DNA of 44,371 nt from a virus (lineage: Duplodnaviria; Heunggongvirae; Uroviricota; Caudoviricetes), in the IMG/VR virus record IMGVR_UViG_2627854098_000001; one strand, 5' to 3'. Both the position numbers and the translations under genes were made by a program. How positions within the stretch are numbered: position 1 is the stretch's first letter; each line of letters begins with the position of its first letter. This document shows positions 1-44,371 of this stretch, one piece after another. The notes under the pieces were generated by a model. That model searched no databases and had not been told where the DNA came from. It saw nothing but the letters and a program-made list of their open reading frames with translations.

Positions 1-8948: not shown

Positions 8949-9062
8949 TTGCTAACGAATCATCCTGGACTTCATATGCCCCAGGCGGCTACTTCGTGGG
9001 CGTCCTGCCTGTTTGTTGTTTCTCTTGGGTACATTATGTATCTCAAAGGCACATTGTCAAGT

Positions 9063-9087
9063 ATAAAAAAACCTGCCGAAGCAGGTT
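9063..9087 (-). terminator. rho-independent terminator downstream of cI
   Basis: Stem AACCTGC/GCAGGTT with 4-nt loop, followed on the minus strand by a 7-T run (plus-strand A run 9065-9071). Confidence 0.65.
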
Positions 9088-9099
9088 CATAAACATTGA

Positions 9100-9774
9100 T
9101 TAGGCTTTGATTTTGTATCTTCTTGGTTTTCCTGAGAAAATCACAGTACCAATTATAGAGCAATTACCGTTGATCTTAATGTAAGGCTCAGGCCAGTTTG
9201 GGTTTAACGCTTTGAGATAACGCTGTGTCCCATCTTCTATCAACCTTTTGAAGGTGGTTTCACCTGTATCGTGCATCAATGCAATAACGTCGTCACCGTG
9301 GCAGGCAGGTACTTCAGGATCGACAAAAATCATGTCTCCCGGGCGGTACTCATCAATCATTGAATCACCTATCACCCGCAAGATATAAGTCATTTCCCCA
9401 CAGGGTACAGGGCAGGGATACGTTTCTGCTGTGCTCAAATCAACCTCAGAATATCCAACTTCTTTCCATGCTCCGGCCTGTACCCATGATATGACAGGGA
9501 CTAATGTGATTTGTTTATTAGTGATTGAAACATCAGGTTTTTTTGTGATGTTCGTTGTCTGGTGTTCTTGATCGAGCCATCCGACAGGCAGGTCGAAACA
9601 TTTTTCGATGTGTCGTGCCATGCTGTCACCGATATTTTTAGTAGCACCATCTCCCATAAACCTGCTGGTCTGGGTTGGCTCGCGATCAATCATAGTGGCA
9701 AAGGAAGAATTCCCGCCAACACCATCTCTCAGTTTTCTGGCGTTAGACCGCCGGATGTCATGGATTGTTTTCAT
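9100..9774 (-). CDS. cI: CI-type prophage repressor (HTH plus S24 LexA-like peptidase domain)
   Basis: C-terminal GDSM ... KRL autocleavage motifs; N-terminal DNA-binding region; divergent from a cro-like gene across a palindromic operator region. Confidence 0.85.
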   Translation of the reverse strand: MKTIHDIRRSNARKLRDGVGGNSSFATMIDREPTQTSRFMGDGATKNIGDSMARHIEKCFDLPVGWLDQEHQTTNITKKPDVSITNKQITLVPVISWVQAGAWKEVGYSEVDLSTAETYPCPVPCGEMTYILRVIGDSMIDEYRPGDMIFVDPEVPACHGDDVIALMHDTGETTFKRLIEDGTQRYLKALNPNWPEPYIKINGNCSIIGTVIFSGKPRRYKIKA

Positions 9775-9789
9775 AACGAAATTAAAACC

Positions 9790-9859
9790 CTTGTACCGTT
9801 AAGGTACAAGTATCTTGAAGGTTCATTTCAATCATGTAATATGTACACCGGAGGTACAC
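9790..9859. promoter_or_regulatory. operator region between cI and cro
   Basis: Perfect palindrome CTTGTACC-GTTAA-GGTACAAG (9790-9810) and related TGTAC-N7-GTACA (9842-9859) sharing TGTACC/GGTACA half-sites. Confidence 0.65.
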
Positions 9860-9864
9860 ATTGT

Positions 9865-10065
9865 ATGAAAGCGTATTGGGACTCTTTAACCAAAGAACAG
9901 CAGGGCGAGTTGGCCGGAAAAGTTGGCTCAACACCTGGCTACTTACGGCTGGTTTTCAATGGCTATAAAAAAGCCAGTTTTGTGCTGGCTAAAAAACTTG
10001 AGCAATGCACGTCAGGTGCAATTACGAAATCTGACTTAAGACCGGATATCTATCCGAAAGATTAG
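9865..10065 (+). CDS. cro: Cro-like HTH regulator (YdaS-like), 66 aa
   Basis: ATG 9865 with GGAGG RBS at 9850-9854; small HTH protein divergent from cI. Confidence 0.7.
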   Translation: MKAYWDSLTKEQQGELAGKVGSTPGYLRLVFNGYKKASFVLAKKLEQCTSGAITKSDLRPDIYPKD

Positions 10066-10096
10066 CAGAACACTTTCAATTTTTAACCACAGAACG

Positions 10097-10660
10097 ATGA
10101 GGCTAATCGTGGGTAAGCATCACTGGAAAATAGAAAAACAGCCTGAGTGGTACGTGAAAGCTGTCAGAAAAACGATCGCGGCGTTGCCGGGTGGTTACGC
10201 TGAAGCGGCTGACTGGCTCGATGTAACAGAAAACGCTTTATTCAACCGCCTTCGTGCAGATGGCGATCAGATTTTCCCGCTGGGATGGGCAATGGTTTTA
10301 CAGCGTGCTGGTGGCACTCACTTCATTGCTGATGCTGTGGCGCAGTCTGCAAATGGCGTCTTTGTGTCTCTTCCTGACGTCGAGGATGTGGACAACGCCG
10401 ATATCAACCAACGCCTGCTGGAGGTCATTGAACAGATCGGCAGTTATTCAAAACAGATTCGTTCAGCAATTGAAGACGGTGTAGTGGAACCGCATGAGAA
10501 GACAGCAATTAACGATGAGCTGTACCTCTCAATTTCGAAGCTGCAGGAGCATGCAGCACTGGTCTACAAAATCTTTTGCGTTTCAGAAAGTAGTGACGCC
10601 CGCGAGTGTGCAGCTCCGGGCGCCGTGGCGTGTCGTGACTGTGGAGAAACTAACGCATGA
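10097..10660 (+). CDS. YdaT-like / CII-analogue regulatory protein (187 aa)
   Basis: Position immediately after cro-like gene; resemblance to YdaT-domain proteins (from memory). Confidence 0.45.
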
Positions 10661-10995
10661 ACAGTTTAACAACACACTACCGTCGCTCGCAACTGATTGC
10701 GCTTCCTGTACCGGGTGGAAAAGCGAAGGTGGAGTATTGCTATGCAGTAAATGTACCAGGTGACAGGGAAATTGTAACCCACAGCTTTGCTGAGTGGGCT
10801 GTGGGTGATTTCAACCGGCAGAAGGAGACAGTCCTTTGCGACAAGTTAACCGCTGGTTCAAAGATCACTACGGAGTGCCCGTCAGAGTCATTCGTTGGGA
10901 ACCGGAAACACAACGGGTTATCTACCTCCGCGAAGGCTATGAGCATGAATGCTTCAGTCCGCTCGAACAGTTTCGTCGTAAATTCAGGGAAATAG
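10657..10995 (+). CDS. hypothetical protein (112 aa); C-terminal half looks non-protein-like, possible frameshift
   Basis: ATGA overlap with upstream stop; serine-rich, low-complexity C-terminus while an alternative frame is more protein-like. Confidence 0.35.
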
Positions 10996-11018
10996 AGGTC
11001 GGTCATGAGCACTAAATT
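10836..11018 (+). CDS. small hypothetical protein, TTG start (60 codons), alternative frame
   Basis: AAGGAGA RBS at 10822-10828, TTG at 10836; translation ([58 protein letters not shown]) is protein-like; not in the ORF track. Confidence 0.4.
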
Positions 11019-11946
11019 AACCGGCTATGTATGGGATGGTTGCGCTGCGTCAGGCATGAAGTTATCCAGCGTGGCAATTATGGCCCGCCTGGCTGATTTC
11101 AGTAATGACGAAGGTGTGTGCTGGCCATCAATTGAAACCATTGCCCGCCAGATTGGCGCGGGGATGAGTACCGTCAGAACGGCTATCGCACGGCTGGAAG
11201 CAGAAGGCTGGTTAACGCGTAAGGCGCGTCGCCAGGGTAACCGCAATGCGTCGAATGTTTATCAGCTTAACGTTGCGAAGCTTCAGGCAGCGGCATTTTC
11301 TCAACTGTCAGATTCTGACCCGTCAAAATCTGACGCATCAAAATCTGCCCCGTCAAAATTTGATGCGTCGAAATCTGGCAAAAAAGCGGGTTTTCACCCG
11401 TCAGAATCTGGCGGGGATCCGTCAGTAAAATCAAAACATGATCCGTCAGATAAAAAAACTTCTCGTCCGGACGCTTCGCAACCGGACACGCAGACGGCTG
11501 AACAGGAGTTTTTAACTCGCCATCCTGATGCTGTTGTATTCAGCCCTAAAAAGCGCCAGTGGGGAACGCAGGATGATTTGACCTGCGCACAGTGGCTCTG
11601 GAAAAAAATCATCGCCCTGTACGAGCAGGCTGCCGAATGTGACGGCGAGGTGGTTCGTCCCAAAGAACCGAACTGGACAGCCTGGGCAAACGAAATTCGC
11701 CTGATGTGTGTGCAGGATGGTCGTACTCACAAACAAATCTGCGAGATGTACAGCCGCGTCAGCCGCGATCCGTTCTGGTGCCGTAACGTGCTCAGCCCGT
11801 CGAAGCTGCGGGAAAAATGGGATGAGCTTTCCCTGCGCTTATCGCCGTCCGTAAGTACGTACACCGAAAAACGCGAGGACCCGTACTTCAAAGCCAGTTA
11901 CGACAACGTGGACTACAGCCAGATCCCGGCAGGATTCAGGGGGTGA
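11005..11946 (+). CDS. replication initiation protein (lambda O-like) with internal origin iterons
   Basis: N-terminal winged-helix-like region; central SKSDASKS repeats encoded by DNA iterons; RBS GAGG before ATG. Confidence 0.65.
   Translation: MSTKLTGYVWDGCAASGMKLSSVAIMARLADFSNDEGVCWPSIETIARQIGAGMSTVRTAIARLEAEGWLTRKARRQGNRNASNVYQLNVAKLQAAAFSQLSDSDPSKSDASKSAPSKFDASKSGKKAGFHPSESGGDPSVKSKHDPSDKKTSRPDASQPDTQTAEQEFLTRHPDAVVFSPKKRQWGTQDDLTCAQWLWKKIIALYEQAAECDGEVVRPKEPNWTAWANEIRLMCVQDGRTHKQICEMYSRVSRDPFWCRNVLSPSKLREKWDELSLRLSPSVSTYTEKREDPYFKASYDNVDYSQIPAGFRG
11310..11460. repeat. iteron array (candidate replication origin) inside the initiator gene
   Basis: At least 6 copies of CCGTCA(A/G)AATCTG-like units at roughly 11-25-bp spacing, followed by an A-rich stretch (GATAAAAAAAC). 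Confidence 0.6.
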
Positions 11947-12437
11947 TCATGAGTCTGTTAAATGACGTTCAGAAATTCATTGAAGCCCATCCGGGGTGTA
12001 CTTCCGGTGACATTGCGGATGCTTTTGCAGGTTACTCACGACAGCGCGTTCTGCAGTCAGCAAGCAAGTTACGTCAGAGTGGGCGTGTGGCTCACCGTTG
12101 TGAAGGAGATACACGCAGACATTTCCCGCGCCTGACTGAGAGAGCGCAGGAACCGGAACCACAACCAGTTCGAGAAACCAGACCTGTGCGCAATTTCTAT
12201 GTCGGCACTAACGATCCACGGGTGATTTTGTGCCTGACCCGCCAGGCTGAAGAACTGGAGTCCAGGGGTTTATACCGTCGTGCTGCAACCGTGTGGATGG
12301 CGGCATTCCGTGAAAGCCACTCCCAGCCAGAACGAAACAATTTTCTGGCGCGTCGTGAGCGGTGCTTACGGAAAAGCAGCAAGCGCGCTGCATCGGGTGA
12401 AGAGTGGTATCTGTCAGGGAATTACGTGGGGGCTTAA
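11943..12437 (+). CDS. hypothetical protein with PerC-like C-terminal motif (164 aa)
   Basis: Motif GLYRRAATVWMAAF...RRERC resembles the PerC activator family (from memory). Confidence 0.4.
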   Translation: MIMSLLNDVQKFIEAHPGCTSGDIADAFAGYSRQRVLQSASKLRQSGRVAHRCEGDTRRHFPRLTERAQEPEPQPVRETRPVRNFYVGTNDPRVILCLTRQAEELESRGLYRRAATVWMAAFRESHSQPERNNFLARRERCLRKSSKRAASGEEWYLSGNYVGA

Positions 12438-13090
12438 TGAGTAATAAATATTGCCAGGCGCTGGTGGAGCTGCGGAACAAACCAGCCCATGAACTGAAGG
12501 AAGTGGGCGATCAGTGGCGCACGCCGGACAACATTTTCTGGGGAATTAACACCCTGTTTGGCCCGTTTGTTCTGGATCTGTTCACCGACGGTGGTAACGC
12601 CAAATGTGCCGCGTATTACACGGCGGAAGACAATGCGCTGGCGCATGACTGGTCAGAACGTCTTGCGGAGCTTAAAGGTGCTGCCTTTGGTAATCCCCCA
12701 TACAGCCGCGCCAGTCAGCATGAGGGGCAATACATCACCGGCATGCGTTACATCATGAAGCATGCCAGTGCCATGCGTGATAAAGGCGGGCGCTATGTTT
12801 TCCTGATCAAAGCTGCCACCAGCGAAGTGTGGTGGCCGGAAGATGCAGATCATATTGCTTTTATTCGCGGGCGTATTGGTTTTGAACTGCCTGTCTGGTT
12901 TATCCCGAAAGACGAGAAGCAGGTGCCGACAGGCGCTTTCTTCGCTGGTGCTATTGCTGTTTTTGACAAGACCTGGAAGGGACCGGCAATCAGCTACATC
13001 GGGCGCGATGAACTTGAGGCATGTGGTGAGGCGTTTCTGGCGCAGGTTCGCCAGCAGGCGGAAAAACTGCTCAGGGAGATGGCGGCATGA
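12437..13090 (+). CDS. phage DNA N6-adenine methyltransferase (Dam-type)
   Basis: NPPY catalytic motif (FGNPPYS); WRTPDNIFWGIN...FVLDLFTDGGNAKC pattern; ATG overlaps upstream stop (TAATGA). Confidence 0.75.
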   Translation: MSNKYCQALVELRNKPAHELKEVGDQWRTPDNIFWGINTLFGPFVLDLFTDGGNAKCAAYYTAEDNALAHDWSERLAELKGAAFGNPPYSRASQHEGQYITGMRYIMKHASAMRDKGGRYVFLIKAATSEVWWPEDADHIAFIRGRIGFELPVWFIPKDEKQVPTGAFFAGAIAVFDKTWKGPAISYIGRDELEACGEAFLAQVRQQAEKLLREMAA

Positions 13091-13414
13091 CGACGTTAAC
13101 TCAATGCCAGCAGCAGGTGCTGGATATGCTGATTTCTTATCAGAAAGAACGTGGCTTCCCGCCAACCAATCAGGAGGTGGCAACCATGCTGGGATACCGT
13201 TCAGTGAATGCAGCGGTGGAGCATCTTCGAGCACTGGAGAAAAAAAGGCGTCATCACGATAAAGCGTGGCGTGGCCCGGGGTATCACTCTTCATACCGCG
13301 GTGAAGGACGACGACAGCGAGGCGGTCGGGATTATCCGCTCACTGCTTGCCGGTAAGGAAAACGCCAGGCTGCGTGCAGCCCACTGGTTACATGAGAGGG
13401 GCCTGAAAGTATGA
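13087..13414 (+). pseudogene. LexA-like N-terminal HTH protein, frameshifted at an A7 run (13240-13246)
   Basis: ORFs 13087-13356 and 13208-13414 join into one LexA-DBD-like protein (...EHLRALEKKGVITIKRGVARGITL...) if the run is A6. Confidence 0.6.
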
Positions 13415-13800
13415 AGCTGATTCTGCCGTTTCCGCCCAGCGTGAACACGTACTGGCGACACCCCAACAAAGGGGCGTTTGCTGGTAAGAGCCTGATAAGC
13501 GCGGCGGGGCGCAAATTCCAGAGCGCGGCGTGTGCAGCAATAGTTGAGCAGTTACGTCGTCTGCCAAAACCAACGTCGGCACCTGCTTCAGTGGAGATCG
13601 TGTTGTTTCCTCCGGATAACCGGATCCGCGATCTGGACAACTATAACAAGGCGCTGTTTGACGCCCTGACCCACGCGGGTGTGTGGGAAGACGACAGTCA
13701 GGTGAAAAGAATGCTGGTGGAGTGGGGACCGGTTATCCCGGAAGGGAAGGTCGAGATCACTATCAGTAAGTACGAGAAAACGGCGGGTGCAGCTGCCTGA
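13411..13800 (+). CDS. rusA: RusA Holliday-junction resolvase
   Basis: Conserved RDLDNYNKALFDALTHAGVWEDDSQV core. Confidence 0.85.
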   Translation: MKLILPFPPSVNTYWRHPNKGAFAGKSLISAAGRKFQSAACAAIVEQLRRLPKPTSAPASVEIVLFPPDNRIRDLDNYNKALFDALTHAGVWEDDSQVKRMLVEWGPVIPEGKVEITISKYEKTAGAAA

Positions 13801-13819
13801 TTAAGAGGAGAAACGAAGT

Positions 13820-14617
13820 ATGAATAATCTGATGGTTATTGATGGTATTGAAGTTCGTCGTGATGCTTATGGGCGTTACAGCCTGAACGATCTGCACAGG
13901 GCTGCCGGTTCTCTGGATAAGCATAAGCCTGCATTCTGGCTCCGCAATGAGCAAACTGAACGTTTAATAAGCGAGTTGCAGATTTGCAACTCGGTCAATA
14001 TAGAGCCAGTTAACGTTATTCGTGGCGGAAATAACCAGGGGACGTATGTCTGCAAAGAACTGGTGTATGCCTATGCAATGTGGATAAGCCCGTCATTCCA
14101 TCTGAAGGTGATCCGTACTTTCGATATGGTAACCAGCACACCGGAAAAATTATCCGGGCAGGCTGCTGACAAGATGCAGGCTGGCGTGATCCTGCTGGAC
14201 TTTATGCGCCGGGAATTAAACCTGTCTAACTCATCAGTGCTTGGAGCCTGTCAGAAGCTTCAGGAGGCTGTTGGCTTACCGAATCTGGCACCGCGCTATG
14301 CCATTGATGCTCCTGCTGACGCGCCTGATGGCTCAAGTCGCCCGACACTGTCGCTGAGTGCACTGCTGAAACAGTATGGTATCCGCCTTACGGCTAATCA
14401 GGCATATCACCAGATGGCGAAGCTGGGGATCGTCGAACAGCGCGAACGATACAGCCGTACAGCGATTAACAACATCAAAAAATTCTGGTCGCTGACGGCG
14501 AAAGGCTGCATGTTCGGCAAGAACATCACCAGTCCTGCAAATCCGCGCGAGACGCAGCCGCATTTCTTCGAATCCCGATTCCCTGAGCTGTTAAAGCTGC
14601 TCGATACCGTTCATTGA
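13820..14617 (+). CDS. KilA-N domain protein (putative antirepressor)
   Basis: N-terminal KilA-N pattern (IDGIEVRRDAYGRYSLNDLHRAAG ... NQGTYVCKELVYAYAMWISP). Confidence 0.7.
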   Translation: MNNLMVIDGIEVRRDAYGRYSLNDLHRAAGSLDKHKPAFWLRNEQTERLISELQICNSVNIEPVNVIRGGNNQGTYVCKELVYAYAMWISPSFHLKVIRTFDMVTSTPEKLSGQAADKMQAGVILLDFMRRELNLSNSSVLGACQKLQEAVGLPNLAPRYAIDAPADAPDGSSRPTLSLSALLKQYGIRLTANQAYHQMAKLGIVEQRERYSRTAINNIKKFWSLTAKGCMFGKNITSPANPRETQPHFFESRFPELLKLLDTVH

Positions 14618-14618
14618 G

Positions 14619-15614
14619 GTGACCGTGAGAGCACTACTGACCCCTGAAATTGCCCCGCGTATGGGGATCGTATTGTTCAGGCCCGGTTCAGAGCTGATGC
14701 CCCTGTTTATGCAGGGGCGTGTCCTGCTGGAGCCTGAGCCGGAACGTTATTCATCTTTTGCCAGTGGTGCCGTTCCGGCGGCATCACAACCGCTGGCGGA
14801 TGATCCTGCCATTCGGGCCGTGTTCCGCAATGAGGCAGTTATTCGTCGTGCGGGGGGTGTGGAATGTCTTGAAAGCTGGTTACTTCGTGAAAAGGGCTGT
14901 CAGTGGCCTCATTCCGGATGGCACAGCGAGAACATGACCACAATGCGACACGCGCCGGGCGCAATCCGTCTGTGCTGGCACTGCGATAACCTGCTTCGCG
15001 ATCAGTTCACGGAACGGCTGGAATCAATGGCAACGGATAACTGTGCCCGCTGGGTGTTGTCTGTTGTGCGTCGGGATCTCGGTTTTGATGACAGTCACGT
15101 TGTGACAATGCCGGAACTGTGCTGGTGGCTGGTTCGTAATGATCTGGCGGATGCCTTACCGGAAAGTGCAGCCCGTAAGGCACTGAGATTACCGAAGCCT
15201 GTTGTGCCGTCTGTCACCCGGGAAAGTGACCTTGTGCCTTCGGTTCCTGCCACCAGCATCATCCAGGATAAGGCGAAAAAGGTGCTGGCGCTGAAAGTGG
15301 ATCCGGAGTCGCCGGAGTCTTTTATGTTACGCCCAAAACGTCGCCGCTGGGTTAATGAAAAGTACACGCGCTGGGTTAAGACACAGTCGTGTGCATGTTG
15401 TGGAAAGCCCGCTGATGATCCCCACCACCTGATAGGCCACGGACAGGGTGGAATGGGTACAAAAGCGCATGACCTTTTTGTGTTGCCTTTGTGCAGAAAG
15501 CATCACGACGAGCTGCATGCGGATACCGTGGCATTTGAAGAGATGTATGGCTCCCAGCTGGAGCTGATATTTCGTTTTATCGATCGTGCGCTGGCAATTG
15601 GCGTACTGGTGTAA
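14619..15614 (+). CDS. DUF968 family protein (YdfU-like) with C-terminal HNH-like motif
   Basis: C-terminal HHLIGHGQGGMGTKAHD...LPLCRKHHDELH; position upstream of Q. Confidence 0.65.
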   Translation: MTVRALLTPEIAPRMGIVLFRPGSELMPLFMQGRVLLEPEPERYSSFASGAVPAASQPLADDPAIRAVFRNEAVIRRAGGVECLESWLLREKGCQWPHSGWHSENMTTMRHAPGAIRLCWHCDNLLRDQFTERLESMATDNCARWVLSVVRRDLGFDDSHVVTMPELCWWLVRNDLADALPESAARKALRLPKPVVPSVTRESDLVPSVPATSIIQDKAKKVLALKVDPESPESFMLRPKRRRWVNEKYTRWVKTQSCACCGKPADDPHHLIGHGQGGMGTKAHDLFVLPLCRKHHDELHADTVAFEEMYGSQLELIFRFIDRALAIGVLV

Positions 15615-15627
15615 GTGGAGAACGAGC

Positions 15628-16380
15628 ATGAACCTTGAAGCCTTACCGAAATATTACTCCCCAAAATCTCCAAAATTGAGCGATGACGCATCGGCGACAG
15701 GCTCGGGTGGTTTAACAATTACGGATGTAATGGCTGCGCAGGGGATGGTGCAGTCGAAAGCACCGCTTGGGTTTGCCTTATTCCTGGCAAAAGTTGGTGT
15801 TCAGGATCCTCAGTTTGCGATTGAAGGCCTGCTCAATTACGCGATGGCACTGGATAACCCGACATTGAACAAATTGAGTGAAGAAACCCGGTTACAGATC
15901 ATCCCTTACCTTGTGAATTTTGCCTTTGCTGATTATTCCAGGTCTGCGGCAAGTAAGGCTCGCTGTGAGCATTGTACTGGTACTGGATTTCATAATGTAT
16001 TGCGCGAAGTGGTGAAACATTCCAGAAGCGGGGAATCCGTTATCAAAGAAGAGTGGGTGAAGGAACTGTGTCAGCATTGTCATGGCAAGGGAGAAGTCAG
16101 CACGGCGTGCAGAGGGTGTAAGGGTAAAGGTATTGTCCTGGATGAAAAAAGAACCCGGCTTCATGGCACGCCTGTTTATAAGACTTGTGGGCGTTGCAAT
16201 GGAAACCGGTTTAGCCGTTTACCGACTACACTGGCACGACGTCATGTCCAGAAGCTGGTTCCAGACCTGACTGATTATCAGTGGTACAAAGGATATGCAG
16301 ACGTAATTGATAAACTAGTAACAAAGTGCTGGCAGGAAGAAGCATATGCTGAAACACAATTGAGAAAGGTGACGAGATAA
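15628..16380 (+). CDS. late-gene antiterminator Q-like protein with four CxxCxGxG zinc-finger repeats
   Basis: ATG 15628 with GGAG RBS; position immediately upstream of a strong promoter, terminator and lysis cassette; family from memory. Confidence 0.65.
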   Translation: MNLEALPKYYSPKSPKLSDDASATGSGGLTITDVMAAQGMVQSKAPLGFALFLAKVGVQDPQFAIEGLLNYAMALDNPTLNKLSEETRLQIIPYLVNFAFADYSRSAASKARCEHCTGTGFHNVLREVVKHSRSGESVIKEEWVKELCQHCHGKGEVSTACRGCKGKGIVLDEKRTRLHGTPVYKTCGRCNGNRFSRLPTTLARRHVQKLVPDLTDYQWYKGYADVIDKLVTKCWQEEAYAETQLRKVTR

Positions 16381-16411
16381 GTGATTTTCGCCGAAGATAG
16401 TGACATGAAGC

Positions 16412-16440
16412 TTGCATTTTTCAAAAAATATGGATAAGAT
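16412..16440 (+). promoter_or_regulatory. late promoter (pR'-like): TTGCAT-17-TAAGAT
   Basis: -35 at 16412-16417, 17-bp spacer, -10 at 16435-16440; downstream of Q, upstream of a terminator. Confidence 0.6.
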
Positions 16441-16486
16441 TTTCTCAACGATGGGCTTTGTATGTCTGCCGTTGATAATTTTCACG

Positions 16487-16510
16487 AACCCGCTGTTGAG
16501 CGGGTTTTTA
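16487..16510 (+). terminator. rho-independent terminator (tR'-like)
   Basis: AACCCGCT-GTTG-AGCGGGTT followed by TTTAT; about 50 nt downstream of the promoter. Confidence 0.7.
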
Positions 16511-16565
16511 TTTACTTGTACTGAAACACATTATATAACCTCATATCAGTTAAAAAGGAGGTTGT

Positions 16566-16901
16566 ATGATTAATGCCGTTGAGTACAGATTACCGTTAGG
16601 AAATATCTCTCCAGAGAATCTTGACGCGTTGTCAGAACTTATCGTTAAGCATTCCGATAAATTTAATAACTATGTACTTAGTTCTATTTCTGATGATGAT
16701 ATTCGATATTCTTACGATTACTACAATTTTGAAATCACAGAGATAGATGAATATGGGTTTCACTTTATAGCACCATATAGCTATTATGAAGGATGCGTTG
16801 ACAATAACTTCTCAGGAGAGGTTGAAGGTTATGCAGAATACGAAATTATTGATAATGAATTAGTCTTCTCTCTTGAGGAACTACCTTGGGATGTAAAATA
16901 A
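16566..16901 (+). CDS. highly acidic Tyr-rich hypothetical protein (111 aa), moron
   Basis: AGGAGG RBS before ATG 16566; about 24 Asp/Glu vs 5 Lys/Arg and 12 Tyr by my count; AT-rich; own terminator. Confidence 0.6.
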   Translation: MINAVEYRLPLGNISPENLDALSELIVKHSDKFNNYVLSSISDDDIRYSYDYYNFEITEIDEYGFHFIAPYSYYEGCVDNNFSGEVEGYAEYEIIDNELVFSLEELPWDVK

Positions 16902-16912
16902 ATATCAATAAT

Positions 16913-16940
16913 AAAGGCCGTAACGAACGGCCTTTATTAT
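16913..16940 (+). terminator. hairpin terminator after the acidic moron
   Basis: AAAGGCCG-TAACGAA-CGGCCTTT followed by ATTATTAT. Confidence 0.55.
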
Positions 16941-16953
16941 TATAAAATCATCA

Positions 16954-17358
16954 ATGCCTGATGAATTAGAATGTAATTTTCGAATTAATAATAAATCAAC
17001 ATATCATTTCACGCTCCGATTTTCTGTCGGAGGCGAAACTGCGGCTATTCATATGCACGAAAAAGAGAATCTTGCCGGAGCGTTCTGGCTTGTTTTGCTG
17101 ATCATCGCAGGTTGGGGGGGGCTTGTCCGTTACCTGATTGATGTGAAGCAGAGTAAAGCAACGTGGAGCTGGATAAATGCCCTCGCTCAGATAGTTGTAT
17201 CAGGATTCACCGGTGTTATTGGTGGCCTAATCAGTATCGAAAGTGGATTCAGTATTTACATGATTCTCGCAACTGCGGGGATTAGTGGTGCGATGGGTTC
17301 GGTTGCACTGACGTACTTCTGGGAACGACTGACAGGGGTGAAAAATGCAAAATCTTAA
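16954..17358 (+). CDS. holin (start uncertain; possibly internal ATG at 17053)
   Basis: Hydrophobic helices (FWLVLLIIAGWGGLV; IVVSGFTGVIGGLI; MILATAGISGAMGSVAL); immediately upstream of and overlapping the endolysin. Confidence 0.65.
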   Translation: MPDELECNFRINNKSTYHFTLRFSVGGETAAIHMHEKENLAGAFWLVLLIIAGWGGLVRYLIDVKQSKATWSWINALAQIVVSGFTGVIGGLISIESGFSIYMILATAGISGAMGSVALTYFWERLTGVKNAKS

Positions 17359-17821
17359 TCCTCAGCGTAAAGCTTTCCTCGATATGGTGGCCTGGTCAGA
17401 AGGAACGGATAATGGGCTACAACCGACACGTAATCATGGTTATGACGTCATTGTGGGCGGAGAAATATTCACTGATTACTCCGATCACCCTCGCAGACTT
17501 GTCACGCTAAACCCAAAACTCAAATCAACGGCTGCCGGGCGCTACCAGCTTCTTTCCCGCTGGTGGGATGCATACCGTAAACAGCTTGGACTGAAAGACT
17601 TCTCTCCAAAAAGCCAGGATGCTGTTGCACTGCAGCAGATTAAAGAGCGTGGTGCTTTACCGATGATTGATCGCGGTGATATTCGTCAGGCTATCGACCG
17701 TTGCAGCAATATCTGGGCTTCACTGCCGGGAGCTGGTTATGGTCAGTTTGAGCATAAGGCTGACAGCCTGATTGCAAAATTCAAAGAAGCCGGCGGAACG
17801 GTCAAAGAGATTCAGGTATGA
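17345..17821 (+). CDS. R: endolysin, lambda R-type lytic transglycosylase
   Basis: Near-identity over most of its length to lambda R as I recall it ([17 protein letters not shown]...[12 protein letters not shown]...). Confidence 0.9.
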
Positions 17822-18255
17822 GCAGAGTAACGGTGATTATATCCGCTCTGGTTATCTGCATCATCGTCTGCTTGTCATGGGCTGTTGATAATTACCGTGA
17901 TGACGCCATCGTCTACAAAGTACAGCGCGATAAAGCCACATCCATCATCGCTGATATGCAGAAGCGTCAACGTAATGTAGCTGAACTCGATGCCAGATAT
18001 ACAAAGGAGCTTGCTGATGCTAATGCGACTATCGAAAGTCTTCGTGCTGATGTTTCTGCTGGGCATAAGCGCCTGCAAGTCGCCGCCACCTGTACAAAGT
18101 CAACGACCGGAGCCAGCGGCATGGGCGATGGAGAAAGCCCTAGACTTACAGCAGATGCTGAACTCCATTATTACCGTCTCCGAAGTGGAATCGACAAGAT
18201 AACCTCACAGGTCAATTACTTGCAGGAGTATATCAGGACGCAATGTCCCAACTAA
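17818..18255 (+). CDS. rz: i-spanin Rz
   Basis: N-terminal TM then coiled-coil; [22 protein letters not shown] like lambda Rz. Confidence 0.85.
18017..18202 (+). CDS. rz1: o-spanin Rz1 (embedded, +1 frame)
   Basis: Lipobox LLGISAC then Pro-rich segment; nested inside rz. Confidence 0.75.
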
Positions 18256-18325
18256 TCACATTTTGAGGATATTTAACGTCTATGCTTTAATGATTTTATT
18301 CATTGTTTTATAATCGCGAAGAATA

Positions 18326-18577
18326 ATGATGAACTTGGCAAAGGATATGATTATGCGTATTAAACCTCAAGATTTTAAGTTTGATGTGTTGACTGTTGCT
18401 GGTTACGCTAACCCTAAAGCTAAAACACATTTCGCACCTTCTGCTTCTGGATTTAATTTTAAATGGGAGTGGGAAGGGAAAATTTATGAGCTTCATATCG
18501 AGCAAGAAAAATTACAGTACCCTGATTTTATTCTTGAACGACTTTTTGATGCCGCAATTGAGATGGCTAAAAAATGA
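18326..18577 (+). CDS. hypothetical small protein (83 aa), AT-rich moron
   Basis: ORF only; no family recognised. Confidence 0.35.
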   Translation: MMNLAKDMIMRIKPQDFKFDVLTVAGYANPKAKTHFAPSASGFNFKWEWEGKIYELHIEQEKLQYPDFILERLFDAAIEMAKK

Positions 18578-18683
18578 CAAAAATCACCGGATGGGGTTTT
18601 TGTTTATAGATATTCACACATAGCCCTTGCATCTAGAACAGAAAATCTTGTCATGGCGCGGGGCTATGTTAGCAAAAATTTAT

Positions 18684-19186
18684 TTAATAGGATATTTTGT
18701 TTGCAGATTTAAGCTCTTTAAGAGTAGCGTCAAGTATATGTAAAAATAGAGAAGTGTCGCCATACTCATAATGTGGCTCGGATTTGTATTCTCTAATATA
18801 AATAAATCCACCTTTGGATAAAAATAAATCAATCAGCTCGTTGTTATTTTCATCGGTTGGGTCAATGGCAGCAAACTTCAATACAGGAGCTTCATCAATG
18901 ACTAGCAGTGTTTCTTTGAAAATAAGTTCTAGTTCATATGTTGAAAGTTTGAGGGTTAACCTATTTTTTTATCTTTATTGAAAATTATTGTGTCGCCAAG
19001 AAAATCGTATTCAGAGCTTGAGTCAATAATGTTATTCTTAAGTTTGAGAGATATTGCATCTAAAGCCTTTTTATGCTCTGCGCACTTAACAACTTTATGA
19101 ACATCTAAACTGGGGATACTCATAATACAACCACCTATGTAAGAACTAAAGAGCATTGAGTCTATGTGATTAATATCAAGACCCAA
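18684..19186 (-). pseudogene. minus-strand AT-rich hypothetical gene split into two ORFs by a frameshift at a T7 run (18964-18970)
   Basis: ORFs 18956-19186 and 18684-18881 would fuse into one ORF of about 155 codons if the run were A8 or A5 on the coding strand. Confidence 0.4.
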
Positions 19187-19225
19187 TTAAATTTTTTAAA
19201 TTATTAGAGTTAGATCCCACTTTAA

Positions 19226-19576
19226 ATGCCCCCACGAACCCCAAAAGCCTGCCGCGTTCGCGGCTGCCGCCAAACCACCACTGATCCGTCAGGCTATTGT
19301 GAAAGCCACAAAAGCGAAGGCTGGAAACAATACAAGCCAGGACAATCCCGTCACCAGCGCGGCTACGGTTCGAAGTGGGATGTTATCCGCGCGCGCGTGC
19401 TGAAGCGTGACAAAGGCCTGTGTCAGTTGTGCCTGCATGTCGGTGTGGTGCGTGAGGCGAAAACCGTTGACCACATCATCCCTAAAGCGCATGGCGGCAC
19501 TGATGCAGACTGCAATCTGCAGAGCCTGTGCTGGCCGTGTCATAAGGCGAAGACGGCCCGTGAACGACTGAAGTGA
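19226..19576 (+). CDS. HNH endonuclease (terminase-associated)
   Basis: HNH motif (VDHIIPKAHGGTDADCNLQSLCWPCH); directly upstream of terminase small subunit. Confidence 0.8.
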   Translation: MPPRTPKACRVRGCRQTTTDPSGYCESHKSEGWKQYKPGQSRHQRGYGSKWDVIRARVLKRDKGLCQLCLHVGVVREAKTVDHIIPKAHGGTDADCNLQSLCWPCHKAKTARERLK

Positions 19577-19602
19577 TAATAATTCTCAACTTTCTGAGGG
19601 GA

Positions 19603-19657
19603 GGGGCGGGTCAAATCCCTGTGACCTGACGTCTTCCGGACTGCCCGCCCCATCGTT
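19603..19657 (+). terminator. long GC hairpin plus T-run (terminator and/or packaging-site region)
   Basis: GGGGCGGG ... CCCGCCCC arms then ATCGTTTTTTT. Confidence 0.4.
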
Positions 19658-19701
19658 TTTTTATACCCGCGAAAAATGAAATTTAACCAGGAGTGCCGCA
19701 T

Positions 19702-20196
19702 ATGGCTGGAACGGCGGGGCGTTCCGGGCGTCGCCCCAAGCCAACGGCGCGCAAGGCGCTGGCCGGAAACCCCGGCAAGCGAGCCCTGAACAAAGATGAA
19801 CCTGTTTTTACGCCCATCAAAGGTGTTGAGCCACCGGAGTGGTTCGCTGAAGAAGATCTCCCTCTCGCCACGATCATGTGGCAACTGACAACCAAAGAAC
19901 TCTGCGGTCAGGGCCTGCTGTGCGTGACTGACCTCGCGGTGCTTGAGCGGTGGTGCGTGGCCTATGAGTTCTGGCGACGTGCTGTGAAAAATATTGCCAT
20001 ACAGGGCAATACCATCACCGGCGCAATGGGCGGCAGGGTCAAAAATCCGGAGCTGACAGCCAAAAAAGAACAGGAGTCCGAGATGAGCAGCACGGGGGCA
20101 ATGCTCGGACTCGACCCCAGCAGCCGTCAGCGTCTGATTGGCCTGGCGGGGCAGAAGAAAGCCACTAACCCGTTTCTGAAAATCATCGAATCATGA
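19702..20196 (+). CDS. terminase small subunit (P27 family)
   Basis: AGGAG RBS 9 nt before ATG 19702; P27-family-like sequence; precedes terminase large subunit. Confidence 0.75.
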
Positions 20197-21926
20197 GCCG
20201 GAAATCTTACCCCAACGTAAATGCTGCCAATCAGTATGCCCGGGATGTCGTGCGCGGAAAGATTGTGGCCTGCCAGTTTGTGATTCAGGCCTGCCAGCGC
20301 CATCTTGATGACCTGATGGCGGAAAAAAGTAAGTCGTTTCGTTACCGCTTCGACAAGGACCTGGCTGAACGGGCCGCCAAATTTATTCAGCTGTTGCCGC
20401 ACACCAAGGGTGAGTGGGCATTTAAGAGGATGCCCATCACGCTGGAGCCGTGGCAGCTCTTTGTGATCTGCTGCGCGTTTGGCTGGGTCAATAAAGGCTC
20501 CCGGCTGCGCCGCTTCCGGGAGGTGTATACCGAAATCCCCCGTAAGAACGGCAAATCGGCAATCTCTGCCGGTGTTGCCCTGTATTGTTTTGCCTGTGAT
20601 AACGAGTTTGGCGCGGAAGTGTATTCCGGTGCCACGACAGAGAAACAGGCGTGGGAAGTCTTTCGCCCGGCTCGACTGATGTGTAAACGCACACCCATGC
20701 TGACGGAAGCGTTCGGGATTGAGGTTAACGCCTCAAACATGAACCGTCCGGAGGATGGCGCGCGGTTTGAACCGCTGATCGGTAACCCCGGTGATGGTTC
20801 ATCACCCCACTGTGCGGTGGTGGATGAATATCACGAGCACGCCACCGATGCGCTTTACACCACGATGCTTACCGGGATGGGGGCGCGACGTCAGCCACTG
20901 ATGTGGGCTATCACCACCGCCGGGTACAACATTGAGGGGCCGTGCTACGACAAGCGGCGGGAAGTCATCGAGATGCTCAATGGCTCGGTGCCTAACGATG
21001 AACTGTTCGGGATCATCTATACCGTTGATGAAGGTGACGACTGGACCGACCCGCAGGTGCTGGAAAAAGCCAATCCAAATATTGGCGTGTCGGTTTATCG
21101 CGAATTTTTGTTAAGTCAGCAGCAGCGTGCGAAAAATAACGCCCGTCTGGCAAACGTCTTTAAAACAAAACACCTCAATATCTGGGTGTCGGCGCGTTCG
21201 GCGTATTTCAACCTGGTGAGCTGGCAGAGCTGCGAGGATAAATCACTGACCCTTGAGCAGTTCGAGGGGCAGCCGTGCATTCTGGCCTTTGACCTGGCGC
21301 GTAAGCTGGATATGAACAGCATGGCGCGACTTTATACCCGCGAGATTGACGGTAAAACGCATTACTACAGTGTGGCCCCGCGTTTCTGGGTACCGTATGA
21401 CACGGTGTACAGCGTCGAGAAAAATGAAGATCGACGGACAGCCGAACGCTTTCAGAAATGGGTGGAAATGGGCGTTCTGACCGTTACCGATGGTGCGGAG
21501 GTGGATTATCGCTACATCCTCGAGGAGGCCAAAGCGGCGAACAAAATCAGCCCGGTCAGTGAGTCACCCATCGACCCCTTCGGGGCGACCGGGTTGTCAC
21601 ATGACCTTGCTGATGAAGACCTGAACCCCATCACTATCATTCAGAACTACACCAACATGTCCGACCCGATGAAAGAGCTGGAAGCGGCAATTGAATCGGG
21701 GCGCTTTCATCATGATGGCAATCCCATCATGACCTGGTGTATCGGCAACGTGGTCGGCAAAACCATTCCGGGTAACGATGATGTGGTGAAACCCGTCAAA
21801 GAGCAGGCGGAAAACAAAATCGATGGTGCAGTTGCGCTGATTATGGCGGTTGGCAGAGCCATGTTGTACGAGAAAGAAGACACGCTGTCTGACCACATTG
21901 AGTCCTACGGGATCCGCTCGCTTTAA
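20193..21926 (+). CDS. terminase large subunit
   Basis: 577 aa; ATPase and nuclease regions typical of HK97-type TerL; synteny. Confidence 0.85.
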
Positions 21927-21937
21927 CTGAGGTAATT

Positions 21938-22120
21938 ATGATCATGCTGATTCTCGCGCCTCTGGTGGGCGTGCTGGGTGCGCTTTTGCTGGCATATGGT
22001 GCCTGGCTGATTTATCCCCCGGCGGGTTTTGTTGTTGCCGGGGCGCTGTGCCTGTTCTGGTCGTGGCTGGTGGCGCGATATCTCGATCGTACACAGCTGT
22101 CTGTCGGCGGAGGTAAATAG
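21938..22120 (+). CDS. small hydrophobic protein (60 aa)
   Basis: Two hydrophobic helices; between terminase and portal. Confidence 0.35.
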
Positions 22121-23361
22121 TGTTCTTTTCGGGATTATTTCAACGAAAAAGTGACGCGCCGGTGACCACGCCAGCAGAGCTGGCGGAGGCTATCGGGCTG
22201 TCATACGACACCTATACCGGAAAGCAGATCAGCAGCCAGCGGGCCATGCGACTGACGGCGGTTTTTTCCTGCGTCAGGGTGCTGGCAGAGTCGGTCGGGA
22301 TGTTGCCCTGCAATCTGTATCACCTGAACGGCAGCCTGAAACAGAGGGCCACCGGCGAACGTCTGCATAAGCTGATCTCCACGCATCCCAATGGCTATAT
22401 GACGCCGCAGGAGTTCTGGGAGCTGGTGGTCACCTGTCTGTGCCTGCGGGGAAACTTTTACGCCTACAAAGTGAAAGCATTTGGCGAAGTGGCTGAACTG
22501 CTGCCCGTCGATCCTGGCTGTGTGGTACCGAAGCTTAACAGTAGCTGGGAGCCGGTCTATCAGGTCACATTCTCGGACGGCTCCACGGATGTGCTGAGCC
22601 AGGAAGATATCTGGCATGTGCGCACGCTGACGCTGGACGGTCTGGTGGGGCTGAATCCCATCGCCTATGCCCGCGAGGCAATATCGCTGGCAGCTGCGAC
22701 CGAAGAGCACGGGGCCAGACTGTTCAGCAATGGTGCGGTGACGTCGGGTGTGTTGCGTACAGAGCAGACGCTGTCAGATCAGGCTTACGAGCGCCTGAAG
22801 AAAGATTTTGAGGAGCGTCACACCGGGCTTGGTAATGCTCACCGCCCGATGATCCTTGAGATGGGGCTGGACTGGAAGTCGATGGCGCTGAACGCCGAGG
22901 ACAGCCAGTTCCTGGAAACCCGCAAGTTTCAGCTTGAAGAAATCTGTCGTCTGTTCCGGGTGCCGTTGCACATGGTGCAGAACACCGATCGCGCCACCTT
23001 CAACAATATTGAAGAGCTGGGGCTGGGATTTATCAACTATTCACTGGTGCCGTATCTGACCCGCATCGAGCAGCGGATCAACACCGGACTGGTTCGAAAA
23101 AGTAAGCAGGGCGTTTATTACGCCAAATTTAACGCCGGGGCGTTACTGCGCGGGGATATGAAGTCCCGTTTTGAAGCCTACGCCACCGGGATTAACTGGG
23201 GAATTTACTCTCCCAATGACTGCCGCGACCTGGAAGATATGAATCCCCGTCCCGGTGGGGATGTCTATCTCACACCGATGAACATGACCACGAAACCCTC
23301 CGATGGCAGTAAAGCCGGTAAGCAGAAGGATAACGCCAATGCAGACGAAACAACGTCTTGA
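22120..23361 (+). CDS. portal protein (HK97 family)
   Basis: GTG start with GGAGG RBS; size and order (terminase-portal-protease-capsid). Confidence 0.8.
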   Translation: MFFSGLFQRKSDAPVTTPAELAEAIGLSYDTYTGKQISSQRAMRLTAVFSCVRVLAESVGMLPCNLYHLNGSLKQRATGERLHKLISTHPNGYMTPQEFWELVVTCLCLRGNFYAYKVKAFGEVAELLPVDPGCVVPKLNSSWEPVYQVTFSDGSTDVLSQEDIWHVRTLTLDGLVGLNPIAYAREAISLAAATEEHGARLFSNGAVTSGVLRTEQTLSDQAYERLKKDFEERHTGLGNAHRPMILEMGLDWKSMALNAEDSQFLETRKFQLEEICRLFRVPLHMVQNTDRATFNNIEELGLGFINYSLVPYLTRIEQRINTGLVRKSKQGVYYAKFNAGALLRGDMKSRFEAYATGINWGIYSPNDCRDLEDMNPRPGGDVYLTPMNMTTKPSDGSKAGKQKDNANADETTS

Positions 23362-23989
23362 TGTACCGCTGAGTCTGAAATCTGTCAGTGACTCCGGTGA
23401 GTTTGAAGGGTATGGCTCCGTCTTTGGTGTAAAGGACAGCCACGATGATGTGGTGATGTCCGGGGCATTTGCTGCTTCCCTGCGGGCGTGGAGTGACAGA
23501 AAAGCGTTACCTGCGCTGCTCTGGCAGCACCGCATGGATGAACCCATCGGTGTTTACACCGAAATGAAGGAAGACGATGTCGGGCTTTACGTCAGGGGAC
23601 GGTTGCTTATTGATGATGATCCCCTCGCAAAACGCGCACATGCACACATGAAGGCCGGTTCGTTAACCGGCCTTTCTATTGGGTACGTCCTGAAAGACTG
23701 GGAATACGACCGGAGCAAAGAAGCCTTTCTGCTGAAAGAAATCGACCTCTGGGAAGTCAGCCTGGTGACGTTCCCGTCTAACGACGAGGCGCGGATCAGC
23801 GACGTCAAGAACGCACTGGCCCGCGGGGAAATCCCCGAACAGAAAAAAATCGAAAGAGTCCTGCGTGATGTCGGACTCTCCCGTACCCAGGCCAAAGCAT
23901 TCATGGCCGGGGGCTATGGCGCACTGTCCCTGCGCGACGCTGAGGATGTGGGCTCTGCACTGAATGCACTGAAAAATCTGAACTTCTAA
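23339..23989 (+). CDS. prohead protease (HK97 family)
   Basis: Position between portal and capsid; HK97 protease-like sequence; start chosen at ATG 23339 with AGGA RBS. Confidence 0.75.
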   Translation: MQTKQRLDVPLSLKSVSDSGEFEGYGSVFGVKDSHDDVVMSGAFAASLRAWSDRKALPALLWQHRMDEPIGVYTEMKEDDVGLYVRGRLLIDDDPLAKRAHAHMKAGSLTGLSIGYVLKDWEYDRSKEAFLLKEIDLWEVSLVTFPSNDEARISDVKNALARGEIPEQKKIERVLRDVGLSRTQAKAFMAGGYGALSLRDAEDVGSALNALKNLNF

Positions 23990-24003
23990 TCAGGAGAAAT
24001 ACG

Positions 24004-25209
24004 ATGGCGGTTGATATTAAAGATGTCGAACAGGTCGCGCAGGAGCTGCAGCAGAAGTTTGACGACTTCAAAGCAAAGAACGACAAGCGCGTGGATGCGA
24101 TTGAGCAGGAAAAAGGCAAACTTGCCGGGCAGGTGGAAACCCTGAACGGGAAACTCAGCGAGCTGGAAAACCTCAAAAGCGATCTTGAAAAAGAGCTGCT
24201 TGAGCTGAAACGTCCGGCAGGTGGTGCACAAAATAAACTGGCCACCGAGCATAAAGAAGCGTTTGTGGGCTTCCTGCGTAAAGGCCGTGAAGATGGTCTG
24301 CGCGATCTGGAGCGCAAGGCATTGCAGGTGGGCACCGATGAAGACGGCGGCTATGCCGTGCCGGAAGCACTGGATCGCAACATTCTCACCCTGCTGAAAG
24401 ATGAAGTGGTGATGCGCCAGGAAGCCACGGTGATCACCGTTGGTGGTTCCGACTACAAAAAACTGGTGAATCTGGGCGGCACGGCTTCCGGATGGGTTGG
24501 CGAGACTGACGCGCGCTCCCAGACTGCCACCTCAAAACTGGGCCTGATTGAACCTTTCATGGGGGAAATCTACGGTAACCCGCAGGCCACCCAGAAAATG
24601 CTGGATGATGCCTTTTTCAACGTGGAAGCATGGATCAACAGTGAGCTGGCAACCGAATTTGCCGAACAGGAAGAAATTGCCTTTACCACCGGCGATGGTA
24701 CCAAGAAGCCGAAAGGGTTCCTGGCGTATGAATCCACTGATGAAACCGATAAGGTCCGGGCGTTCGGCAAACTTCAGCATATTGTATCCGGCGAAGCGAC
24801 GGCGGTGACCGCAGACGCCATTATCAAACTGATTTACACGCTGCGTAAGGCACACCGCACTGGCGCGAAGTTCATGATGAACAACAACAGCCTGTTTGCC
24901 ATCCGTCTGCTTAAAGACAGCGAGGGTAACTATCTGTGGCGTCCGGGGCTGGAACTGGGGCAGCCGTCCTCTCTGGCGGGTTACGGTATCGCTGAAAACG
25001 AACAGATGCCGGATATCGCCGCTGATGCGAAAGCCATTGCATTTGGTAACTTCAAACGGGGTTACACCATCGTTGACCGTATCGGCACCCGCATTCTGCG
25101 TGACCCGTACACCAATAAACCGTTTGTCGGTTTTTATACCACCAAGCGCACCGGCGGGATGCTGGTCGATTCGCAGGCCATCAAACTGCTGAAGATTGCA
25201 GCGGCGTAA
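24004..25209 (+). CDS. major capsid protein (HK97 fold, with N-terminal coiled-coil delta domain)
   Basis: 401 aa; coiled-coil N-terminus then HK97-like body; AGGAG RBS. Confidence 0.85.
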   Translation: MAVDIKDVEQVAQELQQKFDDFKAKNDKRVDAIEQEKGKLAGQVETLNGKLSELENLKSDLEKELLELKRPAGGAQNKLATEHKEAFVGFLRKGREDGLRDLERKALQVGTDEDGGYAVPEALDRNILTLLKDEVVMRQEATVITVGGSDYKKLVNLGGTASGWVGETDARSQTATSKLGLIEPFMGEIYGNPQATQKMLDDAFFNVEAWINSELATEFAEQEEIAFTTGDGTKKPKGFLAYESTDETDKVRAFGKLQHIVSGEATAVTADAIIKLIYTLRKAHRTGAKFMMNNNSLFAIRLLKDSEGNYLWRPGLELGQPSSLAGYGIAENEQMPDIAADAKAIAFGNFKRGYTIVDRIGTRILRDPYTNKPFVGFYTTKRTGGMLVDSQAIKLLKIAAA

Positions 25210-25216
25210 TCACTCA

Positions 25217-25236
25217 GGGGCGCGGAACCGCGCCCC
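25217..25236 (+). terminator. GC hairpin after capsid gene (no clear U-tract)
   Basis: GGGGCGCGG-AA-CCGCGCCCC. Confidence 0.45.
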
Positions 25237-25258
25237 CTGTTCTGACGGGTGAAGAATC

Positions 25259-25459
25259 ATGATCCTGAAACAAGATCTGAAATGGTCACCGGACGGTATG
25301 CGTGTTGAGGTCATTCGGGCCGGTGAGTATGACGATGGGGCGCTTCCTGCCCGGGTGCAGGAGATTGCACTTCAGGCCGGGTTAGCAGAGCGCGGAATCA
25401 GTGCAAAAAGCAGTAAAGCGGCAAAAGAGAAAAAAGCCACGACCAGTAAAGAGGGCTGA
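25259..25459 (+). CDS. hypothetical small head-region protein (66 aa)
   Basis: ORF only; Lys-rich C-terminus. Confidence 0.35.
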   Translation: MILKQDLKWSPDGMRVEVIRAGEYDDGALPARVQEIALQAGLAERGISAKSSKAAKEKKATTSKEG

Positions 25460-25461
25460 GT

Positions 25462-25785
25462 ATGCTTCTGACAATGGAAGAGATTAAAGCCCAACTCCGG
25501 CTGGATGAGGATTTCGATGCTGATGACCGCCATCTGCAACTGCTGGCCTGTGCGGCACAAAAGCGGACGGAAACGTATCTGAACCGGAAGCTCTATGCAC
25601 CGGATGAAACCATTCCGGACAGCGATCCGGACGGGCTGCACCTGCCGGATGATATTCGTCTGGGGATGCTGATGCTTATCAGCCATTTTTACGAAAACCG
25701 CTCGTCGGTTACGGAAGTGGAGAAACTCGACATGCCGCAGAGTTTTGGCTGGCTTGTCGGCCCGTACAGGTACTTTCCGCAATGA
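25462..25785 (+). CDS. head-tail connector (gp6-like)
   Basis: MLLTMEEIKAQLRLD N-terminus typical of gp6-like connectors. Confidence 0.7.
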   Translation: MLLTMEEIKAQLRLDEDFDADDRHLQLLACAAQKRTETYLNRKLYAPDETIPDSDPDGLHLPDDIRLGMLMLISHFYENRSSVTEVEKLDMPQSFGWLVGPYRYFPQ

Positions 25786-26192
25786 AAATTCGTCAGGCGC
25801 AGACCAGCGCAACCTACATTCTGCCGGACCCCGGTGAACTGAATAAACGCGTCCTGATCCGCCTGCGGGTGGATATGCCCGCGGATAACTTTGGCGTGGA
25901 GCCTCAATACCTGATTACGTTCCGGACATGGGCGAAGGTTATCCAGACCAGTGCCACCACCTGGCAGGAAACCGCGCAGACCGGGGACGCCATCACCCAT
26001 TACATCACCATTCGTTACCGCCGGGGGATTACCGCTGATTATGAGGTGGTCTGCGGTGACAGTGTGTACCGGGTGAAACGTCAGCGCGATCTGAACGGGG
26101 CGCGGCGCTTTCTGCTGCTGGAGTGTACGGAGCTGGGCGAATGTAGGCAGAGTCACGGAGGCAACAATGACGACTTCCTTTTTGCACGTTGA
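25782..26192 (+). CDS. head closure / head-tail joining protein
   Basis: Size and position after connector. Confidence 0.5.
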   Translation: MKIRQAQTSATYILPDPGELNKRVLIRLRVDMPADNFGVEPQYLITFRTWAKVIQTSATTWQETAQTGDAITHYITIRYRRGITADYEVVCGDSVYRVKRQRDLNGARRFLLLECTELGECRQSHGGNNDDFLFAR

Positions 26193-26673
26193 TTTTCAGC
26201 AGCCCGCGGAGATGCGCTTTAACCGCGCCCGTGTCCGGCGGGCGTTTGTCACGATTGGTCAGCGTCATATGCGTGATGCCCGTCGGCTGGTGATGCGCCG
26301 TGCGCGGTCGGCACCGGGTGAAAACCCCGGTTATCAGACCGGACGCCTGGCTCGTTCGATTGGTTACATGGTACCCAGAGCCAGTAAACATCGCCCTGGT
26401 TTTATGGCACGTATAGCCCCTAACCAGCGTAATGGAGAGGGAAACCGCCGTATCACCGGTGATTTTTATCCGGCTTTTTTGTTCTATGGCGTGAGGCGAG
26501 GGGCAAAGCGTCGTCGCAGCCATCATCGTGGTGCATCCGGTGGCAGCGGCTGGCGACTGGCTCCACGTAATAACTTTATGGTGGAAACGCTTGAAAAGAA
26601 CCGCAGCTGGACACGCTATTTTCTGGCGCGGGAATTACGTAAATCACTGAAGCCGGAGCGACGACGCAGATGA
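26167..26673 (+). CDS. HK97 gp10-like morphogenesis protein
   Basis: Arg-rich, position; family guess from memory. Confidence 0.45.
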   Translation: MTTSFLHVDFQQPAEMRFNRARVRRAFVTIGQRHMRDARRLVMRRARSAPGENPGYQTGRLARSIGYMVPRASKHRPGFMARIAPNQRNGEGNRRITGDFYPAFLFYGVRRGAKRRRSHHRGASGGSGWRLAPRNNFMVETLEKNRSWTRYFLARELRKSLKPERRRR

Positions 26674-27230
26674 AACTGACGCCTGTTATTGCTGCGCTGC
26701 GTGCCCGCTGCCCGTATTTTGAAAACCGGGTGGCAGGCGCGGCACAGTTCAAAAATCTGCCGGAGGTCGGAAAGCTGAGACTCCCGGCGGCATATGTGGT
26801 ACCGGGTGATGACTCTCCGGGAGAAAACAAAAGCCAGACCGACTACTGGCAGGAGCTGAAAGAGGGCTTCTCCGTGGTTGTCATACTGAGTAACGGACGT
26901 GATGAGCGCGGTCAGTTTGCCTCGTATGATGTGGTGGACGATGTCCGGCAGATGCTCTTTAAGGCCCTGCTGGGCTGGAACCCGGAAGCGTGCGGTAACC
27001 CGATTACCTATGACGGCGGCACGCTGCTGGATCTGAATCGTCATGAGCTGATTTATCAGTTCGATTTTTCGGTCATCAGCGAGCTGACCGAAGACGATAC
27101 CCGCCAGCAGGATGACCTGAACAGTCTGGATGAACTGCGAACGCTGGCGATTGATGTTGATTATCTCGATCCCGGTAACGGGTCTGACGGCGATATCGAA
27201 CATCACACCGAAATACCCCTTCCTTCCTGA
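26670..27230 (+). CDS. putative tail completion/terminator protein (Mu gp37-like)
   Basis: Position immediately before the sheath module. Confidence 0.4.
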   Translation: MKLTPVIAALRARCPYFENRVAGAAQFKNLPEVGKLRLPAAYVVPGDDSPGENKSQTDYWQELKEGFSVVVILSNGRDERGQFASYDVVDDVRQMLFKALLGWNPEACGNPITYDGGTLLDLNRHELIYQFDFSVISELTEDDTRQQDDLNSLDELRTLAIDVDYLDPGNGSDGDIEHHTEIPLPS

Positions 27231-27238
27231 GGATCATC

Positions 27239-27409
27239 ATGTTTGTGAAACCTGTTAAAGGGCGGTCAGTGCCTGACCCTGCCCGCGGCGACCTTTTGCC
27301 CGCCGAAGGGCGAAATGTTGATGAGAACAACTACTGGCTGCGCCGTGAAGCAGCGGGTGATATCCGGCGCGTGAATAAAAAGGTGAACACCGATGACGAT
27401 AAGCTTTAA
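27239..27409 (+). CDS. small protein (56 aa, DUF2635-like) preceding the sheath gene
   Basis: ATG 27239 with GAGGA RBS; MFVKPVKGRSVPDPARGDLLPAEG...YWLRR; below the ORF-track size cutoff. Confidence 0.5.
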   Translation: MFVKPVKGRSVPDPARGDLLPAEGRNVDENNYWLRREAAGDIRRVNKKVNTDDDKL

Positions 27410-28889
27410 CACCATTCCGTCGAATACGCTGGTTCCGCTGTTTTATGCGGAAATGGATAACCAGGCTGCGAATACTGCACAGGACAGCGGAGCATCGCTG
27501 CTGATTGGTCATGCCAATAACGGTGCAGAGATTGTTGCCAACAGTCTGGTACTGATGCCGTCGGCAGACTATGCACGCCAGATTTGTGGTGCGGGAAGTC
27601 AGCTGGCGCGTATGGTCGAGGCTTATCGCCAGACTGACCCGTTTGGCGAGCTGTATGTGATTGCCGTTCCTGAATCCACAGGCGCGGCGGCAACGGTTAC
27701 GCTGACGGTGACCGGGGCGGCAACCGAAACCGGCACGGTGAATGTGTATGTGGGACGTACCCGCGTGCAGGCACCGGTGACTAACGGCGATAACGTTACG
27801 ATGATTGCCAGCAGTATCCAGGATGCCATCAATGCCGTTCCGACCCTGCCGTTTACGGCTTCATCTTCGGCAGGCGTGGTCACACTGACCGCGCGTCATA
27901 AGGGGCTTTGCGGGAATGAAATTCCTGTCAGCCTCAATTACTACGGCTTTGGTGGGGGCGAAGTGCTGCCAGCGGGCGTACAGATTGCCGTGGTGACGGG
28001 TACCGCCGGAACGGGTGCTCCGGTTCTCACCGGCGCTGTGGCTGCAATGGCGGATGAGCCGTTTGATTATATCGGCCTGCCGTTCAACGACACGGCCTCC
28101 GTTAACACGCTGGTGACCGAGATGAACGATACCAGCGGTCGCTGGAGCTATGCGCGTCAGCTGTATGGTCATGTGTATACGGCAAAGACCGGCACGCTGT
28201 CAGAACTGGTGACCGCAGGTGACCAGTTTAACCAGCAGCACATTACCCTGGCGGGGTACGAAAAAGACACCCAGACGCCTGCCGACGAGCTGGCGGCAAG
28301 CCGTACCGCCCGCGCAGCGGTGTTTATCCGCAACGATCCGGCACGTCCCACGCAGACCGGTGAGCTGGTGGGTATGCTGCCTGCGCCGAAGGGGAAACGG
28401 TTCACGATGACCGAACAAAAGACCCTGCTGTCTCATGGCGTGGCAACGGCGTATGTCGAAAGCGGGGTACTGCGCATTCAGCGTGATGTCACCACGTACA
28501 GGAAAAACGCTTACGGGGTTGCGGATAACAGCTACCTCGACAGCGAGACGCTGCATACCAGTGCGTATGTACTGCGCAAACTGAAATCCGTCATTACCAG
28601 TAAGTACGGGCGTCACAAGCTTGCCAGCGACGGTACCCGCTTTGGTCCCGGTCAGGCGATTGTCACCCCGGCGGTGATCAAAGGGGAACTGCTGGCAACC
28701 TACCGTCAGCTTGAGCGTGCGGGGATCGTGGAAAACTACGAACTTTTTAAGCAGTACCTGGTTGTGGAGCGTGATGCCAGCGATCCGAACCGCCTGAACA
28801 CGCTGTTCCCGCCTGACTATGTTAACCAGTTGCGTGTCTTTGCCGTGGTTAACCAGTTCCGTCTTCAGTATTCAGAGGAGTCCGCATAA
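27393..28889 (+). CDS. contractile tail sheath protein (Mu L-like)
   Basis: 498 aa; sheath-tube-chaperone-tape measure order. Confidence 0.85.
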   Translation: MTISFNTIPSNTLVPLFYAEMDNQAANTAQDSGASLLIGHANNGAEIVANSLVLMPSADYARQICGAGSQLARMVEAYRQTDPFGELYVIAVPESTGAAATVTLTVTGAATETGTVNVYVGRTRVQAPVTNGDNVTMIASSIQDAINAVPTLPFTASSSAGVVTLTARHKGLCGNEIPVSLNYYGFGGGEVLPAGVQIAVVTGTAGTGAPVLTGAVAAMADEPFDYIGLPFNDTASVNTLVTEMNDTSGRWSYARQLYGHVYTAKTGTLSELVTAGDQFNQQHITLAGYEKDTQTPADELAASRTARAAVFIRNDPARPTQTGELVGMLPAPKGKRFTMTEQKTLLSHGVATAYVESGVLRIQRDVTTYRKNAYGVADNSYLDSETLHTSAYVLRKLKSVITSKYGRHKLASDGTRFGPGQAIVTPAVIKGELLATYRQLERAGIVENYELFKQYLVVERDASDPNRLNTLFPPDYVNQLRVFAVVNQFRLQYSEESA

Positions 28890-29245
28890 TGGCCCGTATC
28901 GGGGGAACCTGTTATTTCAAAATTGACGGTCAGCAGCTATCGCTGACCGGCGGCATTGAGGTGCCCATGAACAGGACGGTCAATGATGACATCATCGGCC
29001 TGGACGGTTCAGTGGACCGCAAGGAAACTCACCGTGCGCCTTATGTTAAAGGGACCTTCAAGGTGCCGAAGAATTTTCCGGTGAGCAAAATCACCTCGTC
29101 TGATGAGATGACCATCACTGCCGAGCTGGCGAACGGTCAGGTCTATGTACTGTCGTCTGCCTGGCTGCACGGCGAAGCGAACCATAATGCCGAAGAAGGG
29201 ACGGTTGATCTTGAGTTCCACGGTGAAGAAGGGGATTACCAGTAA
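28889..29245 (+). CDS. tail tube protein (Mu M-like)
   Basis: 118 aa directly after sheath. Confidence 0.8.
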   Translation: MARIGGTCYFKIDGQQLSLTGGIEVPMNRTVNDDIIGLDGSVDRKETHRAPYVKGTFKVPKNFPVSKITSSDEMTITAELANGQVYVLSSAWLHGEANHNAEEGTVDLEFHGEEGDYQ

Positions 29246-29514
29246 TGAAAGAGCTTGAGTTAAAGAAACCGATTACCGCTCATGGCGAGACACTCTCCGT
29301 ACTGGAGTTTGATGAGCCCACCGGGAAAGATGTCCGCGAGCTGGGGTATCCCTACCAGATGAATCAGGATGAGTCCGTCAGACTTCTGGCGCATGTGGTA
29401 TCGAAATACATTGTGCGGCTGGCGAAAGTGCCGCAAAACTCTGTCGACCAGATGTCTCCGGCAGACCTGAATGCTGCGGCGTGGCTTGTGGCTGGTTTTT
29501 TCCTCCAGGTCTGA
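29245..29514 (+). CDS. tail assembly chaperone; -1 frameshift extension would end at 29663
   Basis: Small ORF between tube and tape measure; overlapping -1 frame ORF 29481-29663; slippery heptamer present. Confidence 0.75.
   Translation: MKELELKKPITAHGETLSVLEFDEPTGKDVRELGYPYQMNQDESVRLLAHVVSKYIVRLAKVPQNSVDQMSPADLNAAAWLVAGFFLQV
29496..29502 (+). promoter_or_regulatory. programmed -1 ribosomal frameshift slippery site T TTT TTC
   Basis: Heptamer X XXY YYZ in the zero frame (ggT TTT TTC) just before the chaperone stop; -1 frame stays open to 29663. Confidence 0.65.
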
Positions 29515-29655
29515 CGGCTGAATACCTCACTGATCGCTTCTTTGACTGCGCCAGCTACTGGCGCATTAATCCCTTCGAATTGCTGAATATGCCGATCAGT
29601 GAAATTCCCTTGCTGGTCAGTCAGGCAAACAGGATAGAGCAGGAGAAACGCACAC

Positions 29656-31491
29656 ATGGCTGAATTTGAGCTTAAGGCGTTGATCACCGGTGTCGACAGG
29701 CTTTCTCCCGCGCTGTCGAAAATGCAAAAGAAAATCCGGGGATTTAAACGCCAGGCGGAAGAAGCGTCACAGGGTGGGCTGGCGCTTGGTGGCGGACTGG
29801 CTGCGGGTCTGACGCTTTCCCTGAAATCTTATGCCGATCAGGAAAACGCCGCCACCGGGCTGAAAGTTGCCATGATGGATGCGAACGGTGAGGTCGGAAA
29901 GCGCTTTCAGGACATCAATAAACTGGCTATTGGTCTGGGTAACCAGCTACCCGGTACAACGGCTGATTTCCAGAACATGATGCAGATGCTGGTGCGTCAG
30001 GGGATCCCGGCAGAAAACATTCTTGGCGGTGTGGGTAAAGCGACAGCTTATCTTGCGGTACAACTGAAAAAAACACCGGAAGCGGCTGCCGAGTTTGCCG
30101 CAAAGATGCAGGATGCTACCGGAACGGCGTCAGAAGACATGATGGGGCTGTTCGACACTATCCAGAAGGCGTTTTATCTGGGCGTTGACGATACCAACAT
30201 GTTGTCCTTCTTCACTAAAACCAGCTCTGTTCTGAAGATGGTGAACAAGGACGGTCTTCAGGCTGCACAGAGCCTTGCCCCCATCAGCGTCATGATGGAT
30301 CAGATGGGGATGAACGGGGAGTCGGCAGGTAACGCCCTGCGAAAAGTTATCCAGTCCGGATTAAGCGTTAAGAAAATCAGGGACGTCAATAAAGTCATGG
30401 CCCGCCAGAAACTCGGGGTACAGCTCGATTTTACTGACGGCAAAGGGAGTTTTGGCGGTCTTGATAACATGTTCAGGCAACTGGCAAAGCTGCGAAAACT
30501 GACCGACGTTAAGCGAACTGGTGTACTTAAGGCAATATTTGGTGATGATGCCGAAACCCTTCAGGTGGTCAATGCACTAATCGATAAAGGAAAGGATGGC
30601 TACGACCAGATCCAGCAGAAGATGAATAAACAGGCCAGTCTGAATAAACGTGTTCAGGCACAGCTTGGTACGCTGTCCAACCTGTGGGAGGCAATGACAG
30701 GGACCGCAACTAACGGCCTTGCGGCTATTGGCGGCGCATTTTCTGGTGACGCTAAAAATATCACGCAATGGCTGGGGGAGTTGGGGGAGAAATTCACGAA
30801 GTTTGCGGATGAAAATCCCCGGGTTATTCGCGGCGTCGTCGGGCTTGCTGCCGGTCTTGCGATTCTGAAACTGGGATTGATGGGCGTTGGCGGTGCCATC
30901 AGTATTGTCAGCAGGATCATGTCGATGACGCCGATTGGCATGATTGCGACGGCGATAGCCCTGGCTGCGGGATTAATTATCACTAACTGGGATGTTGTCG
31001 GACCTTATTTCAAGAAGCTCTGGGAAACCATTGGTCCTTATTTTGAGGCTGGCCGGGAACTTCTGAAGAAGGTTTTTGCCTGGTCGCCGCTGGGGATGGT
31101 AATCAATAACTGGGGACCGGTTGTTAAGTGGTTTCAGGATATGTGGGACAAGCTGAAGCCAATTATTGAGTGGTTTACCGACAGTTCCGGTGACACGGTC
31201 GATGCCATTAACTCTGCGCAGTGGGGCGCGGGTGCTTATGATGCTTATGGGACGGGAATACCGGCACGGGGATACACACCTTATCAGGCGGTGGATCCGG
31301 CTCAGTCAAACAACGCCTCCGGTGCCACAGGCCCGAATCCCTTCATGATTAACAAAGCTTCTGCGCCAAAAGTTGATGGTGAGATCAAGGTCTCTTTTGT
31401 GAATTCACCTCCGGGTATGCGGGTTATGGAAACGCGATCCAGCGGTTTTGATGTCAGCCATGATGTTGGCTATACGCGCTTTGGCAGGTAA
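29656..31491 (+). CDS. tail tape measure protein
   Basis: 611 aa, Ala/Gly-rich helical protein after the chaperone. Confidence 0.85.
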   Translation: MAEFELKALITGVDRLSPALSKMQKKIRGFKRQAEEASQGGLALGGGLAAGLTLSLKSYADQENAATGLKVAMMDANGEVGKRFQDINKLAIGLGNQLPGTTADFQNMMQMLVRQGIPAENILGGVGKATAYLAVQLKKTPEAAAEFAAKMQDATGTASEDMMGLFDTIQKAFYLGVDDTNMLSFFTKTSSVLKMVNKDGLQAAQSLAPISVMMDQMGMNGESAGNALRKVIQSGLSVKKIRDVNKVMARQKLGVQLDFTDGKGSFGGLDNMFRQLAKLRKLTDVKRTGVLKAIFGDDAETLQVVNALIDKGKDGYDQIQQKMNKQASLNKRVQAQLGTLSNLWEAMTGTATNGLAAIGGAFSGDAKNITQWLGELGEKFTKFADENPRVIRGVVGLAAGLAILKLGLMGVGGAISIVSRIMSMTPIGMIATAIALAAGLIITNWDVVGPYFKKLWETIGPYFEAGRELLKKVFAWSPLGMVINNWGPVVKWFQDMWDKLKPIIEWFTDSSGDTVDAINSAQWGAGAYDAYGTGIPARGYTPYQAVDPAQSNNASGATGPNPFMINKASAPKVDGEIKVSFVNSPPGMRVMETRSSGFDVSHDVGYTRFGR

Positions 31492-31551
31492 TGAAAAATT
31501 AATCTGTTAATGAGTCCCACTCCGGTGGGATTTTTTATGTACGGAGTTTAT

Positions 31552-32880
31552 ATGACGTGGAAAGACAGACTTCAGGACGCGTCATTTCGCGGTGTGCCGT
31601 TTAAGGTTGAAGAAGAAAGTGCGGGAACCGGTCGTCGTGTGGAAACGCACGAATACCCGAACCGCGACAAACCCTATACCGAAGACCTGGGGAAAATCAC
31701 TTTCCGCCCGTCCATCACAGCTTATGTGGTGGGAGATGACTGCTTTGACCAGCGCGATCGCCTGATTGACGCGCTGAATAAACCCGGTCCCGGCACGCTT
31801 GTCCATCCGACTTACGGTGAGCTGAAAGTCTGTGTTGACGGGGAAGTTCGGGTCAGCACATCGAAGAGTGAAGGGCGTATTGTCCGCTTTGACCTGAAGT
31901 TTGTCGAAGCGGGAGAACTCTCTTACCCCACTTCAGGTGCGGCGACGGCGCAGACGCTGATGTCATCCTGTTCTGCACTGGATGACTGCATCAGTGACAG
32001 CTTCAGTGGTTTCAGTATCGATGGCGTGGCAGATTTTGTGCAGAACGACGTCGTCGGTAATGCCAGCACAATGCTTGGGTATGTTTCTGATGCGATGAAA
32101 GTGGTGGATTCTGCCGTATCGGATGCCGCCAGGCTGTTGCAGGGGGATATCTCGGTACTTCTGCCGCCGCCATCGTCAGGCAAAAATTTCGTTGAGCAGG
32201 TGCAGAAAATGTGGCGTACCGGGAAACGCCTTTATGGTAACGCCAGCGACCTGGTCACCATGATCAAAACGCTTTCCGGTGTCAGCCTCGGCAGCGATCT
32301 GCAACCGCGCGGCGTCTGGAAAACGGACAGTAAAACCACCGCCACGGCGACGCAGCAGCGTAACGTGGTTGCCAGCACCCTTCGTACGACCGCAATCAGC
32401 GAAGCGGCGTATGCCGTCACACGATTGCCTGCGCCCACAACTTCCGCGGTGATGCAGAATGCCACAGTGGGGCAGTCAACAACACCCGCGCAGAGCACCG
32501 GCTGGCCTTCTGTCACGCATCCGGCACTGAACAATGCACCGGCGGTGAAAAACACGGTTGACCTGCCAACGTGGGAAGAACTGACCGACATTCGCGACAC
32601 ACTGAATACGGCAATTGATAAGGAGTTGTCCCGTACAACCAGTGATGTGCTGTTTCTGGCGCTGCGCCGGGTGAAAGCAGATCTGAATGCGGATATCAAC
32701 ACGCGCCTTGAACAGTCTGCACGGATCATTCAGCGCACACCGGATGAGGTTTTACCCGCGCTGGTGCTGGCGGCGACCTGGTTTGATAACGCGGCGCGTG
32801 ACGCGGACATTATCCGGCGTAATGCCATTACGCATCCCGGCTTTGTGCCGGTGATCCCTCTGAAGGTGCCAGTGCAATGA
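31552..32880 (+). CDS. DNA circularisation protein (Mu N-like)
   Basis: GGAG RBS before ATG 31552; MTWKDRLQDASFRGVPFKVEEE start; position after tape measure. Confidence 0.7.
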   Translation: MTWKDRLQDASFRGVPFKVEEESAGTGRRVETHEYPNRDKPYTEDLGKITFRPSITAYVVGDDCFDQRDRLIDALNKPGPGTLVHPTYGELKVCVDGEVRVSTSKSEGRIVRFDLKFVEAGELSYPTSGAATAQTLMSSCSALDDCISDSFSGFSIDGVADFVQNDVVGNASTMLGYVSDAMKVVDSAVSDAARLLQGDISVLLPPPSSGKNFVEQVQKMWRTGKRLYGNASDLVTMIKTLSGVSLGSDLQPRGVWKTDSKTTATATQQRNVVASTLRTTAISEAAYAVTRLPAPTTSAVMQNATVGQSTTPAQSTGWPSVTHPALNNAPAVKNTVDLPTWEELTDIRDTLNTAIDKELSRTTSDVLFLALRRVKADLNADINTRLEQSARIIQRTPDEVLPALVLAATWFDNAARDADIIRRNAITHPGFVPVIPLKVPVQ

Positions 32881-33956
32881 ACGATAACGTCACGCTACGG
32901 GTAAATGGCCGGGAGTGGAATGGCTGGACATCGGTGCGCATCGGTGCCGGTATTGAACGGCTGGCGCGGGATTTCAGTGTGGAGATCACCCGCCAGTGGC
33001 CGGGTGATGAGGGTATCACCACGCTTCAGCCGCGCATTAAAAACGGTTCAAAAGTGGAGGTGCTGATTGGTGATGAGCTGGTGATCACCGGCTGGGTGGA
33101 GGCGACGCCCGTTCGTTACGATGCCCGTTCGGTCAGCACCGGTATTGCCGGACGCAGTCTGACCGCTGACCTGATTGACTGTGCAGCCGAACCGACACAG
33201 TTTAACGGACGATCGCTGGTACAGATTGCGCAGGCGCTTGCTGCGCCTTTCGGCATTGAGGTGGTGAACAACGGTGCGCCGTCGGGTGTTATTCCTGACG
33301 TCCAGCCCGATCACGGTGAAACGGTGATTGAGGTAATCAACAAAATACTCGGTCAGCAGCAGGCACTGGCTTACGACGACCCACACGGCAGGCTGGTGAT
33401 TGGCGGTATTGGCTCAACGCGGGCACATACTGCGCTGGTACTCGGGGAAAACATCCTTTCCTGCGATACGGAGAAGAGTATCCGGGAGCGGTTTTCTGTT
33501 TACCAGGTGGCGGGGCAGCGTGCTGGAAACGACGATGATTTCGGTGAGGCCACCACCAGCGCGCTGCGGGCCCGCACAGAGGACGCATTTATTGCCCGTT
33601 ACCGTCCGATGTATATCAGGCAGACAGGGCAGGCTACGGGGGCAGGCTGTATTGCGCGTGCTGACTTTGAAGCCCGACAACGGGCGGCGCGGACGGATGA
33701 AACCACCTATGTGGTGCAGGGCTGGCGACAGGGTAACGGTACGCTGTGGCAGCCCAACCAGCGGGTGATTGTCTTCGATCCGGTCTGTGGTTTCGACAAT
33801 ACCGAACTGCTTGTCTCGGAAGTCACGTTTACTCAGGACCAGAACGGCACCCTGACGGAAATCCGTGTCGGCCCACCTGATGCTTATCTGCCTGAACCCG
33901 AAGCCCCCGGCGCGCGGAAAAAGAAAAAAGCCAGAGTACAGGAGGACCCGTTCTGA
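32877..33956 (+). CDS. baseplate hub protein (Mu P / GPD-like)
   Basis: 359 aa; position; family from memory. Confidence 0.7.
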   Translation: MNDNVTLRVNGREWNGWTSVRIGAGIERLARDFSVEITRQWPGDEGITTLQPRIKNGSKVEVLIGDELVITGWVEATPVRYDARSVSTGIAGRSLTADLIDCAAEPTQFNGRSLVQIAQALAAPFGIEVVNNGAPSGVIPDVQPDHGETVIEVINKILGQQQALAYDDPHGRLVIGGIGSTRAHTALVLGENILSCDTEKSIRERFSVYQVAGQRAGNDDDFGEATTSALRARTEDAFIARYRPMYIRQTGQATGAGCIARADFEARQRAARTDETTYVVQGWRQGNGTLWQPNQRVIVFDPVCGFDNTELLVSEVTFTQDQNGTLTEIRVGPPDAYLPEPEAPGARKKKKARVQEDPF

Positions 33957-34504
33957 TGAGTACGATTGAAGCCATGCAGCGACAACTCCTCGGCCTGATT
34001 GGGCGGGCAGTGGTGAAAAGCATCAGTGCCGCCACGAAATGTCAGACCGTGGATGTGTCCCTGATTGCCGGTGAACCCAAAGCCGGGGTTGAACATCTTG
34101 AACCCTACGGTTTTACCGCAAGGGCAAACAGCGGTGCGGAAGCGGTGGTGTTGTTTCCGGATGGTGACCGTTCTCATGCGGTGGTTGTTACGGTGTCGGA
34201 CCGGCGCTACCGCCTGAAAGGGCTGCAGACGGGTGAGGTGGCGGTCTATGACGATCAGGGGCAGTCTGTGACGCTGACCCGGGAGGGGAGCGTGGTGGAC
34301 GGTGCAGGTAAAACGATCACGTTTCGCAATGCACCTGAAGCACGTTTTGAAATGGACCTGGAAGTGACAGGACAGGTGAAAGACCTGTGCGACTCCAGCG
34401 GCACCACCATGTCAGCGATGCGGCTTGCCTATAACGGGCATCGTCACAGAGAGAACGGTCAGGGCAGTAACACCGACAAACCTGATAAAGCGATGGAGGC
34501 ATGA
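33956..34504 (+). CDS. baseplate spike/assembly protein V
   Basis: Size and synteny. Confidence 0.7.
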   Translation: MSTIEAMQRQLLGLIGRAVVKSISAATKCQTVDVSLIAGEPKAGVEHLEPYGFTARANSGAEAVVLFPDGDRSHAVVVTVSDRRYRLKGLQTGEVAVYDDQGQSVTLTREGSVVDGAGKTITFRNAPEARFEMDLEVTGQVKDLCDSSGTTMSAMRLAYNGHRHRENGQGSNTDKPDKAMEA

Positions 34505-34929
34505 TGGAACTGTGGCTGACGGTGAACGGTAAACGCACCTGCGCCAGCGCACCGCTGGATCCGCTGACCCGCGCCGTGGTGATTTCCCTGTTTACCTGGC
34601 GGCGGGCGGAGCCTGATGACAACGCCGACGTCCCGATGGGATGGTGGGGGGATACCTGGCCTGCGGTACAGAATGACCGTTACGGCTCCCGACTGTGGCT
34701 GCTTCAGCGCAGCAAACTGACCAATCAGCTGGTGCAGACGGTAAGGGGGTATATCCGCGAATGCCTGCAATGGATGATTGATGACGGCGTGGTGTCCCGT
34801 ATTGATCTGGATATCCTCCGCACCGGGATTAATGAACTGGGTAACAGTATCACTCTCTGGCGTCGTGACGGACCGGTAATGATTTCTTTAGATGATCTGT
34901 GGAGTGCGATAACGCATGGCGGACAGTGA
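34501..34929 (+). CDS. baseplate protein (Mu gp46 / GPW-like)
   Basis: Size and synteny. Confidence 0.65.
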   Translation: MMELWLTVNGKRTCASAPLDPLTRAVVISLFTWRRAEPDDNADVPMGWWGDTWPAVQNDRYGSRLWLLQRSKLTNQLVQTVRGYIRECLQWMIDDGVVSRIDLDILRTGINELGNSITLWRRDGPVMISLDDLWSAITHGGQ

Positions 34930-35974
34930 ATTTCAGCGCCCGACGCTGGCAGAAAATATCAGTATGCTCCGTAACGATTTATTCGCCAGGCTGGACGTCA
35001 GCGACACGCTCCGGCGCATGGATGAAGACGTGCGGGCAAAGGTGTATGCGGCGGCGCTGCATACGGTTTACGGGTACATCGATTATCTGGCAATGAACAT
35101 GCTGCCTGACCTGTGCGATGAGTCCTGGCTGGCGCGACATGCTGCGATGAAACGGTGTCCGCGCAAGGGGGCCACGACTGCCAGCGGGTATATGCGCTGG
35201 GAAGGCGTCAGCGATGGCCTGAAGGTGACCGCCGGGAGTGTTATTCAGCGCGATGACCTGATTCAGTACACGGCAACTGCCGATGCAACCAGCGCCGGTG
35301 GTGTCCTGCGCGTGCCGATCGCCTGCTCAAGTGCAGGCGCGGTCGGTAACGCTGACGACGGTACGTCATTAATCCTGGTCACGCCGGTTAATGGTCTGCC
35401 GTCTTCCGGCGTGGCAGACACTCTGACAGGTGGATTTGATACTGAAGAGCTGGAAACGTGGCGCGCCCGCGTCATTGAGCGGTATTACTGGACGCCTCAG
35501 GGCGGGGCTGACGGGGACTATGTTGTCTGGGCTAAAGAATTGCCCGGCATTACCCGCGCATGGGCATACCGTCACTGGATGGGAACGGGGACTGTCGGTG
35601 TGATGATTGCCAGCAGTGACCTGATTAATCCCATTCCGGAAGAATCAACGGAAACGGCGGCAAGACAACATATCGGGCCACTGGCCCCGGTGGCAGGCTC
35701 TGATTTGTATGTGTTCAGGCCGGTGGCGCATACGGTGGATTTTCATATCCGTGTGACGCCGGATACACCGGAAATACGGGCTGCCATCACCGCGGAGTTG
35801 CGTTCGTTCCTGCTGCGTGATGGTTATCCGCAGGGAGAACTGAAGGTGTCGCGTATCAGTGAAGCGATTTCCGGTGCGAACGGGGAATACAGCCATCAAT
35901 TGCTTGCACCGGCGGAAAATATCTCCATTGCAAAAAATGAACTGGCGGTTCTGGGGACGATTTCATGGGCGTGA
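34916..35974 (+). CDS. baseplate J-like protein (Mu gp47 / e14 JayE-like)
   Basis: 352 aa; synteny V-W-J-YmfQ-fibre. Confidence 0.75.
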
Positions 35975-36550
35975 CAAACGATGATTACATCCGTCTGTTG
36001 TCGGCACTGCTGCCGCCCGGTCCGGCGTGGTCAGCCAGCGATCCGGCGATTGCCGGTGCGGCACAGTCATTAACCCGCGTTCATCAGCGTGCGGATGCCC
36101 TGATGCGGGAGCTGGATCCGCGCACCACCACCGAACTGATAAATCGCTGGGAGCGTCTGTGCGGCCTGCCGGATGAATGTATTCCCGCAGGAACACAGAC
36201 CCTTCGCCAGCGTCAGCAACGACTGGATGCGAAGGTTAACCTGGCGGGCGGCATCAATGAGGATTTTTTACCTTGCACAGCTTGCTGCCCTGGGCAGACC
36301 AGACGCCACCATCACGCGATACGACAAAAGCACGTTCACCTGCTCATCGGCCTGTACTGACGCGGTGAATGCGCCGGAATGGCGGTATTACTGGCAGGTC
36401 AACATGCCAGCCGCCACCAACAGCACCTGGATGACATGTGGCGATCCCTGTGATTCCGCGCTGCGTATCTGGGGCGACACCGTCGTCGAATGTGTGCTTA
36501 ACAAACTCTGCCCTTCGCATACCTACGTAATTTTTAAATATCCGGAGTAA
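35965..36550 (+). pseudogene. DUF2313 (YmfQ-like) tail protein, frameshifted at a T6 run (36264-36269)
   Basis: ORFs 35965-36360 and 36173-36550 join into one gene of about 195 codons if the run is T5 (...[18 protein letters not shown]...). Confidence 0.6.
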
Positions 36551-36553
36551 TCC

Positions 36554-37297
36554 ATGCATCGTATAGACACGAAAACCGCGCAGAAGGATAAGTTCGGCGC
36601 GGGTAAGAACGGTTTTACCCGTGGTAACCCCCAGACAGGCACGCCTGCCACCGATCTGGATGATGACTACTTTGACATGTTGCAGGAAGAACTCTGCAGC
36701 GTGGTGGAGGCATCCGGTGCCAGTCTGGAGAAGGCGCGGCACGACCAGCTGCTTACCGCGCTTCGTGCGCTGCTGTTAAGCCGCAAGAATCCGTTTAGCG
36801 ATATCAAATCGGACGGCACGGTGAAAACGGCTCTCGAAAACCTTGGTTTGGGAGAAGCGGCAAAACGGAATGTGGGCAACGGGGAAAACCAAATCCCTGA
36901 TATGTCTTTCTGGACGGTTACTGGTAGCAATGGAAATTTTGTGATTCGTCAACCTGACGGGCTAATCATTCAGATGGTTACTGTAAGTATAAGCGGCCCA
37001 GTGGCGATGAATGGAATGACTGATAATGCTTATGCCATCACAGGTTCTAATAAGTCTTATATTGCCACAGCCACATTGCCCTTTGTATTTCCTAATAAGG
37101 TGCTGGGCGTTATCCCTCTGGTATCAACAACAGCTTATGGTGGTGTATCCAGTAATATTACAGGTTCATACGCGACGGCGGTTTGTTCTTTTGCCGCTGT
37201 CAGGGGGAATAATACGATTGTGTTCAAAGTCGACAAACCACTGAATGCAGCCTTTCCTTCAGATACCAGCGTCTCAGCGTTAATCATTGGACGGTAA
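36554..37297 (+). CDS. tail fibre protein: constant N-terminal part plus currently expressed variable C-terminus
   Basis: [22 protein letters not shown]-terminus typical of Mu S / P2 H-type fibres; crossover site inside the ORF. Confidence 0.8.
36831..36856. promoter_or_regulatory. left crossover site for Gin/Pin/Hin-family DNA invertase
   Basis: CTCTCGAAAACC-TT-GGTTTGGGAGAA with AAACC-NN-GGTTT core; inverted copy at 38758-38783; both lie in the same reading frame relative to GGT TTG GGA GAA. Confidence 0.7.
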
Positions 37298-37299
37298 TA

Positions 37300-37743
37300 A
37301 TGAACTCAGTATTCTTTTCACCCGGAAGTAAAAGTTTTTATCTGCAAGAATTGTTTCCAGAATATGAGGATGCGGGAACGCTTCCTGATGATGTTATTGA
37401 AATTACCAGAGAAACATATGAGCAATTTCTTGGTCTGCATCCAGAAGGGAAAGAAATTGGCGCTGACAGTTCAGGACGGCCAGTATGGATTAATTCCCCA
37501 CCCCCTTCAAAAGAGGATGAGGTGTTGACGGCTGAAATGAAAAAAATATCTTTGGTTTCAGAAGTCAATACCTACATCAATACCCATCAGTGGCCTGGCA
37601 AAGCTGCTATTGGTCGTCTGAAAGGCGAGGAACTGGCGCAATATAATTCGTGGCTGGATTATCTGGACGCACTGGAACTGGTCGATACTTCCTGTGCGCC
37701 AGATATTGAATGGCCTACGCCTCCGGCAGTTCAGGCCAGATGA
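37300..37743 (+). CDS. tail fibre assembly protein (Tfa), paired with the expressed fibre
   Basis: Directly downstream of fibre gene; C-terminal DIEWPTPP motif shared with the opposite-strand Tfa. Confidence 0.75.
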   Translation: MNSVFFSPGSKSFYLQELFPEYEDAGTLPDDVIEITRETYEQFLGLHPEGKEIGADSSGRPVWINSPPPSKEDEVLTAEMKKISLVSEVNTYINTHQWPGKAAIGRLKGEELAQYNSWLDYLDALELVDTSCAPDIEWPTPPAVQAR

Positions 37744-38317
37744 CATCCGGCGCTGTGCTGGTATTTGTTGCCGTCACCGCGTCAATGTAATCCAGCACAG
37801 CGTTAAGCCGGGTTGTTTCTGCCTGCATCAGCTTCCGTCCGGCCTGTAATTTCAGCTGAATCAGACCGATGGAAGCCATTGCAGCATCAATCAGTGACTG
37901 ACGCTGTGCTTCTGCCGCGTCTACTGCGGCGCTATGCTGTGCCTCAGTATCGGTCACCCATTTCTCACCATCCCATTTATCGTATGGCGTTAATGGGGCA
38001 ATAGTGGTTGTATTTTCGGGGTAATCACCCGGTGCTGTGATTTGTTTTGATTCTCCCGTTTCGGTGTTATAGACGATTTCACCGCGATGGTCTGGCACAT
38101 ATTCCCATGAATTTAAATTCACAGAACGACAGATAGCATAACCCGCCTTATGTATACCTGGTGCATCCAGACAGGAATATGCCGGGATACCAACACCAAC
38201 GGCAAGATATTCACTTGAAGTGGAAATATATTCCCGAGTTTCACCATCATAGTTATAAACGGTAATATCCCCTGCCTTTGTAGCAACAAGTCCACTATTT
38301 AATATTGCTTTATCCAT
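37715..38317 (-). CDS. alternative tail fibre assembly protein (Tfa'), opposite orientation
   Basis: Convergent with Tfa; C-terminal DVIWPELPE motif; follows the alternative fibre cassette on the minus strand. Confidence 0.75.
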   Translation of the reverse strand: MDKAILNSGLVATKAGDITVYNYDGETREYISTSSEYLAVGVGIPAYSCLDAPGIHKAGYAICRSVNLNSWEYVPDHRGEIVYNTETGESKQITAPGDYPENTTTIAPLTPYDKWDGEKWVTDTEAQHSAAVDAAEAQRQSLIDAAMASIGLIQLKLQAGRKLMQAETTRLNAVLDYIDAVTATNTSTAPDVIWPELPEA

Positions 38318-38770
38318 TATGCTGCTCTCACGATATAGTTAAATGCAATGTTGCGTGGACGGGTATCGACGGGGTTAACGGCCACTGTACCCGACACGGA
38401 CTGGTCATTACCGTTGCTAACGGTAATGTTACTACTGGTTGATCCAATCCCTACTGAATCGGTAAATTTAGCACCTGAGCCGCTCAAAGTTCCCGAGATG
38501 ATAGCTAGCTCCACATAAAAAGTACCTACAGTTGGCTCTTGTGTTGACAGCACCGCACGCCTTGAATCAACGCCGCGCCCATCATCCCAGCCACGAATAA
38601 ACTCACCACGTAAATCAGGCAATTTATTTGTCGGATAAGCCTTTGCCAGTTCCGGGTATTCTTCAGCAGAAAAAGCCGCACCGTTGCATTTCAGCCAGCC
38701 TGTTGGCGGTGTGGCTGAAGGCCATGGAACAGGCACACCAACAGGTAATGCAGAGCCTTCTCCCAAACCA
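38317..38770 (-). other. silent alternative tail-fibre C-terminal cassette (start-less by design; would be expressed after inversion)
   Basis: Phage fibre receptor-binding C-terminus (GWLKCNGAAF...LPDLRGEFIRGWDDGRGVD...NIAFNYIVRA); begins at the right crossover site in frame with the constant part. Confidence 0.7.
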
Positions 38771-38783
38771 ACGTTTATGAAAA
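38758..38783. promoter_or_regulatory. right crossover site for DNA invertase (inverted relative to left site)
   Basis: Minus-strand read TTTTCATAAACG-TT-GGTTTGGGAGAA; shares at least 15 bp with the left site in inverted orientation. Confidence 0.65.
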
Positions 38784-38785
38784 TG
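38777..38785. repeat. target-site duplication ATGAAAATG (left copy) of IS66 copy B
   Basis: Identical 9-mer at 41485-41493 abutting the other IS end (8 bp expected for IS66; 9th base may be coincidence). Confidence 0.75.
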
Positions 38786-38838
38786 GTAACCGGCTCATTT
38801 AAACCGTCTGGTCTGTTTCCTCCGGCTCTACAAAAATA

Positions 38839-39516
38839 ATGTCCATCATTTTTAATGGACACTATCGTATGAAACACCGGACCTGGATCACTGAAGCTTT
38901 ACGTCTTCACTTTGAAGAACATTTACCCCGGGTTGTGGCCGGGCGTCGCCTGGGTGTACCAAAATCAACAGTTTGTAGTATGTTCGTGCGCTTTCGGAGA
39001 GCTGGCCTTTCGTGGCCTTTGCCCGCAGGCATGTCGGAGCAGGAACTTGATGCCTGCCTTTACGGACAATTTTCCACGGTACCAGTCGTACGTCCTGAAA
39101 GCACCGTTATATCCGAAGCCCCCGTGGTAAAAAAACGTCCCCGGCGGCCCAACTTCCCTTATGAGTTTAAAATCGCCTTAGTGGAGCAGTCACTGCAGCC
39201 CGGAGCCTGTGTGGCGCAGATCGCCCGGGAAAACGGAATCAACGATAACCTGCTCTTCAACTGGCGCCATCAATACCGGAAAGGTGGCCTGCTGCCTTCC
39301 GGAAAAAATATGCCGGCACTGCTTCCCGTGACGTTAACGCCGGAGCCGGATAATAAAATCCCGGCCCCCGCACAGGAACCAGAGCAGATAAATACACCGT
39401 CCGACAGTCTGTGTTGTGAGCTGGTTCTGCCGGCCGGAACTCTCAGGCTTAAAGGTAAACTGACGCCGGCGTTATTACAGACACTTATCCGCGAAATAAA
39501 AGGGAGCAGCCACTGA
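38839..39516 (+). CDS. tnpA: IS66 TnpA (orf1)
   Basis: Identical to copy A. Confidence 0.75.
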   Translation: MSIIFNGHYRMKHRTWITEALRLHFEEHLPRVVAGRRLGVPKSTVCSMFVRFRRAGLSWPLPAGMSEQELDACLYGQFSTVPVVRPESTVISEAPVVKKRPRRPNFPYEFKIALVEQSLQPGACVAQIARENGINDNLLFNWRHQYRKGGLLPSGKNMPALLPVTLTPEPDNKIPAPAQEPEQINTPSDSLCCELVLPAGTLRLKGKLTPALLQTLIREIKGSSH

Positions 39517-39863
39517 TGATATCTCTCCCTGCAGGTTCGCGTATCTGGCTGGTTGCAGGTATCACCGATATGCGAAATGGCTTTAACGGCCTGGCATCAA
39601 AAGTTCAGAACGTCCTGAAGGATGACCCGTTCTCCGGACACCTGTTCATCTTCCGCGGACGCCGGGGTGACCAGATAAAAGTGTTGTGGGCTGACAGTGA
39701 CGGACTGTGCCTCTTCACCAAACGCCTGGAGCGGGGCCGCTTCGTCTGGCCAGTCACCCGTGACGGCAAGGTGCACCTTACTCCGGCTCAGTTATCCATG
39801 CTTCTTGAAGGTATCAACTGGAAGCACCCGAAACGAACGGAACGCGCTGGAATCCGCATATAA
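39516..39863 (+). CDS. tnpB: IS66 TnpB
   Basis: ATGA overlap with tnpA; conserved IS66 orf2. Confidence 0.85.
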   Translation: MISLPAGSRIWLVAGITDMRNGFNGLASKVQNVLKDDPFSGHLFIFRGRRGDQIKVLWADSDGLCLFTKRLERGRFVWPVTRDGKVHLTPAQLSMLLEGINWKHPKRTERAGIRI

Positions 39864-39882
39864 CCCGTTGTAAAGTGAGGAT

Positions 39883-41454
39883 ATGGACACCTCACTTGCT
39901 CATGAGAACGCCCGCCTGCGGGCACTGTTGCAGACGCAACAGGACACCATCCGCCAGATGGCTGAATACAACCGCCTGCTCTCACAGCGGGTGGCGGCTT
40001 ATGCTTCCGAAATCAACCGGCTGAAGGCGCTGGTTGCGAAACTGCAACGTATGCAGTTCGGTAAAAGCTCAGAAAAACTTCGTGCAAAAACCGAACGGCA
40101 GATACAGGAAGCACAGGAGCGAATCAGCGCACTTCAGGAAGAAATGGCGGAAACGCTGGGTGAGCAATATGACCCGGTACTGCCATCCGCCCTGCGCCAG
40201 TCTTCAGCCCGTAAACCGTTACCGGCCTCACTTCCCCGTGAAACCCGGGTTATCCGGCCGGAAGAGGAATGCTGTCCTGCCTGTGGTGGTGAACTCAGTT
40301 CTCTGGGATGTGATGTGTCAGAGCAACTGGAGCTTATCAGCAGCGCCTTTAAGGTTATCGAAACACAACGTCCGAAACAGGCCTGTTGCCGGTGCGACCA
40401 TATCGTGCAGGCACCAGTACCTTCAAAACCCATTGCACGCAGTTATGCCGGAGCGGGGCTTCTGGCCCATGTTGTCACCGGGAAATATGCAGACCATCTG
40501 CCGTTATACCGCCAGTCAGAAATATACCGTCGTCAGGGAGTGGAGCTGAGCCGTGCCACACTGGGGCGCTGGACAGGTGCTGTTGCTGAACTGCTGGAGC
40601 CGCTGTATGACGTCCTGCGCCAGTATGTGCTGATGCCCGGTAAAGTCCATGCTGATGATATCCCCGTCCCGGTCCAGGAGCCGGGCAGCGGTAAAACCCG
40701 GACAGCCCGGCTGTGGGTCTACGTCCGTGATGACCGTAACGCCGGTTCACAGATGCCCCCGGCGGTCTGGTTCGCGTACAGTCCGGACCGGAAAGGTATC
40801 CATCCACAAAATCACCTGGCCGGTTACAGCGGTGTGCTTCAGGCCGATGCTTACGGTGGTTACCGGGCGTTATACGAATCCGGCAGAATAACGGAAGCCG
40901 CGTGTATGGCTCATGCCCGGAGAAAAATCCACGATGTGCATGCAAGAGCGCCCACCTACATCACCACGGAAGCCCTGCAGCGTATCGGTGAACTGTATGC
41001 CATCGAGGCAGAGGTCCGGGGCTGTTCAGCAGAACAGCGTCTGGCGGCAAGAAAAGCCAGAGCCGCGCCACTGATGCAGTCACTGTATGACTGGATACAG
41101 CAACAGATGAAAACACTGTCGCGTCACTCAGATACGGCAAAAGCGTTCGCATACCTGCTGAAACAGTGGGATGCACTGAACGTGTACTGCAGTAATGGCT
41201 GGGTGGAAATCGACAACAACATCGCAGAGAACGCCTTACGGGGAGTGGCCGTAGGCCGGAAAAACTGGATGTTCGCGGGTTCCGACAGCGGTGGTGAACA
41301 TGCGGCGGTGTTGTACTCGCTGATCGGCACATGCCGTCTGAACAATGTGGAGCCAGAAAAGTGGCTGCGTTACGTCATTGAACATATCCAGGACTGGCCG
41401 GCAAACCGGGTACGCGATCTGTTGCCCTGGAAAGTTGATCTGAGCTCTCAGTAA
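39883..41454 (+). CDS. tnpC: IS66 transposase TnpC (intact, 523 aa)
   Basis: Full-length ORF with N-terminal coiled-coil/leucine zipper, CxxC zinc-finger and DDE-type region. Confidence 0.9.
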
Positions 41455-41484
41455 ATATCAATACGGTTCTGACGAGTCGCTTAC

Positions 41485-41493
41485 ATGAAAATG
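41485..41493. repeat. target-site duplication ATGAAAATG (right copy) of IS66 copy B
   Basis: Matches 38777-38785. Confidence 0.75.
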
Positions 41494-41545
41494 CAGAAAT
41501 AACGAGCAAATGGCATCATTCCTGCTTTTGTCAGGGAGATCTACC

Positions 41546-41674
41546 ATGCTTATTGGCTATGTACGTGTGTCAACAAATGACCAGAACACAGATCTACAAC
41601 GTAATGCGCTGAACTGTGCAGGATGCGAGCTGATTTTTGAAGACAAGATAAGCGGTACAAAGTCCGAGACCTAG
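41546..41674 (+). pseudogene. pin: serine DNA invertase (Pin/Gin/Hin family), N-terminal 42-codon remnant
   Basis: MLIGYVRVSTNDQNTDLQRNAL.CAGCE.IFEDK.SGT matches the invertase N-terminus including catalytic Ser; similarity stops and a stop codon follows at 41672-41674. Confidence 0.8.
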
Positions 41675-41769
41675 GGCTGACACTGCTGTTCTTGATGCAA
41701 ATTAAAGTATTTAATAGTGAGTAGCGGCCTTACTAATGTAAGGCCACTATAATCATTTTATTAATTGCA

Positions 41770-41966
41770 TTAATCGTGTTTTGGCCATACTTTCAATGCA
41801 ATTTCCCCCAACTTTTTACCCCGCTCCAGGATTTCATCCTCATCCCATTTATCCTTAACTATAAGTGGAATGTTCAGTCGTAGATTGGTGTGGACGATGA
41901 GAGCATCACGTTTTTTCAGAAATACAGCATTCTGAACAGAACGGTTTACGCTAAGGTTAAGCAAAG
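41770..41966 (-). pseudogene. 3' fragment of an unidentified gene truncated by the third IS66-family element
   Basis: Called ORF 41770-42048 starts inside the IS; only the C-terminal 65 codons lie outside; no family recognised. Confidence 0.35.
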
Positions 41967-42037
41967 GTAAGCGTACAGCCTGAACCGTCTGGTCAGAATC
42001 TGACGAATTAGACAAAGTGGTGTCCACCAAATAAGTA

Positions 42038-42439
42038 GTGGGAACCAAAGTGTCAGATATGCAGAAAAATGTGACTCCCGGCAGGCGAAAAGGCTGCCCT
42101 AATTATCCTCCCGAATTTAAACAGCAGCTCGTTGCTGCCTCCTGTGAACCCGGGATATCCATCTCAAAACTTGCTCTTGAAAATGGCATTAACGCCAATC
42201 TGTTGTTCAAATGGCGACAACAATGGCGCGAGGGAAAGCTGCTATTACCTTCTTCAGAGAGCCCCCAGCTACTTCCTGTGACTCTCGATGCAGCTGCCGA
42301 ACAGCCAGAATCGCTCGCAGAGGACCCGGAAACCCTCAGTATCAGCTGTGAGGTAACGTTCCGGCACGGGACGCTCCGCTTCAATGGCAATGTCAGCGAA
42401 AAGCTCCTGACTCTGCTGATACAGGAACTGAAGCGATGA
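42038..42439 (+). CDS. tnpA: IS66-family TnpA (133 aa)
   Basis: Homologous to copy A/B TnpA (PNYPPEFKQQLVAAS...NLLFKWRQQWREG). Confidence 0.8.
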   Translation: MGTKVSDMQKNVTPGRRKGCPNYPPEFKQQLVAASCEPGISISKLALENGINANLLFKWRQQWREGKLLLPSSESPQLLPVTLDAAAEQPESLAEDPETLSISCEVTFRHGTLRFNGNVSEKLLTLLIQELKR

Positions 42440-42783
42440 TCCCGTTACCTTCCGGGACCAAAATTTGGCTGGTTGCCGGTATCACTGATATGAGAAATGG
42501 CTTCAACGGCCTGGCTGCGAAAGTACAGACGGCGCTGAAAGACGATCCCATGTCCGGCCATGTTTTCATTTTCCGGGGCCGCAGCGGCAGTCAGGTTAAA
42601 CTGCTGTGGTCCACCGGTGACGGACTGTGCCTCCTGACCAAACGGCTGGAGCGTGGGCGCTTCGCCTGGCCGTCAGCCCGTGATGGCAAAGTGTTCCTTA
42701 CACAGGCGCAGCTGGCGATGCTGCTGGAAGGTATCGACTGGCGACAGCCTAAGCGGCTGCTGACCTCCCTGACCATGCTGTAA
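42436..42783 (+). CDS. tnpB: IS66-family TnpB (115 aa)
   Basis: Same length and conserved blocks as copy A/B TnpB; ATGA overlap. Confidence 0.85.
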
Positions 42784-42832
42784 ATCTCTTTATCCTGGTT
42801 GTCACAGAATAAGCCCGGTAAAATACGGGCTT

Positions 42833-44371
42833 ATGAACGACATCTCTTCTGACGACATCTTCCTGCTGAAACAGCGCCTGGCCGAACAGGAAGCGCTGAT
42901 CCACGCCCTGCAGGAAAAGCTGAGCAACCGGGAGCGCGAAATAGACCATCTGCAGGCGCAGCTGGATAAACTCCGCCGGATGAACTTCGGCAGTCGTTCC
43001 GAAAAAGTCTCCCGCCGTATCGCACAAATGGAAGCCGATCTGAACCGGCTTCAGAAAGAGAGCGATACGCTGACTGGTAGGGTGTATGACCCGGCAGTAC
43101 AGCGTCCGTTGCGTCAGACCCGCACCCGTAAGCCGTTCCCTGAATCACTACCCCGTGACGAAAAGCGACTGTTGCCTGCGGCGCCGTGCTGCCCGAACTG
43201 CGGCGGTTCACTGAGCTATCTGGGCGAGGATACCGCCGAACAGCTGGAGTTGATGCGTAGCGCCTTCCGGGTTATCCGGACGGTACGGGAAAAACATGCC
43301 TGTACTCAGTGCGATGCCATCGTGCAGGCACCTGCACCTTCGCGGCCCATCGAGCGGGGTATCGCCGGACCGGGGCTGCTGGCCCGCGTGCTGACCTCGA
43401 AGTATGCAGAGCACACCCCGCTGTATCGCCAGTCAGAAATATACGGCCGGCAAGGTGTGGAGCTGAGCCGTTCACTGCTGTCGGGCTGGGTGGATGCATG
43501 CTGCCGGCTGCTGTCTCCGCTGGAAGAGGCGCTTCATGGCTATGTGCTGACTGACGGTAAGCTCCATGCTGATGACACGCCTGTCCCGGTGCTGTTGCCA
43601 GGCAATAAGAAAACGAAGACCGGGCGGTTATGGACCTACGTTCGTGACGACCGTAACGCCGGGTCAACGCTGGCGCCGGCGGTGTGGTTCGCTTACAGCC
43701 CGGACAGAAAAGGCATCCATCCGCAGACCCATCTTGCGGGGTTCAGTGGTGTACTGCAGGCGGATGCATACGCCGGGTTCAACGAGCTGTACCGGGATGG
43801 CCGGATAACGGAAGCCGCCTGTTGGGCTCACGCCCGCCGTAAAATCCACGATGTGCACGTTCGCACCCCGTCAGCCCTGACGGAGGAAGCGCTGAAACGG
43901 ATCGGCGAACTGTACGCCATCGAGGCAGAGATAAGGGGAATGACGGCGGAGCAGCGCCTTGCCGAACGTCAGTTGAAAACGAAACCGCTGCTGAAATCCC
44001 TGGAAAGCTGGCTGCGTGAAAAGATGAAAACCCTGTCGCGACACTCAGAACTGGCGAAAGCGTTCGCATACGCCCTGAACCAGTGGCCGGCGCTGACGTA
44101 CTATGCAGATGATGGCTGGGCTGAGGCGGACAATAACATCGCTGAAAATGCGTTGCGGATGGTCAGTCTGGGCCGCAAAAACTACCTGTTCTTCGGTTCG
44201 GATCATGGAGGAGAGCGGGGAGCGCTGCTGTACAGCCTGATCGGGACGTGCAAACTGAACGGAGTGGAGCCAGAAAGCTACCTCCGCTATGTCCTTGACG
44301 TCATAGCCGACTGGCCGATAAACCGGGTCGGCGAACTGCTCCCCTGGCGCGTAGCACTGCCGACTGAATAA
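42833..44371 (+). CDS. tnpC: IS66-family transposase TnpC (512 aa)
   Basis: Homologous throughout to copy B TnpC; stop codon is the last triplet of the window. Confidence 0.85.

Follow-up and report, generated by a model that had tools for sequence, protein, structure and literature searches.

Introduction

The lambda bor gene is a lysogen-expressed moron that directly follows Rz but is encoded on the opposite strand; its product, Bor, is a lipoprotein. Morons were reportedly defined for the phages HK97 and HK022 by Juhala and co-workers in 2000, and gp15 of HK97, from Cumby and co-workers in 2012, is said to be a further case. In phage phi80, the reverse-strand gene taiEcA has Rz/rha on one side and the packaging end of the genome on the other (He et al. 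2024, PMC11364771). TaiEcA is produced constitutively in the lysogen and blocks the tail assembly of incoming phages, while the adjacent small forward gene, atiEcA, is carried on a Q-dependent late transcript and neutralises TaiEcA during lytic growth of phi80; together they constitute a tail-assembly-inhibition (Tai) defence and its counter-defence, referred to as a 'non-contiguous operon' (PMC11364771). In lambdoid and HK97-like prophages, the junction that follows the lysis genes and precedes the packaging genes has been validated by experiment, in the case of phi80 Tai, as a location of defence genes that are expressed in the lysogen (PMC11364771).

In this work, we describe a small AT-rich island at such a junction in a prophage of Escherichia coli. 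It was analysed within a stretch of 44,371 nt (the window), which corresponds to the avian pathogenic strain (APEC) IMT5155 (NZ_CP005930.1) at 100% identity over 29,930 nt. The host prophage is e14/SfIV-like, with an HK97-type head and a contractile tail, and it resides in E. coli of the ST95 complex. We focus on the minus-strand gene of the island, which is split in this record at a run of seven thymines, and on what the split is likely to represent.

The AT-rich island and its borders

The island and its flanking genes are located as follows.

18256..19225, no strand assigned: AT-rich accessory island, GC 0.33 (computed over 18256-19220) versus 0.52 for the whole window
17818..18255, plus strand: Rz-type lysis protein (i-spanin) at the left flank, annotated by PGAP as 'lysis protein' WP_000092331.1
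17990..18202: Rz1-like ORF embedded in Rz, taken from the ORF list
19226..19576, plus strand: HNH endonuclease at the right flank, the first packaging gene, PGAP WP_001135216.1

The dip in GC content (0.31-0.37) spans approximately positions 18150 to 19200 and is bordered by values of 0.46-0.50 in the lysis genes upstream and 0.56-0.58 in the packaging genes downstream, where the HNH endonuclease gene is followed by a P27-family TerS gene and then by TerL. An earlier note on this DNA had described an AT-rich stretch between Rz and the HNH/terminase block, with one small plus-strand ORF (18326-18577) and two minus-strand ORFs (18956-19186 and 18684-18881). Composition, flanks and all three frames were confirmed, and so was the view of the minus-strand gene as cargo inserted in the opposite orientation.

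The HNH endonuclease is 90% identical to gp54 of phage SfIV. When this region of the window was compared with SfIV by blastn, the aligned segments comprised just 17354-17757 and 19226-19634; the island is missing from this otherwise colinear phage, and homology is resumed exactly at the HNH start codon, ATG 19226. Such presence and absence among colinear relatives is a trait of morons, and the same applies to the deviant composition, which recurs in the homologues of the minus-strand gene (GC 0.30-0.35 throughout, versus 0.42-0.55 in the surrounding locus). A scan of the island for repeats and inverted repeats returned only short matches at chance level, revealing neither insertion boundaries nor att-like repeats, and an Rfam scan of 17800-19700 gave no match.

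A single minus-strand gene split at a homopolymer

The elements of the minus-strand gene in the window are listed below.

18684..19123, minus strand: frameshifted copy of the WP_000026993.1 gene, 440 nt long as against 441 nt in the intact form
18964..18970, no strand assigned: run of seven T on the plus strand (T7), equal to A7 in the coding strand at codons 52-54; the intact allele has eight
18956..19123, minus strand: N-terminal fragment, 55 aa by translation, ending NKDKKIG before the stop
18684..18955, minus strand: C-terminal 90 codons by translation, out of frame with the start
19131..19136, minus strand: Shine-Dalgarno sequence AGGTGG, 7 nt 5' of ATG 19123, read from the sequence

In intact alleles, WP_000026993.1 is annotated by PGAP as a single minus-strand CDS of 441 nt encoding 146 aa. 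In the window as recorded, the uninterrupted frame fails, since A7 leads to a stop after 55 codons. A base-by-base comparison with strain ATCC 11775 over 1061 nt revealed a sole difference, namely one T in the run, and one T is likewise all that distinguishes the window gene from the alleles of MS15052, S88 and DE17. Adding this T makes the window gene identical to WP_000026993.1. The presence of T7 at 18964-18970 was verified, as was the earlier observation that the two frames are joined when the run gains one T or loses two; the loss of a single T does not join them.

Because the window lacks a single T and otherwise matches the intact allele across 1061 nt, the two ORFs are not a chance coincidence. 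The alignments indicate that they are one real, uncharacterised prophage accessory gene of 146 residues. The proposal that a single gene had been broken at the homopolymer was thus upheld, and the intact form (WP_000026993.1, with T8) was indeed found in related prophages. One detail has to be corrected. Both minus-strand ORFs in the ORF list begin with TTG, and the longer was taken to start at TTG 19186, which would give a protein of 167 aa; PGAP places the start of the gene at ATG 19123, and the TTG is unneeded. The last 65 codons of the C-terminal part (18684-18881) are sometimes called by PGAP as a separate protein, WP_014639503.1.

In a megablast search against 5,426 complete E. coli genomes, the island was detected in about 100 of them, of the ExPEC/APEC ST95 type, and many of the matches were one base longer than the window. 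The intact gene is already present in RefSeq as a hypothetical protein, and no mention of the accession WP_000026993.1 was found in the literature.

Protein family and predicted fold

The intact protein has a mass of 16.7 kDa, a pI of 5.4 and no hydrophobic segment, the maximal 19-residue Kyte-Doolittle mean being 1.1 at residues 67-85. It belongs to a family of few members. An indexed search returned 4 clusters, an exhaustive HMM search of 1.84 billion representatives yielded 6 hits only, and a profile search retrieved 16 clusters at 90% identity, which are 28-100% identical to the intact protein and all labelled hypothetical. The clusters that bear an organism name come from E. coli, Salmonella, Citrobacter koseri, Atlantibacter hermannii and Lelliottia; by these searches, the family is tiny and limited to Enterobacteriaceae. 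At every locus examined, the gene runs against the late operon and separates the lysis cassette from the HNH/TerS/TerL genes, and this position is kept across prophages of E. coli, Lelliottia and Atlantibacter that differ in their holins and endolysins. Since dN/dS between divergent members ranges from 0.18 to 0.33, the family is under purifying selection.

An AlphaFold2 model built on an alignment of 13 sequences reached a pLDDT of 84.9 and a pTM of 0.77, superseding an earlier AlphaFold model from 3 sequences (pLDDT 39.5). The model begins with a long N-terminal helix (residues 8-37) and a short one, which are followed by an antiparallel sheet of seven strands and a C-terminal helix (126-140). 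The protein is predicted to be acidic, soluble and of the alpha/beta type. A Foldseek search against the PDB returned nothing significant, and a sequence profile search of the PDB gave a best E value of 0.96. Chains of AriA/PARIS, the best Foldseek candidates for fold relatives in the PDB, were rejected as insignificant (E 0.09, TM 0.2).

It had been suggested that the fused translation be compared with protein-family and defence-system databases, and that comparison produced no match above threshold. Pfam, PHROGs, NCBIfam and PADLOC, applied to the intact protein, the plus-strand ORF and 13 family members, gave sub-threshold hits only. These include YueH (21 bits against a cutoff of 27 bits), DUF1062 (17 against 23) and the PADLOC-DB v2 model PDC-M24A (E 0.01-0.016 over 30 residues in 3 of the 13 family members), none of which was retained. 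A tblastn search of a phage collection found no match. PADLOC detected no defence genes among the cargo genes near the Lelliottia, Atlantibacter and metagenomic loci. Signals of other kinds were seen in that neighbouring cargo: a sub-threshold GT2 match and, in the locus annotation, an IraP-like gene.

It could be argued that there is no gene at all and that the ORFs are chance open frames in an AT-rich spacer, given that they match no database family and that the flanking promoter signals are weak. Against this stand full-length homologues at 28-62% identity with dN/dS of 0.18-0.33, a position conserved across genera and a confident predicted fold. Homologues, fold and dN/dS effectively refute the chance-ORF reading, to which we assign a negligible probability. 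The gene is considered real because the T-restored ORF equals WP_000026993.1, dN/dS is low, the fold is confidently predicted and a Shine-Dalgarno sequence precedes ATG 19123.

The plus-strand ORF and putative regulatory signals

A second coding sequence and several candidate signals were located in the island.

18353..18577, plus strand: small ORF WP_001220676.1, 74 aa, annotated by PGAP from ATG 18353, in the direction of the late operon
18309..18314, plus strand: candidate -10 box, a perfect TATAAT, 5' of the plus-strand ORF
18576..18604, plus strand: terminator-like hairpin with a U-rich tail (-10.8 kcal/mol, z-score -3.4), directly after the stop of the plus-strand ORF
18618..18669, no strand assigned: long-stem hairpin in the gap between the convergent genes, from predicted free energy on both strands
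19172..19200, minus strand: weak sigma-70-like candidate promoter from a relaxed scan (TTAAAA, 16-nt spacer, GATATT)

The ORF list gives the plus-strand ORF as 18326-18577, and its annotated start is ATG 18353. WP_001220676.1 is an ORFan, with only 8 matching protein clusters. It is 90% identical in the homologous locus L007 and absent from L006, L008 and L011, and it accompanies no allele of the minus-strand gene but the closest. Its absence beside the more distant homologues weakens the idea of a two-gene system.

The long-stem hairpin has a predicted free energy of -21.7 kcal/mol (z -3.7) on the plus strand and -19.4 kcal/mol (z -2.3) on the minus strand. The candidate sigma-70-like site is located 48 nt upstream of ATG 19123. 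A stricter consensus scan of the island for promoters and terminators found no excess over shuffled sequence, and neither scan revealed a convincing promoter upstream of the minus-strand gene in the window. The signals of this gene are limited to a promoter-like site that is weak and a hairpin that is non-canonical. In L006, L008 and L011, a hairpin follows the stop codon of the homologue immediately; those of L008 and L011, but not that of L006, have a T-rich tail, and in L011 a TATAAT lies 32 nt ahead of the ATG.

Length of the tract across genomes

A 66-nt probe across the run was applied to the 102 complete E. coli genomes in which the locus is present. The T7 form was present in 43/102 and a one-base-longer form in 59/102; all nine longer-form genomes that were inspected individually (9/9) had T8. 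Genomes with T7 include UTI89, NU14, IHE3034, APEC O1 and several FDAARGOS strains. All four UTI89 records have T7, with identical length and coordinates, and may represent the same sequence. In a collection of 15 billion proteins, the 55-aa product (P0029) occurs on 871 contigs and the intact protein on at least 1000.

In a 30-kb alignment of 15 genomes, at least 3-4 of the SNP backgrounds with T7 genomes included T8 genomes as well. IMT5155 clusters with C1 and BEN2908 by 12934C, 27080C and 27772C, APEC O1 clusters with ATCC 11775, S88 and MS7163 by 9043C, and GN06489 clusters with SF-166 by four common SNPs, while the genomes of the consensus background (UM146, E12053, N61, 2022E04-002 and MS20655) are T7 throughout. 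Judged from these backgrounds, the state of the tract has changed more than once, even with the 454 assemblies discounted.

The sister allele P0027 (93% identical, 166 contigs) varies in a similar way. An A7 form (P0026) is present on 10 contigs and an A9 form (P0008), the product of which ends with DKKK before the stop, on 3 contigs; a further variant, P0002, has an in-frame A5 (-3). Losses of other kinds were also seen: P0003 is frameshifted near residue 98, outside the tract, and in strain ZJ3920 an IS1 element takes the place of the left part of the locus. An identical partial match suggests that the left part of the locus in E18006 was likewise lost to IS1.

A gene whose reading frame depends on the length of a repeat may be phase-variable, and this had been one of the explanations proposed for the split. 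Under that explanation, the tract would be a contingency locus: slipped-strand mispairing, programmed and of high frequency, would turn the gene on and off, and the lysogen would benefit. Several observations are in its favour. The tract lies within the first third of the ORF (codons 52-54 of 146) and is polymorphic in length (7 and 8, with 9 and 5 in a sister allele), both the on length (59 complete genomes) and the off length (43) are frequent, the state is homoplasic across SNP backgrounds, and A7, A8 and A9 all exist in the second allele. The Atlantibacter homologue has an A8 tract of its own, displaced by 12 nt.

The remaining evidence speaks against a contingency locus. The tract is just 8 nt long and is not conserved across diverging alleles: most homologues have no run at this site, the residues there being DIENRL, DAENRL or HNDEC. 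The four UTI89 records all share T7, albeit possibly as a single sequence, and the frameshift in P0003 and the IS1 insertion outside the tract indicate ordinary loss. The behaviour of other runs is also relevant. The 30-kb prophage core of the window contains 14 runs of at least 7 nt; the consensus of the other genomes has just two 8-mers, the present T8 and a G8 within the holin gene, and both vary in more than one assembly, as no other run does, those of 7 included. This pattern fits length-dependent slippage or miscalling, and the variation of the holin G8 is what plain slippage or sequencing error would give. We therefore regard phase variation as very unlikely. The tract is instead a genuine slippage hot-spot in other genomes, with true -1 alleles common in other ST95 lineages; slippage would strike a dispensable gene here, rather than act as a programmed switch.

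Origin of the missing thymine in IMT5155

The finding that T7 is real in many genomes leaves the record of IMT5155 itself to be considered separately, with a true slip and an assembly homopolymer error as the two other explanations proposed earlier. The chemistry of 454 sequencing miscounts homopolymers. A SNP in the capsid gene, at window position 24228, is found in 3/1046 matching genomes and identifies DE17 and VTB96815v as those nearest to IMT5155; both carry the intact T8 gene. Over 34,250 aligned nucleotides, IMT5155 and DE17 differ by 1 substitution and 5 single-base indels, the latter at positions 2618, 4250, 5615, 13240 and 18963. Those at 4250, 5615 and 13240 do not occur in 13 other ST95 genomes that were compared. 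The integrase and LexA-family genes are hit by IMT5155 indels, and PGAP marks both as frameshifted. The IMT5155 assembly was built solely from 454 GS Junior/FLX Titanium reads at approximately 23-fold coverage, with Sanger sequencing used just for gaps (PMC4232414).

These data make a homopolymer miscall in the 454 assembly the most likely reason for T7 in the IMT5155 record, and we consider it probable. A miscall is favoured because the 5:1 ratio of indels to substitutions is the pattern of 454 error and not that of divergence, and because the assembly is 454-only while both sister genomes have T8. If the run was miscalled, the gene is intact in the strain. As regards the direction of the changes, 3 of the 4 other private indels of IMT5155 are insertions (+1) and the tract indel is a deletion (-1), which counts against a miscall.

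The second-ranked explanation, clearly less probable but deserving consideration, is that T7 is genuine in IMT5155, where a replication slip would have inactivated the gene and left a true pseudogene within a prophage undergoing decay. There is no question that this -1 allele is real in many other genomes, tract length shifts recurrently on different backgrounds, and the IMT5155 prophage is already degraded: its integrase is interrupted by an IS66-family element, an insertion common to DE17. A genuine T7 is difficult to reconcile with T8 in both sister genomes and with five indels to one substitution over 34 kb relative to DE17, which is typical of 454 error. Of the earlier explanations, the assembly error is thus the best fit for the IMT5155 record, and the real slip holds for many other ST95 genomes; in IMT5155, the slip takes second place. 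Overall, the frameshift in the window is most likely a 454 assembly artefact and otherwise an ordinary slip.

Possible role and significance

The island may be viewed as a small accessory ('moron') insert at the junction of the lysis and packaging genes. Its minus-strand gene would form a transcription unit separate from the Q-dependent late operon and antisense to it, and such independent transcription suggests that the product is probably made in the lysogen, as in the case of lambda bor and phi80 taiEcA. The plus-strand ORF would then be a possible partner expressed late. We find it reasonably probable that this account is correct as a whole, comprising an accessory insert, one real gene, a 454 miscall in this record, a slippage hot-spot and a lysogen product. 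Provided that the gene is real, its product is likely to be a lysogen-expressed accessory protein. Protection against superinfecting phages may be proposed as the single most likely role, but only as a tentative best guess. A more far-reaching scenario may also be envisaged, in which the 146-aa protein founds a new anti-phage or lysogen-benefit family of unsolved fold, forms with the plus-strand ORF a Tai/Ati-like pair made up of unrelated proteins and is subject to frameshifts selected as on/off events that relieve autoimmunity or cost, as opposed to neutral decay; we consider this improbable.

The gene family is best described as an uncharacterised moron at the lysis-packaging hot-spot. IMT5155 serves as a warning about homopolymer frameshifts in reference genomes built from 454 reads only, and in this respect the finding is largely ordinary. 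Nevertheless, a small conserved family, structurally unmatched in the PDB, occupies this junction in several enterobacterial genera, and its on and off states are both common in ExPEC/APEC ST95, which makes natural knock-outs available together with intact alleles. If the protective role is true, the gain would be modest: a defence gene with natural on/off alleles segregating in ST95.

Comparison with known systems

Among viral protein models, the only significant Foldseek match to the predicted fold was a 151-aa protein of Burkholderia phage Mana (UniProt A0A873WDE3; E 1.4e-5, TM 0.71, 150 aligned columns). It probably corresponds to CPT_Mana_015, to which it was mapped by length alone. The P2-like Mana genome has a single CDS of 151 aa; it is an extra gene that lies between gpV and the tail-completion genes and has an annotated terminator after it. 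The two proteins share 14% sequence identity, and hhalign detected no relationship between the family and the Mana protein, which is uncharacterised as well. The Mana gene lies on the late-gene strand, whereas the island gene lies on the opposite strand.

The island resembles the morons of HK97 and HK022 in being an extra insert, similar to a transcription unit, between conserved operon genes, in its deviant composition, in its presence in some relatives and absence from others, and in that several homologues of its gene have a putative terminator of their own. It differs from them in that the promoter in the window and expression in the lysogen are only putative. Lambda bor, like the island gene, is a single small gene with the same position and orientation relative to the lysis cassette. 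Bor is a lipoprotein, whereas the island protein, with a pI of 5.4, has no hydrophobic N-terminus and no signal peptide; a Bor-type signal peptide with a lipobox is absent from it (Kyte-Doolittle maximum 1.1).

The similarity to the Tai/Ati pair of phi80 concerns arrangement and not sequence. Comparison of the family with TaiEcA by hhalign gave a probability of 0.1, indicating no relationship, and BLASTP of the plus-strand ORF against AtiEcA produced no alignment. TaiEcA has 204 aa and the island protein 146 aa, and the small ORF of the island is situated upstream of the reverse gene, while that of phi80 is downstream. A further difference is that the small ORF of the island is not kept with distant homologues. 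Both loci, on the other hand, occupy the same hot-spot, after Rz and before the packaging genes; in both, a larger, reverse-strand gene ahead of the packaging module interrupts the late operon, which is Q-dependent, and beside this gene is a small ORF, roughly 75 aa long, that runs with the operon.

Single-base indels and variable homopolymers

The IMT5155 record was assembled from 454 reads only, and it differs from the sister genome DE17 by just one substitution across 34 kb. The single-base indels between the two are located as follows:

Window 2618, 4250, 5615, 13240 and 18963: single-base indels, IMT5155 record versus DE17

Those at 4250, 5615 and 13240 occur in none of the 13 other compared ST95 genomes. 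In the IMT5155 record, the integrase and LexA-family genes are flagged as frameshifted by PGAP, and the transposase ORF of the first IS66 copy is broken in two. These indels are likely to be 454 homopolymer or indel errors.

Besides the T run of the minus-strand gene (WP_000026993.1), the sole homopolymer found to vary in more than one assembly among the compared genomes is situated in the holin gene:

Window 17114-17121: G8 run inside the holin gene

UM146 has one extra G in this run, whereas MS7163 lacks one, and the holin gene of MS7163 is annotated as 'frameshifted'. The Atlantibacter hermannii homologue of the minus-strand gene (34% identity) carries a separate A8 tract (8142-8149 of its locus), displaced 12 nt upstream from where the tract sits in E. 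coli; the same Lys-rich loop is encoded at both tracts.

In APEC O1, the minus-strand gene has T7, while a G-to-A change at window 18472 converts TGG to TGA and thereby W40 of the plus-strand ORF (WP_001220676.1) to a stop; thus, both island genes are off in this genome.

Accessory cargo and mobile elements

The equivalent lysis-packaging gap of a Lelliottia amnigena prophage (locus L008, 5125-7924) contains additional cargo, including genes for an IraP-like anti-adaptor and for a protein of 485 aa that matches a GT2 glycosyltransferase below threshold. This confirms that the site is a hot-spot for variable cargo. Another AT-rich patch (GC 0.31-0.37) lies at about 16350-17000 of the window, between the Q antiterminator and holin genes, and includes:

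Window about 16566-16901: hypothetical gene WP_000606308.1

The window also carries two mutually inverted copies, 99.9% identical to each other, of a 2.7 kb element with 225-, 115- and 523-aa ORFs:

Window 1273-3970: ISCro1-like IS66-family element, first copy
Window 38786-41484: ISCro1-like IS66-family element, second copy

The first copy interrupts the integrase gene of the prophage, and DE17 has this insertion too; neither copy is present in APEC O1 or ATCC 11775.

The segment encoding the tail fibre and its assembly protein (window about 36838-38776), adjoined by a truncated recombinase gene, has one orientation in the window and APEC O1 and the opposite one in ATCC 11775. It looks like an invertible host-range switch of the Pin/Gin type.

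Follow-up and report, generated by a model that had tools for sequence, protein, structure and literature searches.

The window analysed here, a stretch of 44,371 nt, corresponds to the chromosome of E. coli APEC IMT5155 and contains a full-length prophage of the e14 family. The tail-fibre locus of this prophage has the gene order of e14, i.e., ymfQ, the fibre gene and tfa, followed by the convergent tfaE and a second fibre-tip cassette, and then pin. The features of the locus are as follows:

36554-36843, plus strand: constant N-terminal part of the fibre, ending at the crossover centre (codons 1-97 of ORF 36554-37297, 247 aa)
36831-36856, plus strand: left 26-bp crossover site, CTCTCGAAAACC-TT-GGTTTGGGAGAA
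36844-37297, plus strand: variable tip cassette A, fused to the constant part (the expressed form)
37300-37743, plus strand: tail-fibre assembly chaperone of cassette A, 147 aa (Pfam Caudo_TAP, E 6e-28)
37715-38317, minus strand: tfaE, assembly chaperone of cassette B, 200 aa (Pfam Caudo_TAP, E 4e-30; 91% identical to K-12 TfaE)
38317-38770, minus strand: silent tip cassette B, collar-domain type, StfE-like (Pfam phage tail Collar, E 9e-16)
36844-38770, unstranded: invertible segment, 1927 bp between crossover centres, present as the exact reverse complement in UTI89, S88, and ATCC 11775
38758-38783, minus strand: right 26-bp crossover site, intact, TTTTCATAAACG-TT-GGTTTGGGAGAA as read on the minus strand
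38786-41484, plus strand: IS66-family (ISCro1-like) insertion of 2699 bp, separating the pin stub from the right site (TnpA, TnpB, and IS66 transposase Pfam matches; RefSeq)
41485-41516, minus strand: displaced native 5' leader of the cassette-B ORF (MPFARYFCIF; an ATG and about 10 codons), at a distance of 2.7 kb from the cassette in the window
41546-41671, plus strand: what is left of pin, the serine invertase gene: 41 codons, one foreign codon, and a stop (Pfam Resolvase N-terminal domain)
41567-41630, unstranded: presumed Fis-dependent recombinational enhancer within the stub, assigned by homology and a loose motif scan
41770-41966, minus strand: 3' part of a type IV restriction gene (DUF262/GmrSD), in place of the rest of pin (RefSeq annotation)

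Residues 1-100 of the expressed fibre are nearly identical to e14 StfP, with few differences, and the constant part has a weak PDB match to the N-terminal region of the Mu tail fibre protein S (E 0.005). Beyond residue ~105, cassette A is unlike the StfP tip: it yields a sub-threshold match to Pfam Gp53-like_C, just three weak phage matches at 36-37% identity, and no match in a search of the PDB. The chaperone encoded next to it is 54% identical to e14 TfaP and has a conserved C-terminus. In cassette B, the first ~75 amino acids match e14 StfE and the distal tip diverges; HK97 Stf, HK106, and P2-type fibres have tips with 57-64% identity to this cassette, which also matches the tip of T4 gp37 in the PDB. 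Each cassette forms a unit with its own Caudo_TAP gene, and these units point towards each other. The D(I/V)xWP motif that the original prediction had noticed in this chaperone pair is present in both products, which end in PDIEWP and PDVIWP.

Assignment of receptors to the two tips was rejected, as tip A is nearly without relatives among sequenced phages and tip B is of a generic collar type, which makes inference of host range impossible. RefSeq calls the expressed fibre a 'hypothetical protein' and starts the silent cassette at an arbitrary position.

Crossover sites and the two orientations of the segment

The left crossover site was predicted about 97 codons into the fibre ORF, and indeed it covers codons 93-101. 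The predicted inverted copy shares 21 of 26 positions with it, and the central dinucleotide is TT in both. Letter for letter, the two 26-mers are the two sites at which the P segment of e14 recombines in K-12: the left one is identical to the stfP site, and the right one to the site on the stfE/pinE side as well as to the corresponding site of IHE3034. The proposed kinship with Hin/Gin/Pin sites thus proved to be exact identity in the case of e14, and both sites were also aligned with Mu gixL and gixR, the left one with gixL. The outer 7 bp of the right site fall within the target duplication of the adjacent insertion sequence, yet they are preserved.

The 14-mer common to the two sites, TTGGTTTGGGAGAA, occurs exactly twice in the window, in inverted orientation (0.02 copies expected), and the core pattern AAAC(C/G)T(T/C)GGTTT is likewise confined to the two sites (0.01 expected). 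A multi-cassette arrangement with a third crossover site was therefore rejected for the window. In a repeat search, the site pair appears as a 20-nt inverted repeat with 95% complementarity, of which 15 nt are perfectly shared; the published inverted repeat of e14 is TTGGTTTGGGAGAAGG (PMC12529663).

The distance between the crossover centres, 1927 bp, agrees with the anticipated invertible segment of about 1.9 kb. Since the sites lie at the junction of the constant and variable parts, inversion exchanges the C-terminus in frame, again as predicted: an in silico flip produces an uninterrupted ORF of 247 aa, and the resulting fusion is the annotated 744-nt fibre CDS of UTI89 and ATCC 11775. After the flip, the segments of these two genomes are identical to that of the window at 1926 of 1927 nt, the one SNP being at window position 36926. 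The inverted junction was found in 78 complete genomes (at a coverage of at least 80%), and the junction of the window, i.e., the native one, in 39.

Inversion of this same element has already been seen by PCR. Both orientations of an 'inversion at 2.9 Mb' were detected in UTI89 cultures, control cultures among them (PMC6458436, Table S2, Fig S1), and the primers of that study map to 35992-36011 in the left flank, to 37904-37923 inside the segment (in tfaE), and, in the right flank, to the DUF262 gene. The sites, the cassettes, and the truncated invertase were left unanalysed there. Hence, the two orientations for which the original prediction had proposed to look occur both across genomes and within cultures of one strain.

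In the proposed mechanism, a serine invertase of the Hin/Gin/Cin/Pin (Din) group would pair the two inverted 26-bp sites, cut at the central TT, and rotate the 1927-bp segment. The flip would swap fibre codons 98-247, together with the co-transcribed chaperone gene, for the alternative cassette and its chaperone, and either orientation would encode an in-frame fibre of 247 aa. With the crossover sites, the gene order, the inverted genomes, and the published PCR all in agreement with the predicted switch of the fibre C-terminus (Mu G / P1 C / e14 P type), we are highly confident that the locus is best explained as an e14-family (Pin-type) DNA inversion switch for the tip of the phage tail fibre.

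Truncated invertase, presumed enhancer, and IS insertion

Recombinases of the Hin family are serine invertases acting on 26-bp sites, with an enhancer that lies within the 5' part of their own gene, about 100 bp from one of the sites. Adjacent to the right site, a complete gene of this kind, encoding both the catalytic domain and the HTH, is absent from the window. The pin stub covers positions 2-48 of the 145 positions of the Resolvase profile and has no HTH; it shares 97% identity with e14 pinE over the initial 123 nt, beyond which the homology stops. RefSeq describes it as 'recombinase family protein, incomplete, missing C-terminus'. The same stub is present in IHE3034, UTI89, and ATCC 11775, and, in total, a non-functional stub of 41 codons was seen in four of four close relatives inspected, which include both orientations. 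In KE58 and MLI104K1, which are more distantly related, a full pinE occupies this position. The DUF262 gene is intact (1890 nt) in IHE3034 and UTI89; its fragment in the window is broken by another IS66-family element, whose start is at 41967.

The loose motif scan detected two Fis-like 15-mers in the stub, GTGTCAACAAATGAC and GTGCAGGATGCGAGC; they are 49 bp apart and surround the sequence ...CTACAACGTAATG..., and the region has conserved counterparts in pinE and Mu gin. In the Hin system, the enhancer is about 100 bp from hix, and ATTTA/TAATG is found between the Fis sites (PMC3798978). The presumed enhancer is 120 bp from the right site when the insertion sequence is disregarded, and 2828 bp from it in the window. 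As judged from the sequence, the pin stub would still supply a Fis enhancer acting in cis.

Both the IS66-family element, which lies 2 bp beyond the right site, and the reduction of the invertase gene to a stub had been overlooked by the earlier reader. The element has tnpA, tnpB, and a DDE transposase gene (Pfam HTH_Tnp_1, TnpB_IS66, and DDE_Tnp_IS66), terminal inverted repeats starting with GTAA(G/C)CG, and a 9-bp target duplication, ATGAAAATG, at 38777-38785 and 41485-41493 (the family has ~8 bp), all in accordance with the IS66 family. It is absent from UTI89, ATCC 11775, and IHE3034, where the empty site was seen. Among 5,426 complete genomes, the insertion occurs only in IMT5155, and no other genome has matches continuing beyond 38785.

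This insertion shifts the stub and the presumed enhancer by 2.7 kb and separates the silent cassette from its native start codon, the ATG at 41514-41516 (minus strand). In IS-free relatives, cassette B has an ATG of its own 13 codons before GLGE (MPFARYFCIFINVGLGE...), and in IHE3034 the cassette-B ORF is contiguous, with the start at locus position 7808. The description of the minus-strand cassette as start-less is thus correct for the window and incorrect for the native state of the element.

The prophage of IMT5155 shows other signs of decay: the baseplate gene ymfQ is frameshifted in the window, and the integrase gene is split by a second IS copy. Therefore, the switch probably no longer serves a viable phage in this strain, and, with the right site and the enhancer 2.7 kb apart owing to the insertion, it would be at best impaired. 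A 20-bp flank apparently shared by the two inverted ISCro1-like copies suggested an IS-mediated inversion of the prophage interior. This was rejected, because the shared flank is a product of tolerant extension and each copy has its own intact target duplication.

Candidate invertases and alternative explanations

As the cis invertase is a 41-codon stub in the relatives as well, flipping is likely to be driven in trans; any inversion after the truncation would be catalysed by the invertase of another element. There is a precedent: the P segment of e14, which is locked in pinE mutants, is inverted by PinQ, encoded on prophage Qin (PMC12529663). A full Gin-like invertase, a recombinase of 199 aa with the accession WP_000905061.1, is encoded in UTI89 at 918974-919573 of the record, on a P2-like prophage at 0.92 Mb that has gix-like sites. 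For IMT5155, PMC4232414 describes GI-18 as a P2-family prophage with probable fibre inversion.

As a proxy for invertase genes elsewhere in a genome, we counted the places per record matched by a chimeric query composed of the unique DUF262 gene and pinE codons 42-185. The IMT5155 chromosome has two places, the second being a candidate invertase locus, and IMT5155 is not among the best 60 matches to the UTI89 P2-like invertase region. APEC O1, PMV-1, S88, and other carriers, in either orientation, have no second chromosomal match to the chimeric query. It follows that some flips either are old or were made by plasmid-borne, phage-borne, or more divergent enzymes. No significant association was observed between orientation and the presence of such a second candidate place (7/10 against 18/44; Fisher p = 0.16).

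The strongest competing explanation is that the former Pin switch no longer inverts in IMT5155 and that the differences in orientation between genomes are past events. We consider this a serious, if somewhat improbable, possibility. It accords with the reduction of the invertase to a remnant, the displacement of the enhancer by an insertion unique to IMT5155, the ymfQ frameshift and split integrase of an already defective prophage, the locked P segment of K-12 pinE mutants (PMC12529663), and the many carriers lacking a second match to the chimeric query. On the other hand, the 26-bp site next to the insertion is intact, the IS-free twin element flips in UTI89 cultures, and IMT5155 itself is reported to have the P2-family prophage with fibre inversion. 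Moreover, Din enhancers act at a distance, and long spacing between the enhancer and hix makes recombination more processive rather than abolishing it (PMC3798978).

Within the explanation that we prefer, an inversion switch of the Pin type, the element could be a maintained orphan, which keeps the enhancer-bearing 5' stub and is still flipped by the invertases of P2-like prophages or of other elements that share, or enter, the same cell, and which the host may exploit against phages. We propose this only tentatively, as an unlikely variant. If it is true, the choice of the fibre tip of one prophage is controlled by another, and the host may gain protection from phages, as with PinQ and StfE2 in K-12.

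A switch domesticated by the host, in which one orientation gives a fibre-derived protein that benefits the cell, for example by receptor masking, as e14 StfE2 does, and host range is secondary, seems doubtful to us. PinQ-driven inversion of e14 does block T2 adsorption via the chimeric StfE2 (PMC12529663), the segment is beside a type IV restriction gene in the position of McrA in e14, and a near-identical element persists in about 100 genomes despite the loss of the invertase. Nevertheless, the block of tail genes is annotated as intact in IHE3034 and UTI89, so that ordinary phage function suffices to explain retention; the near-identity of the ST95-type genomes may reflect recent common descent; and in the window the insertion has cut the equivalent of StfE/StfE2 off from its native start and from the region upstream.

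Finally, a repeat of 15 bp is far below the usual length of a RecA substrate. It is very improbable that the orientation polymorphism stems from assembly errors or RecA-dependent recombination at short inverted repeats: by sequence alone, a perfect repeat of 15 nt within one of 20 nt (95% complementary) does not separate the mechanisms, but more than 100 independent complete assemblies fall into two clean classes with exact junctions, both forms were confirmed by PCR (PMC6458436), and the repeats are proven crossover sites of e14.

The carriers of the Pin-type switch constitute a natural experiment: in about 100 near-identical ExPEC/APEC genomes, the invertase has been deleted and the switch is found in both orientations. 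These invertase-less carriers would document the control of a prophage host-range switch across elements, and IMT5155 adds a variant in which the presumed enhancer has been displaced by an insertion sequence.

Comparison with known systems

Textbooks have covered fibre switches of the Pin type since the 1980s. The fibre switch described here is of the known "P segment" kind of the E. coli e14 prophage family; it is ordinary, with nothing new as a system. The reference case is the P segment of e14 with PinE in E. coli K-12 (Plasterk & van de Putte 1985; Mehta, Casjens & Krishnaswamy 2004, both as cited in PMC4272514 and PMC12529663). The two elements share the 26-bp sites, the gene order ymfQ-stfP-tfaP/tfaE-stfE'-pin, the N-terminus of the fibre, TfaE, and the 5' end of pin, and each has a type IV restriction gene after pin (McrA in e14, GmrSD here). 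In contrast, the segment is 1927 bp long here and 1797 bp in e14, and the receptor-binding tips of K-12 StfP and StfE are not those of the window: tip A is unrelated to that of StfP, and the distal half of tip B departs from StfE. The chaperone of cassette A differs considerably from TfaP at just 54% identity, and pin is truncated after codon 41. Unlike e14, the prophage is of full length with head and tail genes, it is not located at the icd site, and an IS66-family element abuts its right site.

The Mu G segment has a similar organization, with the constant part Sc, the opposed cassettes Sv-U and S'v-U', and an invertase gene beside the right site. Mu gix and the sites described here share T-TC-AAAC-T-GGTTT---GAA, and the pin stub could be aligned with the 5' end of gin. 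However, Mu has TC as the central dinucleotide where the present sites have TT; its G segment measures ~3 kb, its fibres are much longer, and its Gin is intact. The likeness to the Hin/hix system of Salmonella would be in the location of the presumed enhancer, 120 bp from the right site without the insertion sequence as compared with ~100 bp in Hin, whereas Hin flips a promoter rather than a coding cassette and the presumed enhancer of the window is 2.8 kb away.

The action of PinQ on e14 is the closest parallel to the trans catalysis proposed here, as in K-12 a resident fibre segment is flipped by the invertase of another prophage, which is what we propose for the window, the differences being that K-12 also has the cis invertase PinE and that the StfE-type ORF of the window has no start. 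The prophage inversion at 2.9 Mb in UTI89 (PMC6458436) concerns the same element: its segment differs from that of the window by one SNP and by orientation, and the UTI89 copy has neither the IS insertions nor the ymfQ frameshift.

Crossover sites and reading frame

The window matches the chromosome of E. coli APEC IMT5155 (NZ_CP005930.1) at 100% identity over 36000-38790, and RefSeq annotation shows a single full-length prophage in this stretch, with the inversion switch at the end of the tail module.

Features of the prophage and its switch
Early genes: lambdoid, with the e14 gene names ymfK, ymfT, ymfL, ymfR (RefSeq annotation)
Structural genes: HK97-type head, contractile tail, Mu-like baseplate (gp46, J/gp47, YmfQ/gp48-like; RefSeq annotation)
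1273-3970, minus strand: second ISCro1-like IS66-family copy, 8-bp target duplication TATCAACG
36554-37297: expressed fibre ORF, constant N-terminus fused to tip cassette A
36844-38770: invertible segment
Between the sites: two convergent Caudo_TAP chaperone genes
38317-38770, minus strand, between the sites: silent tip cassette B, Collar domain
38786-41484: IS66-family (ISCro1-like) element, 2699 bp, target duplication ATGAAAATG
41546-41668: stub of the serine invertase gene pin (MLIGYVRVSTNDQ...GTKSE), 41 codons, 97% identical to pinE

The two 26-bp crossover sites (36831-36856 and, inverted, 38758-38783) are as the original prediction gave them, and 21 of their 26 positions agree. They share the 14-mer TTGGTTTGGGAGAA, which occurs twice in the window, inverted (0.02 expected); the core AAAC(C/G)T(T/C)GGTTT is also found twice, both times at the sites (0.01 expected). 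Since the core-pattern scan matched only these two places, there is no third crossover site in the window. The left site covers codons 93-101 of the 247-aa fibre ORF, and inversion of 36844-38770 in silico again yields an unbroken 247-aa fibre, in line with the in-frame fusion foreseen; the annotations of UTI89 and ATCC 11775 list this fusion as a CDS of 744 nt. The expected convergent chaperone pair and minus-strand tip cassette were likewise recovered. The tip was further said to be start-less, which is true of the window, but the cassette-B ORF does have a native ATG and upstream region (MPFARYFCIF...), parted from the cassette by the IS. The RefSeq CDS covering the silent cassette (L282_RS04035, 38317-38784) begins at a non-canonical ATT (38782-38784), and the expressed fibre is named 'hypothetical protein'; neither annotation shows the switch.

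Inversion in E. coli genomes and catalysis in trans

A query joining 400 nt of the constant part to 400 nt of cassette B was searched in 5,426 complete E. coli genomes. This inverted junction was found in 78 genomes (coverage of at least 80%), and the 30 of these 78 matches listed, including UTI89, S88, NU14, and ATCC 11775, are all 100% identical to the query along its whole 800 nt; the native junction of the window was found in 39 genomes. UTI89 and ATCC 11775 carry 36844-38770 in exact reverse complement save one SNP at 36926. This position, which is the sole nucleotide difference in the segment between IMT5155 and IHE3034, UTI89, and ATCC 11775, changes Gly to Ser in cassette A (GGC to AGC).

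In a structural-variation survey of UTI89, PCR with three primers confirmed an 'inversion at 2.9 Mb', control cultures included (PMC6458436). Two of the primers have exact matches in the window, one in ymfQ on the left flank (35992-36011) and one in tfaE within the segment (37904-37923), and the third fits the UTI89 DUF262 gene on the right after removal of one extra A as printed. As the primers map onto the element, the same element flips in growing UTI89 cultures, and a PCR of the kind proposed as a check is published for UTI89. Inversion of this very element is already known, and the kind of system is textbook.

A complete pinE lies past the right site in e14 (the K-12 prophage) and in the more distant relatives KE58 and MLI104K1, the latter two sharing the fibre cassettes of the window. 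Here, pinE homology ends after the 41 codons of the stub, and an opposite-strand DUF262/GmrSD type IV restriction gene follows (within 41675-44371), where e14 has McrA and MLI104K1 a further, different set of genes. The place after pin acts as an exchange point for defence cargo; in the window, the exchange took away pin codons 42-185. IHE3034, oriented like the window, and UTI89 and ATCC 11775, both inverted, share this stub and neighbour. Because both orientations have a single truncation in common, at least one inversion must postdate it, unless the variants recombined later, and must have been catalysed in trans.

Invertases of this family substitute for one another. PinQ of prophage Qin inverts the e14 segment, pinE mutants being locked (PMC12529663). 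At 0.92 Mb, the UTI89 chromosome carries a P2-like prophage that encodes a complete Gin-like invertase and has gix-like sites of its own; inversion there is the other PCR-validated prophage inversion of PMC6458436. The first 135 nt of this invertase gene are nearly identical to Mu gin, and the gix-like pair beside it (39625-39654 and 42307-42336 of the UTI89 stretch L007, central TC) is about 2.7 kb apart. For IMT5155, the genome paper (PMC4232414) mentions a P2-family prophage whose fibres probably undergo inversion. A chimeric query (the DUF262 gene plus pinE codons 42-185) matched a second place on the IMT5155 chromosome, a putative invertase only; several carriers of each orientation had no second chromosomal match to it, so some flips are either ancient or the work of enzymes present only transiently. 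The sole mildly unusual point is the orphan state together with continued inversion across about 100 ExPEC/APEC genomes.

The stub holds a homologous stretch, GTGTCAACAAATGAC ... CTACAACGTAATG ... GTGCAGGATGCGAGC (41567-41630), conserved with pinE and gin, which is the presumed counterpart of the hin enhancer. The Fis-bound enhancer of Hin is part of the 5' end of the invertase gene; about 100 bp separate it from one hix site, and A/T-rich ATTTA and TAATG elements stand between its two Fis sites (PMC3798978). By computation, the stretch is 120 bp from the right site once the IS is removed, and its sequence suggests that the stub may still supply the enhancer.

Insertions and decay in IMT5155

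Among the 5,426 genomes, the IS at 38786-41484 was found in IMT5155 only. Its target duplication takes in the outer 7 bp of the right site and leaves the 26-mer preserved, and the stub with the presumed enhancer is now 2828 bp off; the Hin literature predicts for such spacing more processive recombination, not none (PMC3798978). A +1 frameshift in ymfQ (35965-36550; T6 at 36264-36269 vs. T5 in IHE3034 and UTI89) produces two overlapping ORFs, labelled 'frameshifted' in RefSeq, and tail assembly is probably defective. The copy at 1273-3970, inverted relative to the first, 1 bp shorter, and with a frameshifted transposase, splits the integrase gene into 947-1270 and 3971-4826. Given the ymfQ frameshift and the split integrase, the IMT5155 prophage is very probably defective, its switch having no phage to serve.

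The two inverted 2.7-kb copies, with about 35 kb of prophage between them, could let RecA invert the entire interior; in the present assembly this has not occurred, as each copy keeps an intact target duplication. The GmrSD gene is broken from 41967 on by a different IS66-family element. Past the integrase end, two small genes in 1-955, annotated as coding for a STAS-like domain protein and a hypothetical protein, may be additional accessory or defence cargo.

Fibre tips and kinship to e14 and Mu

Cassette A does not really resemble the e14 StfP tip, and a search of 50,697 phage records found only three relatives, all weak. Cassette B is 57-64% identical to the tips of HK97 Stf, HK106, and P2-type fibres, resembles T4 gp37 in a PDB comparison, and shares the collar domain with e14 StfE, the distal part diverging. 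In other E. coli genomes, megablast homology to the fibre gene breaks off near the crossover site, about 65 nt ahead of it or about 60 nt beyond (within 36779-36907; query ranges 336-800 and 1-464 of the native-junction search). Such breaks flanking the site indicate that constant parts and tip cassettes are reassorted around it among e14-like prophages.

The structural features of a Din-type fibre switch were all found, the enhancer as a presumed one, except a complete invertase gene in cis, which was looked for and is absent. The order in e14 is the same, i.e., ymfQ, stfP, tfaP, then convergent tfaE and stfE', then pinE and mcrA, and both 26-bp sites are identical to their counterparts in the window; PMC12529663 gives TTGGTTTGGGAGAAGG as the inverted repeat of the e14 P segment, which is the same sequence. 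Mu gixL and gixR also align, with the pattern T-TC-AAAC-T-GGTTT---GAA invariant. Gene order, sites, and alignment bear out the proposed Mu G / P1 C / e14 P type. The first 100 residues of e14 StfP differ from the constant N-terminus at few positions only, and the window's TfaE is 91% identical to that of e14, whereas the e14 segment is shorter (1797 vs. 1927 bp) and both fibre tips differ. The element is an e14-type P segment, by mechanism and by descent.

Follow-up and report, generated by a model that had tools for sequence, protein, structure and literature searches.

A P-segment switch without its own recombinase in a decayed Escherichia coli prophage, probably inverted in trans

Can an invertible tail-fibre segment still switch when its own invertase has been reduced to a stub and an IS66-family element lies beside one of its crossover sites? 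This question is raised by a locus in a stretch of DNA of 44,371 nucleotides, which was analysed as a whole and is called the window here, and which is identical (100%) to the chromosome of E. coli APEC IMT5155 (NZ_CP005930.1). Our analysis suggests that it can: the locus is probably an orphan P-segment switch that lacks its own recombinase, has kept its cis-acting parts and is inverted in trans, likely by the invertase of a P2-family prophage.

The locus is an e14-type invertible tail-fibre segment (P-segment type) in a decayed prophage of IMT5155 and belongs to a known kind of system, the e14-type switch. As in the e14 P segment/PinE system of E. coli K-12, ymfQ is followed by the fibre gene, tfa, tfaE (reverse), a stfE-type cassette (reverse) and pin; the same minus-strand stfE-type start is found in the spacer, and pin agrees with K-12 pinE at 119 of its initial 123 nt (119/123). 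Different from e14, pin stops here after codon 41, a GmrSD gene in reverse orientation replaces the pin 3' end and mcrA, and an ISCro1 element separates the right site from the stub (Table 1). The host elements also differ, since only a 15-kb remnant at icd is left of e14, whereas the prophage of IMT5155 is an e14-related element of ~48 kb at ssrA with a full tail and baseplate gene set. In IMT5155, ymfQ is frameshifted and the integrase of the prophage is interrupted by another ISCro1 copy (copy A, window 1273-3970), which indicates that the prophage is decaying.

Table 1. Features of the orphan switch and its surroundings (window coordinates).
Feature	Position	Strand	Basis or remarks
Assembled tail-fibre gene, 247 aa	36554..37297	+	ORF list; RefSeq WP_039267671.1
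Left 26-bp crossover site	36831..36856		CTCTCGAAAACC TT GGTTTGGGAGAA; core TT at 36843-36844
Motif TTCTCCCAAACCAANGTTT, two copies	36838-36856; 38758-38776	-; +	Motif search of the window
Invertible segment	36858..38756		Exact reverse complement in DE17; comparison with DE17
Tail-fibre assembly gene of the expressed cassette, 147 aa	37300..37743	+	Caudo_TAP E = 5.9e-28; WP_001089535.1
TfaE-type assembly gene of the silent cassette, 200 aa	37715..38317	-	Caudo_TAP E = 4.4e-30; RefSeq tfaE WP_000356380.1
Silent alternative fibre C-terminal cassette, StfE-type	38317..38784	-	Pfam Collar (phage tail collar domain) E = 9.3e-16
Right 26-bp crossover site, intact	38758..38783		TTCTCCCAAACC AA CGTTTATGAAAA; core AA at 38770-38771
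Target duplication, left copy ATGAAAATG	38777..38785		7/9 bp inside the outer half-site
ISCro1 (IS66 family) copy B, 2,699 bp	38786..41484	+	RefSeq: tnpA 225 aa, tnpB 115 aa, tnpC 523 aa
Target duplication, right copy ATGAAAATG	41485..41493		Comparison with the empty site in L004
Spacer, crossover site to pin	41494..41545		Holds the minus-strand ATG (41516-41514) of the StfE-type ORF
pin stub	41546..41674	+	ORF product MLIGYVRVSTNDQNTDLQRNALNCAGCELIFEDKISGTKSET, then stop; RefSeq pseudogene
Region homologous to the Fis-dependent recombinational enhancer	41567..41630		Gene nt ~22-85, wholly within the stub
GmrSD type IV restriction gene, C-terminal fragment	41770..41966	-	GmrSD_C positions 85-137/138; RefSeq partial
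Second-type IS66-family element, splits GmrSD	41967..44371	+	tnpA/tnpB/tnpC; extends ~37 bp beyond the window end

According to the ORFs and Pfam, the segment holds alternative C-terminal cassettes, each paired with a separate assembly gene, while the constant N-terminal part of the fibre lies outside. The assembled fibre gene consists of this constant part up to the left site and a variable C-terminal cassette thereafter, and it matches the Pfam family Gp53-like_C weakly, under the curated cut-off. The silent cassette is fused to the constant part in the strains DE17 and VTB96815v; in DE17, the identical fibre start joined to this other cassette gives WP_000554665.1 (247 aa), and a 247-aa fibre is made in both segment orientations. 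The motif listed in Table 1 has exactly two matches in the window, in inverted orientation, with 0 expected by chance, and the left and right 26-bp sites show no difference from the K-12 e14 P segment sites. The right site is also the same in pro483 and L003, and it has been spared by the insertion, the complete 26 bp ending 2 bp before the IS. Both sites share a perfect inverted repeat of 15 bp (TTGGTTTGGGAGAAG), within which the exchange point cannot be placed more narrowly from sequence. Paired 26-bp inverted sites, alternative cassettes and the occurrence of both orientations, which is described below, are hallmarks of a Din-family switch, and the serine invertase family, the 26-bp sites and the 2-bp core are likewise shared with the Gin/Mu and Hin/Fis systems.

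The resident invertase gene retains 41 pinE-homologous codons, including the catalytic Ser-9, followed by Thr and a stop codon. The stub matches Pfam Resolvase over positions 2-48 of 145 with 37.6 bits (cut-off 23.3), the alignment to pinE ends at a breakpoint at ~41668, and RefSeq lists a 'recombinase family protein, incomplete, missing C-terminus'. A complete adjacent serine invertase (Resolvase plus HTH_7) is absent from the locus, and with tblastn neither the window nor the following 6 kb yielded any other pin-like sequence. Judged from its predicted product, the cis invertase is dead, because the DNA-binding domain is missing, as is the catalytic domain beyond codon 41. Pfam and the pinE alignment thus agree with the preliminary description, which had recognized an invertase N-terminus with the catalytic-serine region followed by unrelated sequence, and which had considered the cis recombinase dead; neither the HTH nor the catalytic remainder is present, and neither an intact invertase ORF downstream nor a different origin of the ORF at 41546 was found.

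The two lesions have different histories. The 3' flank of GmrSD (41669-41769) directly adjoins the pin breakpoint; the GmrSD gene is whole in the IS-free relative L004 (DUF262, WP_000834402.1), and in IMT5155 its remainder is annotated by RefSeq beyond the second IS. The same stub-GmrSD junction is found without the IS in ~180 complete genomes, of which most belong to the ST95 complex, while this ISCro1 insertion is confined to three genomes (IMT5155, DE17 and VTB96815v). The IS was considered as the cause of the truncation and was rejected, because the identical stub and junction exist IS-free. By this distribution, pin was truncated first, when a GmrSD cassette took the place of its 3' end, and the IS arrived later. 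The single disabling event implied by the title of the preliminary description is therefore not upheld, the lesions being unrelated.

The insertion itself has the features of IS66/ISCro1: the three ORFs tnpA-tnpB-tnpC, labelled by RefSeq as tnpA, tnpB and ISCro1-family transposase, and imperfect terminal inverted repeats of the GTAA...TTAC type (GTAACCGG...CGCTTAC). Copy A is 99.9% identical to copy B and has the 8-bp target duplication of the family, whereas copy B has 9 bp. L004 carries a single ATGAAAATG copy in the context ...CGTTTATGAAAATGCAGAAA..., and the duplication at copy B is thus truly 9 bp long. The coordinates and the 2-bp distance from the right site given earlier for copy B hold, and the reported overlap of its target duplication with the distal half-site amounts to 7 bp. 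When the IS is removed in silico, a minus-strand StfE-type ORF crosses the right site into the segment; this ORF is undisturbed in L004, where it is annotated as a 163-aa protein (WP_001115559.1). In IMT5155, the IS ends reading after 11 codons (MPFARYFCIFM, then stop; compare MPFACYFFIFINVGLGEG... of K-12 stfE), and, at the level of the predicted reading frame, the ORF that enters the segment from the right is destroyed.

Over the 5.6 kb corresponding to window positions 36500-42100, DE17 is identical to IMT5155 except for a precise inversion of 1,899 bp between the two sites, which has 0 mismatches to the reverse complement. VTB96815v has the gene order of DE17, and both strains share the ISCro1 insertion, the stub, the split GmrSD and the second IS with IMT5155. 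Since a single insertion into one molecule has left descendants with both orientations, at least one inversion followed the insertion, and the genome comparison places an exact inversion after both lesions. The earlier view that the fibre is probably locked does not agree with these two strains. Both states also occur IS-free: the stub-GmrSD junction in the IMT-like orientation gave 27 full-length matches, ~24 of them crossing the junction itself, and the opposite orientation gave 159, a total that may contain a few genomes with intact pin. Both are present within O1:K1:H7 (APEC O1 vs APEC E16002), within O2:K1:H5 (IMT5155 vs E19035) and within O18:K1:H7 (IHE3034 vs UTI89), the serotype of the last pair being given in part by the IMT5155 genome paper in its title.

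In addition to both sites, the locus has kept a candidate enhancer. The preliminary description had suggested that the stub may keep the 5'-proximal enhancer, and the pin/gin alignment shows that the homologous region (nt 22-85) is complete. Candidate Fis cores (GTGTCAACAAATGAC and GTGCAGGATGCGAGC) rely on homology and on a degenerate consensus; the core at nt 71-85 matches GNNYRNNWNNYRNNC in 6/6 invertase genes compared, including Mu gin, which keeps this Fis-consensus core at an overall identity of 95/123 to the stub region. Also present in the stub region is a TAATG element, as described for the hin enhancer between its Fis sites. By these similarities, the stub may function as an enhancer. 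With the IS removed, the enhancer-homologous region lies ~96 bp from the site core, and with the IS ~2.8 kb. In hin, ~100 bp separate hixL from the proximal Fis site, and the hin enhancer is active many kb from the nearest site; the Gin/Hin enhancers, which lie within the 5' part of their invertase genes, tolerate kb-scale displacement. In contrast to Gin and Hin, where an active invertase is encoded beside the segment, only a stub with a candidate enhancer is present here. That the stub has been kept across the ST95 complex as a cis-acting recombinational enhancer, and not as inert debris, is a tentative idea that we regard as rather doubtful.

A search of the IMT5155 genome for intact Gin/Pin-family invertases found one, WP_000905030.1 (188 aa, NZ_CP005930.1 3799054-3799620), in a P2-family prophage at 3.799 Mb. 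The protein has full Resolvase and HTH_7 domains (Pfam) and 155/180 identity to PinE, and the right site of its own prophage (TTCTCCCAAACCAACGTTTAAGAAAA) is the same as the right site of the orphan switch at 25/26 positions. The caveat raised earlier, that a related invertase could act in trans, is favoured by this intact Pin-type enzyme. Apart from its gene and the stub, no pinE-type locus was found in the IMT5155 chromosome, and a pinQ-type sequence was not detected there at the DNA level, as the matching places remained two with a pinQ fragment in the query. Annotation scans of 0.84-0.89, 3.875-3.925, 3.95-4.00, 4.03-4.08 and 4.092-4.192 Mb showed no invertase, although a lambdoid prophage at icd and an ICE-like element lie in these stretches; the scan of 3.795-3.845 Mb was positive. 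A pro483-type P2 prophage was considered as the carrier of the second pin-like locus and rejected, because megablast with a 526-bp strain-specific tag and parts of the integrase and invertase of pro483 found no additional match; the P2 prophage of IMT5155 is a different variant from the pro483 type. At 100% identity, its region is found in IMT5155, DE17 and VTB96815v only, which speaks for a shared ancestry of these strains. Its own segment has one orientation in all three IS-bearing strains, and this comparison is therefore uninformative on the activity of the P2 enzyme.

How far do these data distinguish inversion in trans from a switch that is dead and locked in present-day IMT5155? In the latter case, its relatives would owe their opposite orientation to one rare event in the past, at a time when some invertase was present. 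The reduction of the cis invertase to 41 codons and the decay of the prophage, with its split integrase and frameshifted ymfQ, are in line with such a loss. Furthermore, PMV-1, GN06489 and GN06758, which have the stub in the IMT-like orientation, contain no second pinE-/pinQ-type sequence on the chromosome; there the orientation must be frozen, and it can thus also be a relic. In K-12, deleting pinE locks the P segment although pinQ is present (PMC12529663), so that trans action at native expression can be weak; this deletion probably also removed the enhancer. Among stub-bearing genomes, a second invertase-like sequence has no significant link to orientation (8/11 vs 20/41, Fisher p = 0.19), a comparison that is confounded by the kinship of the genomes. 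We nonetheless consider a locked switch unlikely, because at least one exact inversion postdates both lesions, a close intact invertase is encoded on the same chromosome, and neither the two sites nor the enhancer-homologous region is damaged.

The segment could also be inverted in trans by another recombinase, which might be plasmid-borne, supplied by a transiently infecting phage or of a distant PinQ/PinR type. Both orientations occur in ST95 genomes without the P2 prophage, which only the three IS strains share at 100% identity, and PinQ, with 70/184 identity to a PinE homologue, still inverts the e14 segment. This explanation appears distinctly unlikely for IMT5155, where the chromosome contains no detectable sequence of the pinQ type and the P2 invertase, whose cognate right site matches at 25/26 positions, is the sole other pinE-type locus found. 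Homologous or illegitimate recombination by the host over the short inverted repeat, or an assembly error, is very improbable: the exchange is indeed placed only to within the 15-bp repeat, but the breakpoints fall exactly on canonical e14 crossover sites, both states are seen repeatedly in many complete genomes of independent assembly, a 1.9-kb segment with 15-bp flanking repeats poses no assembly ambiguity, and RecA-dependent recombination is inefficient at 15 bp and needs longer homology.

According to the preferred explanation, inversion in trans, a GmrSD cassette replaced pin beyond codon 41 in an ancestor of the ST95 complex, at the place of mcrA in K-12 e14. In the sub-lineage of IMT5155, DE17 and VTB96815v, ISCro1 recently inserted 2 bp outside the right site and, because 9 bp were duplicated, left the 26-bp site whole. 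This moved the stub and the enhancer-homologous region from ~0.1 kb to ~2.8 kb off the site and also cut the minus-strand StfE-type ORF. A trans-acting invertase would bind both sites, synapsis would take place at the Fis-bound enhancer in the stub, and strands would be exchanged at the TT/AA core. In IMT5155, the probable supplier is the 188-aa invertase of the P2-family prophage.

Such cross-talk has precedents. When PinQ, encoded by the Qin prophage, inverts the P segment of e14, StfE2 is made, a protein that blocks adsorption of phage T2 (PMC12529663). According to work cited in the same report, the Salmonella H segment next to hin is inverted by Fin, an enzyme of the P2-like prophage Fels-2, and the Mu G segment by PinE. 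With PinQ/e14, the IMT5155 locus shares the recombination of one prophage's tail-fibre segment by the enzyme of another and the same inverted repeats, TTGGTTTGGGAGAAG(G); it differs in that the resident invertase is absent, that trans action would be the sole route and that the candidate enzyme is PinE-like (155/180), not PinQ-like. As with Fin, a P2-family prophage invertase would serve an invertible segment elsewhere on the chromosome, but Salmonella hin is intact and Fin redundant, whereas the resident gene here is a stub, and the target is a tail-fibre gene instead of a flagellin promoter.

If the stub acts as an enhancer, the orphan segment would stay switchable by a Pin-type invertase of any co-resident or incoming prophage, such as the P2-family prophage in IMT5155, and which of two fibre or StfE-type proteins the host makes would hinge on its prophage load. 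A 2025 report showed that inversion of the e14 P segment yields an anti-phage protein (PMC12529663). By analogy with K-12 StfE2, the right-hand StfE-type ORF carried by IS-free ST95 relatives, where it is open, could encode a receptor-blocking anti-phage protein, while in IMT5155 it is cut at 11 codons; together with the adjoining GmrSD, it would form a composite defence locus at the prophage end. This raises the questions of whether a prophage controls the switch of another prophage, whether a gene stub can be a natural enhancer-only remnant and whether the IS removed a defence-type ORF rather than a switch; if none of the three applies, the locus represents ordinary prophage decay. For annotation, a pseudogene recombinase is no proof that the invertible segment beside it can no longer switch, as the cis elements have outlasted their enzyme here and another prophage plausibly provides the replacement. 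The ST95 complex is a major avian and human extraintestinal pathogen lineage, in which the orphan switch is present lineage-wide and its state differs between otherwise near-identical genomes.

The switch locus in the window belongs to the e14-type Pin switches; its own invertase is lost, but its crossover sites and candidate enhancer region are kept. The window aligns with 100% identity to NZ_CP005930.1, the E. coli APEC IMT5155 chromosome (O2:K1:H5, ST140, ST95 complex), and the locus occupies the final part of an approximately 48-kb prophage that is integrated next to ssrA. In this prophage, Mu/P2-like baseplate genes are followed by an e14-like block comprising ymfQ, the fibre gene, tfa, tfaE (reverse), a silent fibre cassette (reverse) and pin. 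The motif TTCTCCCAAACCAANGTTT has exactly two matches in the window, which are inverted relative to each other, while none is expected by chance; they mark the left and right crossover sites that bound the tail-fibre segment. Copy B, the ISCro1 element (IS66 family) beside the right site, begins 2 bp from it and is flanked on either side by ATGAAAATG. In the IS-free relative 729_270514_x_12 (L004) the duplicated sequence is present once, within ...CGTTTATGAAAATGCAGAAA..., and therefore the target duplication of copy B is truly 9 bp, in contrast to the usual 8 bp (CGTTGATA) generated by copy A of the same IS. Of the duplication, 7 bp fall within the outer half-site, and the whole site remains on the segment side. 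The pin stub is identical to K-12 pinE at 119 of 123 nt, similarity stops at about 41668, and a search of the window and the following 6 kb detected no further pin-like sequence. The preliminary description of the IS, its duplication, the site and the truncated invertase was thus accurate.

Features of the switch locus and of the candidate trans-acting invertase (window coordinates unless an accession is given)
Feature	Position	Sequence, size or strand	Remarks
ISCro1 copy A	1273-3970	-	2,698 bp; compared with copy B, 1 bp deleted and 1 substituted
Left site	36831-36856	CTCTCGAAAACC-TT-GGTTTGGGAGAA	same sequence as K-12 e14 P-segment site
Right site	38758-38783	TTCTCCCAAACC-AA-CGTTTATGAAAA	same sequence as K-12 e14 P-segment site
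ISCro1 copy B	38786-41484	2,699 bp	GTAA...TTAC ends; RefSeq tnpA, tnpB, ISCro1-family transposase
pin stub ORF	41546-41674		Pfam Resolvase positions 2-48 of 145
GmrSD type IV restriction gene, 3' flank and last 65 codons	directly past pin breakpoint	opposite strand	Pfam GmrSD_C
Second invertase	NZ_CP005930.1 3799054-3799620	188 aa, intact 'recombinase family protein'	annotation scan
P2-family prophage	NZ_CP005930.1 3794628-3806909	next to ybjL	carries the 188-aa invertase

The truncation of pin and the insertion of copy B had been presented as one disabling event. Both lesions exist as described, but sequence comparison shows that they are separate events of different age. The GmrSD locus spans window positions 41669-44371 and beyond in reverse orientation, a position held in K-12 e14 by mcrA, also a type IV restriction gene, and it is split by a different IS66-family element, whose start lies at 41967 and whose end falls about 37 bp beyond the window. 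L004 has the same stub and junction, an intact GmrSD gene and no IS at either place. A 760-bp IS-free query, comprising the segment end, the site, the stub and the junction, was run in either orientation; the IMT-like orientation, i.e., that of IMT5155, gave 27 full-length matches (about 24 spanning the stub-GmrSD junction) and the other orientation 159, totals that may count a few genomes with intact pin. Among the matching genomes are UTI89, S88, NU14, APEC O1, IHE3034 and the type strain ATCC 11775. Only IMT5155, DE17 and VTB96815v combine ISCro1 at the site with the IS in GmrSD. This distribution shows that the 3' end of pin was replaced by the GmrSD defence cassette long ago, removing the invertase, and that copy B arrived much later. 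The junction is also found beside different fibre cassettes, e.g., in NZ_AP021944.1 and NZ_CP069692.1 (query positions 265-760, about 97% identity), and thus the truncated pin allele has been combined with other variable segments.

The fibre had further been considered as probably locked. Loss of the cis invertase is borne out by the truncated stub, but locking is contradicted by DE17, which between window positions 36500 and 42100 is identical to IMT5155 save for one stretch: 36858-38756 (1,899 bp), bounded by both sites, is present as the exact reverse complement with 0 mismatches. DE17 (duck, China) and VTB96815v (chicken, South Africa) share with IMT5155 the ISCro1 insertion, the stub, the split GmrSD gene and the second IS. 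Because one insertion occurs in one DNA molecule, yet both orientations are found among its descendants, at least one inversion must have taken place after the IS, and hence after the truncation. The segment has inverted after both lesions and, as far as these genomes allow the history to be read, the switch is not locked. Opposite orientations are also seen between the IS-free stub genomes APEC O1 and APEC E16002 (O1:K1:H7), between the likewise IS-free IHE3034 and UTI89, which we take to be O18:K1:H7, in part from the title of the IMT5155 genome paper, and between IMT5155 and E19035 (O2:K1:H5). This suggests several independent inversions, if the serotype groups are assumed to correspond to clades. 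The chromosomes of PMV-1, GN06489 and GN06758, stub genomes in the IMT-like orientation, contain no second invertase-like sequence, and their orientation may therefore be a frozen relic. Across genomes, the association between orientation and possession of a second invertase-like sequence was not significant (p = 0.19).

Action of a related invertase in trans had been proposed as a way around the lesions, and an intact Gin/Pin-family enzyme is indeed encoded elsewhere in the genome. Pin-like places per genome were counted with a composite query joining a 526-bp tag specific for the three strains to an internal fragment of pinE, which detected one further pinE-type place and no pinQ-type place in IMT5155; a pro483-like identity of the second place was ruled out at the megablast level. 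The 188-aa invertase has complete Resolvase and HTH_7 domains and shares 155 of 180 residues with K-12 PinE (30 of 45 in the DNA-binding region). The P2-family prophage that encodes it, already noted in the IMT5155 genome paper as island GI-18 with fibre switching by inversion being likely, has its own segment with fibre, tfa, tfa' and a silent cassette. Its right site agrees with that of the switch locus at 25 of 26 positions, inner half-site and core being identical, and its left site (TTCCCCCAAACCAAGGTATGTGAGAA) is more diverged. Only IMT5155, DE17 and VTB96815v have the tail-fibre and invertase region of this prophage at 100% identity; among these strains, no orientation difference was found in the prophage's own segment. 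The system belongs to a well-known family in which trans complementation has long been known: PMC12529663 cites inversion of the e14 segment by PinQ of Qin, of the Salmonella H segment by Fin of the P2-like Fels-2, and of the Mu G segment by PinE. An intact candidate is present, and the invertase of the co-resident P2-family prophage is most likely the enzyme that inverts the IMT5155 segment. In K-12, deleting pinE locks the segment despite pinQ (PMC12529663), which we read as loss of the enhancer together with pinE, although the authors do not say so.

The suggestion that the stub may keep the 5' enhancer agrees with a comparison of six invertase genes (the stub, two pinE, the IMT5155 P2-prophage gene, pro483 and Mu gin). 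In 6/6 genes, gene nt 71-85 match the Fis consensus GNNYRNNWNNYRNNC over 15 bp, and GT(G/A)TCAACAAATGAC at nt 22-36 is conserved in all six. Between these cores lies a TAATG element, which the hin enhancer is likewise reported to have between its two Fis sites; the Fis sites of the stub are candidates assigned by homology only. With the IS removed in silico, the pin start codon is 68 bp and the first candidate core about 96 bp from the right-site core, compared to roughly 100 bp reported for hin. Since the stub retains nt 1-123, the whole enhancer-homologous region survives. Copy B displaces it by about 2.8 kb. Because the hin enhancer reportedly works many kb from the nearest site and a longer loop reportedly allows extra subunit rotations, the displacement may alter fidelity more than it abolishes inversion.

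Copy B also interrupts a StfE-type ORF. A minus-strand ATG at 41516-41514, within the spacer 41494-41545, starts MPFARYFCIF..., which matches the start of K-12 stfE, and were the IS absent, the ORF would continue through the right site into the cassette that happens to face it (163-aa WP_001115559.1 in L004). In IMT5155, DE17 and VTB96815v it is cut short by the IS at 11 codons (MPFARYFCIFM* in IMT5155). In K-12, an ORF of this type yields StfE2, which blocks T2 adsorption (PMC12529663). The stub may be a natural enhancer-only remnant, and the locus may have a link to StfE2-type defence.

The prophage is decaying, as seen from its split integrase gene and frameshifted ymfQ. The integrase gene is split by copy A, whose transposase is marked as frameshifted by RefSeq, and excision has therefore probably been lost. 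The ymfQ-like baseplate gene is frameshifted at window position 36269 by a T6 run, which is T5 in DE17; the gene is annotated as intact in DE17 and VTB96815v, sister strains from which the homopolymer frameshift is absent, and the T6 run in IMT5155 represents genuine decay or else a sequencing error at a homopolymer in the assembly. Elsewhere on the chromosome (NZ_CP005930.1, 4.10-4.19 Mb), iss and two IS66-family insertions are found in a lambdoid prophage at icd. Next comes an ICE-like element, which has both a PilV shufflon and a tyrosine recombinase. Past this element the gene order continues abruptly with zinT/hchA, a jump that implies a large inversion of the chromosome compared with K-12.
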